Below are positions 1-64,000 of a DNA stretch of 64,000 nucleotides, piece after piece. The stretch comes from an uncultured Bacilli bacterium. GTDB lineage: Bacteria > Bacillota_I > Bacilli_A > RF39 > UBA660. Position 1 is the stretch's first letter, and every line of letters begins with the position of its first letter. The notes under the pieces were generated by a model. The model did no database searches. It saw only the letters and a program-made list of their open reading frames with translations, and had not been told where the DNA came from. The position numbers and the translations under genes are program-made. The stretch covers positions 402,994-466,993 of the forward strand of contig CAKORJ010000001.1 of NCBI GenBank assembly GCA_934101575.1. The letters are read 5' to 3'.

Positions 1-1977
1 TGATATTACTATAATTATTTTGTTTTTATACTTTGATATTATATTTTTTAATATTTGTCCTTCTTCGGAAATTGATATTTCATTAAATACTTCATCTAGT
101 ATTAGGACATCTTTAAAGTGTAAGAGACCTCTTGCTAGGATTATTTTTTTTCTTTCTCCTCCACTTATATTTGATCCGGATTCTTCTATTACATAGTTTA
201 AATTAATATTTTTTTGGGATAGAAATTCATCTAATTGTGTTATCTTGGCTATTTCTTTTATTTTTTCTTGATCTTTTGTTATAAGTTCTAAATTATCTTT
301 TATTGTTCCTTGAAAAAGTGTTTCATTTTGACTTATATATGTTATATTGTCTCTTAAAAAAGATATATTTAGGTCTTTAATATTTATATTATCTATTAAA
401 ATATTTCCTTTTTCACTATTATAATACTTTAGTAATAATTTCATCATAGTTGATTTACCTAGACCAGATTCTCCAGTTAGATATATAATATCTCCTTTTT
501 TTATTTCAAGACTTATGTCTTTTAGTAAATATTTATTATTTGTTTTATAAGATATATTTTTATAATTTATCTTATTTATTGATGAAAAGTTTGTTTTTTC
601 TTGTACTTCTTCTTTTACGTCTAAGCAATCTAGGACTCTATCTATAGAGGTTTCATATACTTTATATAATACGATGCTTTCTGTTATATTATTTAGTAAT
701 CCTATTATAAGATAAAATATTGATGAATATAGTACTATGTCTAAATAATTCATGTTTGTTTTTATTATTATTAATATAGAAAACATTATATATATTATAT
801 AAGAAGCATCTGTTAAAAAAGATATCAGGAAATTATAATTATAGTTTTTTGTATTATATATTTTTTCTTGTTTTAATGATTCATTATAGTTTTGATCTAA
901 TAGAGTTGTAATTTTTTTACTTATATTTAAGTTTTTTATTGTTTCAAACGATGTAATATGACTCAGAATTAAAGAGGTATATTTTATTTTACTTTGTTTA
1001 TATTTTATAAATGCATCATTAAATATATATTGATATTTTTTTGTTATTATATATAGTATTAATAATACTAGTGCTAAGTATAGTCCTATGTATATATTCA
1101 GAATAGATGTGTAGATAATTATTACTATTATTAGTATTAAATCTACGGATGATAATATAAATACTTTTGTTATTACTTCCTTAAAATTTTCTATATCCTC
1201 GACTAGGGTTAATAGTTCTCCGGATTTTTTTGTGATGAAGTATTTGTAAGGAAGGTTAAATATATGACTTATTACTTTTTTTGTGGTATCATGGTCAATT
1301 TTTATATTCAACTTTAATACTAGTTTATTTTTTAAATAGTACAATATATTTTTTATAATTATTAAGGTGATGAATGAGACTGTTATTACGATTAGATATG
1401 ACGCGTTTTTGTAATAAACTAGTACTGTTTTTAAATAATAGTTAAATATTAGTGATAAAAGTACACAAAATATGGATAAGATAACTGTTTTTATAATTAT
1501 TTTTTTATGTTCTTTTGTTATGGCTAATATTTCTGCTTTGAATCTTTTACTTTTTGTTTTCTTTTTCTTTTTTCCTTCGAATATAAGAAATATATCTGTT
1601 GTTATATTATGGAACTTTTCAAATGAAAGTGTTTTTATGCCATCCTCTGGATCCATTACTTTTATTGTTTGTTTCTTTTTATTTATTTCTAATATTACTA
1701 TAAAGTGAAACATGTTTTCATTTTTTATTGTGTGTGCTATAGCTGGTAGCTTATCTATGTTTTCTAGTTGAGATCTTACACCATAAGCATTTATTCCATA
1801 ACACTTACTTATTTTTATTAAATCATATGCTGCATAACCACAGTCTTTTTGTTTTACTTTACTTAATATTGCTTCTCTGGATGGTTTTATTCCATAATAC
1901 ATAAGAACTGTCATTATACTTGCTATTCCACAATCTGTGTAACTTTGTTGAAGTACATAGTCATAACTTTTATTCAT
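1..1977 (-). CDS. ABC-type peptide/bacteriocin exporter with N-terminal C39 peptidase domain (partial, C-terminus beyond left edge)
   Basis: Manual translation of minus strand from ATG at 1977-1975 (GGAGG RBS at 1983-1987 rc). N-terminus MNKSYDYVLQQSYTDCGIASIMTVL carries the C39 Cys motif. Multiple TM segments follow, and Walker A GESGLGKST lies near coordinate ~450. Absent from the ORF track only because it is cut by the window edge. Confidence 0.7.
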   Translation of the reverse strand, partial: MNKSYDYVLQQSYTDCGIASIMTVLMYYGIKPSREAILSKVKQKDCGYAAYDLIKISKCYGINAYGVRSQLENIDKLPAIAHTIKNENMFHFIVILEINKKKQTIKVMDPEDGIKTLSFEKFHNITTDIFLIFEGKKKKKTKSKRFKAEILAITKEHKKIIIKTVILSIFCVLLSLIFNYYLKTVLVYYKNASYLIVITVSFITLIIIKNILYYLKNKLVLKLNIKIDHDTTKKVISHIFNLPYKYFITKKSGELLTLVEDIENFKEVITKVFILSSVDLILIIVIIIYTSILNIYIGLYLALVLLILYIITKKYQYIFNDAFIKYKQSKIKYTSLILSHITSFETIKNLNISKKITTLLDQNYNESLKQEKIYNTKNYNYNFLISFLTDASYIIYIMFSILIIIKTNMNYLDIVLYSSIFYLIIGLLNNITESIVLYKVYETSIDRVLDCLDVKEEVQEKTNFSSINKINYKNISYKTNNKYLLKDISLEIKKGDIIYLTGESGLGKSTMMKLLLKYYNSEKGNILIDNINIKDLNISFLRDNITYISQNETLFQGTIKDNLELITKDQEKIKEIAKITQLDEFLSQKNINLNYVIEESGSNISGGERKKIILARGLLHFKDVLILDEVFNEISISEEGQILKNIISKYKNKIIIVIS

Positions 1978-2137
1978 TTTACCCTCCTCATATATATAAT
2001 TAGTGTAAAATGACAAAATGACCTAGGTTTTTTTATAAAAAGCTATAAAGTTTTATAAGAAAAGATGATACTTTGTATATCATCTTTGGTTTTTGTTATC
2101 TAGCAATAAATACTATTATAATGATTAATGTTTATTC

Positions 2138-5035
2138 TTATCTTTCTATCTCATTACATATTATTTGATATTCATTAAATCTTCTTTCTACTTTTCCTTT
2201 TACTTTTAGGATTTCATTTTTCTTGAAGTTATTGTTTTCTTTGTAGAGATCTGGAAATACTATTAAAGTTGTAGTTCCTGTGTTATCTGATGCTGTTATG
2301 AAACACATTACGTCGTTTTTCTTTGTTACTATTTCTTTTATTTTATCTATTGATACTATTACTGTTATTCTTTGATTTAATTTATCTTTTATATTATATA
2401 TGTCTGTTATACCTGGATTGTTTAGTTTATATTTTTCTGTTTTATGACTTGTTAAGTAGAAACCAAATATTTCTTTTTCTTTGTTTAATATATCTTCTAT
2501 TGGTAGTTCTTGTTTTATTTCTATTTCTGGTTTTGGTATTATGTTTTCTTCTAGTCCGGATGATAGCTCTATGTAGTTTAATATATTATCTAAGTTTGAT
2601 ATTAGCGTATTTATGTTATAGAAACTATCAAAGGCATGAGAATAGATTAATGATTCTAATATTTTTTTATTGTTTGTTTTCTTTGATGTTCTTTTTAGAA
2701 AGTCATATATATCTTTATATGGTGTTGTTCTTTCTTCTATTATGTAATTTGATATTATTCCTCCGACATTTCTTATAGCATTTAATGGGAAAACTATAGC
2801 ATTATCTTTATATGTGAATTCTGTATCATTACTTAGGTTGATATCTGGTGGAAGAAGTTTTATTCCTAGTTTTTTTATTTCGTTTATATATTCTTTTGTT
2901 TTTTCTTCACTACCTATTACACTTGATAAAAGATTGGCATAAAATTCTTTTGGAAAATAGTATTTTAGATAAGCCATTTTATATGCTACTATGGAATATG
3001 ATACTGAGTGACTTTTGTTAAATCCGTATCCAGCGAAGGCTAATATTAAATCAAATAATTCTTTTGATTTTTCTTTTGTTTTATTGTTTTTTATTGATTT
3101 TTCTATGAATCTTGTCTCTTCATTTTTTAATATTTCATATTTCTTTTTACTCATTGCTCTTCTTAGAAGATCTGCTTCTGCTAAGGTATATCCAGCGAAG
3201 TTTTGGGCTATTAGCATTATTTGTTCTTGATATACTATTATTCCATATGTTTCTTTTAGAATAGGTTTCAATGACTCATCTATATACTCTATTTTTTCTT
3301 TTCCTTCTTTTCTTTTTATAAATGAAGGGATGTTTGATGCTGGTCCTGGTCTAAATAGTGCTATGGCATTACAAAGATCTATGAAGTTTTTTGGTTTTAA
3401 GTCTTTTAAGAATCTTTTCATTCCTTCGGATTCAAACTGGAATATTCCTGTTGTTTCTCCTTCTTCGAATAGTTTCATTACTTTAGGATCGTCGAATGGA
3501 ATTTTGTTAAAATCTAGTTGCTTTTGTGTTTTTTGATTAATATTTTTTATTACATTATCTATTATTGATAGGTTTTTTATTCCTAGGAAGTCCATTTTTA
3601 TTAGTCCTAGTTCTTCTAAATAGTCCATTGTGTATTCTGTTAGATTTATATCTTCACTTGGTTTTATTGGAATTACTTCATCTAATGGTTTATAACTTAT
3701 TACTATTCCAGCGGCATGAATACTTGTGTGTCTTTTGTTACCTTCGATTAAATTTACTATATTATATAAAAGCTTTAGTTTGTCATCATTTTCTATCATC
3801 ATGTTTATTTCTTTATCACTATGTTTTAACTGTTTTAATGTTCCTTTAAAGGGAATTTTTTTACATATTATATCTATATATTTTGGTGATATCATTAGGA
3901 CTCTTCCTACATCTCTTACTGAGGCTCTTCCTCCTAAAGTTCCAAATGTTATTATTCCAGCGACGTTGTTTTCTCCATATTTTTGTTTTACATATTCTAT
4001 CACTTTGCCTCTTTTGGTGTCTGGAAAATCTGTATCTATATCTGGCATTGTTATTCTTTCAGGATTTAAGAATCTTTCGAATAATAAATTATATTTTATT
4101 GGATCTACATCTGTTATTCCTAAACAATATGATACTAAAGATCCGGCGGCGGAACCTCTTCCTGGTCCTACTAAGATACCATTTTGTTTGGCATATTTTA
4201 TATAATCATATACTACTAGAAAATAATCTTCAAAGTGCATTTTTAATATTATATCTAATTCATATTCTAGTCTTGTTTTATAGTTTTCTGTTATGTTACC
4301 GTTTAATCTTCTATATAGTCCTTTCATACTAAGTTCTTTTAAGAATTCTTTTGGGTTTTCTGTATTATATTTTGGCATAAATAGTTCTTTTTTGAATGAT
4401 ATGTTGCATTCATCTGATATTTTTAAGGTGTTATTTATGGACTTTGAGCTTACTTTTGTTATTACTTCATCACTTGTATACAAATAATTGTTTTGATATT
4501 TAAATTCTAGTCCATCACTTATTGTTTTTCCATCTCTTATCATAAATATATATGGTAAATATTTATATAGGGCTTGTTCTAAGTATAATGTTTTATTTAT
4601 GAAGACTGTTTCTAAATCTTTATATAATTCTTCTTCTTTTTTATTTGTTACTCCTATGTAAATATCGTTAAATATATCTTTGTACTCACCATATATATTT
4701 TTATCAAAACATATTAAGATAAGGCCTTTGTTATGATTTTTTATATACTCTTGGGTTAAGTTGTTTTTGTTTTTTTGCGTTTCTATTTTTACTAAATTAT
4801 AGTATCCTTCGGATGTTTTAGCATATAAAAGTATTTGTTTTAGATCTAGTCCTATTATTGGTTTTATATTTTCTTTTTTTAACTTATGAAATATTTCCAT
4901 GGTTCCGTATAGGTTGTCATCTACTATGGCGCATGATGTTAATTTTTTCTTTTTTAGATTTTCTACTAGATCATCTATTTTGATTAGACTTGATAATAAA
5001 CTATAATCTGTTTTTATATAAAGTGGTGTATACAT
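2138..5035 (-). CDS. dnaE: DNA polymerase III alpha subunit (DnaE-type)
   Basis: 965 aa ORF. PHP domain N-terminus (YTPLYIKTDYSLL), polymerase core motifs and a C-terminal OB-fold region. Confidence 0.85.
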   Translation of the reverse strand: MYTPLYIKTDYSLLSSLIKIDDLVENLKKKKLTSCAIVDDNLYGTMEIFHKLKKENIKPIIGLDLKQILLYAKTSEGYYNLVKIETQKNKNNLTQEYIKNHNKGLILICFDKNIYGEYKDIFNDIYIGVTNKKEEELYKDLETVFINKTLYLEQALYKYLPYIFMIRDGKTISDGLEFKYQNNYLYTSDEVITKVSSKSINNTLKISDECNISFKKELFMPKYNTENPKEFLKELSMKGLYRRLNGNITENYKTRLEYELDIILKMHFEDYFLVVYDYIKYAKQNGILVGPGRGSAAGSLVSYCLGITDVDPIKYNLLFERFLNPERITMPDIDTDFPDTKRGKVIEYVKQKYGENNVAGIITFGTLGGRASVRDVGRVLMISPKYIDIICKKIPFKGTLKQLKHSDKEINMMIENDDKLKLLYNIVNLIEGNKRHTSIHAAGIVISYKPLDEVIPIKPSEDINLTEYTMDYLEELGLIKMDFLGIKNLSIIDNVIKNINQKTQKQLDFNKIPFDDPKVMKLFEEGETTGIFQFESEGMKRFLKDLKPKNFIDLCNAIALFRPGPASNIPSFIKRKEGKEKIEYIDESLKPILKETYGIIVYQEQIMLIAQNFAGYTLAEADLLRRAMSKKKYEILKNEETRFIEKSIKNNKTKEKSKELFDLILAFAGYGFNKSHSVSYSIVAYKMAYLKYYFPKEFYANLLSSVIGSEEKTKEYINEIKKLGIKLLPPDINLSNDTEFTYKDNAIVFPLNAIRNVGGIISNYIIEERTTPYKDIYDFLKRTSKKTNNKKILESLIYSHAFDSFYNINTLISNLDNILNYIELSSGLEENIIPKPEIEIKQELPIEDILNKEKEIFGFYLTSHKTEKYKLNNPGITDIYNIKDKLNQRITVIVSIDKIKEIVTKKNDVMCFITASDNTGTTTLIVFPDLYKENNNFKKNEILKVKGKVERRFNEYQIICNEIER

Positions 5036-5351
5036 ATTAGTTTCCTCCTTAAGATAATTTTATCATATATTTAGGGGTTTTACTTGGAAAAATTGTATAT
5101 TTGTGTTATATTATTGCGGCAAATGATGTGAGGGATGAGCTATACTATAGTAAACTTACCAAGAAATAGATTAGTTAATCTATTTCGTTTTTAAAAGAAA
5201 ATTTAGAGTAAGCGAGAAAGCATTATATTGAGAGTAAAGAAAAAATATGTTGATGGTATTTTGTTATATGGATATGATGTTATAGATTATAGAGAAAACC
5301 TTACTAGTTTTATTAGAATTTTGAGAAAAAAATAATTTTTTTCTTTTTTTG

Positions 5352-5362
5352 TGATATAATTT
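5352..5362 (+). promoter_or_regulatory. extended -10 promoter element (TGtgaTATAAT) upstream of SPFH gene
   Basis: tgtgatataat located 13 nt upstream of AAGGAGG RBS and ATG at 5375. No clear -35. Confidence 0.35.
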
Positions 5363-5374
5363 CTTTAAGGAGGT

Positions 5375-6157
5375 ATGTTTATGGATATAGGTATAATACT
5401 TGTTATTGTAGTTGTAGTTATTTTGCTAGCATCTATTAAGCAAATTAATCAGTATGAGAGAGGGATTAAGTTTTGTCTTGGTAAATTTACTAAGATAATG
5501 GAACCTGGTTGGAGAATTGTTATTCCTATTTTTCAATCTTATAAGAAGGTTGATATTAGAACTAAGGCTGTAGATGTTCCTGAACAAGAAGCTATTACTA
5601 AGGATAATGTATCAGTAAAGATTAATGCCGTTATTTATTACAAAGTATTTGATGCTTCTAAGAGTGTTTTGGAAGTTGAAAACTTCTTTTATGCTGTGTC
5701 ACAACTTGCCCAAACTACTATGAGAAATGTTGTTGGTTCTGTTTCTTTGGATGAACTTTTAAGTGAAAGAGATAAGTTGTCTGAAGAAATTTGCAATATT
5801 ATTGATAAGGCTACTGATCCATGGGGAATTAAAGTTGAAAATGTTGAACTTAAGGATGTTTCTCTTCCTGAGGAAATGAAAAGAGTTATTGCTAGAGTTG
5901 CTGAAGCTGAAAGAGAAAAACAAGCTGTTATTACTAAATCAGTTGGTGAAGTTGAAGCTTCAAAAAATTTAGCTTTAGCTGCTGAAACTATGGCTGGTTC
6001 TAGTGGTGCTCTTCATTTAAGAACTCTATCTACAATCAATGATATTTCTTCTGATCAATCTAATACTATTATTTTTACTCTTCCTATTGAAGTGCTTAGA
6101 GCTATTGAGAGTAATGGTATTGATCTTAGTAAGATAACTAAAAAAAGCCAAAAATAA
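5375..6157 (+). CDS. SPFH/band-7 (stomatin/prohibitin-like) membrane protein
   Basis: 260 aa. N-terminal TM followed by a band-7 domain and a coiled-coil EAEREKQA. Confidence 0.8.
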   Translation: MFMDIGIILVIVVVVILLASIKQINQYERGIKFCLGKFTKIMEPGWRIVIPIFQSYKKVDIRTKAVDVPEQEAITKDNVSVKINAVIYYKVFDASKSVLEVENFFYAVSQLAQTTMRNVVGSVSLDELLSERDKLSEEICNIIDKATDPWGIKVENVELKDVSLPEEMKRVIARVAEAEREKQAVITKSVGEVEASKNLALAAETMAGSSGALHLRTLSTINDISSDQSNTIIFTLPIEVLRAIESNGIDLSKITKKSQK

Positions 6158-6169
6158 TGGCTTTTTTTA
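6141..6169 (+). terminator. rho-independent terminator after SPFH gene
   Basis: Hairpin aagcca-aaaataa-tggctt followed by a T7 run. The stop codon lies in the loop. Confidence 0.55.
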
Positions 6170-6199
6170 TTATGATTATTTTAGTATTTTTATTTTGTT

Positions 6200-7222
6200 T
6201 TATATCATTGATTTTCTTGTAAATACTTCTACATCTTTATCTACATATATATATGTTTTTCCTTCTAGTACTGTTTTTATGAAACCAAATCCATTTATTA
6301 CTATGTCTTCATGATATTTTAAATCTATTTCTTTTCTTGATAATTCTTGTAATGTGTTATGTCTTTTTCCATTTATTCTTTTTACGTTTACATTGTTTGA
6401 TGCAAATACTGTGAAACTATTTTTTTCTCCTTCTATGTAGTCTATTCTTAAGAAGTTTTCAAATATAAGAGCTTGTCCTTTTTTTATTTGATATGTTTTT
6501 GGTTTTATTTCTTTTTTTGATGATAGTTTTTTGATATTGTTATTATCTATATAATTTATTATATTATGTCTATCTACTAATCCTGGGGTATCAATTAAAT
6601 AAAAGTCTTTAAATGGTATTTTTATTTCATCTAGTGTTGTTGATGGCATACTTGATATTGTTATTAATGATTTATCTATGGAATAGTTTTCTATTAGTTT
6701 GTTTATTAATGTGCTTTTTCCTGCGTTTGTGTTTCCTACTACGTATACGTTTTTGTATACTCGGTGTTTTTTAATTAGTTTCATTAATTTATCTAAGTTG
6801 TAGTTTTTATTAGCACTTATTACAATTTTATCTATAAATACATCTTCGAAGTTTTCTGTTATGTAGTCTAATATTTTTTTATCCGTTACTGAAAGTGGTA
6901 ACATGTCTTTTTTATTTAGGACTAATATTACTTTATTATTTTTTAAGTATTCTTTTATTTTGGTTATATTTTTTGGTAATGAGATTAAGTCTATTACATA
7001 AAGGACTAATGATTTTGTTTTTCCTATGTCCTTTATTATTTCTATGTATTCATCATTTGATTTTGTTACTATTTCATATTCACCATAGTTTTTTAATCTA
7101 AAACATCTTTTACATAAATCTTTACTTAAATTATTGGTATATCCTTCTAGTAAGACATTATTATCTTGTAGTCTTACTCCACATCCTTTACAGTATTTAA
7201 TCATAATATTTACCTCTTTCAA
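6200..7222 (-). CDS. yqeH: ribosome biogenesis GTPase YqeH (circularly permuted GTPase with N-terminal CxxC zinc finger)
   Basis: CKGCGVRLQ...CKRCF zinc ribbon and GNTNAGKSTLIN G1 motif. Adjacent to yqeG as in Bacillus. True start probably the internal Met (MIKYCKGCG). Confidence 0.8.
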   Translation of the reverse strand: MKEVNIMIKYCKGCGVRLQDNNVLLEGYTNNLSKDLCKRCFRLKNYGEYEIVTKSNDEYIEIIKDIGKTKSLVLYVIDLISLPKNITKIKEYLKNNKVILVLNKKDMLPLSVTDKKILDYITENFEDVFIDKIVISANKNYNLDKLMKLIKKHRVYKNVYVVGNTNAGKSTLINKLIENYSIDKSLITISSMPSTTLDEIKIPFKDFYLIDTPGLVDRHNIINYIDNNNIKKLSSKKEIKPKTYQIKKGQALIFENFLRIDYIEGEKNSFTVFASNNVNVKRINGKRHNTLQELSRKEIDLKYHEDIVINGFGFIKTVLEGKTYIYVDKDVEVFTRKSMI

Positions 7223-7709
7223 TTTCTTGTTTATGTTTTTTTAGTATTTGATTTTCTAATTTTCTATTTACTTTAGTCCATATATGTTCATTATTTGTTA
7301 TTGGATCTATTAATACGGAATAGTAACCCATTCTATTTGCTCCCAATACATCTGTTATTAATTGATCTCCAATCATAGCTATTTGGTTTTCTTTTATTTC
7401 TTCTAATTTTAGTTTTTTATACCCTGTTTTTGATGGTTTTCTAGCATTACCTATGTATGGAATTTTTAACTCTCTGCAGACTTTTTCTAGTTTTTTATTG
7501 TTCAAACTATTTGATACTACATAGATAGCAAAATCTTTTTTTATTTTTGATATTAGTTCTTTTAACTCTTTTGGTGGTTTATTATTTCCTTTTTCTATTA
7601 TTGTGTTGTCAAAATCAAATAATAAAACTTTTATGTTTTTTTCTTTTAATTTTTTATAATTTATCTTGAATATATCTTTTGCATACATGTTTGGTATTAA
7701 TTTACTCAT
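7197..7709 (-). CDS. yqeG: HAD-IIIA family phosphatase YqeG
   Basis: DxDxT motif LLFDFDNTI. 170 aa. Synteny with yqeH. Confidence 0.75.
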   Translation of the reverse strand: MSKLIPNMYAKDIFKINYKKLKEKNIKVLLFDFDNTIIEKGNNKPPKELKELISKIKKDFAIYVVSNSLNNKKLEKVCRELKIPYIGNARKPSKTGYKKLKLEEIKENQIAMIGDQLITDVLGANRMGYYSVLIDPITNNEHIWTKVNRKLENQILKKHKQEIERGKYYD

Positions 7710-7761
7710 AATATCACCTATTTAAGTATATCATATCAAAATAAAAAAAGCACTAGTGTGC

Positions 7762-8043
7762 TTAACTTTCGTTCATTTGGTTTGTAAGAAGTCTTTCAGC
7801 TTTTTTATAATTTACTACTTTATAACTATCATAGACTTCTTCTAAATTGTCTTCTAAAATATTGTATGAATAATAGTACTTTTTATTGTTTATATCTATG
7901 TAGAAAAGTGCTATTTTTTCTTCTTTTTGCTTTCTTTTTAATACTTCGGATTTTAAATTATTTAACAATATTTTAGTTATTTCTTTTAATTTTTCATAAT
8001 TTATCTTTATTATAATCACCTCGTTTTTATGCATTTTTTGCAT
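7762..8043 (-). CDS. hypothetical small protein
   Basis: 93 aa ORF with a 17-nt overlap to the upstream htrA-like gene. No recognisable motif. Confidence 0.35.
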   Translation of the reverse strand: MQKMHKNEVIIIKINYEKLKEITKILLNNLKSEVLKRKQKEEKIALFYIDINNKKYYYSYNILEDNLEEVYDSYKVVNYKKAERLLTNQMNES

Positions 8044-9295
8044 TTGTAGTTAGTTTTATTTTAAATGTTTTTTCTTTACCATTTCTTTCTACTTTTATTT
8101 TTACTGTATCCCCGACTTTATGATTATATAATTTGTATTTAAAGTATGAAGAGTTTTCTACTGATTCACCATCTATTTCTTTTACTATATCTCCGGCTTT
8201 AATTCCTGCTTTTTCTGCGGGTGAATTTTTTTCTACACTTTCTATTATTACATTTTTGTCTCCGCCAAAGAATGATGTGCTTCCATCATAAATTGAGACT
8301 CCTATATATGGTCTTCTTACATCTTTTCCTTTTATGAAACTATCAGCATATGTTGTGGCAGTTTCTATTGGAATAGCGAAGCCCATTCCTTCTATTTGAT
8401 CTGAAGCTAATTTCATATTAGTTATTCCTATTACTTCTCCATTAGCATTACAAAGTGGTCCGCCGCTGTTTCCTGAGTTTATTGGTGTATCAGTTTGAAG
8501 AACTGTCATGTAACTACTTCCACTTGATACTACTCTGTTTTTTCCTGAAAGAATTCCTCTTGTTACTGACCAAGAGTATGCTTTAGCATCTAGTGGTGTT
8601 CCTACGGCAAATGTTGTATCCCCGACTCTCATTTTGTTATTATTTCCTATTTCTGCTACTTGAACAATATATTTTTTAGCAACTTTTAAGACTGCAACAT
8701 CTGAATACTCATCTGTTCCTACTATTTCAGCCTCTGCTTTTTTATCGTTTGTAAATCCTAGTTTTATTGATGTTGCATTTGTTATAACATGACTATTTGT
8801 TAAGATGTAACCATAGCTATTATCTGTTTTGTATACGAATCCTGAGCCGGTTGCGTATAAACTTCCATTTACATAATTTTCTACTACTACGACTGAGTCA
8901 TATACTTTTTCTACGGCATCTGCTATTCCTGTATCATCTACTGTTACATTTTTATTACTTGTATTGATGTTGTTTTGACTATTGTCAAGATAGCTTATTA
9001 GAAACAATGTAGCCCAAATTCCTATTATGATAATTACTATTAAAATAATAAGTGACTTCATATTTTTATTGGACGGTGTTTTTATTTTTTCCTTCGGCAT
9101 TCTTTTTGTTTCTTGATTTGTCCCACATATGAAACAGAACTTATCATCTTCTGACAAAAGGTTGTTGCATTTTATACATCTTTTTTCTTTATTTGGTTTT
9201 TGTGTTACATGTTCTTGTTCTTTGTTTTCTGTTATGTTTTCTTCTTTAGGTTTATTATTATTTTCTATTTCTTCATCTTTAACTTCTTTTTTCAT
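8027..9295 (-). CDS. HtrA/DegP-family trypsin-like serine protease with PDZ domain, N-terminal zinc-ribbon and TM anchor
   Basis: Catalytic triad context TNSHV / DVAVLK / GNSGGPL. C-terminal PDZ. N-terminus has CIKCNN...CFICG followed by a TM helix. Confidence 0.8.
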   Translation of the reverse strand: MKKEVKDEEIENNNKPKEENITENKEQEHVTQKPNKEKRCIKCNNLLSEDDKFCFICGTNQETKRMPKEKIKTPSNKNMKSLIILIVIIIIGIWATLFLISYLDNSQNNINTSNKNVTVDDTGIADAVEKVYDSVVVVENYVNGSLYATGSGFVYKTDNSYGYILTNSHVITNATSIKLGFTNDKKAEAEIVGTDEYSDVAVLKVAKKYIVQVAEIGNNNKMRVGDTTFAVGTPLDAKAYSWSVTRGILSGKNRVVSSGSSYMTVLQTDTPINSGNSGGPLCNANGEVIGITNMKLASDQIEGMGFAIPIETATTYADSFIKGKDVRRPYIGVSIYDGSTSFFGGDKNVIIESVEKNSPAEKAGIKAGDIVKEIDGESVENSSYFKYKLYNHKVGDTVKIKVERNGKEKTFKIKLTTNAKNA

Positions 9296-9398
9296 AAATC
9301 TTTCTCCTTACACTACTAATATTATATATCAAATATTATAATTTTTTGTTATATTTATGAAATTTTTTTGAAAAAAAGTTAAAGGAGCGTAAAGCTCC

Positions 9399-9650
9399 TT
9401 AACTAGATTGGGGTAAAAGAGGCTTCAAAATATTTTTTAGCTCTCTATCTGAAATAACTCTTCCTTCGGATATTATTTCATCGTTAAGTATTAGTGTAGG
9501 TATAACAATATGTTTCTGTTTGTTATTTTTTTTAGAAACTTCATTTATTTTTAAAGAGCATTCTAATTCTCTTTCTACCTTTTTTAAGTTTTTTAATATT
9601 TTTATTCCATTACTACAATCTGAACCTATTAGTTTTAAGTTCATTCGCAT
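9399..9650 (-). CDS. small thioredoxin-fold protein (hypothetical)
   Basis: 83 aa with GSDCSNG and a VIPTL cis-Pro-like motif. Weak. Confidence 0.3.
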   Translation of the reverse strand: MRMNLKLIGSDCSNGIKILKNLKKVERELECSLKINEVSKKNNKQKHIVIPTLILNDEIISEGRVISDRELKNILKPLLPQSS

Positions 9651-9753
9651 TCTCCTTTCTTTTGTTTGTTTATTTTTCTTATACTCATTCCTCCTTTCAT
9701 GATTTAAGTATAGAATAGTTATGTGATAGAAAAGTGTCGAAATTTGGAAAAGA

Positions 9754-9796
9754 ATGAAAAAAAGATATAGACTTAATTGTTTCTTTGTCTATATCT
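9754..9796 (-). terminator. rho-independent terminator at typA 3' end
   Basis: 10-bp stem agatatagac/gtctatatct followed by a T-run on the minus strand. Overlaps the last codons of typA. Confidence 0.45.
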
Positions 9797-11572
9797 TTCT
9801 TTATCGTCTAATATTTTTTTTCTTAGTCTTATACTATCTGGTGTTATTTCTACTAGTTCATCGTCTTCTATGAATTCTAGAGCTTCTTCTAGAGTGAATA
9901 TTTTTGGTTTTATTAGTGTTAAGGCATCATCTGATCCTGCGGCTCTTGTGTTGGTTAATTGTTTGTTTTTACATGGATTTACGTTTAGATCATTGTCTCT
10001 ATTATGGATACCTATTATCATTCCTTTGTATACATCTACGGATGGTCCTACTAACATTGTTCCTCTATCACTTAGATTATATAGTGAATAAGCCATTGTT
10101 TTTCCATCTTCCATTGAGACTAGTACACCATTTTTTCTTCTTTTTACTGGACCTACATATGGTTTATAACTATCAAAACTTCTTACCATAATTCCTTCCC
10201 CTTTTGTATTTGTTATAAAGTTGCTTCTATAACCTATAAGGGCTCTTGTTGGTACTAGGAATGATAGTTTTGTATAATTATCATCATTTGTTACTAAATT
10301 CATTATTCCTTTTCTTTCATTCAGGTCATTTATTATTGTTCCAGCATATTCATTTGGACAGTTTATTAGCACTTCTTCGAATGGTTCACATTTTACTCCG
10401 TCTATTTCTTTTAGTAATACTTCTGGTTTTGATACTGAAAGTTCATATCCTTCTCTTCTCATATTTTCTAGTAGTATTGATAGATGTAGTTCTCCTCTTC
10501 CTGAGACTTTATAACCATCACTGTCTTTTAGTTCTTCTACTTTTAGTCCTACATTTGTTTCTAACTCTCTATCTAATCTTTCTTTGATGTGTCTATTTGT
10601 TAGAAATTTACCACTTCTTCCTGCGAATGGTGAAGAGTTTACTAAGAAGTTCATTGATAGTGTTGGTTCTTCTATTACTATTGGATCAAGAGGATTTATG
10701 TTATCTTTATCGCATATTGTATCTCCGACTCTTATGTCTGGGGATGTTGCTGTTATAACTATATCTCCATATCTTGCTTCTTTTACTTCTTTTCTTTTTA
10801 TTCCTTCGTTTACAAATACTTTGTTTACTCTTACATTTTCAACTGTTCCATCGTTTTTACTTATTGCTACCATCATTCCTGACTTTATTACACCTTTTGT
10901 TATTCTACCTATTCCTAGTCTTCCTAAGTAATCATCGTATGATAGTGATGATATTTGAAGTTGTAGTGGATCATTTTCATTTCCTTCATACTCTTTAGTA
11001 TTGGCTATTATTGTGTCTAAAAGTGGAAATATGTTTTTATCTTCATCTTCTAATTCTTTTTTGGCTATTCCTTTTTTAGCCATACCATAACAAATTGGAA
11101 AATCTAATTGCTCATCTGTTGCTCCTAGTTCTACAAATAGATCAAATGTCATGTTTACTACTTCATCTATTCTTGAATCTTTTTTATCTATTTTATTTAT
11201 GAATAGAATTGGGTTTAAGTTGTTTTTTAGAGCTTGTTCTAGAACGAATCTTGTTTGAGGCATTACTCCTTCTTTGGAGTCTACCATAAGTACCACTGTA
11301 TCTACTGTTTTTATTATTCTTTCTACTTCAGATGAAAAGTCAGCATGTCCTGGGGTGTCTACTATATTTATTTTGTAATCTTTATATTTTATTGAACAGT
11401 TTTTTGAATAGATTGTTATTCCTCTTTCTTTTTCTAGATCATTACTATCCATTATTTGATGAGTTTCTAATTCTTTATCTAGTGCACCACATTGTTCTAG
11501 TAAGGCATCTACTAATGTGCTTTTTCCTACGTCTACGTGTGCTACTACTGCTATGTTTAGTATTTTTTCCAT
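9773..11572 (-). CDS. typA: translational GTPase TypA/BipA
   Basis: 599 aa. AHVDVGKST G1, DTPGHADF G3, EF-G-like domains. Confidence 0.9.
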   Translation of the reverse strand: MEKILNIAVVAHVDVGKSTLVDALLEQCGALDKELETHQIMDSNDLEKERGITIYSKNCSIKYKDYKINIVDTPGHADFSSEVERIIKTVDTVVLMVDSKEGVMPQTRFVLEQALKNNLNPILFINKIDKKDSRIDEVVNMTFDLFVELGATDEQLDFPICYGMAKKGIAKKELEDEDKNIFPLLDTIIANTKEYEGNENDPLQLQISSLSYDDYLGRLGIGRITKGVIKSGMMVAISKNDGTVENVRVNKVFVNEGIKRKEVKEARYGDIVITATSPDIRVGDTICDKDNINPLDPIVIEEPTLSMNFLVNSSPFAGRSGKFLTNRHIKERLDRELETNVGLKVEELKDSDGYKVSGRGELHLSILLENMRREGYELSVSKPEVLLKEIDGVKCEPFEEVLINCPNEYAGTIINDLNERKGIMNLVTNDDNYTKLSFLVPTRALIGYRSNFITNTKGEGIMVRSFDSYKPYVGPVKRRKNGVLVSMEDGKTMAYSLYNLSDRGTMLVGPSVDVYKGMIIGIHNRDNDLNVNPCKNKQLTNTRAAGSDDALTLIKPKIFTLEEALEFIEDDELVEITPDSIRLRKKILDDKERYRQRNN

Positions 11573-11671
11573 TTTTACATCTCCTTAAGTCAAATCTATC
11601 AAATTATATCAAAAATATTTATTTTATGCAAGAAAATGAAAAAAATAGTGCTTTTTTGGCACTATTTTTGA

Positions 11672-12577
11672 TTAATCCCATAGTTTTTCTTTATAGATTC
11701 CTTTTTGTATCATGTCTTTTATGGCATTTACTACTTCTTGTTTATCTTCTTTATAGGTTATTCCATACCATTTTTCATCTGTTTCTAAGACTTTTACTTG
11801 AGCTATATTTTCTTTTATTTCTTTTGTTACTACGTCTGGCATTAGATATTCACATGTTTCCATATCGTTTTTGTTTTTTTCTAAGAAAGGTATAAACTCT
11901 TCTTCTATATGGTTTATGAAGCTGTGATGAAAAGCCATTAAGTTCATCGATACTAGAGTATCATTTTTTACTCTTTCTTTTATGCTTGTTTTAAATGATG
12001 TTTTTGTAAGACCTTGGTCATCTTTTTCTACTAGACTTTCGTCTAAACCTATTAATTTTCCATCTTCTATTTTACATATTCCTCTTTTTACTGACCCATT
12101 GTCTGTTATTGTATTTATTAATTTGTATCCTACTAGAGCATAGTTTTCTTTGTTATCTTTATTTAGATCTGTGTCTAAAAAGTCTGAGACTGCTTTTATA
12201 CCTCCATATCCATAGAAGTCATCAGCGTTCATAAGGGCAAAGTTTCCTTTTATTAAATGTCTTGCACAGTATATTGCATGTCCTGTTCCTAATGGTTTTA
12301 CTCTATTTGGTACTTTGTATCCTTCTGGAAGGTCATCTATTTTTTGAAAAGCATATTCTACATCTATATATGGCTTTATTCTTTTTCCTATTGTTTCTTC
12401 AAATACTTCTAAGTTTTCTTCTTTTATTATAAATATTACTTTTTCGAAACCACATCTTTTGGCATCATAGATTGAATAATCTATTATAAACTCTCCATTT
12501 GGTCCTACTGGTTCTATTTGTTTTAATCCTCCGAATCTTGAACCCATGCCGGCGGCTAATATTACTAATGTTTTCAT
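11672..12577 (-). CDS. sugar-phosphate nucleotidyltransferase (NTP_transferase family)
   Basis: N-terminal LAAGMGSRF...K pyrophosphorylase signature and KPLGTGHA motif. 301 aa. Confidence 0.5.
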   Translation of the reverse strand: MKTLVILAAGMGSRFGGLKQIEPVGPNGEFIIDYSIYDAKRCGFEKVIFIIKEENLEVFEETIGKRIKPYIDVEYAFQKIDDLPEGYKVPNRVKPLGTGHAIYCARHLIKGNFALMNADDFYGYGGIKAVSDFLDTDLNKDNKENYALVGYKLINTITDNGSVKRGICKIEDGKLIGLDESLVEKDDQGLTKTSFKTSIKERVKNDTLVSMNLMAFHHSFINHIEEEFIPFLEKNKNDMETCEYLMPDVVTKEIKENIAQVKVLETDEKWYGITYKEDKQEVVNAIKDMIQKGIYKEKLWD

Positions 12578-12578
12578 A

Positions 12579-14660
12579 CTAAATTCTCCTTATACTTTTA
12601 TGATTTTTTAATATTTTCTTTATTCCTATGTCTTTATTAAATGCTACTGTTAAGATGGTATTTGTTACTTCTATTACTACTCCATCTCCATATTTATCGT
12701 GGTGAACTTTATCTCCATAATTGAATAATTGATCACTTTCGTGAACTCTTTTTTCTTTTTTTACTTGTGGTTCTTGTTCTTTATTTTCTTTTTCTAGTAG
12801 ATTTTGGTCTATTTCTCTTACGAATCTACTTAATATAGATGGACTTTCTTGTCCATATATTGTTCTTTTCTTTGCTGAAGTTATCCATAGTTTTTTCATT
12901 GCTCTTGTTATGGCTACATACATTAATCTTCTTTCTTCTTCTAGTTCGTCTGGAGAGTAGCTGTTTTTATGAGGAAATAATCCTTCTTCCATGCCTGCTA
13001 AGAATACATATGGATATTCTAATCCTTTTACTGAGTGAACTGTCATTAGAGTTATTCTATTTGGATCGTCTTTATACTCTTCTATGTCTGATACTAGACT
13101 TATCTCTGTTAGGAATTCTTCTAGAGAGATAAGTCCTACTCTTTCTTCAAAGTTTTTGGTTACGGATTTAAACTCTTCTAGGTTTTCTAATCTTATATCT
13201 GCTTCTAGACTTTTTTCTTGTTTTAGAGCCTCTTTCATACCACTTTTATCTAGTACTTTATCTATGAATTCTGTTAGAGAACAACTTTTTAAGTCTTCTT
13301 TTAACTCTTCTATTGTTTTTTTAAATTCTAAAGCTTTTCCATCTTTTATTGCATCATACATACTTGTGTTATATACTTCGGCATTTGCTTCTATTTCACT
13401 TATTGTTTTTGGACCTATTCCTCTTTTGGGAGTGTTTATACTTCTCATAAGACTTATATCATCATCTGTATTTATTATTAGTCTTAAGTATGCTAATAGG
13501 TCTTTTATTTCTTTTCTGCTATAGAAATAGAAACTTCCTACTATTCTAAATGGTATGTTTTGTTTTAGTAGTTCTTGTTCAAATACTCTTGATTGGGCAT
13601 TTGTTCTATATAATATTGCTATATCACTATATGGAACTCCTTTTGAGATTAGTTCTTTTATTTTTCTTATTATGTAGAAGACTTCATCTATTTCATCATA
13701 GGATTTATAAAATGATATTTTATCTCCTGCGCCTTTATCACTCCAAAGATTTTTATCTTTACGAAAATTGTTATTTTTTATAACACTGTTGGCAGCATCT
13801 AATATTGTTTTTGTTGATCTATAATTTTGTTCTAACATTATTATTTCAGCATCTTTGTAATCTTTTTCAAAATTTAATATGTTTTTATAGTTGGCTCCTC
13901 TAAACATGTAAATACTTTGATCATTGTCTCCTACACATGCTATATTTCTATACTTGGCTGCTAACATTTTTATTATTAGATATTGGGCTTCATTTGTATC
14001 TTGGTATTCATCTACTAATATGTACTTATATTTTTCTCTATAGTAATCTAATACTTCTTGATTTTCTTTGAATAGTTTTATTGGTAATATTAGTAAATCA
14101 TCAAAATCCACGGAATTGTTTTTAAAGAGAATCTCTTGATATTTTTTATATACTTTGTAGATTATATCGTCTTCTTCACTATGAACAAATTTTTTGTATT
14201 CTTCAGGCATTACAAATTCACTTTTATTACTTGATATTTTATTTCTTATCATATAAGGATTAAATCTTTTTGGATCATATCCTAAGTCTTTTATTATCTT
14301 TTTTACAAGTGTTAGGCTATCATCACTATCCATTATTACAAAATTATTTTTGTATCCTAGTTTATCATAGTTTTCTCTTAGAATTTTTACTCCAAATGAG
14401 TGAAATGTTGAAGCTAATAAGTTGTTTTTTCCTATTAGTTTTTCTATTCTTTCTTTCATTTCTTTGGCTGCTTTATTAGTAAATGTTATCGCCAAGATAC
14501 TTTCTGGACTTATTCCGTATTCTTTTATTAGATAGGCTATTCTTGTTGTTAGGACTCTTGTTTTACCGGATCCAGCGCCGGCTAGTATTAATAAGGGGCC
14601 ATCTTTATGTTTGATGGCTTTTATTTGATTTTCATTTAGATTTTCAAGCATATACTTCAC
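12579..14660 (-). CDS. pcrA: ATP-dependent DNA helicase PcrA (UvrD family)
   Basis: GAGSGKTRVL Walker A, DEYQDTN, and the C-terminal UvrD_C motif VAITRAMKKL. 693 aa. Confidence 0.85.
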   Translation of the reverse strand: MKYMLENLNENQIKAIKHKDGPLLILAGAGSGKTRVLTTRIAYLIKEYGISPESILAITFTNKAAKEMKERIEKLIGKNNLLASTFHSFGVKILRENYDKLGYKNNFVIMDSDDSLTLVKKIIKDLGYDPKRFNPYMIRNKISSNKSEFVMPEEYKKFVHSEEDDIIYKVYKKYQEILFKNNSVDFDDLLILPIKLFKENQEVLDYYREKYKYILVDEYQDTNEAQYLIIKMLAAKYRNIACVGDNDQSIYMFRGANYKNILNFEKDYKDAEIIMLEQNYRSTKTILDAANSVIKNNNFRKDKNLWSDKGAGDKISFYKSYDEIDEVFYIIRKIKELISKGVPYSDIAILYRTNAQSRVFEQELLKQNIPFRIVGSFYFYSRKEIKDLLAYLRLIINTDDDISLMRSINTPKRGIGPKTISEIEANAEVYNTSMYDAIKDGKALEFKKTIEELKEDLKSCSLTEFIDKVLDKSGMKEALKQEKSLEADIRLENLEEFKSVTKNFEERVGLISLEEFLTEISLVSDIEEYKDDPNRITLMTVHSVKGLEYPYVFLAGMEEGLFPHKNSYSPDELEEERRLMYVAITRAMKKLWITSAKKRTIYGQESPSILSRFVREIDQNLLEKENKEQEPQVKKEKRVHESDQLFNYGDKVHHDKYGDGVVIEVTNTILTVAFNKDIGIKKILKNHKSIRRI

Positions 14661-14716
14661 CTATTTGATTATAACATGTTTTATTTTTTTTCAAAAGAAA
14701 AATGTGTAAATTGGTG

Positions 14717-15157
14717 TTAATGATTAGGTGTTATTTTTCTTACTTTCTTTAAACTATTGTTATCTTTTTGATGTTCTTTTTGTATATTTGTGTTTAATGT
14801 TATTTCATCATTATAATTTATTAATCCTAGTGGTTTTAAGGCATTGCTTTTTTGTAATGCTTGGTAGTACTCATATGGTAAAACATAAAATTTTTCTTCT
14901 ATTTGTTTCATATTTACTTCTGGTTTTAATATATAATAAGTTTCTTTTTGTTTATCATTTGTTATAAAGTATATTGGTTCTTCTATTATTGACTGGTCAA
15001 TATATGTCATTTCTTCTTTGGATGTTAAATTTCTTTCTAATTCTTTTACAAATTGATCTAAATCAGCTTTTTTTATCATTGTACATGTTTTGTTACTATA
15101 TTTATATAGATATAATAAGCCTAAACTGTACATATCTTCATCATTTATTCTAACCAT
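14717..15157 (-). CDS. hypothetical protein
   Basis: 146 aa, no recognisable motif. Confidence 0.3.
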   Translation of the reverse strand: MVRINDEDMYSLGLLYLYKYSNKTCTMIKKADLDQFVKELERNLTSKEEMTYIDQSIIEEPIYFITNDKQKETYYILKPEVNMKQIEEKFYVLPYEYYQALQKSNALKPLGLINYNDEITLNTNIQKEHQKDNNSLKKVRKITPNH

Positions 15158-15356
15158 TTTTTTCTCCTTTTTTATTGTGTTTTTCTTCTTATATATTTTT
15201 TATTTTTAAATAATTTAAATTTGTTTATATTTTATCATAGAAAAGATAATGGTTTCAAGAATGGATACTTTAGTTTTTTTACTTTATAAGTTTATTTTTT
15301 TATTTAAGCGAGTATGTTTTTTGATTTATTTTGCACAATAATATAAAGGTGATTTT

Positions 15357-16787
15357 ATGCTTGATAAACAAATTGAGATTATTAAGAGGGATTTTAATAG
15401 TTCTCCGGATATTGTTTTTAGAAAGGTTAAGGTTAAGAATAAAGAGATTCTTCTTGTGTTTAATTCTTCTGTTTCTAGTAGTTCTAGTATTAATGATTTT
15501 ATACTAAAGAAGATTACTAGTATTGATAAGAGGATTACTAGAAAGAATATATATAATCATCTGGAAAATGAAATTCCTGAAAATGTTATTGTTGATATTA
15601 AGGATAAAGATGATTTATATACTAAGATTAATTCTGGGTTTACTGTTTTTATATTTGAGAAGGGCGAACCTTTTGCTATTGAAACTAGAGAGGATTTATC
15701 TAGAGGTGTTTCTGAACCTCTTACTGAGCAATCTATTAGTGGTCCTAAGGATGCTTTTACTGAGAATTATCAAACTAATTTGGGGCTTATTAGGAAGAGA
15801 GTAAAATCTAATCAGCTTACTATTAAAGAATCTGTTGTGGGTAAACAATCTAAGACTAAGGTTGCTGTTTTATATATGGATAATATTGTTAAGGATGATC
15901 TTGTTAAAGAAGTAAATGAAAGAATTTCTAATATAGATATTGATGCTATTTTAGATAGTACTTATATTAGGGAATGTATTGAGGATGAACATAGTACTTT
16001 TCCTACTATTGATACTACGGAAAGACCTGATACTGCTTGTATTGCTCTTCTTGGTGGTAGAGTTTGTGTTATGACTGAGAATTCTCCTTATTTACTTATT
16101 ATTCCTACTTTTTTTAGTGATATGTTTCATGCTAGTGAAGATAATTATCAAAGCCATATTAATGTTACTTTTACTAGGATTATTAGATATTTTGCTTTTT
16201 TTATAGCGGTGTTGCTTCCTGCTTTTTATATTGCTATTACTACATTTAATCATGAGACTATTCCTGTTACTTTGCTTACTAATTTTGCTGCTCAGAGAGA
16301 TGGAGTTCCTTTTCCTGCCATTGTGGAAGCTCTTGGACTTACTCTTGTTTTTGAGATTTTAAGGGAAAGTGATATTAGGATGCCTCATTTATCTGGTACT
16401 GCTATTTCTATTCTTGGGGCTATTGTTTTAGGTGATGCTGCTGTTTCAGCGGGTATTGTCTCTCCTATTATGGTTATTGTTATTTCTTTGTCTGCTATTT
16501 CTTCTCTTATGTTTTCTAATGTTGGAATGGTTAATGCCATTAGAATTTGGAGGATTATTTTTATGTTATTTGCTACTACTACGGGAATGATTGGTATTTT
16601 TCTTGCTAGTATGCTTTTACTTACTACTCTTACTTCTAAATTTTCTTTTGGAAAGCCTTTTCTTTATCCTCTTATTCCTCTTAATAAAAAGTTTCTTAAG
16701 AATGCTGTTTTTAAGGAAAAAATTGAAAATGATAATAAAAGAATGCCTATTCTGACTAATAAAAATTATACAAGGAGTAAGTTATGA
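15357..16787 (+). CDS. spore germination protein, GerA-family A subunit
   Basis: 476 aa with GerA-type N-terminal soluble region and C-terminal TM bundle. First gene of an A-C-B operon. Confidence 0.8.
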   Translation: MLDKQIEIIKRDFNSSPDIVFRKVKVKNKEILLVFNSSVSSSSSINDFILKKITSIDKRITRKNIYNHLENEIPENVIVDIKDKDDLYTKINSGFTVFIFEKGEPFAIETREDLSRGVSEPLTEQSISGPKDAFTENYQTNLGLIRKRVKSNQLTIKESVVGKQSKTKVAVLYMDNIVKDDLVKEVNERISNIDIDAILDSTYIRECIEDEHSTFPTIDTTERPDTACIALLGGRVCVMTENSPYLLIIPTFFSDMFHASEDNYQSHINVTFTRIIRYFAFFIAVLLPAFYIAITTFNHETIPVTLLTNFAAQRDGVPFPAIVEALGLTLVFEILRESDIRMPHLSGTAISILGAIVLGDAAVSAGIVSPIMVIVISLSAISSLMFSNVGMVNAIRIWRIIFMLFATTTGMIGIFLASMLLLTTLTSKFSFGKPFLYPLIPLNKKFLKNAVFKEKIENDNKRMPILTNKNYTRSKL

Positions 16788-17896
16788 AAAAGATTATACT
16801 ATTTATTATTTCTGTGTTTTTACTTTGTGGTTGTAGTTATTCTGAACTTAATGATTTGGCAGTGGTTTCTACTCTGGGGATTGATTTTGAAGATAATGAA
16901 TTTGTTATTACTGCTCAAGTTATGGATATAAAAAGTAGCAATGATGGTAGTACTACTGCTAGTACTTTGATATATGAATCTACTGGAGAGACTATTGCTA
17001 AGGCTATTAGAAATTTTTCTGTTAGATATCCTAAGAATGTATATTTAGGACATTTGGAGTTTGTTATTATTGATAAGGAAGCTTCTAGTAGGATAAATGA
17101 TATTTTTGATTATATTATGCGTTCTCCGGAGGTTAGATCTTCTACTTATGTTTTGATGAGTGAGAAACAAACTGCTAAGGAAATTCTTAATCCTGATAAT
17201 GAGGTTAAGGATAGGTTTCCTGTTCAGAGTTTAAGAACTGTTTTACTTGATTCTAAGGATAGAAATGGTACTATATATGATCTTACTTTAGAAGAGTTTC
17301 TTAGTACTTATTTAAAGGAAGGCATTAGTCCTCTTGTTCCTCTTGTCAAAACTACTAATGAAAAAGGTATGTCTGCTACTTCTGTTATTATTGAGGATTT
17401 GGCACCTTTTAAGAATAGAGTTTTGTATGATGCCCTTAGTTCTAATGCTGCTATTGCTTATAATACTATAAATAATAATTATCATGATATTGTTATTGAT
17501 TGTAAGTATAATAATATAAAATTTGGTGCGGTTATATATAATCCTAAATCTAATATTGATATTAAGATTAATAATAATGAGGTAAATATTATTTTAGATA
17601 TTGCTATTGAATCTAAAATTATTGAGCTTAATAATAGGATCAATTTAACTGATTCTAAGGTGCAAAATAGAATAAAAAAAGAAATAAGTAAAAGTATTTA
17701 TAATAATATTTATGAATTAATTTATTATTCTAAGAAGAATAATGTTGATGTTTTAGGACTTGGTAATATTATTTATAAGAATTATTATGATGAGTATTAT
17801 AAGTTTAAAAATAAAAATATTTATGATATTGCTAAATTTGATGTTAAAGTTAATAATAAAATGTATAGATTTGGTAATATAAATAAAGGAGCTTGA
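16784..17896 (+). CDS. spore germination protein, GerA-family C subunit (lipoprotein)
   Basis: Lipobox LLCGCS at the N-terminus. 370 aa. ATGA overlap with the A subunit. Confidence 0.75.
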   Translation: MKKIILFIISVFLLCGCSYSELNDLAVVSTLGIDFEDNEFVITAQVMDIKSSNDGSTTASTLIYESTGETIAKAIRNFSVRYPKNVYLGHLEFVIIDKEASSRINDIFDYIMRSPEVRSSTYVLMSEKQTAKEILNPDNEVKDRFPVQSLRTVLLDSKDRNGTIYDLTLEEFLSTYLKEGISPLVPLVKTTNEKGMSATSVIIEDLAPFKNRVLYDALSSNAAIAYNTINNNYHDIVIDCKYNNIKFGAVIYNPKSNIDIKINNNEVNIILDIAIESKIIELNNRINLTDSKVQNRIKKEISKSIYNNIYELIYYSKKNNVDVLGLGNIIYKNYYDEYYKFKNKNIYDIAKFDVKVNNKMYRFGNINKGA

Positions 17897-17900
17897 TTTT

Positions 17901-18977
17901 ATGAATGGTAAAATTAGTAGTGGTGAGGTTATGGCTATTTGTGTAGGAATTATCTTTGCTATGTTTCCTGGATTTGCTAATTATCTTATTCTTGTTAGTT
18001 CTAGAAATGACTCTCTTATTTCACTAGCTATTGCTTTTGTTATTGGTTTAATTCCTATTTTTATGATTATGTTTATTAGTAAGAGAATTAATACTAATTT
18101 TTTTAAGTTTTCTGTAGATAATTTTAAGATTTTTGGATATGTTTTGGATATTGTTTTACTTATTCTTGCTTTTTTTACTATTTTTATTAGTAGCTGGCTT
18201 TCTATTGATTTTGTTATCAGTCAGTTTTTGACTAGAAGTTCTTATTATTTAATTGCTATATTTGTTTCTATTATTGTTGGTTTTTCTATTAATAAGGGTA
18301 TTGAATCTCTTTCTAGGACTATTTTTATTTTATTTGTGGTTTCTGCTAGTGTTATAATTTTTCTTTTACTTACTTTGATTCCTTATGTTGATGTTAGTAA
18401 TTTAAAACCTATTGGAGTTGCTTCTTTTAAAAGTGTTCTTAATGGCTCTTTTGTATTTTTAACTGTGACTATATCTCCTATTTTTTATGTTTTAGGACTT
18501 AAATCTATTACTAAAGATGGAAAGAACTTTCCTCGTAAGATTTTAGTTGGATATATTGTTGCTTCGTTTTTGATTGCTTTTGTTTTGTTTTTTATTATTA
18601 CTGTTTATGGAATAGAACTTGGTAGTATTTTATCTTATCCTGTTTATGGTTTGTTTAAGAAGGTTCAGATTTTTGGTTTTATTGAGAGAATTGAGAATTT
18701 TGCTGCTATTTTCTTGATAACTGCTTTTTTTGCTCAGTTTTCTTATTTTGTTTATGCTATTAAAAGTAATATTTCTGATATGTTTAAAATTAGTAATAAA
18801 AAAAAGCAAGCTATTCTTACTTATTTTATTTCTATAACAGTTCCTGTTTGTAGTATTTATCTTTTTAAGACTTATGCTTTTTCTGCATATTTAGAATACT
18901 CTCCTTATGTTTTATCTATTTTTTATGTTGTTTTGTTTATATATTTTATAAGAGCTATTTTTATTAAGAAATCTTAG
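17901..18977 (+). CDS. spore germination protein, GerA-family B subunit (APC-like permease)
   Basis: 358 aa polytopic membrane protein in the ger operon. Confidence 0.75.
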   Translation: MNGKISSGEVMAICVGIIFAMFPGFANYLILVSSRNDSLISLAIAFVIGLIPIFMIMFISKRINTNFFKFSVDNFKIFGYVLDIVLLILAFFTIFISSWLSIDFVISQFLTRSSYYLIAIFVSIIVGFSINKGIESLSRTIFILFVVSASVIIFLLLTLIPYVDVSNLKPIGVASFKSVLNGSFVFLTVTISPIFYVLGLKSITKDGKNFPRKILVGYIVASFLIAFVLFFIITVYGIELGSILSYPVYGLFKKVQIFGFIERIENFAAIFLITAFFAQFSYFVYAIKSNISDMFKISNKKKQAILTYFISITVPVCSIYLFKTYAFSAYLEYSPYVLSIFYVVLFIYFIRAIFIKKS

Positions 18978-19294
18978 TCTTTATTTATATCTTTTAGTGA
19001 TTTTGGTGTGTAGTTTATTATTTTTTGTTTTCTTAGGGTTTCATATATTGATGGTGCTCCTATGAAGGCAAAGAATGATACCCATAATGAATCTATTATG
19101 CTTAATTTGAAGAACCATAATGAGAACAGTATTCCGAATAAGAATGATGATATTAAGTTAAAAAGAGTAACTTGCCAATTTCTTTTTAATAATGACATTG
19201 TTTTTATTTTTTGAACTAATGCCATTTCAAATACTGAAAATACTATACTTATTAAAATAATTTTTGTTAATGATTCAGATAATATGTTTTCCAT
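18974..19294 (-). CDS. small membrane protein (hypothetical, possibly part of T4SS module)
   Basis: 106 aa with 2-3 predicted TM helices. Convergent overlap with gerB stop. Confidence 0.35.
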   Translation of the reverse strand: MENILSESLTKIILISIVFSVFEMALVQKIKTMSLLKRNWQVTLFNLISSFLFGILFSLWFFKLSIIDSLWVSFFAFIGAPSIYETLRKQKIINYTPKSLKDINKD

Positions 19295-19302
19295 GTTACC
19301 TC

Positions 19303-19614
19303 CTATTTTAGTGGAAGAATATTTATTTCTTTTACCATTTCATCTACTATGTTAGAACATTCTAGTTTTTTATAAAGTTCATATAATTCCATTATTTCTT
19401 CTTTTTCTTCCATGGTTATATATTCTTTTTTCTTTATTTCGGTGTATTTTTCTTTTATATGAATTTTTAAGTTTGCACAGGCTTCATTTTCTAGTTTATC
19501 TATTTTTCTTATGTATTTTGATATTTTTCTATATAGGTGTGTTAGAATTGTTACTATTACTGAGAATAGTATTTCTATCCAGTAGTGAACTATGAAAGAT
19601 AACATATCCATCAC
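19303..19614 (-). CDS. small N-terminal TM / coiled-coil protein (hypothetical)
   Basis: 103 aa. N-terminal TM helix then a charged KE-rich helix. Confidence 0.3.
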   Translation of the reverse strand: MMDMLSFIVHYWIEILFSVIVTILTHLYRKISKYIRKIDKLENEACANLKIHIKEKYTEIKKKEYITMEEKEEIMELYELYKKLECSNIVDEMVKEINILPLK

Positions 19615-19665
19615 CTATTATATTATATTTTGTTTCTTGAAAAGTTATTATATTATTTCACATGG

Positions 19666-19710
19666 AAAAAGAGAGAAAAATTTCATTATTGTTTTTCTCT
19701 CTTTTTATTA
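19666..19710 (-). terminator. strong rho-independent terminator after T4CP gene
   Basis: 15-bp perfect stem aaaaagagagaaaaa / tttttctctcttttt with an 11-nt loop and flanking T/A runs. Confidence 0.6.
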
Positions 19711-19714
19711 TTTT

Positions 19715-28990: not shown

Positions 28991-29431
28991 ATGTTTAAAA
29001 AATATAAATGGCTTATTATATTACTAGTTGTAATTGTTTTACTTATTGCTGTTTCTTTAATATTTTCTGAAGATGATGAGAAATATATTCATGATATTAG
29101 TTTAAGTGAAGTATCTAGTAAAATTAAAAATGGCGATAGTTTTATACTTTATATTAAACAAACAGATTGTGAACATTGTAAGGCTTTTACTCCTAACTTT
29201 ATTGCTGCATTAAGTGAAAGTAACCTTGAAGCTTATTCTTTGAATATTTCTGATTTATCTGATGAGGATAATGAAAAGTATGAAGAGATGTTTGATGTTG
29301 ATGGTACTCCTACTGTATTATTCTTTGATAATGGTAATGAAAGTTTAATTAGGATTGAGGGAGAACAAACTAAAGCTAGGATAAAATCTAAGTTTGAATC
29401 TGTTGGGTTTTTAAAAGAGACTTCTAAATAA
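28991..29431 (+). CDS. thioredoxin-like (CxxC) secreted/membrane-anchored protein
   Basis: N-terminal TM helix then a CEHC redox motif in a thioredoxin-fold context. 146 aa. Confidence 0.6.
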   Translation: MFKKYKWLIILLVVIVLLIAVSLIFSEDDEKYIHDISLSEVSSKIKNGDSFILYIKQTDCEHCKAFTPNFIAALSESNLEAYSLNISDLSDEDNEKYEEMFDVDGTPTVLFFDNGNESLIRIEGEQTKARIKSKFESVGFLKETSK

Positions 29432-29444
29432 GAGGTCTCTTTTA
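29414..29444. terminator. bidirectional terminator between convergent thioredoxin-like gene and PBP gene
   Basis: Hairpin agagac-loop-gtctct flanked by A-run and T-run. Confidence 0.45.
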
Positions 29445-31547
29445 CTTTAACTCAAATGTTACTTTTTCTTTTTCTTTTATTTTTTTGTTTTTAATATTTT
29501 GTTTATTTACATAACCATATCCTTTAAAGGTGCATTTTATATTTAACATATTGCATACTGCTTTTGCTTCTAGTTTACTGTATCCTTTTAGATCTGGTAA
29601 CTTATTTTCATCACTATTGGTTAGTAATATTAATGTTTCATTTGTATCTAATACTGCATCTTTTTCTGGATATTGGTTTATTACTTTTGAGCCATTTCCT
29701 ATTATTAGTTTTTTTATTCCTTTTGTTTTGTTTTTTACTTCGTTTAGATCTTTATTTAGATAATTATCTATTTTTGTGTTTTTTAGGGTTGTCTCTTTTT
29801 GTTCATCTTCGAATATGTTTAAGTATTTATTCATATTTTTTATTATTTCTGTTACTGCTTTGGATATTGGTTTACTGGAACTTGCTCTTTTTACTGATGC
29901 GTATATTATTACTTTAGGATCATCTTTTGGCCACATTCCTACGAATGATCTTGTTACGTTGTAGTCATCTGTATAATAGTTTCCTGTTTTTGAATTAACT
30001 AGTTGGGCTGTTCCAGTTTTACCTGCTACTGCGGAGTTTTTCACTCTATATGGTGATCCTGTTGCGCCATACCAATTTGAGTTTACTGTTTTATACATTA
30101 GTTCTCTCATTTTTTCTGCAGTTTGTTTTGATGCGGCTCTTCCTAGTTCTTCTTTTTTTCCTTGGTATACTACTTTATCATTTTCATCTACTACTTTTTC
30201 TATTATATATGGTTTTAACATTATTCCATCATTTGATATAGCTGTTAGGGCTTGAATGTGTTGCATTGGAGTTGTTGTTATACCTTGTCCAAATGATGAG
30301 TTATATACTTCTGTTTGATATTTGAAATTTACTAAACCTGGAACTTCTCCAGCTAGAGTTATTCCTGTTTTTTGTCCGAATCCTAGTTTTGTAAAATAAT
30401 CTTTTAATATTTTTTGATTTATGAAGTTGTTTACTATATTTACTACTCCGACATTACTTGATGCTTGGAATCCTTGATCATATGTTATATTTCCAAATCC
30501 ATAGCCATTCCAATCACTTATTATAGTTCCATCTTCTGTTTTATATTTTCCTGATTTAAATTTACTATCTCCTCTATAGGTTCCTGCTTCCATAGCGGCC
30601 ATATATGTATATGTTTTCATTATTGATCCTGGTTCATAGGCTTCTCCTACTGTTATATCTGTCCAGTTTTTTATATTTTTTTTGTTTGGATCAAATGATG
30701 GTTTTTGAGTACTTCCTAATATTTTACCAGTTTTTGCATCTGCTACTACTATTGTTAACCAGTCGAATTTATATTTTTCTTCTGATTTACTTGCAGCTTG
30801 TTCTAAGAAAAATTGTATATTAGAATCTATTGTTAAGTATACGTTGTTACCATTTATTGCATTTACTGTTACTTCTTTCGTTCCTGGTATTTTATATCCA
30901 TTTAAGTCTTTTTGGTATGTTGTATATCCATCTGTACCAGATAATACATCATTTAATAGTGTTTCTATTCCAAACTCTCCGGTTATTTTTCCATCGTCAT
31001 CATTTTTAGCATATCCTAGTGTGTATGATGTAAAATCTCCATTTGGATAATATCTTTTTTCATCTTCTATAAAATCTAAGCCTGGTAAATTTAGTTTTTC
31101 TATTGATTCTTTTTCTAATTCTGTTAAACCTTTTCCTGCACTTCCAAACTCTACTTGGTATTTACCTTTTTGATTTAGTATTTCATATATTTCATTTTCT
31201 TTTAGATCTAAGACTGTTGCTAGTTTTTTTGCTGTTTGCCTTTTGTCTTTTACGTGATGAAGTTCATTTGATCCTTCACTTCTTGATGCGTCTAAATAGG
31301 CTATTAGTGTATATGAGGATACATTTATGGCTAAGGCTTCTCCGTTCGCGTCGTATATATTTCCTCTTTTTGCATATATCTTTTTTGATACTACACTTCT
31401 GCTATCAGCAAATTCTTTCAAATTTACTCCGTCTACTTTTTTTGATAATCCTAAGTATGATACTCTTCCTACTAATATAAGAAAACAAAAAAGAGCAAAT
31501 ACTATAAATATGTTGATTAATTTATTACTAACTTTGCCCTTTTTCAT
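29442..31547 (-). CDS. class B penicillin-binding protein (FtsI/PBP2B/SpoVD-like) with C-terminal PASTA domain
   Basis: 701 aa. N-terminal TM, transpeptidase domain and PASTA. Position after ftsL in the dcw cluster. Confidence 0.8.
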   Translation of the reverse strand: MKKGKVSNKLINIFIVFALFCFLILVGRVSYLGLSKKVDGVNLKEFADSRSVVSKKIYAKRGNIYDANGEALAINVSSYTLIAYLDASRSEGSNELHHVKDKRQTAKKLATVLDLKENEIYEILNQKGKYQVEFGSAGKGLTELEKESIEKLNLPGLDFIEDEKRYYPNGDFTSYTLGYAKNDDDGKITGEFGIETLLNDVLSGTDGYTTYQKDLNGYKIPGTKEVTVNAINGNNVYLTIDSNIQFFLEQAASKSEEKYKFDWLTIVVADAKTGKILGSTQKPSFDPNKKNIKNWTDITVGEAYEPGSIMKTYTYMAAMEAGTYRGDSKFKSGKYKTEDGTIISDWNGYGFGNITYDQGFQASSNVGVVNIVNNFINQKILKDYFTKLGFGQKTGITLAGEVPGLVNFKYQTEVYNSSFGQGITTTPMQHIQALTAISNDGIMLKPYIIEKVVDENDKVVYQGKKEELGRAASKQTAEKMRELMYKTVNSNWYGATGSPYRVKNSAVAGKTGTAQLVNSKTGNYYTDDYNVTRSFVGMWPKDDPKVIIYASVKRASSSKPISKAVTEIIKNMNKYLNIFEDEQKETTLKNTKIDNYLNKDLNEVKNKTKGIKKLIIGNGSKVINQYPEKDAVLDTNETLILLTNSDENKLPDLKGYSKLEAKAVCNMLNIKCTFKGYGYVNKQNIKNKKIKEKEKVTFELK

Positions 31548-31557
31548 TTATATCACC

Positions 31558-31857
31558 TTACTTATCTATTGTTTTTATACTACTACTAGTATAACTTAAT
31601 CCCATTTTTTTTGCAACTGACTCTAGATTTTCAAGTGAAGCTAATTCATTTATTTTCATTTGTAAACTTTCATTGTTTTTATTCTGTTTTTCTATTTCTG
31701 ATTTATTGTTTTCTAATTTATAATTCATTTCACTTAGAGTACTTTTTGCAAATACACTCATGAAGGGGTACGATAAACAAATAATTGCAGTAATAACAAA
31801 AAGTACTTTTTCATATTTTGTAAATTTTACTGAACCTTTTTTCTTTTTCTTTTTCAA
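31558..31857 (-). CDS. ftsL: cell division protein FtsL
   Basis: 99 aa. Single TM followed by a coiled coil. Position between rsmH and the PBP. Confidence 0.7.
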   Translation of the reverse strand: MKKKKKKGSVKFTKYEKVLFVITAIICLSYPFMSVFAKSTLSEMNYKLENNKSEIEKQNKNNESLQMKINELASLENLESVAKKMGLSYTSSSIKTIDK

Positions 31858-31871
31858 ATCTATCCCTTCCT

Positions 31872-32798
31872 TTATTTTATCCTTTCAATAACTCTTAGTT
31901 TTGCTGATTTACTTCTTTTGTTTATTTTCATTTCTTCTTCACTAGGTAGTATTGGTTTGTTTGTTAGTATTTTGTAATCTGGTAACATGTTTATGGGAAT
32001 ATTGGGCATTCCTTTTATTAAATCTGGTATATTTGAATTTTCTTTAAATATGTTTTTACAGATTCTATCTTCTAGCGAATGAAATGTTATGACTACTAGT
32101 CTTCCTCCTGGTTTTAGTAATTCTAGACTTGATTCTAGTGCTGTTTTTAATTCTTCTAATTCGTTATTTACTTCTATTCTAAGAGCTTGAAAAACTTTTT
32201 TTGCTGGATGTGAGTGTCTTTTTTCTTTATATGGATAACATCTATCTATTATTTCTACTAATTCTAATGTTGTTTTTATTGGTTTTTCTTGTCTTTTAAT
32301 GTCTATTTCATTTGCTATTTTATAGGCATGTTTTTCTTCACCATATTCTCTAAATATAGAAGCTAATCTTTTTGGGTCATAATTGTTTATTATGTATTCG
32401 GCATTTAGTTCTTGGTTTTGATCCATTCTCATATCTAATGGGCCATCTTGCATATAACTAAATCCTCTTTGACCTTCGTCTATTTCTACGGATGATACTC
32501 CTATATCAAATAAAATACCGTCTACTTTGTCATATAACACTTCTGTTTTTTCTTTAATGTTTTTGAAGCCTGTGTTGTATATTTTGAAGTTTGATCCTAT
32601 TTTTTTTAATTTTTCTGTGCTGTATTTAATAGCATCTTTATCTTTATCAAATGCTATTAAAAAACCTTTTTTTGCTCTTTTTAGAATTTGACTTGAATGT
32701 CCTGCAAAACCTAGTGTTGCATCAATGTAGACCCCATCTTCTTTTATATTTAAATATTCTATTGCTTCTTCTAATAATACGCTTATGTGTTTTTCCAT
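31872..32798 (-). CDS. rsmH: 16S rRNA (cytosine1402-N4)-methyltransferase RsmH (MraW)
   Basis: 308 aa. SAM-binding motifs DATLGFAGHS and FDIGVSS. Confidence 0.85.
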   Translation of the reverse strand: MEKHISVLLEEAIEYLNIKEDGVYIDATLGFAGHSSQILKRAKKGFLIAFDKDKDAIKYSTEKLKKIGSNFKIYNTGFKNIKEKTEVLYDKVDGILFDIGVSSVEIDEGQRGFSYMQDGPLDMRMDQNQELNAEYIINNYDPKRLASIFREYGEEKHAYKIANEIDIKRQEKPIKTTLELVEIIDRCYPYKEKRHSHPAKKVFQALRIEVNNELEELKTALESSLELLKPGGRLVVITFHSLEDRICKNIFKENSNIPDLIKGMPNIPINMLPDYKILTNKPILPSEEEMKINKRSKSAKLRVIERIK

Positions 32799-32800
32799 GT

Positions 32801-33250
32801 TTATACCTCTATATCTGTTTCAAAAAGATGGTCTGCTAAGTCTGATAATTCTTCTTTACTTTTATTCATGAATGTGTTCCAGTTGTCTTTTGACCATATT
32901 TCTACTCTATCATTTACTCCGATTATTACACATTCTTTTAAAAGTGTTGCATATTCGGTTAATGGTAGTGGTAGTTTGATTCTTCCTTGTTTGTCAAATT
33001 CTGTTTCGGTGGCACCAGATAGGAACACTCTTGTGAAGCTTCTGGCATCTTTTTTAGTGAATGGAAGTGTTTTTAATTTTGTTACTATTTGTGACCACTC
33101 TTCTTTGGAATAGATAAATAAACATTCTTCTAATCCTCTTGTTATGATTATGGTATTTCCTAACTCTTCTCTTAGTTTAGAAGGCATTATTATTCTTCTT
33201 TTTTCATCTATATTATGATGGAACTCTCCCATTAACATAACAATCACCAC
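32801..33250 (-). CDS. mraZ: transcriptional regulator MraZ
   Basis: 149 aa. Tandem MraZ repeats with the DxxGR motif. Confidence 0.85.
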   Translation of the reverse strand: MVIVMLMGEFHHNIDEKRRIIMPSKLREELGNTIIITRGLEECLFIYSKEEWSQIVTKLKTLPFTKKDARSFTRVFLSGATETEFDKQGRIKLPLPLTEYATLLKECVIIGVNDRVEIWSKDNWNTFMNKSKEELSDLADHLFETDIEV

Positions 33251-33373
33251 TTTTCCCCACTATATTCCACTTCCTACCACAATTATAGTATTATGAACAA
33301 ACTTTGTAAATAGCTATTATTGTAATTTTATGTCATATATAAGAAACAAGAACATTTGTTTGTAAAGTTTTAT

Positions 33374-33401
33374 GTAAAGAAAAAGATCGAAAATCGATCT
33401 T
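33374..33401 (-). terminator. rho-independent terminator after large pilin-like gene
   Basis: Perfect palindrome aagatcga-aaa-tcgatctt followed by a T-run on the minus strand, 5 nt after the stop. Confidence 0.55.
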
Positions 33402-33405
33402 AATA

Positions 33406-35181
33406 TTAGCATCTACCTGGGTCGGTGCTTCCGTTGTAATAATAAGTGTGAACAATATCACTTGGTGAGGTATATATATTACCTGCTCTATCTTTGATTT
33501 GCATTCTAGAGTTAACTGTTATTCTAGAATTTCTGGAAGGGAAAATATTATAGTGTGTAATTCTAATATGGCTTGCTTTTCCTTGAATTGTTGTGGCCCA
33601 GTCGGCTTCAGCCATACGAGTGTAGGCAGATTTATATGAACATAAATAAGACTTACTGCTACAACGCGGACAATAACTATAACAATGTCTCCATCTATAA
33701 ACATCAATATTAGAGCCACCATCATCTTTCATGTACATATAAAATTGGTATTCATTACTTGTTTTTTGATGGAAACAATGTCTATACACGGTTGGAGGAG
33801 TTATATCTTGATATATGTTGGTTCTACAAGGACTATTGTTACAAACTTTAGATGTGTTACCTGCTCTATCTGTAACTACTATATACATTACCAACTGTCT
33901 ATTTGTTCTTGCCCATTTTTTTGTAGCTTGATTTGCTGTTGGGGTGCTTGACCAATCTTTATATTCAGTTTCTGTTTCAGATAACTTATATACTACATTT
34001 GTTGGATCTACTCCTGAGTAAGAATCTTGGTATGGTATTGTTACTGTTATATCTTGGTTAGTCCAATTGCCATTACTGGAATTATTTACTCTTCCTATTA
34101 CTGGTGGTGTTCTGTCTAGTTTTGTACCTATTGTTGCAGATTTTGTTTTGTCATTTTTTGATATTGCAACTATTTTATTAGTTTTGTCTCCTTCTTCTGT
34201 TAGCCATAAATATTTGTTACCTGTTATAGTTTCTGTATTATTAACTTTTACTTCTTTAAAGTAGTTTTTATTATAAGTTAGTTTTACATATACATATCCA
34301 TTTGTCCAAGAGCCATCATATTTTTGTAAACTTGATAATTCTGTTTGAGTGTATCCTGTTGTTTTATGTGAGTTGTAACTTGATTCGTCAACTAAATATT
34401 TTTCTGTTTTAAAATTAGGATCTTCTGGAATTGTAAATTTAAGTTGTTCTCCGCATTCTCGTTGAAAAGAAGCACTGTTTTGAACAAGAACTTTATATGT
34501 TCCGTTTTCTTCTATTTTTATTGTTTTATTGATACTTTTTTTGCCTTTATCTGTGCCTTCAAATATACTTTGTGTACTAATTTTACCGTTATATTTTTTT
34601 TCTAATAATATATCTGTTATAGATCCTTTATTTGTTTCGGCTGTTATAGTTGTTTGTAATATTCCATTTTTTATTTCTGTACCTGTTAATGAACAATTTA
34701 TATTTGTTTTTTCTTCTGGTTTATCAGGGTTAGAGGGATTTTCTGGGCTTGTAGGTGTTTTTAAGTTGCAATACTCTTTTTCTTTTTCTGTTGTTATGTA
34801 ATTTTTTTCTTTACATATTAAACATGGATAATAATTAATAGTATCATTTTCGTATACTGCAGTTACATAACTTTGATTTGTACAATCGTTTTGATCTGCA
34901 TCTTGAAATGTACCTGTTATATATTTTTGTGTTGCAAGCTCTTTGGCTGTTATTTGTTTTATATATATACCATCTTTTTGCGGTTGCTCACTTTTGTGTT
35001 CTGAATAATAGTTCTTTCCTGCTAATGTTAATGTCTTTTTGACATTTTCTTTATATTCTTCCTTGCTTGAGCTTACATATTTACTTATGCTTGGTATTGT
35101 TACCCCTGCTAATATTCCTATTATTGCTATTACTGCTAAAAGTTCTACCATTGTAAAGGCTTTTTTGTTTTTGAATTTCAT
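33406..35181 (-). CDS. large modular type IV pilin-like protein (class III prepilin signal, Cys-rich C-terminal module)
   Basis: N-terminus KKAFTMVELLAVIAIIGILAGV (G/FTxxE prepilin peptidase site plus hydrophobic helix). 591 aa. C-terminal 150 aa has about 14 Cys. Confidence 0.65.
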   Translation of the reverse strand: MKFKNKKAFTMVELLAVIAIIGILAGVTIPSISKYVSSSKEEYKENVKKTLTLAGKNYYSEHKSEQPQKDGIYIKQITAKELATQKYITGTFQDADQNDCTNQSYVTAVYENDTINYYPCLICKEKNYITTEKEKEYCNLKTPTSPENPSNPDKPEEKTNINCSLTGTEIKNGILQTTITAETNKGSITDILLEKKYNGKISTQSIFEGTDKGKKSINKTIKIEENGTYKVLVQNSASFQRECGEQLKFTIPEDPNFKTEKYLVDESSYNSHKTTGYTQTELSSLQKYDGSWTNGYVYVKLTYNKNYFKEVKVNNTETITGNKYLWLTEEGDKTNKIVAISKNDKTKSATIGTKLDRTPPVIGRVNNSSNGNWTNQDITVTIPYQDSYSGVDPTNVVYKLSETETEYKDWSSTPTANQATKKWARTNRQLVMYIVVTDRAGNTSKVCNNSPCRTNIYQDITPPTVYRHCFHQKTSNEYQFYMYMKDDGGSNIDVYRWRHCYSYCPRCSSKSYLCSYKSAYTRMAEADWATTIQGKASHIRITHYNIFPSRNSRITVNSRMQIKDRAGNIYTSPSDIVHTYYYNGSTDPGRC

Positions 35182-35276
35182 ATGTGACCTCCTATAGCTT
35201 CTTATATATGTAGTATATAATATTTTTTATTTGTTTTCAAGAGAGAAAAAAGAAATACAAGCTATTAACTTGTATT

Positions 35277-37328
35277 TTAATAATGCCAACAAGAATATCT
35301 TTGTTTGCATCCACAACTTTTGTAGTAATACTGTTTGCAACTTCCTCGGTAGGTATATGTTGTTCTTGCACATTTATTTAATGTATATCTGTATTTTGAA
35401 CATACTTTTTTTGATCCTCTTTTGTTCCAATCTACACATTTCGATGATACTTTTTTGTATCCTCCGACTGTGCTAGCATTACAAGATGATACCATTGTTT
35501 TTCCTATACAACAACCTGTTCCTATTTGATATCCTCCGCTTGTCCAATAATATTTATAACCTGTATTATAATAATATTGTTTGCATCCATTTGTGCAGTA
35601 TTTTATTTCTTTACAACTACAAGAACTATGTGGTGAATATTCTTGTACATTATATGCTTTTGAAGTACTTGAGGTATTTCCAGCATTATCTTTACACACT
35701 GAACTATATTTGGCATTTCTTGCTGCGCTTGTTATTTTAAAACTTCTTGTTGTTTGGCCATTTACTAGAAGACTAGATACATAGCTTCCTCCTTTATCGG
35801 AGCAATTTATTGTTAAGCTCAATGGTGCTTTGTACCAATCACTTCCTCCTTTTGTCCCGTTTGGTGTATATGTTATTGTTGGGGCGATAGAATCTACTCT
35901 TATATCTTTTGACTTTACTTTGTCATTTGTCCTTTTTGTTGTTTTTACAAATCCTTCATTTATTATAATATTATCTGTTCCGTAACTTCCATTTTTTGGT
36001 TTATATGTTATGTTGTATATTACTTTGTTTTTTTGATTTTGATTTTCTTTATCGTTTCTTGTTATATTTGATATAGTTCCAAGGTTTTTATTTGTAGTTA
36101 TTTTTGTTTTATCAACTGATGCTTTTATTCCATCTTTTACATAGCATTCTACGGCTATTGTTCTCTGTTTGTTGGTTCCTATCGCACTATACCATAAGTT
36201 TTTATTATCTTCATCTATTATACAATATGGATTATCATCATCTTTCATTTGTATTTTAACTTCTTTTTCACAAATACCTTCATTACTTGCTTCATCCATT
36301 ACATGTCCATAGTAAGTAGCATCTTTAGTATTTGTTATATTTTTTGTTACTGTATCTGTTCCTGTTACTGTTACTTCATTTGGAAAGCTTAGTGCACCAT
36401 ACATTTTTTCATTATTATCAATAACTTTTCTTATATCTTCATTGCTACTATAGTTATCTTCTGGTTTTAAAGTTAATGTTTTTTTATTTGGTAACTGAGT
36501 TAAACTTAAAGTACATGATGGTTTGTCATTATCTATTATAAAACTTGCGCATGGCTTAGAATAATTGTTACCTGTATCTATTATTGTTACATTATATGTT
36601 CCGTTTTCAAGGCTTTTGGTTTTAATTATGTTTATGCTTTGTATTTCTTCAAATGTTTTTTTGTTTGTTCTTATATAATATTTTTTCTTTGTTTTTTGAT
36701 TTTCCACTTCTATGGCTGCTATTTTACCTAGTTTGCCCATACTATTATAGTGATCATTTATACTGTTTATAAATAGTTTTTTGGGATTGAATACTTTGTT
36801 ATTATATTCTTTATGTCCATTATAACTTGGATTACTACATGTTGGTTCTATTGTATCTTCCCAATCTTTTCCTTGACATACTGGATCTTCTTTACTGTAA
36901 TTTATTGTTGTTCCCTTACCTTCACATATTAGACATGCATGCCATTCATAGTTTTCTTCGTTTTTATTATCTCTTTTTACATATACATAGCTTGGGCTAC
37001 AACTTCTTCCTTCTGAATCTACAAAATCTTTTGATATTAAATTATTTGTTTGGATTTCTGGTAATGATACTGTGCTATATGATTTTTGTTTATATAATCC
37101 TCGGTAGTCTCTTGTTGGAAGTTTTGATTTGTTATTTGAATAGTATTCTTTTCCCGATAATAATAATTGCGTTTTTAATTTTTCATTATATTTGTCTTTT
37201 CCCTCCGTGACATACTTTGATACCATTGGTATTACTACAGCGGTTAGTACTGCTAATATTACTATTGCAATTAGTACTTCGACCATTGTAAAGCCTTTTT
37301 TCTTTTTATTTTTCATATAATCCTCCAT
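35277..37328 (-). CDS. large modular type IV pilin-like protein (paralog, 683 aa, extremely Cys/Tyr-rich C-terminus)
   Basis: N-terminus KKGFTMVEVLIAIVILAVLTAVV. Shares ACLIC and DxAGNTS motifs with 33406..35181. C-terminal 120 aa has about 20 Cys. Confidence 0.65.
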   Translation of the reverse strand: MEDYMKNKKKKGFTMVEVLIAIVILAVLTAVVIPMVSKYVTEGKDKYNEKLKTQLLLSGKEYYSNNKSKLPTRDYRGLYKQKSYSTVSLPEIQTNNLISKDFVDSEGRSCSPSYVYVKRDNKNEENYEWHACLICEGKGTTINYSKEDPVCQGKDWEDTIEPTCSNPSYNGHKEYNNKVFNPKKLFINSINDHYNSMGKLGKIAAIEVENQKTKKKYYIRTNKKTFEEIQSINIIKTKSLENGTYNVTIIDTGNNYSKPCASFIIDNDKPSCTLSLTQLPNKKTLTLKPEDNYSSNEDIRKVIDNNEKMYGALSFPNEVTVTGTDTVTKNITNTKDATYYGHVMDEASNEGICEKEVKIQMKDDDNPYCIIDEDNKNLWYSAIGTNKQRTIAVECYVKDGIKASVDKTKITTNKNLGTISNITRNDKENQNQKNKVIYNITYKPKNGSYGTDNIIINEGFVKTTKRTNDKVKSKDIRVDSIAPTITYTPNGTKGGSDWYKAPLSLTINCSDKGGSYVSSLLVNGQTTRSFKITSAARNAKYSSVCKDNAGNTSSTSKAYNVQEYSPHSSCSCKEIKYCTNGCKQYYYNTGYKYYWTSGGYQIGTGCCIGKTMVSSCNASTVGGYKKVSSKCVDWNKRGSKKVCSKYRYTLNKCARTTYTYRGSCKQYYYKSCGCKQRYSCWHY

Positions 37329-37427
37329 ATTTTATATGTTAATTTTAACTTTTGTGACTATTTTTGTCAATATTTGCTATTATAATATAAAAAAGAAATG
37401 AAGTTTTTGTAAAATGTTTCATTTCTT

Positions 37428-38399
37428 TTAATTTAGATTTTTTAGTTCTTCAACAGAAATACCTGTACATTCTGATATTATGTTTATGTCTAAGTTTTTA
37501 TTTAACATCTGCTTGGCTATGGATAATTTACTTTCTTTAATACCATCTTCTCGGCCTTCTTTTTGTCCTTTTCTCAGTCCTTCTCTCAGTCCTTCTTCCA
37601 TACCTTCCTTAATTGCTTCGTTCTTTAAAGTATTTATTACCATTTCATTATCTTTTTCTGGTGATATTACATTTACAAATTCTGTATCATTATTTAATTC
37701 TTCTACATTATCCATATACTTTTTCATAAACTTATATCCTTTCTCTTTATACAAAACATTTAAATCTTTCATATTTAATCCAAGCATCAAGAAATGACTA
37801 TAGTTTAATGCCTTGTTTCTATCACCATGATACCATATATTTAGTAATAAATCCATATTTATTTCTCTTATTAACATTCTATCACAGTACTTTATTCCTT
37901 TCTCTGATTGTACATAATATTCTGTTAGTATTTCCCCCTTTATTCCTTTTCCCCATGTTATATTAAGTAAGATATGAAGTGGTACATTATCATATGAATC
38001 TCCTCTTGATACACTATTTGAAAACACACTTGATAAATATGCTAGATTTCTTATTGGAAGACTTGTATAAAAACCATTATTAATCTCTACTATTATATTC
38101 CCTATATCTGTTTTTACATTTATATCTAAAGTCTTACTTTTTATAGAAAACTCTTTTTTAGGTAATTCATTTGGAATTATTTTATATGACTTTATTTCTC
38201 TTTCTAAAGCATATTTTAAAAAATATTTAAATACTTCTTCATCTCTAGCCACGGCATTTTTAAATACCGCGTCATATCTTGCATCATAGAATGGTTTCGC
38301 CATCAAGATTAACACCTCCATATGCATTATATATAAGAATAAATTCCATGTAAAATGACCATTTTTATCTTTTAACACAAAAAATGTATAATAAAACAA
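37428..38399 (-). mobile_element. Rpn-family PD-(D/E)XK nuclease / putative transposase (YhgA-like)
   Basis: C-terminal repeated GxxxG/E motif EGMEEGLREGLRKGQKEGREDGIKE followed by the ISECTGISVEELKNL tail typical of the family. True start probably the internal MAKPFYDARYDAVFK. Confidence 0.6.
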
Positions 38400-38497
38400 A
38401 ATATTCTCTTATACATTCTTTATTTTTATATTACATCACTCTATTTAATTATTACAAAGTATTAAAATTTTTTTATATAAAAAAAATTAAACAGCTT

Positions 38498-38938
38498 TTA
38501 ACTATTTAATCTTTCTCTTATTTTATTTGTTACTTGTTTCATATCACATTTATTTTTTAGAAGTGGTGTTATTACTCTCATTACTTGACCTAAATCTTTT
38601 GGGGTTGTTGCATTTGTTTCTATTATTCCGTTTTCTATTATTTCGTTTATTTCTTCTTCTGTTAGTTGTTTTGGCATATATTCGTTTAATATATCAATTT
38701 CTTCTTGATATGATTTTACAAGATCGTCTCTTTCTGCTTTTTTAAATTCATTTATTGAATCATTTCTCATTTTTATTTGTTTATTTACTACATCTAATAG
38801 AAGTTCATCGTTTTCTTCTTTTTTGTTATTTATTTTTTCTAGCTGCATTGCTCCTTTTACTGCTCTTAGTGTATTTAGTTTTACTTTGTTTTTGTCTTTC
38901 ATTGCTTGTATCATTTCTTGGTTAAATTTTTCTAACAT
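38498..38938 (-). CDS. yqeY: GatB/YqeY domain protein
   Basis: 146 aa. Adjacent to rpsU as in Bacillus. Confidence 0.7.
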   Translation of the reverse strand: MLEKFNQEMIQAMKDKNKVKLNTLRAVKGAMQLEKINNKKEENDELLLDVVNKQIKMRNDSINEFKKAERDDLVKSYQEEIDILNEYMPKQLTEEEINEIIENGIIETNATTPKDLGQVMRVITPLLKNKCDMKQVTNKIRERLNS

Positions 38939-38953
38939 AGTATTTCTCCTTTC

Positions 38954-38975
38954 AAAAAAAGCAGTATGTCACTGC
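38954..38975 (-). terminator. terminator after rpsU
   Basis: Hairpin gcagt-atgtc-actgc followed by a T7 run on the minus strand. Confidence 0.4.
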
Positions 38976-39173
38976 TTAATCTCTTCGACTATTCTTTTTG
39001 TTTCTCTTCTTAGAGTTTATGGTGTTCTTTTTCTTTTCTTCTCTTCTTATTACTCCTGGTTTGTCATAGAATTTTCTTTTTTTGGCTTCTGAAAGGACTC
39101 CATCACGTGCACATCTTTGTTTGAATTTTTTTAATGATGCTTCTAAGTTACCTTTTACTGTTACTTCGGTCAT
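38976..39173 (-). CDS. rpsU: 30S ribosomal protein S21
   Basis: 65 aa basic protein. KFKQRCARDGVLSEAKKRKFYDKPG matches the S21 signature. Confidence 0.85.
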   Translation of the reverse strand: MTEVTVKGNLEASLKKFKQRCARDGVLSEAKKRKFYDKPGVIRREEKKKNTINSKKRNKKNSRRD

Positions 39174-39256
39174 AGTTTAACCCTCCTTTCTTGCCTTTGC
39201 TAATTTGTATTATAGCATACTTATATAACAAATTTCAACTTTTTTCTTATTTTTCT

Positions 39257-40576
39257 TTAAAAAGGCATTTTGAAATTACCGTTTGCCATTTGTTTCATCA
39301 TTTTTTTGCTTTGTTCGAATTGTGTTAAAAGTCTATTTACTTCTTGGACTGGACGACCACTTCCTTTTGATATTCTTTGTTTTCTACTTGCTTTTATTAT
39401 TTCTGGTTTTCTTCTTTCTTCTTTGGTCATTGATAAGATTATTGCTTCTATATGGGCCATATCCTTTGGATCTATATTTATATTATTTAATCCTAGTTTT
39501 TTTGCCCCAGGAAGTAGTTTTAATATTGATTCTAGTGAGCCTAGTTTCTTTATTTGTTTCATTTGTTTTAAGAAGTCTTCTAAATCGTATTTTCCTGTTT
39601 TCATCTTTTTTAGAGAGTTTTCTGCTTCTTTTTCGTCTATTACTTCATTTGCTTTATCTACTATTGATAATATATCTCCCATGCCAATTATTCTTGAGGC
39701 CATTCTGTCTGGGTAAAATGCGTCTAAACCGTCTAGCTTTTCTGATGTTCCTACAAATTTTATTGGTACATTAGTAAGATGTCTTGCTGATAATGCTACT
39801 CCTCCTCTTGTGTCTCCGTCTAGTTTTGTTAGAATTACTCCGGTTAGATCTAGGTTTTCGTTAAATCCTTTTATTACGTTAATTGCGTCTTGTCCCATCA
39901 TTGAGTCTATTACTAAAAGTGTTTCTTGGGGTTTTATTTCTTCTTTTATGTTTTTTAACTCTTTCATTAGCTCTTCATCTATATGAAGACGTCCTGCTGT
40001 ATCTATTAGTACATAATCATATCCTTTTTCTTTGGCGTATTCTATGGCATTTTTACTTATTTCTACTGGATCTTTCTTTCCTTCTTCATATACTTCTATA
40101 TTTAGTTCTTTTCCTATTTGTTTTAGCTGGTCAATTGCTGCTGGTCTATAGACATCACATGCTACTAATAGTGGCTTTTTATTGTGTTTTTTTCTTAAGA
40201 AGTTTGATAGTTTTCCTATTGTTGTTGTTTTCCCTGATCCTTGAAGACCTACTAACATTAAGATTGCAGGATTTCCTGTTGTGTTTAGTGGTGCGGCTTC
40301 CCCGCCTAATAATTCTTCTAATTCATCTCTTATTATTCCTACAAACATTTCTCCTGGAGATAAGCTTTTTTTAACTTCTTCACCTAGTGCTTTTTCTTTT
40401 ACTTTGCTTGTAAATTCTCTTACTACTTGATAGTTTACGTCTGCTTCTAATAGAGCTAGTCGTACTTCTCTTAACATTGGATCTATATTTTCTTCTGTTA
40501 TTTTTCCATGTCCTTTTATATTTTTTACTACTTTTTCTAATCTATCACTTAATGTTTCAAACATATTTATCACCAT
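39257..40576 (-). CDS. ffh: signal recognition particle protein Ffh (SRP54)
   Basis: NG domain GLQGSGKTTT, DTAGR, and a Met-rich M domain. 439 aa. Confidence 0.9.
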   Translation of the reverse strand: MVINMFETLSDRLEKVVKNIKGHGKITEENIDPMLREVRLALLEADVNYQVVREFTSKVKEKALGEEVKKSLSPGEMFVGIIRDELEELLGGEAAPLNTTGNPAILMLVGLQGSGKTTTIGKLSNFLRKKHNKKPLLVACDVYRPAAIDQLKQIGKELNIEVYEEGKKDPVEISKNAIEYAKEKGYDYVLIDTAGRLHIDEELMKELKNIKEEIKPQETLLVIDSMMGQDAINVIKGFNENLDLTGVILTKLDGDTRGGVALSARHLTNVPIKFVGTSEKLDGLDAFYPDRMASRIIGMGDILSIVDKANEVIDEKEAENSLKKMKTGKYDLEDFLKQMKQIKKLGSLESILKLLPGAKKLGLNNINIDPKDMAHIEAIILSMTKEERRKPEIIKASRKQRISKGSGRPVQEVNRLLTQFEQSKKMMKQMANGNFKMPF

Positions 40577-40622
40577 ATTAATTATAATTCATTATAAAAA
40601 AAAAATAAAGTCTTTCTAAACT

Positions 40623-41207
40623 TTATTTATATATATCTATTCCATATTTGTTTTCTACTGTGTCGTAAAATATATAGTTTCTTGGTGGGTTGTATGTTAA
40701 GGATGTTAGTGTTACATATCCTAGTACTATTAATAAGATTGATACTTTGTTTAAGGTTTTGTTTTCTTTTGAATAGTTTAATAGATAATAACTTAGTATT
40801 TGTTCTATTATTATTACTATTATTAGAAGAGTTATTGATATTATCATGTTTTCTCCAAAGGCATTATATAGAGGTAAATACATTATTAGATATATTATTA
40901 TACTTGTTATCATTGTTATGAATAGTGTTGATACGTAGTTTTTGTAAGGAATTTGTTTTTTCTTTAGGATGAAGTATTCTATTATACCCCAAGATAAGAG
41001 TCCACTGTAGAGAAGTTTCATATGTTCCCATATGCTTTCATTTACTGGAAAGAAGATTGCAAATACTGGATTGGGTAATAGTTCGTATAGAAAGTGATAT
41101 AATACAGTAAATGCAAATATTACTATTACTCCGATTATTTTTATTTTTTTCATAATATCACCAGTATTATTATATGTTTTTTTTAATTTTTTATTTCTTT
41201 TTGGCAA
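40623..41207 (-). CDS. hypothetical polytopic membrane protein
   Basis: 194 aa (likely start at the internal MKKIKIIG) with 4-5 TM helices. Confidence 0.4.
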   Translation of the reverse strand: MPKRNKKLKKTYNNTGDIMKKIKIIGVIVIFAFTVLYHFLYELLPNPVFAIFFPVNESIWEHMKLLYSGLLSWGIIEYFILKKKQIPYKNYVSTLFITMITSIIIYLIMYLPLYNAFGENMIISITLLIIVIIIEQILSYYLLNYSKENKTLNKVSILLIVLGYVTLTSLTYNPPRNYIFYDTVENKYGIDIYK

Positions 41208-42013
41208 TTACTACAATAATAACTACTTCTTCCTCCTATTTTGTCTTTTTTTATTTTTGTTTTACATACTAGGCATGGTTCATTTTCTTTCATGTGTACG
41301 TTTAAATCATTTTGAAATAGTCCTGTTACTCCTTCTTCAGATGTGTAACTTCTTATTGTTGTTCCTCCTTCTTTTATTGCTTTTTCTAGGACTTTTTTTG
41401 TATTTTCTATTATGTCTTTTAGATTCTTTTCTGTTAAGTCTTTTCCTTTTGTATGAGGGTTTATTTTGCTTAGGAATAGGATTTCATCTGCATATATGTT
41501 GCCTATTCCTACTATTATACTTTGATCTAGTAATAGTGTTTTTATGGGAATGTTTTTGTTTTTATATTTTTCTTTTAAATAAGCGATTGTTAGATTTTTA
41601 TCCCATGGTTCATATCCTAATTTTTTTAGACTGCTTTCATTTAGTTTGTCTTTTTCTACTAGTTCCATTTTTCCGAATTTTCTTACGTCTTTATATCTTA
41701 ATTCGAATTCATTATTTATATTAAATATTACTAGTTCATGTTTCTCTACTTTTTGACTCTTATTTCTATATAGATACTTTCCTTCCATTCTTAGATGGCT
41801 TAGTAAGTAATAATTATCTAGTTCAAACACTAACCATTTTCCCCGTCTTTTTATATCGTTTATTGTTTGATTTTTTATTTTTTGTTTTACTTCTTCTATG
41901 TTATTTTTATTAAATACATTATTATGTAGTATTGTTATGTTTATTATTTTTTTATTTTGTAGTTTTAGAAGGAGTGCTTTTCTTACTGTTTCTACTTCTG
42001 GTAGCTCTGGCAT
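41183..42013 (-). CDS. mutM: formamidopyrimidine-DNA glycosylase (Fpg/MutM)
   Basis: N-terminal MPELPEVE and a C-terminal zinc finger CLVC...CSNC. Confidence 0.85.
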   Translation of the reverse strand: MPELPEVETVRKALLLKLQNKKIINITILHNNVFNKNNIEEVKQKIKNQTINDIKRRGKWLVFELDNYYLLSHLRMEGKYLYRNKSQKVEKHELVIFNINNEFELRYKDVRKFGKMELVEKDKLNESSLKKLGYEPWDKNLTIAYLKEKYKNKNIPIKTLLLDQSIIVGIGNIYADEILFLSKINPHTKGKDLTEKNLKDIIENTKKVLEKAIKEGGTTIRSYTSEEGVTGLFQNDLNVHMKENEPCLVCKTKIKKDKIGGRSSYYCSNCQKEIKN

Positions 42014-42923
42014 TTGTTTGATCCTCCTTATATTTTATTTTTAATATTATTTTGTTTATTGTGCTATATTTTTCTTTTATGTTTTTTTCTAGATTGGTTC
42101 TTATTTCATCTGCTTCTTTTATTGAAATATTTTCATTAAAATATATTGCGAATATTGCTAGATATGTTTGACCAAATTTTATTAGATTTATGTTTTCTAC
42201 TCTTGTTATTTTTTCTTCTTTTTGAATATAGTTTCTTATACTTCGTACTAGGTTTTGATTTCTTTCTTGTTTTCCTATTAGGTCACTTGCTTCTTCATGG
42301 ATTATATTTATTCCTACATATATTATTAATATACTTATTAGTACTCCGCCGACTAAGTCTATATATTTTAACCAGAATATTTTATTTTGAAATTGTGATA
42401 GTATTATTACGAATAATAGAAAGAATGATGATACTACATCCATTTTTCCTTCTTTGGCATTACTTATTAAAAGATTTGAATTGTATTTTAGTCCTGATTT
42501 CATTAAATAATTTGAACAAAGATATCTTACTGTCATTGAAGTTAATATTACTATTAGAAGCCATGGTGAAGGTATTTTTGTCTCTTGTCCAAATACGTCT
42601 TTTAGCATTATGAGACCCATGCCTATTATGAATAGGCCCATGCCCATACTGAAGATGTTTTCCATTTTTCCATATCCGAATGGATGATTTTTGTCAGCTT
42701 TTTTTCTTGATAGTTTTGCACCGACTAAGGAGAAAGCATCTGTTAGAAGATCTGATATTGCATGGATTCCTGATGCTACTAGGGATACGGAATGTCCTAT
42801 TATTCCTGATAGTGTTTCCATTGTTATTATGAATATATTTACAAATACACTTACTATTAAACTTTTTGTTTCTCCTTTTATGTTTTCTAATTCTTTATTT
42901 TGCTTCATACCAGTTTGCACCAC
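41952..42923 (-). CDS. cation diffusion facilitator family transporter
   Basis: Six TM helices with the CDF signature, and a C-terminal cytoplasmic domain. Start likely an internal Met. Confidence 0.7.
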   Translation of the reverse strand: MVQTGMKQNKELENIKGETKSLIVSVFVNIFIITMETLSGIIGHSVSLVASGIHAISDLLTDAFSLVGAKLSRKKADKNHPFGYGKMENIFSMGMGLFIIGMGLIMLKDVFGQETKIPSPWLLIVILTSMTVRYLCSNYLMKSGLKYNSNLLISNAKEGKMDVVSSFFLLFVIILSQFQNKIFWLKYIDLVGGVLISILIIYVGINIIHEEASDLIGKQERNQNLVRSIRNYIQKEEKITRVENINLIKFGQTYLAIFAIYFNENISIKEADEIRTNLEKNIKEKYSTINKIILKIKYKEDQTNARATRSRNSKKSTPSKTTK

Positions 42924-45477
42924 TTTCTATATCTACTTTTAGAGGAACTAGTAATTTATAAGCATTTTCCATTTTGTCTTTTATTAGTTTTTCTACCTCT
43001 TTTTGTTCTTCTTTTGGACAGTCAAATAATAATTCATCGTGTACTTGAATTATCATTTTTGTTTTTAGATTTCTTTTTTTTAGTTCCTTGTGAATTTCAA
43101 TCATTGCTATTTTTAATATATCTGCGCTTGTTCCTTGAATTGGAGTGTTTAGGGCCATTCTTTCTCCGCTTGTTTTTACCATATAGTTAGCACTTTTTAT
43201 TTCATCTATTACTCTTTTTCTACCAAACATTGTTTTTACATAACCATTTTCATGAGCTTTAGCTATTAAATTATTCATATAAGATTTTATGCCTGGGAAT
43301 GTTTCTAGATAATTGTCTATAAAGCTTTTTGCTTCTTTTACGTTTATTCCTAGATCTTCGGAAAGTCCAAAGCTACTTATTCCATAAATTATTCCAAAGT
43401 TTACTGCTTTAGCATTTCTTCTTTCGTTTTTTGTTACTTGTTCTTTTGGGATATGATATATATCCATGGCTGTTTTTGTATGAATATCCATATCATTATT
43501 GAATGCTTCTATTAGGTTTTGAGCTTTTGACATGTGAGCAAATACTCTTAGTTCTATTTGAGAATAATCACTTGATATTATTACTGAGTCTTTACTTGGA
43601 ATAAATGCTTTTCTTATTAGTCTTCCATATTCTTCTCTTACGGGGATGTTTTGAAGATTAGGACTTGTTGAGGATAATCTTCCTGTTCTTGTTAGGGTTT
43701 GAGTAAATATTGTATGAATTTTTCCATCTTCTTTTATATAATCTATTATTCCTACTATATAATTTGAATATAGTTTAGTTAGAGTTCTATATTCTAATAT
43801 TTTATTTATTATTTCATAATCTGTTAGTTTATTTAGGATATCTACACTTGTTGAATAGTTTTTATCACTTTTTATTCTTTTCGGATAAGGTATACTTAAG
43901 TCTTCGAATAGTACTTTTCCTAGTTGTTTTGGACTCATTATATTAAAGTCTTTGTTTCCTGCTAGGGTATAGATATCTTCTTCTATTTTTTTTGCTTTGC
44001 TATAGACTTCTTCTTTCATTTTATTTAAGAATTCTATATCTATGTTTACTCCGGCATATTCCATATCTATTAGAACATATGTAAGAGGTAAATCTATATT
44101 TTCATACAATGATACGTATCCTTGTGTTTCTATTTCTTTATAGAATTTTGTTTTGTTTTCAAAGATAAAACTTGATTTTTTTATCATATTTTCTATAAAG
44201 TCTTCTTTTAGAAGTTTATTTTTTCTTTTTAACATTTCTTCACAGGAGTTACTACTATAACCACATATATTCATTAGATATGATATGTCTTCTTTTATGT
44301 GATAGTTTAAGATATAGGATTCTATCATAAGATCATAGATTCTGTTTTTTATTGTTATGTTGTTATATTTAAATAATATGTATAGTTTTTTTAGATCATA
44401 TGTATATAGGGTTATGTCTTCTTTTATGTTTATGTTTTTTATATTTTCTTGTTCTATAAAGAAATTTCCTTCTTCGTTTGTTATTGCTATTCCTAGGATT
44501 TTATTGTCATGATAGTTTCCGTTTGTTTCTATATATATTGCTGTGTCTTTTGTTATGTTTATACTTTCTACTACTTCATAGGATTTTTTTTCTTCTTTTT
44601 TTTCTTTGATGTTTAATTTTTTTATTAGAGAGAAGAACTCATATTCTTTTAGAAGTGGTATTAGTTTAGGAGTTATTCCATTATATTTTATATTTTCTAT
44701 GTTTTTATCTATTGGTACTTCTTTATAAATTGTTGCTAGTTCTTTTGAGAAGAAGGCATTTTCTTTGTCATCTTCTAGTTTTTCCCTGGTTCTTCCTTTT
44801 ATTTCTTCTATGTTTTTATATATTTCTTCGACTGTTCCATATTTTTGGATTAGGGTCATTGCCCCTTTTTCTCCTATTCCTTTTACTCCGGGAATATTAT
44901 CACTGGCATCACCCATTATTCCTTTTAGGTCTACTATTTTTTCTGGAGTGAACCCATAAATTTCTATGAATGTTTCCTTATTCATTCTTATGTAATCATT
45001 GCTTTTTAAGAGTTTTACTTCGTTTTTATCTGTTATTAGTTGTAGTAAGTCTTTATCACTTGATATTATTACTGAGTAGTAATCATTTTGATTGTCTACT
45101 TCGTTTGCAAATGTTCCTATTATATCATCTGCTTCATAATTATCTATTTCAAAACATGATATTCCCATGGCTTTAGCTATTCCTTTTGCTACGGGTAATT
45201 GGTCTTTTAACTCTTGAGGTATTTCTTTTCTACCATCTTTATATCCTTCGTATTTTTTATGTCTAAATGTTTTGCCTTTATCGAAGGCAATCATCATGTA
45301 TTCTGGGCTTTCTTCGTTTATTATTTTATTTAACATATTTATAAAGCCAAATAAGGCATTTGTTGGAAAACCTTTGGAATTTCTTAATATTGAACCACGG
45401 TATGCTGTGGCATAATAACTTCTAAATACTAGGTTATTTCCATCTATTAATATTACTTTTTTCATTTTTACCACCAT
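42895..45477 (-). CDS. polA: DNA polymerase I
   Basis: 860 aa. 5'-3' exonuclease N-terminus, polymerase motifs RRNAKAVNFGIIYG and QVHDEL. Confidence 0.9.
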   Translation of the reverse strand: MVVKMKKVILIDGNNLVFRSYYATAYRGSILRNSKGFPTNALFGFINMLNKIINEESPEYMMIAFDKGKTFRHKKYEGYKDGRKEIPQELKDQLPVAKGIAKAMGISCFEIDNYEADDIIGTFANEVDNQNDYYSVIISSDKDLLQLITDKNEVKLLKSNDYIRMNKETFIEIYGFTPEKIVDLKGIMGDASDNIPGVKGIGEKGAMTLIQKYGTVEEIYKNIEEIKGRTREKLEDDKENAFFSKELATIYKEVPIDKNIENIKYNGITPKLIPLLKEYEFFSLIKKLNIKEKKEEKKSYEVVESINITKDTAIYIETNGNYHDNKILGIAITNEEGNFFIEQENIKNINIKEDITLYTYDLKKLYILFKYNNITIKNRIYDLMIESYILNYHIKEDISYLMNICGYSSNSCEEMLKRKNKLLKEDFIENMIKKSSFIFENKTKFYKEIETQGYVSLYENIDLPLTYVLIDMEYAGVNIDIEFLNKMKEEVYSKAKKIEEDIYTLAGNKDFNIMSPKQLGKVLFEDLSIPYPKRIKSDKNYSTSVDILNKLTDYEIINKILEYRTLTKLYSNYIVGIIDYIKEDGKIHTIFTQTLTRTGRLSSTSPNLQNIPVREEYGRLIRKAFIPSKDSVIISSDYSQIELRVFAHMSKAQNLIEAFNNDMDIHTKTAMDIYHIPKEQVTKNERRNAKAVNFGIIYGISSFGLSEDLGINVKEAKSFIDNYLETFPGIKSYMNNLIAKAHENGYVKTMFGRKRVIDEIKSANYMVKTSGERMALNTPIQGTSADILKIAMIEIHKELKKRNLKTKMIIQVHDELLFDCPKEEQKEVEKLIKDKMENAYKLLVPLKVDIESGANWYEAK

Positions 45478-45547
45478 ATTTATTATAAAACAAATTTTTG
45501 ATATATACTAGTTTAAGTTTTGAATTTAAAAAAGAATAGGCATTAAC

Positions 45548-47290
45548 CTACTCTAATATTGCTTTTATTCTTCTTACTCCACTTGAAGAAGATTCTTCTT
45601 TTTTGATTTTGAAGTGTCCTAATTCATTTGTATTTTTTACATGAGGTCCTCCACATATTTCTTTTGAGTAGTCTCCTATGTAATATACTTTTACTTCGTT
45701 TCCATATTTTTCTATGAACATTGCTTCGGCGCCTGTTTTTAGGGCTTCTTCTTTGCTCATTATTTTATATGTTACTTCTAGACCTTCTTTTATTTTTTCG
45801 TTTACTATGTCTTCGACTTTTTTTAGGTCTTCTTTAGATACTTTTTCTGGATGTGAGAAATCAAATCTTAATCTTTCTTCTGTTATGTTTGAACCTTTTT
45901 GGTGGATGTGGTCTCCTAGCACGTCTTTTAGGGCTCTATTTAATAAGTGTGTTGCTGTGTGATATTTTGTTTCTATTTCTCCGGTTGATTTTAGTCCTCC
46001 TTTGAATTTTCCTTCGGATGCTTTTCTTGATTTTTCTTGATGATTTTTGAATAGTCTTCTGAATTCTTTCATATCTATTGTCATATTATTTTCGCTTGCT
46101 ATCTCTTCGGTTAATTCTGGTGGAAATCCATATGTATCGTACATTTTGAAAACTATTTCTCCGTTTAATTTATCTTGTGTTTGTTTTAGTTCTTCATTTA
46201 ATTTTTTTAAACCTTTTGTTAGCGTTTTTGTGAATTTTTTTGTTTCTTCTTCTATTACTTTTATTATTTCTTCTTCTTTTATTTGTCCTAATTGATTAGT
46301 TAAGTCTTTTATTATTTCTTTTGTTATTTCTGTTATTTTTGAAAAATCTATATCTAGTTTTCTCATACATCTTAGGCTTCTTCTTATAAGTCTTCTTAAG
46401 ATGTATCCTTGATCTACATTACTTGGATATACTCCATCGTTTATTATCATTGCAGAGGCTCTTAGATGGTCACATATTATTCTTTTGCTTTTTATATCTT
46501 TTTTGGTTGTTAATTTTTTTACTTTTGTCATGGAGTTTTGGAATACTTCTGTGTCATATACACTTTTTTTATGTTGAGAGACCGCTATTACTCTTTCTAA
46601 TCCCATGCCTGTATCTACATTTTTTTGTTTTAATGGGATTATTTTATCAGTTATTTTATTATATTCCATGAATACATTGTTCCATATTTCTAGATATTTA
46701 CCACAGTCACAAGCTGGTGAACATTCCTTGCAGCATTTTTCTTTGTCAAAGATATAAAATATTTCTGTATCTGGTCCACATGGTCCTTCATCTCCGGCCC
46801 ACCACCAGTTTTCTTTTTTATCTAGATAGAAGATATTTTCTTTTAGTATTCCTAACTCTTCCCATTTTTTTGCACTTATTTCGTCTCTTGGAGCGTTTTC
46901 ATCTCCTTCGAATACTGTTATTGCTATTTTTTCTACTGGTATTTCTAGGTGTTTTGTTAAGAATTCAAAACTATATTCTATTGATTCATTTTTAAAATAA
47001 TCTCCTAGACTCCAGTTTCCTAGCATTTCGAAGAATGTTAAATGGGAGTCATCTCCGACCTCATCTATATCATTTGTTCTTACGCATTTTTGGACATCTA
47101 CTAGTCTTGTTCCTTGAGGATGTGTTTCTCCTAGTAAGTATGGTACTAGTGGCTGCATTCCTGCACTATTAAATAGTACTGATCCATCATTTTCTGGTAC
47201 TAGTGGTGCACTTTTTATTTCTTTGTGGCCTTTTTCTTTAAAGAACTCTATATATATTTTTTTTAATTCATTTATTGTAAACTTTTTCAT
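45548..47290 (-). CDS. alaS: alanine--tRNA ligase, short form lacking C-Ala domain
   Basis: N-terminal class II aaRS motifs (FNSAGMQP, WWAGDEGPCGPDTEIFY). Editing domain HTATH...CGGPH. Ends at 580 aa. Confidence 0.8.
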   Translation of the reverse strand: MKKFTINELKKIYIEFFKEKGHKEIKSAPLVPENDGSVLFNSAGMQPLVPYLLGETHPQGTRLVDVQKCVRTNDIDEVGDDSHLTFFEMLGNWSLGDYFKNESIEYSFEFLTKHLEIPVEKIAITVFEGDENAPRDEISAKKWEELGILKENIFYLDKKENWWWAGDEGPCGPDTEIFYIFDKEKCCKECSPACDCGKYLEIWNNVFMEYNKITDKIIPLKQKNVDTGMGLERVIAVSQHKKSVYDTEVFQNSMTKVKKLTTKKDIKSKRIICDHLRASAMIINDGVYPSNVDQGYILRRLIRRSLRCMRKLDIDFSKITEITKEIIKDLTNQLGQIKEEEIIKVIEEETKKFTKTLTKGLKKLNEELKQTQDKLNGEIVFKMYDTYGFPPELTEEIASENNMTIDMKEFRRLFKNHQEKSRKASEGKFKGGLKSTGEIETKYHTATHLLNRALKDVLGDHIHQKGSNITEERLRFDFSHPEKVSKEDLKKVEDIVNEKIKEGLEVTYKIMSKEEALKTGAEAMFIEKYGNEVKVYYIGDYSKEICGGPHVKNTNELGHFKIKKEESSSSGVRRIKAILE

Positions 47291-47830
47291 TTAATCACCT
47301 ATTTCTGTTAGTATTTTTTTTGCTTTATCTGTGAGTTCTTCTAATGATCCGTTATTATCTATTTGATAATCGAATCCTTTGTAATCATCTAAAATAGTTT
47401 CTGAGATGTGATGTTTTTGACTACTGTTTAACTCATCGCTTTCTCTTTGCATTTTTATTGCTGTTACGTTATCAAATTCTTTTTTTGTTTTTTCTATTTC
47501 TACTGGGAATCTTATGTCTGAGACTACAAATGTATCATAAAAGTGTGAGAGTACTTTTATATCTTCTATTAATCTATTTATGTGAAATTCTTCATCTATT
47601 TGATTTCTTATTATATCTGTTCCTAGTTTATTTAGAAGATCACGTGGTTTTGTTTCTTCTCTTCCATCCCAACCAAAGTATTTTGTTGCATAGTATTTTA
47701 TATATTGTCCAACTTGTATTCTACATACTTTCTTTCCTTTTTCTTCTAAATCTTTTATTATAATGTCTGCGATTGTGTCTTTGCCACTTCTAGCTTTGCC
47801 TCCTATTAATATGATTTGCATATTATTCAT
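47291..47830 (-). CDS. P-loop deoxynucleoside-monophosphate kinase-like protein (T4 Dnk-like)
   Basis: N-terminus IILIGGKARSGKDT resembles the dNMP kinase P-loop. 179 aa. Confidence 0.45.
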   Translation of the reverse strand: MNNMQIILIGGKARSGKDTIADIIIKDLEEKGKKVCRIQVGQYIKYYATKYFGWDGREETKPRDLLNKLGTDIIRNQIDEEFHINRLIEDIKVLSHFYDTFVVSDIRFPVEIEKTKKEFDNVTAIKMQRESDELNSSQKHHISETILDDYKGFDYQIDNNGSLEELTDKAKKILTEIGD

Positions 47831-48986
47831 CTCCTTTTAATTCTGCATTTATTATTCTATCTTTTATTTTATATTTATTTTCTACATACATAAGTATTAC
47901 TTTCATACATGCTATGGTTGGAGTTGCTATGATCATTCCTAGTACTCCAAAAAAGTAACCAAATACTAATAATCCTATCATTATTGTTACTGGGTGTAGT
48001 TTCATTGTTTTTCCCATTATAAGTGGTTGAAGAACTATTCCATCTATTTGTTGTGATATAAAACAGATTACTATTGATAGAATTCCTACTAGAGGCGATA
48101 CTGTAAATCCTACTATGGTTGCTATTGCTCCTCCTACCCATGGTCCAATATATGGAATTATATTGGTTACACCACATATTAATCCAAATAACATTGGAGA
48201 TGGCAATCCTATTATTGCAAAGAATATACTTGTTATTATTGCTACTATTAATGAAATAAGCAATGTTCCTTGAACGAAATCTTTACATGTTTCATCTAGG
48301 TCTCTTACTAGTTTTCTTGCTGTGTTTTTATGTTTTTTTGGGATTATGTTAAATACTTTTTTCATTCCATCAAAGTCTATTAGTAAATAGAATCCTACGA
48401 TCATTCCTAAAAGTACTGACCATATGCTTGATATGACACTACTGACTCCTCCTATTATTAAGCTTGGAAGTTTTGTTGTTAGATCTGCTCCAAATGATTC
48501 TAATGTATCATATATTTTTGACTCTACTCCTGTAAAGTCAAATCCTGTTGAATTTAGTTTTAAGAAACTTTCATGAACAAAATTAGTAACTTGTAATACT
48601 AATGATGGTAATATGTCTATAAATTCATTTATTTGTCTATATAACATTGGAATCATGAATTTTATTACTAGAAATACTACTACTAAAAACATTGCAAATA
48701 CAAATACTGATCCTAGTCCTCTTTTTACTCCTTTTTTATTTAGATATGTTACAGCTGGATTTAGGAGCCATGCTACTACAAATCCTATAAAGAATGGCGC
48801 TGCAACAGATAGTATATTTAATATTGTTTTCCAGATATTGAATTTATCAAATAATACTACTGCTATTAATATACATGATAAAATAACTACTACGAATAAT
48901 ACTTTAAGTATCTTTTTACTTAATTCTATGACACTGTTTAAGTTTTCAATGTCTAATTCTTTTTTCTTTCTCACACTAATCACCAA
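47823..48986 (-). CDS. AI-2E family transporter (PerM/YdiK-like)
   Basis: 387 aa polytopic membrane protein with an AI-2E-type arrangement. Confidence 0.65.
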   Translation of the reverse strand: MVISVRKKKELDIENLNSVIELSKKILKVLFVVVILSCILIAVVLFDKFNIWKTILNILSVAAPFFIGFVVAWLLNPAVTYLNKKGVKRGLGSVFVFAMFLVVVFLVIKFMIPMLYRQINEFIDILPSLVLQVTNFVHESFLKLNSTGFDFTGVESKIYDTLESFGADLTTKLPSLIIGGVSSVISSIWSVLLGMIVGFYLLIDFDGMKKVFNIIPKKHKNTARKLVRDLDETCKDFVQGTLLISLIVAIITSIFFAIIGLPSPMLFGLICGVTNIIPYIGPWVGGAIATIVGFTVSPLVGILSIVICFISQQIDGIVLQPLIMGKTMKLHPVTIMIGLLVFGYFFGVLGMIIATPTIACMKVILMYVENKYKIKDRIINAELKGDE

Positions 48987-49074
48987 TTAAATTATAACAA
49001 AAATCAAGGTAAAAAAAAAGAGATATTACTTAAAATTTATAATATCATTTTTTTACTTATTACTTGTTACTTGT

Positions 49075-51258
49075 CTAATTATTAATACTTGATATTATTA
49101 GATCTTTTAATAAGGTTTTTCTATTTTCATCTTTATCAGTACTTATTGCTTTTTTTAGAGCTGATTCTTCTCCTAAAACTATTAGTTTTTCTTTAGCTCT
49201 TGTTATGGCTGTATAAATTATTTTTCTATATAACATAAAATTATAACTATTTAGAACTGGTAATATTACTATTTTAAATTCACTTCCTTGAGATTTATGA
49301 ATACTTATTGTGTATCCTAGTTTAAAATTTTCAAAAGTAGATGTGTTATAGTTTACTAAGTTATTGTCAAAGTCACATATTATTTCTTTTTTATTTTGTT
49401 TTGTTACTTTTATTATTTCTCCTATATCTCCATTAAAGACATTATCATCTATACTGTTTACTAATTGTATTACTTTGTCCCCTTCTCTATATATTGTTCC
49501 ATTATATAATAACTCGTTTTTTTTATTTTGTTTTTTATTTAATAGATCTTGCATATAGATATTTAGAGAATCTATACCATTTTCTCCTTTATACATCGGT
49601 GCTAGTACTTGAATATCATATATTGATAGATCTTTATACGTAAGGGCAAACTCTTGAAGTTTTTCTTTTAGATTGGTACTATTACAACTTACAAATGTTA
49701 AGTCTTCACTTTCATTGAATAGACTCATATCTAACTTTCCTTCTATTATATCATGTGCTAGGAAGTTTATATTTGAATTACTTGCTTGTCTATAAAGCTT
49801 TTTTAGATAGGTTACAGGAAGGCAATCACTTTCTATTAAATCTTTTAGTACTTGTCCTGCTCCTACAGATGGCAACTGGTTATAATCTCCTATCATAATT
49901 ATTTTGCAGTTTGCTTTAAGACCTAGTAATAAATTATAGAATAAATCATTATCTAACATACTTGCTTCATCTATTATTACTAGTTTAGCATCACTTTTAT
50001 TTTCTTCATTTATTAAGAAGGTATTTTCTTCTTTTTGCCATTTTAAAAATCTATGTATTGTATAACTAGGGAGTCCTGATTCCATACTCATTCTTTTACT
50101 TGCTCTTCCGGTTGGTGCTAATAGAACTAAACTTTCTAATAGATCTTTTCTGGATAAGTTATTTATTATTTTATAAAGGCTTGTTATGGCTTTTATGACT
50201 TTTGTTTTACCTGTCCCTGGTCCTCCGGTTATTATTGAAAAGTTACTGTTGAAGGAGGTTTCTATTGCTTGTTTTTGTTCTTTGTTAAAGATACATCCTA
50301 GTTTTTCTTCTATGTTACTTATTTCTTCTTCATAACTTATATTACTATATTCTCTTGATAGGACTGTTAGTCTTTTTGCTATATAAACTTCACTGTTATA
50401 ACTTTCCATTAGTATATATTTATTTCCATCTATTATTATTTTTCCTAGGTTTACTAATTTACTTAATCCTTTTATTATTGTGTTTTCATCTATATTTAGG
50501 ACTTTTTTTGAATAGTTTGTTAGTTCTTCATAACTTGTATAAGTATTTCCTGTTGCAAAGCTTAGGTTTTCTAGGACATATATTATTCCGTATGATACTC
50601 TATCGATATCTTCTTTTTCTATTTTTAGATTTGTTCTTAGTTTTTCTATTTTAGGAAAGGTTATTTCTTTTATTTCTTCAATCATTTGATAAGGACTTGT
50701 TAATACTGTATCTAGATTATTTCCATAATATTTTTCTATTTTTAGGGCGTCTTTCATAGAAAAGCCTATTTTTGTTAGGTTTAACATTTTATCATAACTT
50801 GTTTTATATTCTAATAAGCTGTTATATATTGTTTCTTGTTGTTTTTTTGTTACTGTTGGTACTTCTAGTAATAGATCTTTGTTTTCTAGTATTAGTGTTA
50901 GGCAATTAAGTCCTAAGTGATCTACTATTTTGCTTGCTTTTTTTTCTCCTATTCCTTTAAATATTTCACTTGATAAAAAATCTATTATATGATCTTTATC
51001 TTCTGGTAACACTATTTCATAGGAGGTTACGTTAAACTGATTTCCATATTTGTCATGGTTTACTATGTTTCCGTTTAATAGATAGATATCTGTCTCATTT
51101 AAATCATCAAAGTATCCTGTAAATGTTATTGTATTTGTGTTTATACTTAAATCTGTTTCTTTTATTTTTATGAGTCCTACTGTGTAACCTTTTTCTGATT
51201 TATATATATATTTTCTAAAATTGCCTTTTATATATGACATATGCATTCCTCCGAACAT
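49075..51258 (-). CDS. recD2: RecD2-like ATP-dependent DNA helicase
   Basis: GGPGTGKT Walker A, DEASML Walker B, and an SH3-like C-terminus. About 720 aa. Confidence 0.8.
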   Translation of the reverse strand: MFGGMHMSYIKGNFRKYIYKSEKGYTVGLIKIKETDLSINTNTITFTGYFDDLNETDIYLLNGNIVNHDKYGNQFNVTSYEIVLPEDKDHIIDFLSSEIFKGIGEKKASKIVDHLGLNCLTLILENKDLLLEVPTVTKKQQETIYNSLLEYKTSYDKMLNLTKIGFSMKDALKIEKYYGNNLDTVLTSPYQMIEEIKEITFPKIEKLRTNLKIEKEDIDRVSYGIIYVLENLSFATGNTYTSYEELTNYSKKVLNIDENTIIKGLSKLVNLGKIIIDGNKYILMESYNSEVYIAKRLTVLSREYSNISYEEEISNIEEKLGCIFNKEQKQAIETSFNSNFSIITGGPGTGKTKVIKAITSLYKIINNLSRKDLLESLVLLAPTGRASKRMSMESGLPSYTIHRFLKWQKEENTFLINEENKSDAKLVIIDEASMLDNDLFYNLLLGLKANCKIIMIGDYNQLPSVGAGQVLKDLIESDCLPVTYLKKLYRQASNSNINFLAHDIIEGKLDMSLFNESEDLTFVSCNSTNLKEKLQEFALTYKDLSIYDIQVLAPMYKGENGIDSLNIYMQDLLNKKQNKKNELLYNGTIYREGDKVIQLVNSIDDNVFNGDIGEIIKVTKQNKKEIICDFDNNLVNYNTSTFENFKLGYTISIHKSQGSEFKIVILPVLNSYNFMLYRKIIYTAITRAKEKLIVLGEESALKKAISTDKDENRKTLLKDLIISSINN

Positions 51259-51357
51259 TTATTTTATTATAACATATTAGTGTCTATTTTTGTGGATGTG
51301 TTTTGTTTTACTTGTTTTATATTTTTTCTTTTGTTATAATTTTTAGAGGTGATGTAG

Positions 51358-52977
51358 ATGAAGAAAGATTCTTTTTTGAAAGGTACATTAATAGCTTCTA
51401 TTGCTATTATTATTACTAAGATACTTGGTATACTGTACGTTATTCCTTTTTATAAGATAATTGGGGAAAATGGTGGGGTTTTATATTCTTATGCTTATAA
51501 TATTTATAATTTGTTTTTAAATATTTCTACGGCTGGTATACCTATTGCTATTAGTATGATTATTAGTGAATATGTTACTTTAGGAAAACTTGATGCTAAG
51601 GAAAGGACTTTTTCTGTTGGTAGGAAAATTATTCTTACTTTCTCTATTATTTCCTTTTTAGTAGTATTTATATTCTCTGATTATTTAGCTATGTTTTTGG
51701 TTAATGGTGTTGAAGGAGCTAATCCTATTAAAGATATTAGTTTAGTTATTAAAGCTATTTCTATTTCTCTTATTATTACTCCTTATATTAGTGTATTACG
51801 TGGTTATTTACAAGGACATAAGTTTATTGCTCCTGGTTCTATTAGTCAGGTTTGGGAACAAGTTATTAGAATTGCTATTATTTTAATTGGTTCTTATCTT
51901 TCAATTAATGTATTTCATAGCAGTATTCCTGTTGGGGTTGCTGTTGCTCTTACTGGGGCATTTTTTGGAGCACTTGGGGCATATATTTATTTAAAGGCTA
52001 AAGTTAATAAGAATAAAGATTTATTTGAAGTTGATGATAAAAAAGATGCTATTAGTAATAAGTCTTTAGGTAAGAAGATAGTATTTTATTGTATTCCTCT
52101 TATAATTATTTCTATTACTAATGATTTATATACTATTGTTGATATGAAACTTATTATTAAGGGTCTTTATATGATTGGTTTCTCAGCAGAGAAATGTGAG
52201 CTTATTTCTTCTATTGTTTGTACTTGGGCTCCTAAGATATGTATGATTATTTCTGCTATTTCTATGGGACTTATTACTAGTTTAATTCCTCATATTATTG
52301 AAAGTTATACTAAAAAAGATTATAAATCTTCGAACTCTATTTTTAATCAAGCTATTAGTACTATAGTTGTAGTTGCTCTTCCTCTTACTGTAGGGATTAT
52401 GATTTTATCTAGTGAAGTATATCATGTCTTTTATGGAAGTAGTATTTATGGTCCTAAGATTTTAGCTATATCTGCAATTGTATCTATTATTCTTAGTACT
52501 TTATCTGTTATGAATACTGCTCTTCAAGGTTTTAAAAAGTTTAAACTTGTTATTATTAGTACTTTAATTGGTCTTGTTTTAAATGCTTTACTTGATATTC
52601 CTATGATACTTCTTTTAGATAAACTTAATCTTACTCCTTATTTTGGTACTTCTATTGCTACTATTATAGGAGGACTTACTTCTATGACTATTATTCTTGT
52701 TTATCTAAAGAAGGAACTTAATTTTGAATATTTTCCTATTATAAAGTCTATTTCTAAAGCTATTATTCCTTTAATGGTTATGACTTTAGTAGTATTCGGT
52801 ATAAGTTTTATCGTTGGAAAACCTAGTAGTATGATTTTAATTATTGTTAAGATTGGTATTATTGGTATTATTGGTATGATTATATATCTATTCTTACTTT
52901 ATAAGAATGGAGGATTGTATTTAATATTTGGAAAAGAGCAAATTGATTCTATATTAAAAAGGATTCATCTTAAATGA
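51358..52977 (+). CDS. MOP-superfamily flippase (SpoVB/MurJ-like polysaccharide biosynthesis protein)
   Basis: 539 aa with about 14 TM helices. Confidence 0.6.
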   Translation: MKKDSFLKGTLIASIAIIITKILGILYVIPFYKIIGENGGVLYSYAYNIYNLFLNISTAGIPIAISMIISEYVTLGKLDAKERTFSVGRKIILTFSIISFLVVFIFSDYLAMFLVNGVEGANPIKDISLVIKAISISLIITPYISVLRGYLQGHKFIAPGSISQVWEQVIRIAIILIGSYLSINVFHSSIPVGVAVALTGAFFGALGAYIYLKAKVNKNKDLFEVDDKKDAISNKSLGKKIVFYCIPLIIISITNDLYTIVDMKLIIKGLYMIGFSAEKCELISSIVCTWAPKICMIISAISMGLITSLIPHIIESYTKKDYKSSNSIFNQAISTIVVVALPLTVGIMILSSEVYHVFYGSSIYGPKILAISAIVSIILSTLSVMNTALQGFKKFKLVIISTLIGLVLNALLDIPMILLLDKLNLTPYFGTSIATIIGGLTSMTIILVYLKKELNFEYFPIIKSISKAIIPLMVMTLVVFGISFIVGKPSSMILIIVKIGIIGIIGMIIYLFLLYKNGGLYLIFGKEQIDSILKRIHLK

Positions 52978-52983
52978 TGAGTC

Positions 52984-53979
52984 CTAATTTTTTTGTTTTG
53001 TTTTACTATTTTGATAGATTGATACTAGTTCTGTGAAGGCTTCTTTTTCTAGTTTTTCTTTTAATATTTTGGCTATTTCGTCTTTATCTTCTCTTGTATA
53101 TGATAAGTGCATATCATTTTCTATTGTTACACAGTCATCACATATTTTTGCTAGTTTGTCTATTTGTTCTTTTTTATATTTCTTTTTAAAGCTAGTTATT
53201 TCTCCGGACATTTCAAAACTATTTATTTCTCTTTTTAGTTTATATTTTTCTTTTAGGATAAGTGCGATCATGTAAAGAGATTCATAGTCATAACACTTAT
53301 ATTTATCATTTAGAACCATGGATACTATTTGTTCTGTATCTAAAATAGTAAACCCTTCTTCTAGAGCTTTGCCAAAGTCATTTACTAATTCTAGTGATAG
53401 GTTTTCTCCATAAATTATTTTTCTTTCTTCATAGGAAATACCACTGCGGATTGTTACTTTGTTTTCATGAACCATTATTTCGTCTTTATAGCTTTTTACT
53501 AGATGACAAAGTGCATGGGTTAGTACTTCTATTCCTTTGGGAGAATCGTAATTAAATGTATGACTTGTTACTATTATTCTATCTATTTCATCTATTTCAT
53601 AAGAGTTTATTTCTTCGTTATAAGAAAGTTTAATATTTGGAGTGTAAACACATTCTCCTTTTTTTTGGTCTATATCGTATAGGTTTTCTCCGACTAGAGG
53701 GGTTAGTTTTTTTTCATTTATTACTTTAGATATGGTTTGTTTAGAACTACAAGCTATTATTTCTGTATTTAAAATTGCTTCTAGAATTATATATTTATAC
53801 TCATGTCCATAGTAATCTATTAAACAGGGAATTATTTTTTCTATTGCTTTTATTACTTTGTCATCATAGTTGTATTTTTCTTTTAATTTAACAAAATATG
53901 TGTTTTCTAACATCTTAACCACCCTATCTTTATAAACATTATACAACATTTTTTGACAAGTTCTCAATAAAAGTAGCAA
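52984..53979 (-). CDS. hypothetical protein
   Basis: 331 aa soluble protein with no recognisable motif. Confidence 0.35.
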   Translation of the reverse strand: MLLLLRTCQKMLYNVYKDRVVKMLENTYFVKLKEKYNYDDKVIKAIEKIIPCLIDYYGHEYKYIILEAILNTEIIACSSKQTISKVINEKKLTPLVGENLYDIDQKKGECVYTPNIKLSYNEEINSYEIDEIDRIIVTSHTFNYDSPKGIEVLTHALCHLVKSYKDEIMVHENKVTIRSGISYEERKIIYGENLSLELVNDFGKALEEGFTILDTEQIVSMVLNDKYKCYDYESLYMIALILKEKYKLKREINSFEMSGEITSFKKKYKKEQIDKLAKICDDCVTIENDMHLSYTREDKDEIAKILKEKLEKEAFTELVSIYQNSKTKQKN

Positions 53980-54037
53980 AAATATTTAAAATTTGTTATA
54001 CTTATTTGGTAATGATAGAAGTAAAGGGTGTTGAACA

Positions 54038-55246
54038 ATGAAAAGACTTAATTGGTTATTTATTTTTGTAATAGTTATTTTTATGACTACAGGGGTTAAT
54101 GTTTTTGCGGATAGTATTAAAATTAATTCTTCTAATGCAGTACTTTATAATGTTAATGATGATATTATGTTATATCAGAAAAACAAAGATGAAAAAGTTA
54201 GTATTGCTTCTCTTACTAAGATGATGACTGCGATTGTGGCTATTGAAAACATTGATGATTTATCTAAGAAGGTTTCTTTTGAAAAAAGTGATTATGACAA
54301 ACTTATAAGTATGAATGCTTCGGGTTCTTCTTTAGATGTTAAAAAGAAATATACTTACGAGGATCTTCTTTATGGACTTCTTCTTGAAAGTGGCGCGGAC
54401 TGCGCTAATGCTCTTGCTAGACTGATTTCAGGAAATGAGAAGGCTTTTGTAAAGCTTATGAATGAGAAAGCTAAAGAGCTTGGTATGAATAGTACTAGTT
54501 TTGCTAATCCTATTGGTATGGATGATAAGAATAACTACTCTACTATGGAAGATCTTGCTATTTTATTTAAATCTGGTCTTAAGAATCCTACTTTTAAGAA
54601 GATTATTACTTCTAAAGAATATAAAGCTAGTGATGGAACTAAATTAAAACATACTATTATCTATTATGAAAAACTTAATAAAATGAATGATATTACTTAT
54701 ATACTTGGTGGTAAGACTGGTTATGAAACTGATGCTGGTTATGCTCTTGCTACTATTGCTTATAAAAATGGTGCTCTTCTTATGTTTATTACATCTGGAG
54801 CATCTAATAAAGGCGATCATTTAAAGGATGCTAAAAAGGTTTATGATTATTATTTTAATAATTATAGCTATCAAAATGTTGTTAATAAAGGTGATTTGAT
54901 TACTACTTTAAATGGTGAATATTTAAGTAAGAGTTCTATTGAGATAACTGCGGATTCTGATGTTAAATATTATCTTAAAAACAATTATAATGTTGAAGAT
55001 ATAAAACTTGTATATAGAGGTATTGATAGTGTTAGTTTAAAAAATAAATATAAGGATAAGATTGGTACTTTAAATATTTATTATAAAGATAAGGTTATTA
55101 AAACTATGCCTGTTTATTTGAATCAAAAGATATATCCAGATTTTAAACTTATTATTTTAGCAGTTATTGTATATATATTTATTATTGGATGTGGTATTAT
55201 TATTGCTGATAGATTAAGACATAAAAGATTAATTGATCAACTTTAA
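54038..55246 (+). CDS. D-alanyl-D-alanine carboxypeptidase (S11 peptidase, DacB/DacF-like)
   Basis: Signal peptide, SxxK motif SIASLTKMM, and a C-terminal TM anchor. Confidence 0.75.
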   Translation: MKRLNWLFIFVIVIFMTTGVNVFADSIKINSSNAVLYNVNDDIMLYQKNKDEKVSIASLTKMMTAIVAIENIDDLSKKVSFEKSDYDKLISMNASGSSLDVKKKYTYEDLLYGLLLESGADCANALARLISGNEKAFVKLMNEKAKELGMNSTSFANPIGMDDKNNYSTMEDLAILFKSGLKNPTFKKIITSKEYKASDGTKLKHTIIYYEKLNKMNDITYILGGKTGYETDAGYALATIAYKNGALLMFITSGASNKGDHLKDAKKVYDYYFNNYSYQNVVNKGDLITTLNGEYLSKSSIEITADSDVKYYLKNNYNVEDIKLVYRGIDSVSLKNKYKDKIGTLNIYYKDKVIKTMPVYLNQKIYPDFKLIILAVIVYIFIIGCGIIIADRLRHKRLIDQL

Positions 55247-55254
55247 GACATTTT

Positions 55255-55277
55255 AAAAGAGCTTTAAAGCTCTTTTT
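55255..55277. terminator. bidirectional terminator between dac and rpe
   Basis: aaaagagc-tttaaa-gctctttt hairpin with flanking A and T runs. Confidence 0.5.
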
Positions 55278-55278
55278 G

Positions 55279-55902
55279 TTATATATTTTTTATTTTATCT
55301 ATATTATTTAAATCATTTAGTATATATGAGGCACTTACTATTATGTCGGCATCTTTTACTTTGTCTAAGGTGTTTTCGTTTATTCCTCCATCTACACTGA
55401 TGATAAAAGAAAGGTTTTCTTGTTTTCTTATCTCTTTTAATTTTTTTATTTTAGTACTTGTGCTTTCTATAAATTCTTGTCCACTTTTTCCTGGGTGTAC
55501 TCCCATTACTAGTACTAGTGCTACCTGTTTTAGGTCTTTTGTTATATCTTCTATATTTGTTTCCGGATTTATTGCAAGACCTGGTTTTATACCATAGCTT
55601 TTTATTAGATCTAACATATCTTTATAATCTGGTATTTCTCTATGAATTGTTATATTGTTTACATTATATAATGAGGCAGCATCTATATATTTTTTTGGGT
55701 TTTTTACCATTAGATGTATATCATTTTTTTTAGTTGATAGAGTTAAGTATTTTTCTAATTCTTTTATACTTAGGTTTTTATTTTTAACGAATACTCCGTC
55801 CATTACATCATAATGAATATAGTCTGTGTTTGTTTTATTTAACATTTCTATATAGTTTTTATAATTTCCTTCTTTTAAAAAGGAGGTTGATACTTCTTTC
55901 AT
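55279..55902 (-). CDS. rpe: ribulose-phosphate 3-epimerase
   Basis: HYDVMDG and VMGVHPGKSGQ motifs. 207 aa. Confidence 0.85.
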   Translation of the reverse strand: MKEVSTSFLKEGNYKNYIEMLNKTNTDYIHYDVMDGVFVKNKNLSIKELEKYLTLSTKKNDIHLMVKNPKKYIDAASLYNVNNITIHREIPDYKDMLDLIKSYGIKPGLAINPETNIEDITKDLKQVALVLVMGVHPGKSGQEFIESTSTKIKKLKEIRKQENLSFIISVDGGINENTLDKVKDADIIVSASYILNDLNNIDKIKNI

Positions 55903-55904
55903 CT

Positions 55905-56729
55905 CTACCTCTTTTCTATAAACTTTTTATAATTTTCATATCTTGTTTTTAATATTTTATTTCCTATTTGTTTTTTTATAGTGCATTCTTTTTCATTTAT
56001 GTGCATGCAGTTTTTATAACTACATTTGTTGTGGTTAAACTCGGGAAAGGCTTTTTTTATTTGATCATCACTATATAGAGAAAGATCAAGTGCTGAGAAA
56101 CCTGGGGTATCTAGTACTTTACCTTTTCCTATATTTACTAATGTTACATATCTTGTTGTATGTTTTCCTCTTCCTAAGGCTTTTGATATTTCATTTGTTT
56201 CAAAGTTTAGACTTTTGTCTAGTTTATTTAATAAGGTTGATTTTCCTGCGCCTGTTTGACCAGTAAAGACTGTTGTTTTGTTTTTGAACATTTTTTTTAT
56301 TTTGGATATTTCTTTATTGTATACTACTTTATAACCTAGACTTTTATAATATTTTATTATTTGTTTTAAGTCTTTCCATTCTTGTTTTGTTAATAGATCT
56401 TTTTTTGTTAGACATATTATTGGTTCTATTTCATTTATTTCGCATATTACTAATAATTTGTCTAAGAGATTAGTACTAAAGTCGGGGCTTTTTAGACTTG
56501 TTATTATGAATGATACATCTATGTTACTTACACTTGGTCTTTCTAGTTCATTCTTTCTTGGAAGGATTTTTTCTATTATTTTTTCTTCTTTGTTAAATAT
56601 ACAGTAGTCTCCGACTTTAGGTGTTTTGTTTTCTTGTCTTAATTTTCCTCTTGCTTTACATATATATTCTTTGTTTTGATATGATACAAAGTAATCATTG
56701 CTTATTATTTTTATTATTTGACCTTTCAT
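55905..56729 (-). CDS. rsgA: ribosome small-subunit-dependent GTPase A (RsgA/CpgA)
   Basis: GQTGAGKSTLLN and a C-terminal zinc cluster CxxC...H..C. Confidence 0.85.
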   Translation of the reverse strand: MKGQIIKIISNDYFVSYQNKEYICKARGKLRQENKTPKVGDYCIFNKEEKIIEKILPRKNELERPSVSNIDVSFIITSLKSPDFSTNLLDKLLVICEINEIEPIICLTKKDLLTKQEWKDLKQIIKYYKSLGYKVVYNKEISKIKKMFKNKTTVFTGQTGAGKSTLLNKLDKSLNFETNEISKALGRGKHTTRYVTLVNIGKGKVLDTPGFSALDLSLYSDDQIKKAFPEFNHNKCSYKNCMHINEKECTIKKQIGNKILKTRYENYKKFIEKR

Positions 56730-56737
56730 TTGTACCT

Positions 56738-58519
56738 CTATTGTTCTTTTGTTTTGTCATCTGTTTGGGTTGATTGATTGTTTTTATTTTGATTATTTGT
56801 TGTTTGATTGTTGTTATTATTTTTATTTGATGTAGTGTTATCTTTTGTTTCTTCTTTAGCTTTTGCTACTGTTATAGTTAGTTTTCCTCCACTTACTAGG
56901 ACATCATTTGATGATTTTGATTGTTTCATTACTGTGTCTTCATCATATTTACTTGTTTCTTCATATTTTACTGTTAATTTTATATTGTTTTCATTTGCCC
57001 AAGATCTTGCTTCTCTAAGGGTCCAACTTTCTCCGACCATGTCTGGGTAGTATTTTACTATATTTGGAATATATAGAGTTATTTCTGAACCTTTATCTAC
57101 TTCTTTTCCTGGGTCTATTGATTGTCCTATTATGTTTTGAGTTTCATCATCACTTATTGAGGTTGTACTATCTTTTTTCTCTATGTTTACTTTTAATCCT
57201 TTTAGTTCTAATTGGGTTTCTATTTTTATATAGTTTTCTCCAGTATAATCTTCTATTTTTATTTTACTTATTCCTTTGGATACTGTTAGAGTTACTTCTG
57301 TCCCTTCTTTTACACTTTTTCCTATTTTTGGATCAGTTGATATTACTTTACCTTTATCTATTTTATCTGATGCCTCTTCGACTGTTTTAGCACTTACTGT
57401 AAGCTTTGATCTTTCTAGTTTTTTTGTTGCTTCATCTACTGTTAGATTAGAAACATCTGGTATTGTTACTTCTGGAACTTTTGTTATCATTGGTAGGATT
57501 AAAAGTGCGAATAGTGTTATTACTATTAGTCCTCCTAGTACTGAGGCTAGAATTATTACTTTTTTGTTTTTTGGTTTTTTATCGTCTTTTATTTCTTTTA
57601 CTATTCCTTCATCTAGATTATCTTTATCTACTATTACTGGATCTTCGTCTATTCCTTCATCATATTTTAGAACTATTGGTGGTTCGTTTTCTCTTTCTTT
57701 ATTTAGTGCTGTCATTAAATCATCGTGCATTTCACTGGCATTTGCATATCTATTTTTAGGATTTTTTGCTGTTGCTTTGGTTATGATGTTTTCTATACTT
57801 TGAGGAAGTTCTGGTAGTTCTGTTCTTATTGAGGGAATTGGTTCTTTTAGATGTTTTAACGCTATTTCTACGGCATTGTCTCCTCTAAAAGGAAGCACTC
57901 CTGTTAGTAATTCATACATCATTATTCCTAATGAATATACATCACTTTTTAAGGTTGAACCTTTACCATTTGCTTGTTCTGGTGGGAAGTAATGTACTGA
58001 TCCCATGGCTGAATTTGTTTGAGTTAATTGGGTAGCATTAAGAGCCATTGCTATACCAAAATCTGTTATTTTTATTTCTCCGTCATCTTTTATTAAAATA
58101 TTTTGTGGTTTTAAATCTCTGTGAATTATAAGGCTATCGTGTGCTACTCCCATGGCACTTGTTATTTGAAGCATTATGTCTACAACTTCTGCAGCTGTTA
58201 GTTTTTCTCTTTTCTTTAAGAGTTGTTTTAGGTTTTTTCCTTCGACATATTCCATGACTATATAATAGTCTCCATCGTCTTCTCCTACATCATATATTTC
58301 TACTATGTTAGGATGAGAAAGAGATGATGCTGATAAAGCTTCTCTTTGGAAACGTCTTACGAATTTTTCATCTGTTGCTAGGTCTCCTCTTAATACTTTT
58401 ATTGCTACATTTCTATCTAAAATTGTATCTCTTGCTAGATAAACGTTGGCCATTCCACCTTCGCCTATTGTTTTTATTATTTCGTACCTTGAATTAACTT
58501 TTTGCCCTTTTACTATCAT
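56738..58519 (-). CDS. prkC: Ser/Thr protein kinase PrkC with three PASTA domains
   Basis: Hanks kinase motifs (VAIK, HRDLKPQN, DFGIA), a TM, PASTA repeats and an N/Q-rich C-terminal tail. Confidence 0.9.
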   Translation of the reverse strand: MIVKGQKVNSRYEIIKTIGEGGMANVYLARDTILDRNVAIKVLRGDLATDEKFVRRFQREALSASSLSHPNIVEIYDVGEDDGDYYIVMEYVEGKNLKQLLKKREKLTAAEVVDIMLQITSAMGVAHDSLIIHRDLKPQNILIKDDGEIKITDFGIAMALNATQLTQTNSAMGSVHYFPPEQANGKGSTLKSDVYSLGIMMYELLTGVLPFRGDNAVEIALKHLKEPIPSIRTELPELPQSIENIITKATAKNPKNRYANASEMHDDLMTALNKERENEPPIVLKYDEGIDEDPVIVDKDNLDEGIVKEIKDDKKPKNKKVIILASVLGGLIVITLFALLILPMITKVPEVTIPDVSNLTVDEATKKLERSKLTVSAKTVEEASDKIDKGKVISTDPKIGKSVKEGTEVTLTVSKGISKIKIEDYTGENYIKIETQLELKGLKVNIEKKDSTTSISDDETQNIIGQSIDPGKEVDKGSEITLYIPNIVKYYPDMVGESWTLREARSWANENNIKLTVKYEETSKYDEDTVMKQSKSSNDVLVSGGKLTITVAKAKEETKDNTTSNKNNNNNQTTNNQNKNNQSTQTDDKTKEQ

Positions 58520-59265
58520 AGAGAATCACTCTCCTCTTTATTCTTGATTAAATATGCAACTGATATGTTATCATTGCCTCCCCTGTTATTTGCTTTTTTT
58601 ATTAATTTTACTACTTTTTCTTCGATTGTTAAATCTTCTAATAGAACTTTTTCTATTTGTTCTTCACTTAGCATTGTTGTAAGGCCATCTGAACATAAAA
58701 GGATTTCATCTACGTCCATACTACAATCAAATGCATCTACTTTTATTGGATCACTTATTCCTAAAGCATGCATTAAGATATTTCTTTTTGGATGATTTAT
58801 TGCTTCTTCTTTTGTTATTTCTCCTCGTTCTATTAAGCAGTTTACATATGTATGATCATATGTTACTTTTCTTAACTTTTTATCTTTCATTATAAATCCT
58901 GAGGAATCTCCTGTGTTACCAAATAGAATGTATTCTTTTGTGATTATTGCCATGACTAAGGTTGTACCCATTCCGGCACTTTCTGGATTTTCTTCTGTGT
59001 ATTTAAAAATTCTACTATTTATTTCGTCATAACAATCTTTTATCCATTCTACTGCGGATGCTTTTTTCATTTTAAAGAAGCTTTCTCTAAACCTAGCACT
59101 TAAACAACTTATAGCTATTGAAGAAGCAACTTCTCCTGCTCTATGACCTCCCATTCCATCTGCTACGGCCATTAGAATTGCATCATCACTGTTTTTTATT
59201 ATTATTACACTGTCTTCGTTATGATCTCTTACTATACCTGTATCTGTTAGATAAAACGTTTCCAT
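58516..59265 (-). CDS. prpC: PP2C-family Ser/Thr phosphatase (PrpC/Stp)
   Basis: DGMGGH and GGNDNIS motifs. Overlaps prkC by 4 nt. Confidence 0.85.
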   Translation of the reverse strand: METFYLTDTGIVRDHNEDSVIIIKNSDDAILMAVADGMGGHRAGEVASSIAISCLSARFRESFFKMKKASAVEWIKDCYDEINSRIFKYTEENPESAGMGTTLVMAIITKEYILFGNTGDSSGFIMKDKKLRKVTYDHTYVNCLIERGEITKEEAINHPKRNILMHALGISDPIKVDAFDCSMDVDEILLCSDGLTTMLSEEQIEKVLLEDLTIEEKVVKLIKKANNRGGNDNISVAYLIKNKEESDSL

Positions 59266-59266
59266 T

Positions 59267-60307
59267 TTATTCCTCCTTTTTTGATCTTAATTGACCACAT
59301 GCTGCGGATATTTTTGATCCGAACTCTCTTCTTACTGTTACATTTATTCCTTCTTTTTTTATTATATCATAAAACTCCATTATTTTATCATTTTTAGGTC
59401 TTTTGAAGGTTTTATTACTTCCTTCATTATAAGGAATCAAATTAATATAAGCATTCATTCCTTTTATTAGTTTTGATAAAGTTCTGGCATCTTCTTTTGA
59501 ATCATTTATGCCTTCTAGTAATATATATTCAAATGTTACTCTTCTTCCTGTTGTGTTTATGTAATCTTTTACTGCTTTCATCAAATCATTTAATTTGTAT
59601 ACTTTGTTTATTGGCATTAGTTTTGACCTTAGCTCATCAGTCGGTGCATGAAGACTTATTGCTAAGTTTACTTGATATGGAAGAGTCATAAATTCATATA
59701 TTTTAGGAACTATTCCACATGTTGATACTGTTATGTGACGTGATCCTATACAAAGTCCTTTATGATTGTTAGCATTATCTATAAAACTTACTAAATTGTC
59801 ATAGTTATCAAAAGGTTCTCCTATTCCCATTATTACTATGTGAGATATTCTTTTGTTTACTATCTTTTCTATTTCTATTATTTGAAGAAGCATTTCACTT
59901 GGAGTTAAGTTTCTTATCTTTTTTCTTCGACCACTTTCACAGAAAGCACATGACATATTACATCCTACTTGAGAAGATATACATAGACTTAATCCATAGT
60001 CATGGTACATTAAAACACTTTCTATATGCTCTCCATCAGAGAGTTTAAAAAGAAATTTACTTACATCTTTATCATGTTCTTCTTTTACTATTACTGGTCT
60101 TGTTAAACTAAAGTTTTCTTTTAAAGTAGAAATTAGATTTTTACTTAAATTAGTCATTTCATCAAAAGTTGTTACCCTCTTTTCATATAACCAGTAAAAA
60201 ACTTGAGAAGCACGATATTTCTTTTCTCCTAAATCTATAAAATAATTTTCTAATTGGTTTAAAGTCAAATCATATATATTCATAAAAATCACATTATAAT
60301 TATACAA
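59267..60307 (-). CDS. rlmN: 23S rRNA/tRNA m2A methyltransferase RlmN (radical SAM)
   Basis: CNMSCAFCESG radical-SAM cluster motif. 346 aa. Confidence 0.85.
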   Translation of the reverse strand: MYNYNVIFMNIYDLTLNQLENYFIDLGEKKYRASQVFYWLYEKRVTTFDEMTNLSKNLISTLKENFSLTRPVIVKEEHDKDVSKFLFKLSDGEHIESVLMYHDYGLSLCISSQVGCNMSCAFCESGRRKKIRNLTPSEMLLQIIEIEKIVNKRISHIVIMGIGEPFDNYDNLVSFIDNANNHKGLCIGSRHITVSTCGIVPKIYEFMTLPYQVNLAISLHAPTDELRSKLMPINKVYKLNDLMKAVKDYINTTGRRVTFEYILLEGINDSKEDARTLSKLIKGMNAYINLIPYNEGSNKTFKRPKNDKIMEFYDIIKKEGINVTVRREFGSKISAACGQLRSKKEE

Positions 60308-60391
60308 GAATTTATTAAAAAAAGATACTGTTTTATAAATATTTTGCCTAAGAGTAAAGTTTTTTTATAATATTTAGTCAGTTTAATTTAT

Positions 60392-64000: not shown

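Follow-up and report, generated by a model that had tools for sequence, protein, structure and literature searches.

Two tandem giant pilin-like proteins with Ig-like stalks and Cys-rich C-terminal modules in an uncultured gut member of the Bacilli

Described modular pilins and the present gene pair

Modular pilins are proteins in which a pilin module is joined to one or more structural modules foreign to type IV filament biology, and since more than 1,200 of them in 264 architectures have been described (PMC8179133), the design principle discussed here is already known. In S. sanguinis, PilB (with a vWA module) and PilC (with a lectin module) likewise combine a small class III pilin module with non-pilus modules, and they share with the pair reported here a monoderm host and a proposed role as filament-displayed adhesins (PMC8179133, PMC9934059). 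The present proteins, known from sequence alone, differ in carrying an Ig-like stalk and a Cys module without a signature in place of one recognizable vWA or lectin domain, and their genes are orphans beside mraZ and not members of a pil cluster. CofB, a type IVb minor pilin of ETEC, is also similar: as summarized in PMC8179133, beta-rich extensions without a sequence signature follow its pilin module, and its presumed place of display is the tip of the pilus. The type IVb system of CofB, however, is that of a diderm, its gene sits in the pilus operon, and it builds the tip as a trimer. No sequence relationship between CofB and our pair was found.

The Com pilus of monoderms depends on ComGA, ComGB and ComC together with the pilins ComGC to ComGG (PMC10790768). 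In the clade studied here, too, nothing beyond a minimal machinery of an ATPase, a platform and a peptidase was seen, and the N-termini of both proteins weakly match ComGC/ComGE. However, these scores remain below the cut-offs (ComGE, the best, 34.8 bits against 49; ComGC 28.6 and 22.5 bits against 75), the 64-kb window (the whole stretch of DNA analysed, 64,000 nucleotides) contains no comG operon, the proteins are 4–5 times larger, and the ATPase of the clade scores higher as GspE/PilB than as ComGA. Assignment to the Com pilins (ComGC/GD/GE/GF/GG) was rejected, as was assignment to the T2SS pseudopilins (GspG/H/I/J/K), for which the GspG model (cut-off 88.85) gave 24.9 and 23.5 bits, the match being confined to the N-terminal helix. 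Sortase-anchored pilins and MSCRAMMs were also rejected: the C-termini (...SCWHY and ...DPGRC) lack LPXTG and a hydrophobic tail, and the N-termini are of class III. The best structural matches are the extenders of SiiE, the Aeromonas Lap/RTX adhesin and GhpA, in which tandem beta-sandwiches hold a distal binding module off the cell; unlike our pair, these proteins are not pilins, are exported by type I or other secretion and share only 10–15% identity with it.

The host is an uncultured, endospore-forming, low-GC member of the Bacilli from the human gut. Its germination genes and its position among spore-forming Bacilli suggest a monoderm that lacks an outer membrane, which also speaks against T2SS pseudopilins.

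The two ORFs of 591 and 683 aa listed in the first-pass annotation are present on the minus strand. Giant pilin A (35277..37328) was listed with 683 aa, but its likely start is the second ATG at 37316, with GGAGG 5 nt upstream. The resulting 679-aa product is the form recorded in public assemblies, with the exact sequence in 37 public contigs, and has an 8-aa leader (MKNKKKKG) followed by the predicted cleavage site. Giant pilin B (33406..35181, 591 aa) has the leader MKFKNKKA ahead of the predicted cleavage site. Promoter-like sites, also on the minus strand, were found 5′ of pilin A (37342..37370, TTGACA-17-TAAAAT, by consensus match only) and 5′ of pilin B (35212..35240, TTGAAA-17-TATACT, by consensus match and sequence reading). 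Ahead of the latter, just past the pilin A stop codon, lies an AT-rich hairpin carrying a T-run (about 35244–35276, minus). Immediately 3′ of the pilin B stop codon, a terminator-like hairpin with a T-run (33383..33401, minus) divides the pair from the promoter-like site of mraZ (33282–33310). Both genes are genuine: they are intact and kept in relatives, and purifying selection acts on them overall (dN/dS 0.27–0.28).

The neighbouring mraZ, Rpn-family and thioredoxin-like genes are located as previously described, the last of them 4 kb off. It encodes a membrane-anchored thioredoxin-fold protein with a C-E-H-C motif (28991..29431, plus; Pfam PF00085 and PF13098), PedC-like according to orthologue records, and adjoins PBP2B in L001, L016, L017 and L037. 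This protein is a possible oxidoreductase for exported Cys-rich proteins, and its targets might include the giant pilins.

Domain architecture of the two proteins

As defined by PF07963, TIGR02532 and IPR012902, a type IV pilin signal consists of a short basic leader, Gly (rarely Ala) at position -1, Phe or Met at +1 and Glu at +5. Some 20 hydrophobic residues then make up the first half of the long alpha-1 helix, in which Gly14 and Pro22 are frequent and which packs against a beta sheet. Both proteins have this signal and this helix, the pilin module of pilin A being modelled at low AF2 confidence. Their N-termini read KKKG/FTMVE in pilin A and NKKA/FTMVE in pilin B, so that position -1 in pilin B is Ala, not Gly. 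PF07963 is matched with 34.5 and 26.3 bits by pilins A and B, respectively (curated cut-off 21.2), and TIGR02532 with 27.4 and 24.8 bits (curated cut-off 16.3); the class III prepilin signal K-K-x-F-T-M-V-E had thus been correctly recognized in both. Glu5 does not vary in either family alignment, and Pro22 does not vary in the 683-aa family and hardly varies in the 591-aa family. Read from the sequence, both proteins have Pro22, and pilin B also has Gly14. Nearly all PDB profile matches are to the N-terminal parts of pilins (PilA, geopilin, GspG and PilE1). A six-frame motif scan of the 64-kb window detected no third prepilin-type ORF.

The pilin module of pilin A (residues 5–160; 36849..37316, minus) comprises the leader, F1, E5, P22, a long alpha-1 helix and beta strands. 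AF2 places the helix at residues 15–69, with low pLDDT for the module. In the family alignment, Cys110, Cys132, Cys135 and Cys151 are invariant, within a module that includes the motif H-A-C-L-I-C, and its dN/dS is 0.14. The corresponding module of pilin B (residues 1–140; 34762..35181, minus) contains A-1, F1, E5, G14 and P22, followed by a helix (11–61) and beta strands (74–120) in the AF2 model, with a pLDDT of about 73–88 across residues 41–140. Its invariant cysteines are Cys100, Cys120, Cys123 and Cys138 (P-C-L-I-C), and its dN/dS is 0.08. Two internal motifs had been reported as shared: DxAGNTS does occur in both proteins, but ACLIC is found in the larger one only, the smaller having PCLIC, so that the common part is CLIC.

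The stalk of pilin A (residues about 161–565; 35634..36848, minus) is modelled as four Ig-like beta-sandwich domains with a pLDDT mostly of 80–95, the last of which holds the motif DNAGNTS. In pilin B, a Pro-rich linker and three such domains occupy residues 141–460 (33802..34761, minus), and DRAGNTS lies in the third domain. In fold, the stalks match non-pilin proteins built of serial Ig-like, FnIII and cadherin domains, adhesin stalks and extenders among them. For pilin A, Foldseek retrieved Ig-like and cadherin chains of the bacterial proteins GhpA and SiiE and of animal nectins and protocadherins. Three or four high-pLDDT Ig-like beta-sandwiches after residue about 160 thus give the architecture of a modular pilin. 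Overall, the signal, Glu5, Pro22 and the Ig-like chains support the assignment of both proteins to modular type IV pilins with adhesin-like extensions, in which adhesion itself is a presumed property. To this extent the earlier proposal stands. A strict tip-cap position is doubtful, since both proteins keep Glu5, whereas the subunit capping the tip complex lacks it (review PMC10191384).

The exported proteins of Gram-positive anaerobes are usually Cys-poor, which makes a Cys-rich module unusual in this setting. The 591-aa protein contains 14 Cys residues (6 in the last 125 aa) and the 683-aa protein 26 (14 in the last 125 aa); the first-pass counts of about 14 and about 20 were accurate for the smaller protein and too low for the larger. 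In the last 125 aa of pilin A, Cys accounts for 11.2% and Tyr for 16% of residues, against a background of 0.78% and 4.6% in 25 genes of the window. The earlier description of Cys/Tyr-rich ends holds for both proteins.

In pilin A, the family alignment delimits a C-terminal module at residues 566–683 (35280..35633, minus), in which a C-x7-C unit stands on either side of a Cys-containing insert, the unit starts being 102 residues apart. Throughout the 683-aa family, Cys repeats of 13 residues stand on both sides of an insert that varies, and the last residues are always C-[WY]-H-[YF] (C-W-H-Y in pilin A). The module has no match in Pfam, NCBIfam or PDB, AF2 gives no confident fold for it, and its dN/dS is 0.14. 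Its profile matches 35 of 1.84 billion representative proteins, and the full-length matches with an intact N-terminus are mostly giant pilins. The C-terminal domain of pilin B (residues 461–591; 33409..33801, minus) is beta-rich, with the Cys cluster HCYSYCPRCSSKSYLC, a second DRAGN motif and Cys as the last residue; it has no Pfam match and a dN/dS of 0.14. Conservation of the Cys-rich modules under purifying selection is therefore supported for both proteins, which is indirect evidence for a possible part of the modules in a filament function such as adhesion.

The module of the 683-aa family may represent a previously undescribed extracellular fold. Its C-x7-C repeats, flanking a variable insert of 60–125 aa, may pair into a disulfide-zipped hairpin stalk presenting the insert as a binding tip, and the invariant C-[WY]-H-[YF] may close this hairpin. 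The filament system carrying the module may consist solely of giant (219–1138 aa) modular pilins, scattered over the genome and diversifying rapidly within species. Taken jointly, the new fold, the zipped hairpin with its insert tip and the filament made of giant pilins alone form a tentative picture that we regard as rather doubtful.

Assembly machinery and the proposed pathway

Based on the above results, we consider that the pair probably represents modular pilins of a type IV filament (T4F) assembled by machinery encoded elsewhere in the genome. The course of cleavage, filament incorporation, placement in the filament, adhesion and Cys-module chemistry that we infer is as follows. The class III signal would insert each precursor into the membrane, and a prepilin peptidase would cut after G/A at position -1. 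A minimal machinery of a PilB/GspE-type ATPase and a T2SSF platform, encoded elsewhere, would then incorporate the protein via its N-terminal helix. The pilin module would serve as the filament anchor and the three or four Ig-like domains as a spacer, while the Cys-rich C-terminal module would be the distal working part, most likely an adhesive ligand-binding element held by disulfides or metal. No short major pilin that could form the carrier filament was seen in any of the clade loci examined. Further points against the filament are the lack of any T4F gene in the 64-kb window, Ala at position -1 of pilin B and the low AF2 confidence at the ends of pilin A.

Pfam scans of the larger ORFs revealed no PilB, PilC, PilD or PilM in the 64-kb window, as had been stated, but the impression of orphan genes that this gave does not extend to the genome. 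For exact pilin A, exact pilin B and a GspE/PilB-like ATPase (P0099) alike, the longest contig measures 706,636 bp. A pilin A variant and an ATPase variant likewise agree at 708,198 bp, and another such couple at 445,154 bp. These identical longest-contig sizes, rather than a reading of the contigs, indicate that the ATPase is encoded in the same genome as the pilins. ATPase P0099 scores 474 and 459 bits as GspE/PilB and 264 bits as ComGA (cut-off 300), adjoins two further large proteins with class III signals and has a dN/dS of 0.05–0.07. Congeners carry an A24 prepilin peptidase, the type of enzyme that cleaves and N-methylates type IV pilins (in L023–25 and L027–L031), and a T2SSF platform, and in one of them pilC-pilD is directly followed by the gene of an 851-aa modular pilin. 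In the readable stretches of the present species (the ATPase locus, L019–L022), neither peptidase nor platform was found, and unrelated genes occupy the position that holds pilD-pilC in L023. Since filament genes are scattered in this clade, the absence of machinery nearby is weak evidence.

The main alternative is that the proteins are never polymerized and that the pilin-like N-terminus, cleaved or not, acts as an export signal and single-helix anchor, so that the stalk would span the wall and display the Cys module. Judging by the AF2 models, a stalk of this many Ig-like domains, three or four, might in principle be enough to cross a Gram-positive wall. In all nine kinds of locus examined, relatives of the genes stand alone among housekeeping genes, and the missing short major pilin, as well as the peptidase and platform genes not found in this species, would also fit simple anchoring. 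Pro22 matters for filament assembly, not for anchoring. The same holds for Glu5 (PMC10191384), and these residues are invariant (Pro22 in one family nearly so) at an overall identity of 30–40%. The strong constraint on the whole pilin module (dN/dS 0.08–0.14) and the conserved, strongly selected assembly ATPase indicated in the same genome also argue against anchoring alone, which we consider unlikely.

Locus history and biological meaning

The chromosomal location of the pair is ancestral. In the congener L016, an orthologous pair occupies the same site between YqeY and mraZ without the Rpn gene, and in the strain L001 the Rpn gene is reduced to a 91-aa remnant. Pilin dS (0.26) is inside the range of the flanking genes (0.17–0.27). 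These data show that the Rpn gene is the insertion, not the pilins, and the earlier hint at acquisition is not upheld. A mobile element, with the neighbouring Rpn/PDDEXK_2 gene as its mark, might have brought in the pair in recent times; the position of that gene directly upstream and the very narrow distribution of the family (4 loci in 185,579 species genomes) speak for this. Besides the L016 site, the L001 remnant and the dS values, the GC content of the pair, which resembles its surroundings, and the lack of matches in phage or plasmid collections make this very improbable.

It is just as improbable that the proteins are accessory adhesins for mating-pair formation by the adjacent conjugation-type T4SS cluster (19715–28825). 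This cluster of VirD4, VirB4-like ATPase, TrbL-like and T4SS-pilin-like genes lies about 5–14 kb off and holds its position in L001, L017, L018 and L037. However, the dcw genes from mraZ to PBP2B and the thioredoxin gene intervene, and L016 has the pilin pair without a T4SS cluster there. Pilin relatives elsewhere lack T4SS genes within the adjoining 10 kb, the sole trace being a weak T4SS_pilin match in L014. Class III signal peptides, moreover, belong to type IV filament systems and not to type IV secretion. Finally, the idea that the diversity-generating retroelement (DGR) at 61551–63140 generates the Cys/Tyr-rich C-termini as its variable regions, prompted by the reverse transcriptase, Avd and template repeat in the same window and by the Tyr/Cys/Ser/Gly-rich composition of these ends, is practically negligible and is refuted by template-repeat matching. 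The repeat fits only the variable region 63904–63999 (64/71 non-A positions), and the pilin coding strand scores 28/71, equal to shuffled sequence. In addition, it is the C-terminal modules that are conserved in the two proteins.

The pilins evolve fast, with a dN/dS of 0.27 against 0.03–0.09 for flanking genes. The change is concentrated in the membrane-proximal Ig domains, which are relaxed or diversifying (dN/dS 0.56–1.0; 0.56–0.67 in the first two Ig-like domains of pilin A), whereas the pilin and C-terminal modules, like the flanks, are constrained. Such a pattern is typical of proteins exposed at the cell surface, and the fast-evolving stalks suggest immune or phage pressure.

Returning to the modular pilins of a type IV filament, the pair follows a known design with one undescribed end-piece, and the proteins are most likely sticky subunits on such a filament. 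With its Cys repeats, the extracellular end module is compact, very rare and unannotated, and it would add one more architecture to those of modular pilins. To our knowledge, type IV filaments of gut commensals have barely been studied. The present species is often met in metagenomes of the human gut: pilin B is indexed with its exact 591-aa sequence in 46 blocks of the public assembly collection, Hadza samples included. If the proteins are indeed filament-displayed adhesins, they would be candidate host-, mucus- or partner-binding factors of this uncultured lineage.

Gene models, domains and distribution of the two pilins

The two tandem genes proposed in the first-pass annotation are real and encode class III prepilin signals. 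Pilin B (33406–35181, 591 aa) and pilin A (35277–37328, 683 aa), both on the minus strand, score above the curated thresholds of two prepilin motif models, PF07963 and TIGR02532. Translation of pilin A more likely starts at the second ATG (37316) than at the first, since GGAGG lies 5 nt upstream of the second and the resulting 679-aa product is on record as an exact sequence in 37 public contigs. The N-termini are KKKG/FTMVEVLIAIVILAVLTAVVIP for pilin A and NKKA/FTMVELLAVIAIIGILAGVTIP for pilin B, with G/A at position −1, Phe1, Glu5 and Pro22 in both proteins and Gly14 additionally in pilin B. No further prepilin-type ORF came up when all six frames of the window were scanned for the motif. 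Based on consensus matches only, each pilin gene has a promoter-like site of its own upstream and a T-run hairpin on its 3′ side, and a terminator-like site is located between pilin B and the mraZ promoter. The tRNA and Rfam scans of the window gave no matches.

The proteins are paralogous only across their first ~150 residues (38% identity). This stretch is the pilin module (36849–37316 in pilin A, 34762–35181 in pilin B), and it contains four invariant cysteines, including those of C-L-I-C, in both families; in the pilin A family, a His two residues ahead of C-L-I-C is also invariant. The four cysteines could form two disulfides or a zinc site. Regarding the motifs previously described as shared, DxAGNTS is indeed present in both pilins, whereas ACLIC is confined to pilin A and only its CLIC part is common. 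Likewise, the count of about 14 Cys was correct for pilin B (14), but that of about 20 was too low for pilin A, which has 26 over the whole protein. Cys and Tyr make up 11.2% and 16% of the last 125 aa of pilin A; the corresponding background, taken from 25 other genes in the window, is 0.78% and 4.6%.

AlphaFold2 models were built from family alignments. The pilin B model (mean pLDDT 80.7) begins with a long helix at the N-terminus and a small sheet (pLDDT ~73–88 across residues 41–140), which are followed by a Pro-rich linker, three beta-sandwiches (pLDDT 85–96) and a beta-rich C-terminal domain. For pilin A, four confident beta-sandwiches were predicted at residues ~160–565, and the pilin module and the last 118 residues were of low confidence. 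Thus, of the two C-terminal modules for which structure prediction had been suggested, that of pilin B was modelled, but the Cys-rich module of pilin A (pLDDT ~40, 14 sequences) gave an unusable model. Whole-model fold searches returned generic Ig/FnIII matches only.

Among 5.8 billion clustered proteins, 15 homologues of pilin A and 34 of pilin B were found. All are metagenomic, and the few named ones are labelled "MAG: Bacilli bacterium, type II secretion system protein". Four loci were recovered from 185,579 species genomes, and rabbit and human (Hadza) gut MAGs named "Bacilli bacterium" account for three of these. Pilin B is present with its exact sequence in 46 blocks of a public assembly collection, on contigs of up to 0.7 Mb; the places listed are metagenome assemblies in ENA, including one of a Hadza gut sample. 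The window itself has a GC content of ~28% and encodes spore germination genes.

The C-terminal Cys-repeat module

The C-terminal module of the pilin A family is composed of 13-residue units with the consensus A-C-G-[VC]-x-[ST]-Y-K-[ST]-C-x-[TN]-S, in which the two Cys are spaced by 8 residues. The units flank, on both sides, a Cys-containing insert of 60–125 aa, and C-[WY]-H-[YF] forms the C-terminus of the protein. Unit counts, which range from 1 to 6, nearly match between the two flanks: in 28 of 29 representatives the difference is zero or one (r = 0.80, a suggestive value rather than a statistical test, as it is drawn from related sequences). A hairpin would be consistent with this symmetry, the two flanks pairing and the insert forming the tip. 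Pilin A of the window has the minimal version, with one unit per side.

A profile of the module matched only 35 of 1.84 billion representative proteins. The full-length matches with an intact N-terminus are mostly giant pilins; three of these matches are non-pilins carrying long arrays of repeats, and two of the three have Sec-type signals. The one stray hit in the family searches, below threshold, was between a related non-pilin protein and a RiPP model with Cys at every fifth position. A match to a known non-pilin family would have spoken against the pilin assignment, and none was found for the C-terminal modules in Pfam (E ≤ 1), NCBIfam (E ≤ 1) or a PDB profile search.

Filament machinery and the proposed role of the pilins

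Pfam scans of the larger ORFs found no PilB, PilC, PilD or PilM in the window, in agreement with the first-pass annotation, which saw none nearby. However, this says little about the pilins, since their relatives are orphans amid housekeeping genes at every locus examined, for example, after rplQ, between efp and spoIIIAH, after a LytR gene or after dnaE; across nine kinds of locus, no pilus operon was found beside them. An apparent operon upstream in L010, a locus of a relative, proved to be yqfD-ybeY-dgkA-cdd-era-recO. In another such locus, L007, the giant pilin gene (10001–12346) has efp on one side and a solitary spoIIIAH on the other. The matching region of B. subtilis holds the spoIIIA operon, the first two products of which resemble secretion ATPases and platform proteins; the position of the pilin gene is possibly a coincidence.

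Assembly genes were found elsewhere in the clade. In L016, a congener with an orthologous pair, a GspE/PilB-type ATPase, a 626-aa LRR-bearing pilin and a 238-aa pilin-like protein are encoded 5 kb from the pair, and the same trio adjoins priA in other species. In congeners (L023–L025), a 259-aa prepilin peptidase (A24) and a 451-aa platform protein (T2SSF) are encoded ~6 kb from the ATPase, and related peptidase and platform genes are present in additional congeners. The only direct linkage of machinery to a giant pilin seen in the clade is in the congener L028 (JGI contig Ga0247611_10025380, 2746–5301), where the gene for an 851-aa modular pilin of a different family comes immediately after pilC-pilD and has the same orientation.

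The longest contigs carrying the exact pilin A, the exact pilin B and the ATPase P0099 each measure 706,636 bp, and two further pairs of pilin A and ATPase variants match in longest contig (708,198 and 445,154 bp). From these identical sizes we infer that L019–L022, the ATPase locus, is from the window's species. Purifying selection on this ATPase is strong (dN/dS 0.05–0.07). Beside ATPases that are 100% identical (dS 0.02), the LRR-bearing pilins (~630 aa) of L019–L022 are only 54% identical (dS 0.53), which looks like allelic replacement rather than point mutation. A 320-aa protein next to small pilins in L019 was considered as a platform protein but is YlbJ. The recommended genome-wide search therefore succeeded in part: the ATPase is inferred in the same genome, but the A24 peptidase and platform were found in congeners only. 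In readable stretches of the window's species, unrelated genes occupy the position that pilD-pilC has in L023. A JGI scan with a congener's PilD gave 10 loci, none from Ga0257045, the sample with a near-identical pilin, and none from the window's species, as judged by Lon identity (72–79%). At every clade locus, the ORFs with class III signals encode 219–1138 aa, and no short major pilin was seen at any of them.

The pilins evolve quickly: their identity is 85–86% where the flanks share 96–100%, and 39–42% where the flanks share 66–92%, with dN/dS of 0.27–0.28 versus 0.03–0.09 in the flanks. The pilin modules (0.08–0.14) and the C-terminal modules (0.14) are constrained, and values of up to 0.56–1.0 are reached in the linker and the first Ig-like domains. 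Surface proteins that are functional and exposed would be expected to show such a pattern.

We suggest the following scheme. The precursor would be inserted in the membrane and cleaved by a prepilin peptidase, after which the pilin module would bring the protein into a type IV filament. The Ig-like stalk would act as a spacer and the Cys-rich distal module as the binding element. The subunit capping the tip complex lacks Glu5 (PMC10191384). Because both pilins have kept this residue, they more likely are tip-complex members below the cap or are interspersed along the shaft. That they are instead membrane anchors which do not polymerise is a less likely possibility, as Glu5 and Pro22 are conserved and the pilin module is constrained.

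Genomic setting and origin of the pair

A conjugation-type type IV secretion cluster (19715–28825, minus strand) is located between a spore germination operon and the thioredoxin/dcw genes. It encodes a VirD4 coupling protein, a VirB4-like ATPase, a PrgI-like protein, a TrbL-like protein of 870 aa and three small T4SS-pilin-like paralogues, each of which terminates in a Cys pair. The cluster occupies the same place in a closer strain (L001) and in the closely related contigs L017, L018 and L037. A joint function of the pilins with this cluster is unlikely, since L016 has the pair and lacks the cluster at this place.

A membrane-anchored PedC-like thioredoxin (28991–29431, C-E-H-C) is encoded 4 kb from the pilins, at a place conserved in the genus. 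It is a plausible candidate oxidase for exported Cys-rich proteins, with no specific tie to the pilins. At the other side of the secretion cluster, an ORF cut by the window start (1–2022, minus strand) resembles a bacteriocin-type ABC exporter with an N-terminal C39 peptidase domain; together with the thioredoxin, it may point to export of a peptide with disulfides.

Two Rpn/PDDEXK_2 transposase-like genes were found in the window (37428–38399 and 60434–61399). The former, which neighbours the pair and had been taken as a hint of acquisition, is full-length in the window and L017, reduced to a 91-aa remnant in L001 and missing from L016, and so comes and goes between strains. The idea that the pilins are mobile cargo is contradicted by L016, where the orthologous pair (709 and 556 aa) lies at the same site between yqeY and mraZ without an Rpn gene, amid flanking genes 66–92% identical to those of the window. 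Between the window and L001, pilin dS (0.26) falls inside the range of the flanks (0.17–0.27), and tblastn searches of phage and plasmid collections gave no matches. The pair is therefore ancestral at this site, and the Rpn gene is a variable insertion.

A diversity-generating retroelement (61551–64000, minus strand) comprises a reverse transcriptase (61551–62567), bAvd (62548–62883), a template repeat (~63045–63140) and a variable region (63904–63999) whose mismatches to the template are nearly all at template adenines; the target gene continues beyond the window end. The variable region and the template repeat are separated by a small ORF (63221–63631) that weakly matches MutS_I. Targeting of the Cys/Tyr-rich pilin ends by this element is contradicted, as the only sequence matched by the template repeat is the variable region, at the end of the window.

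By sequence and architecture, pilins A and B belong to the modular pilins and not to the Com pilins, T2SS pseudopilins or sortase-dependent pilins. They share this class, and a design already known, with PilB and PilC of S. sanguinis, its studied examples (PMC8179133). What is new is the multi-Ig stalk joined to a Cys-repeat module that is unannotated, extremely rare and invariant in its C-terminal tetrapeptide, the orphan and scattered position that the pilin genes consistently have, the apparent absence of small pilins from the clade, and the strong diversification of the pilins.
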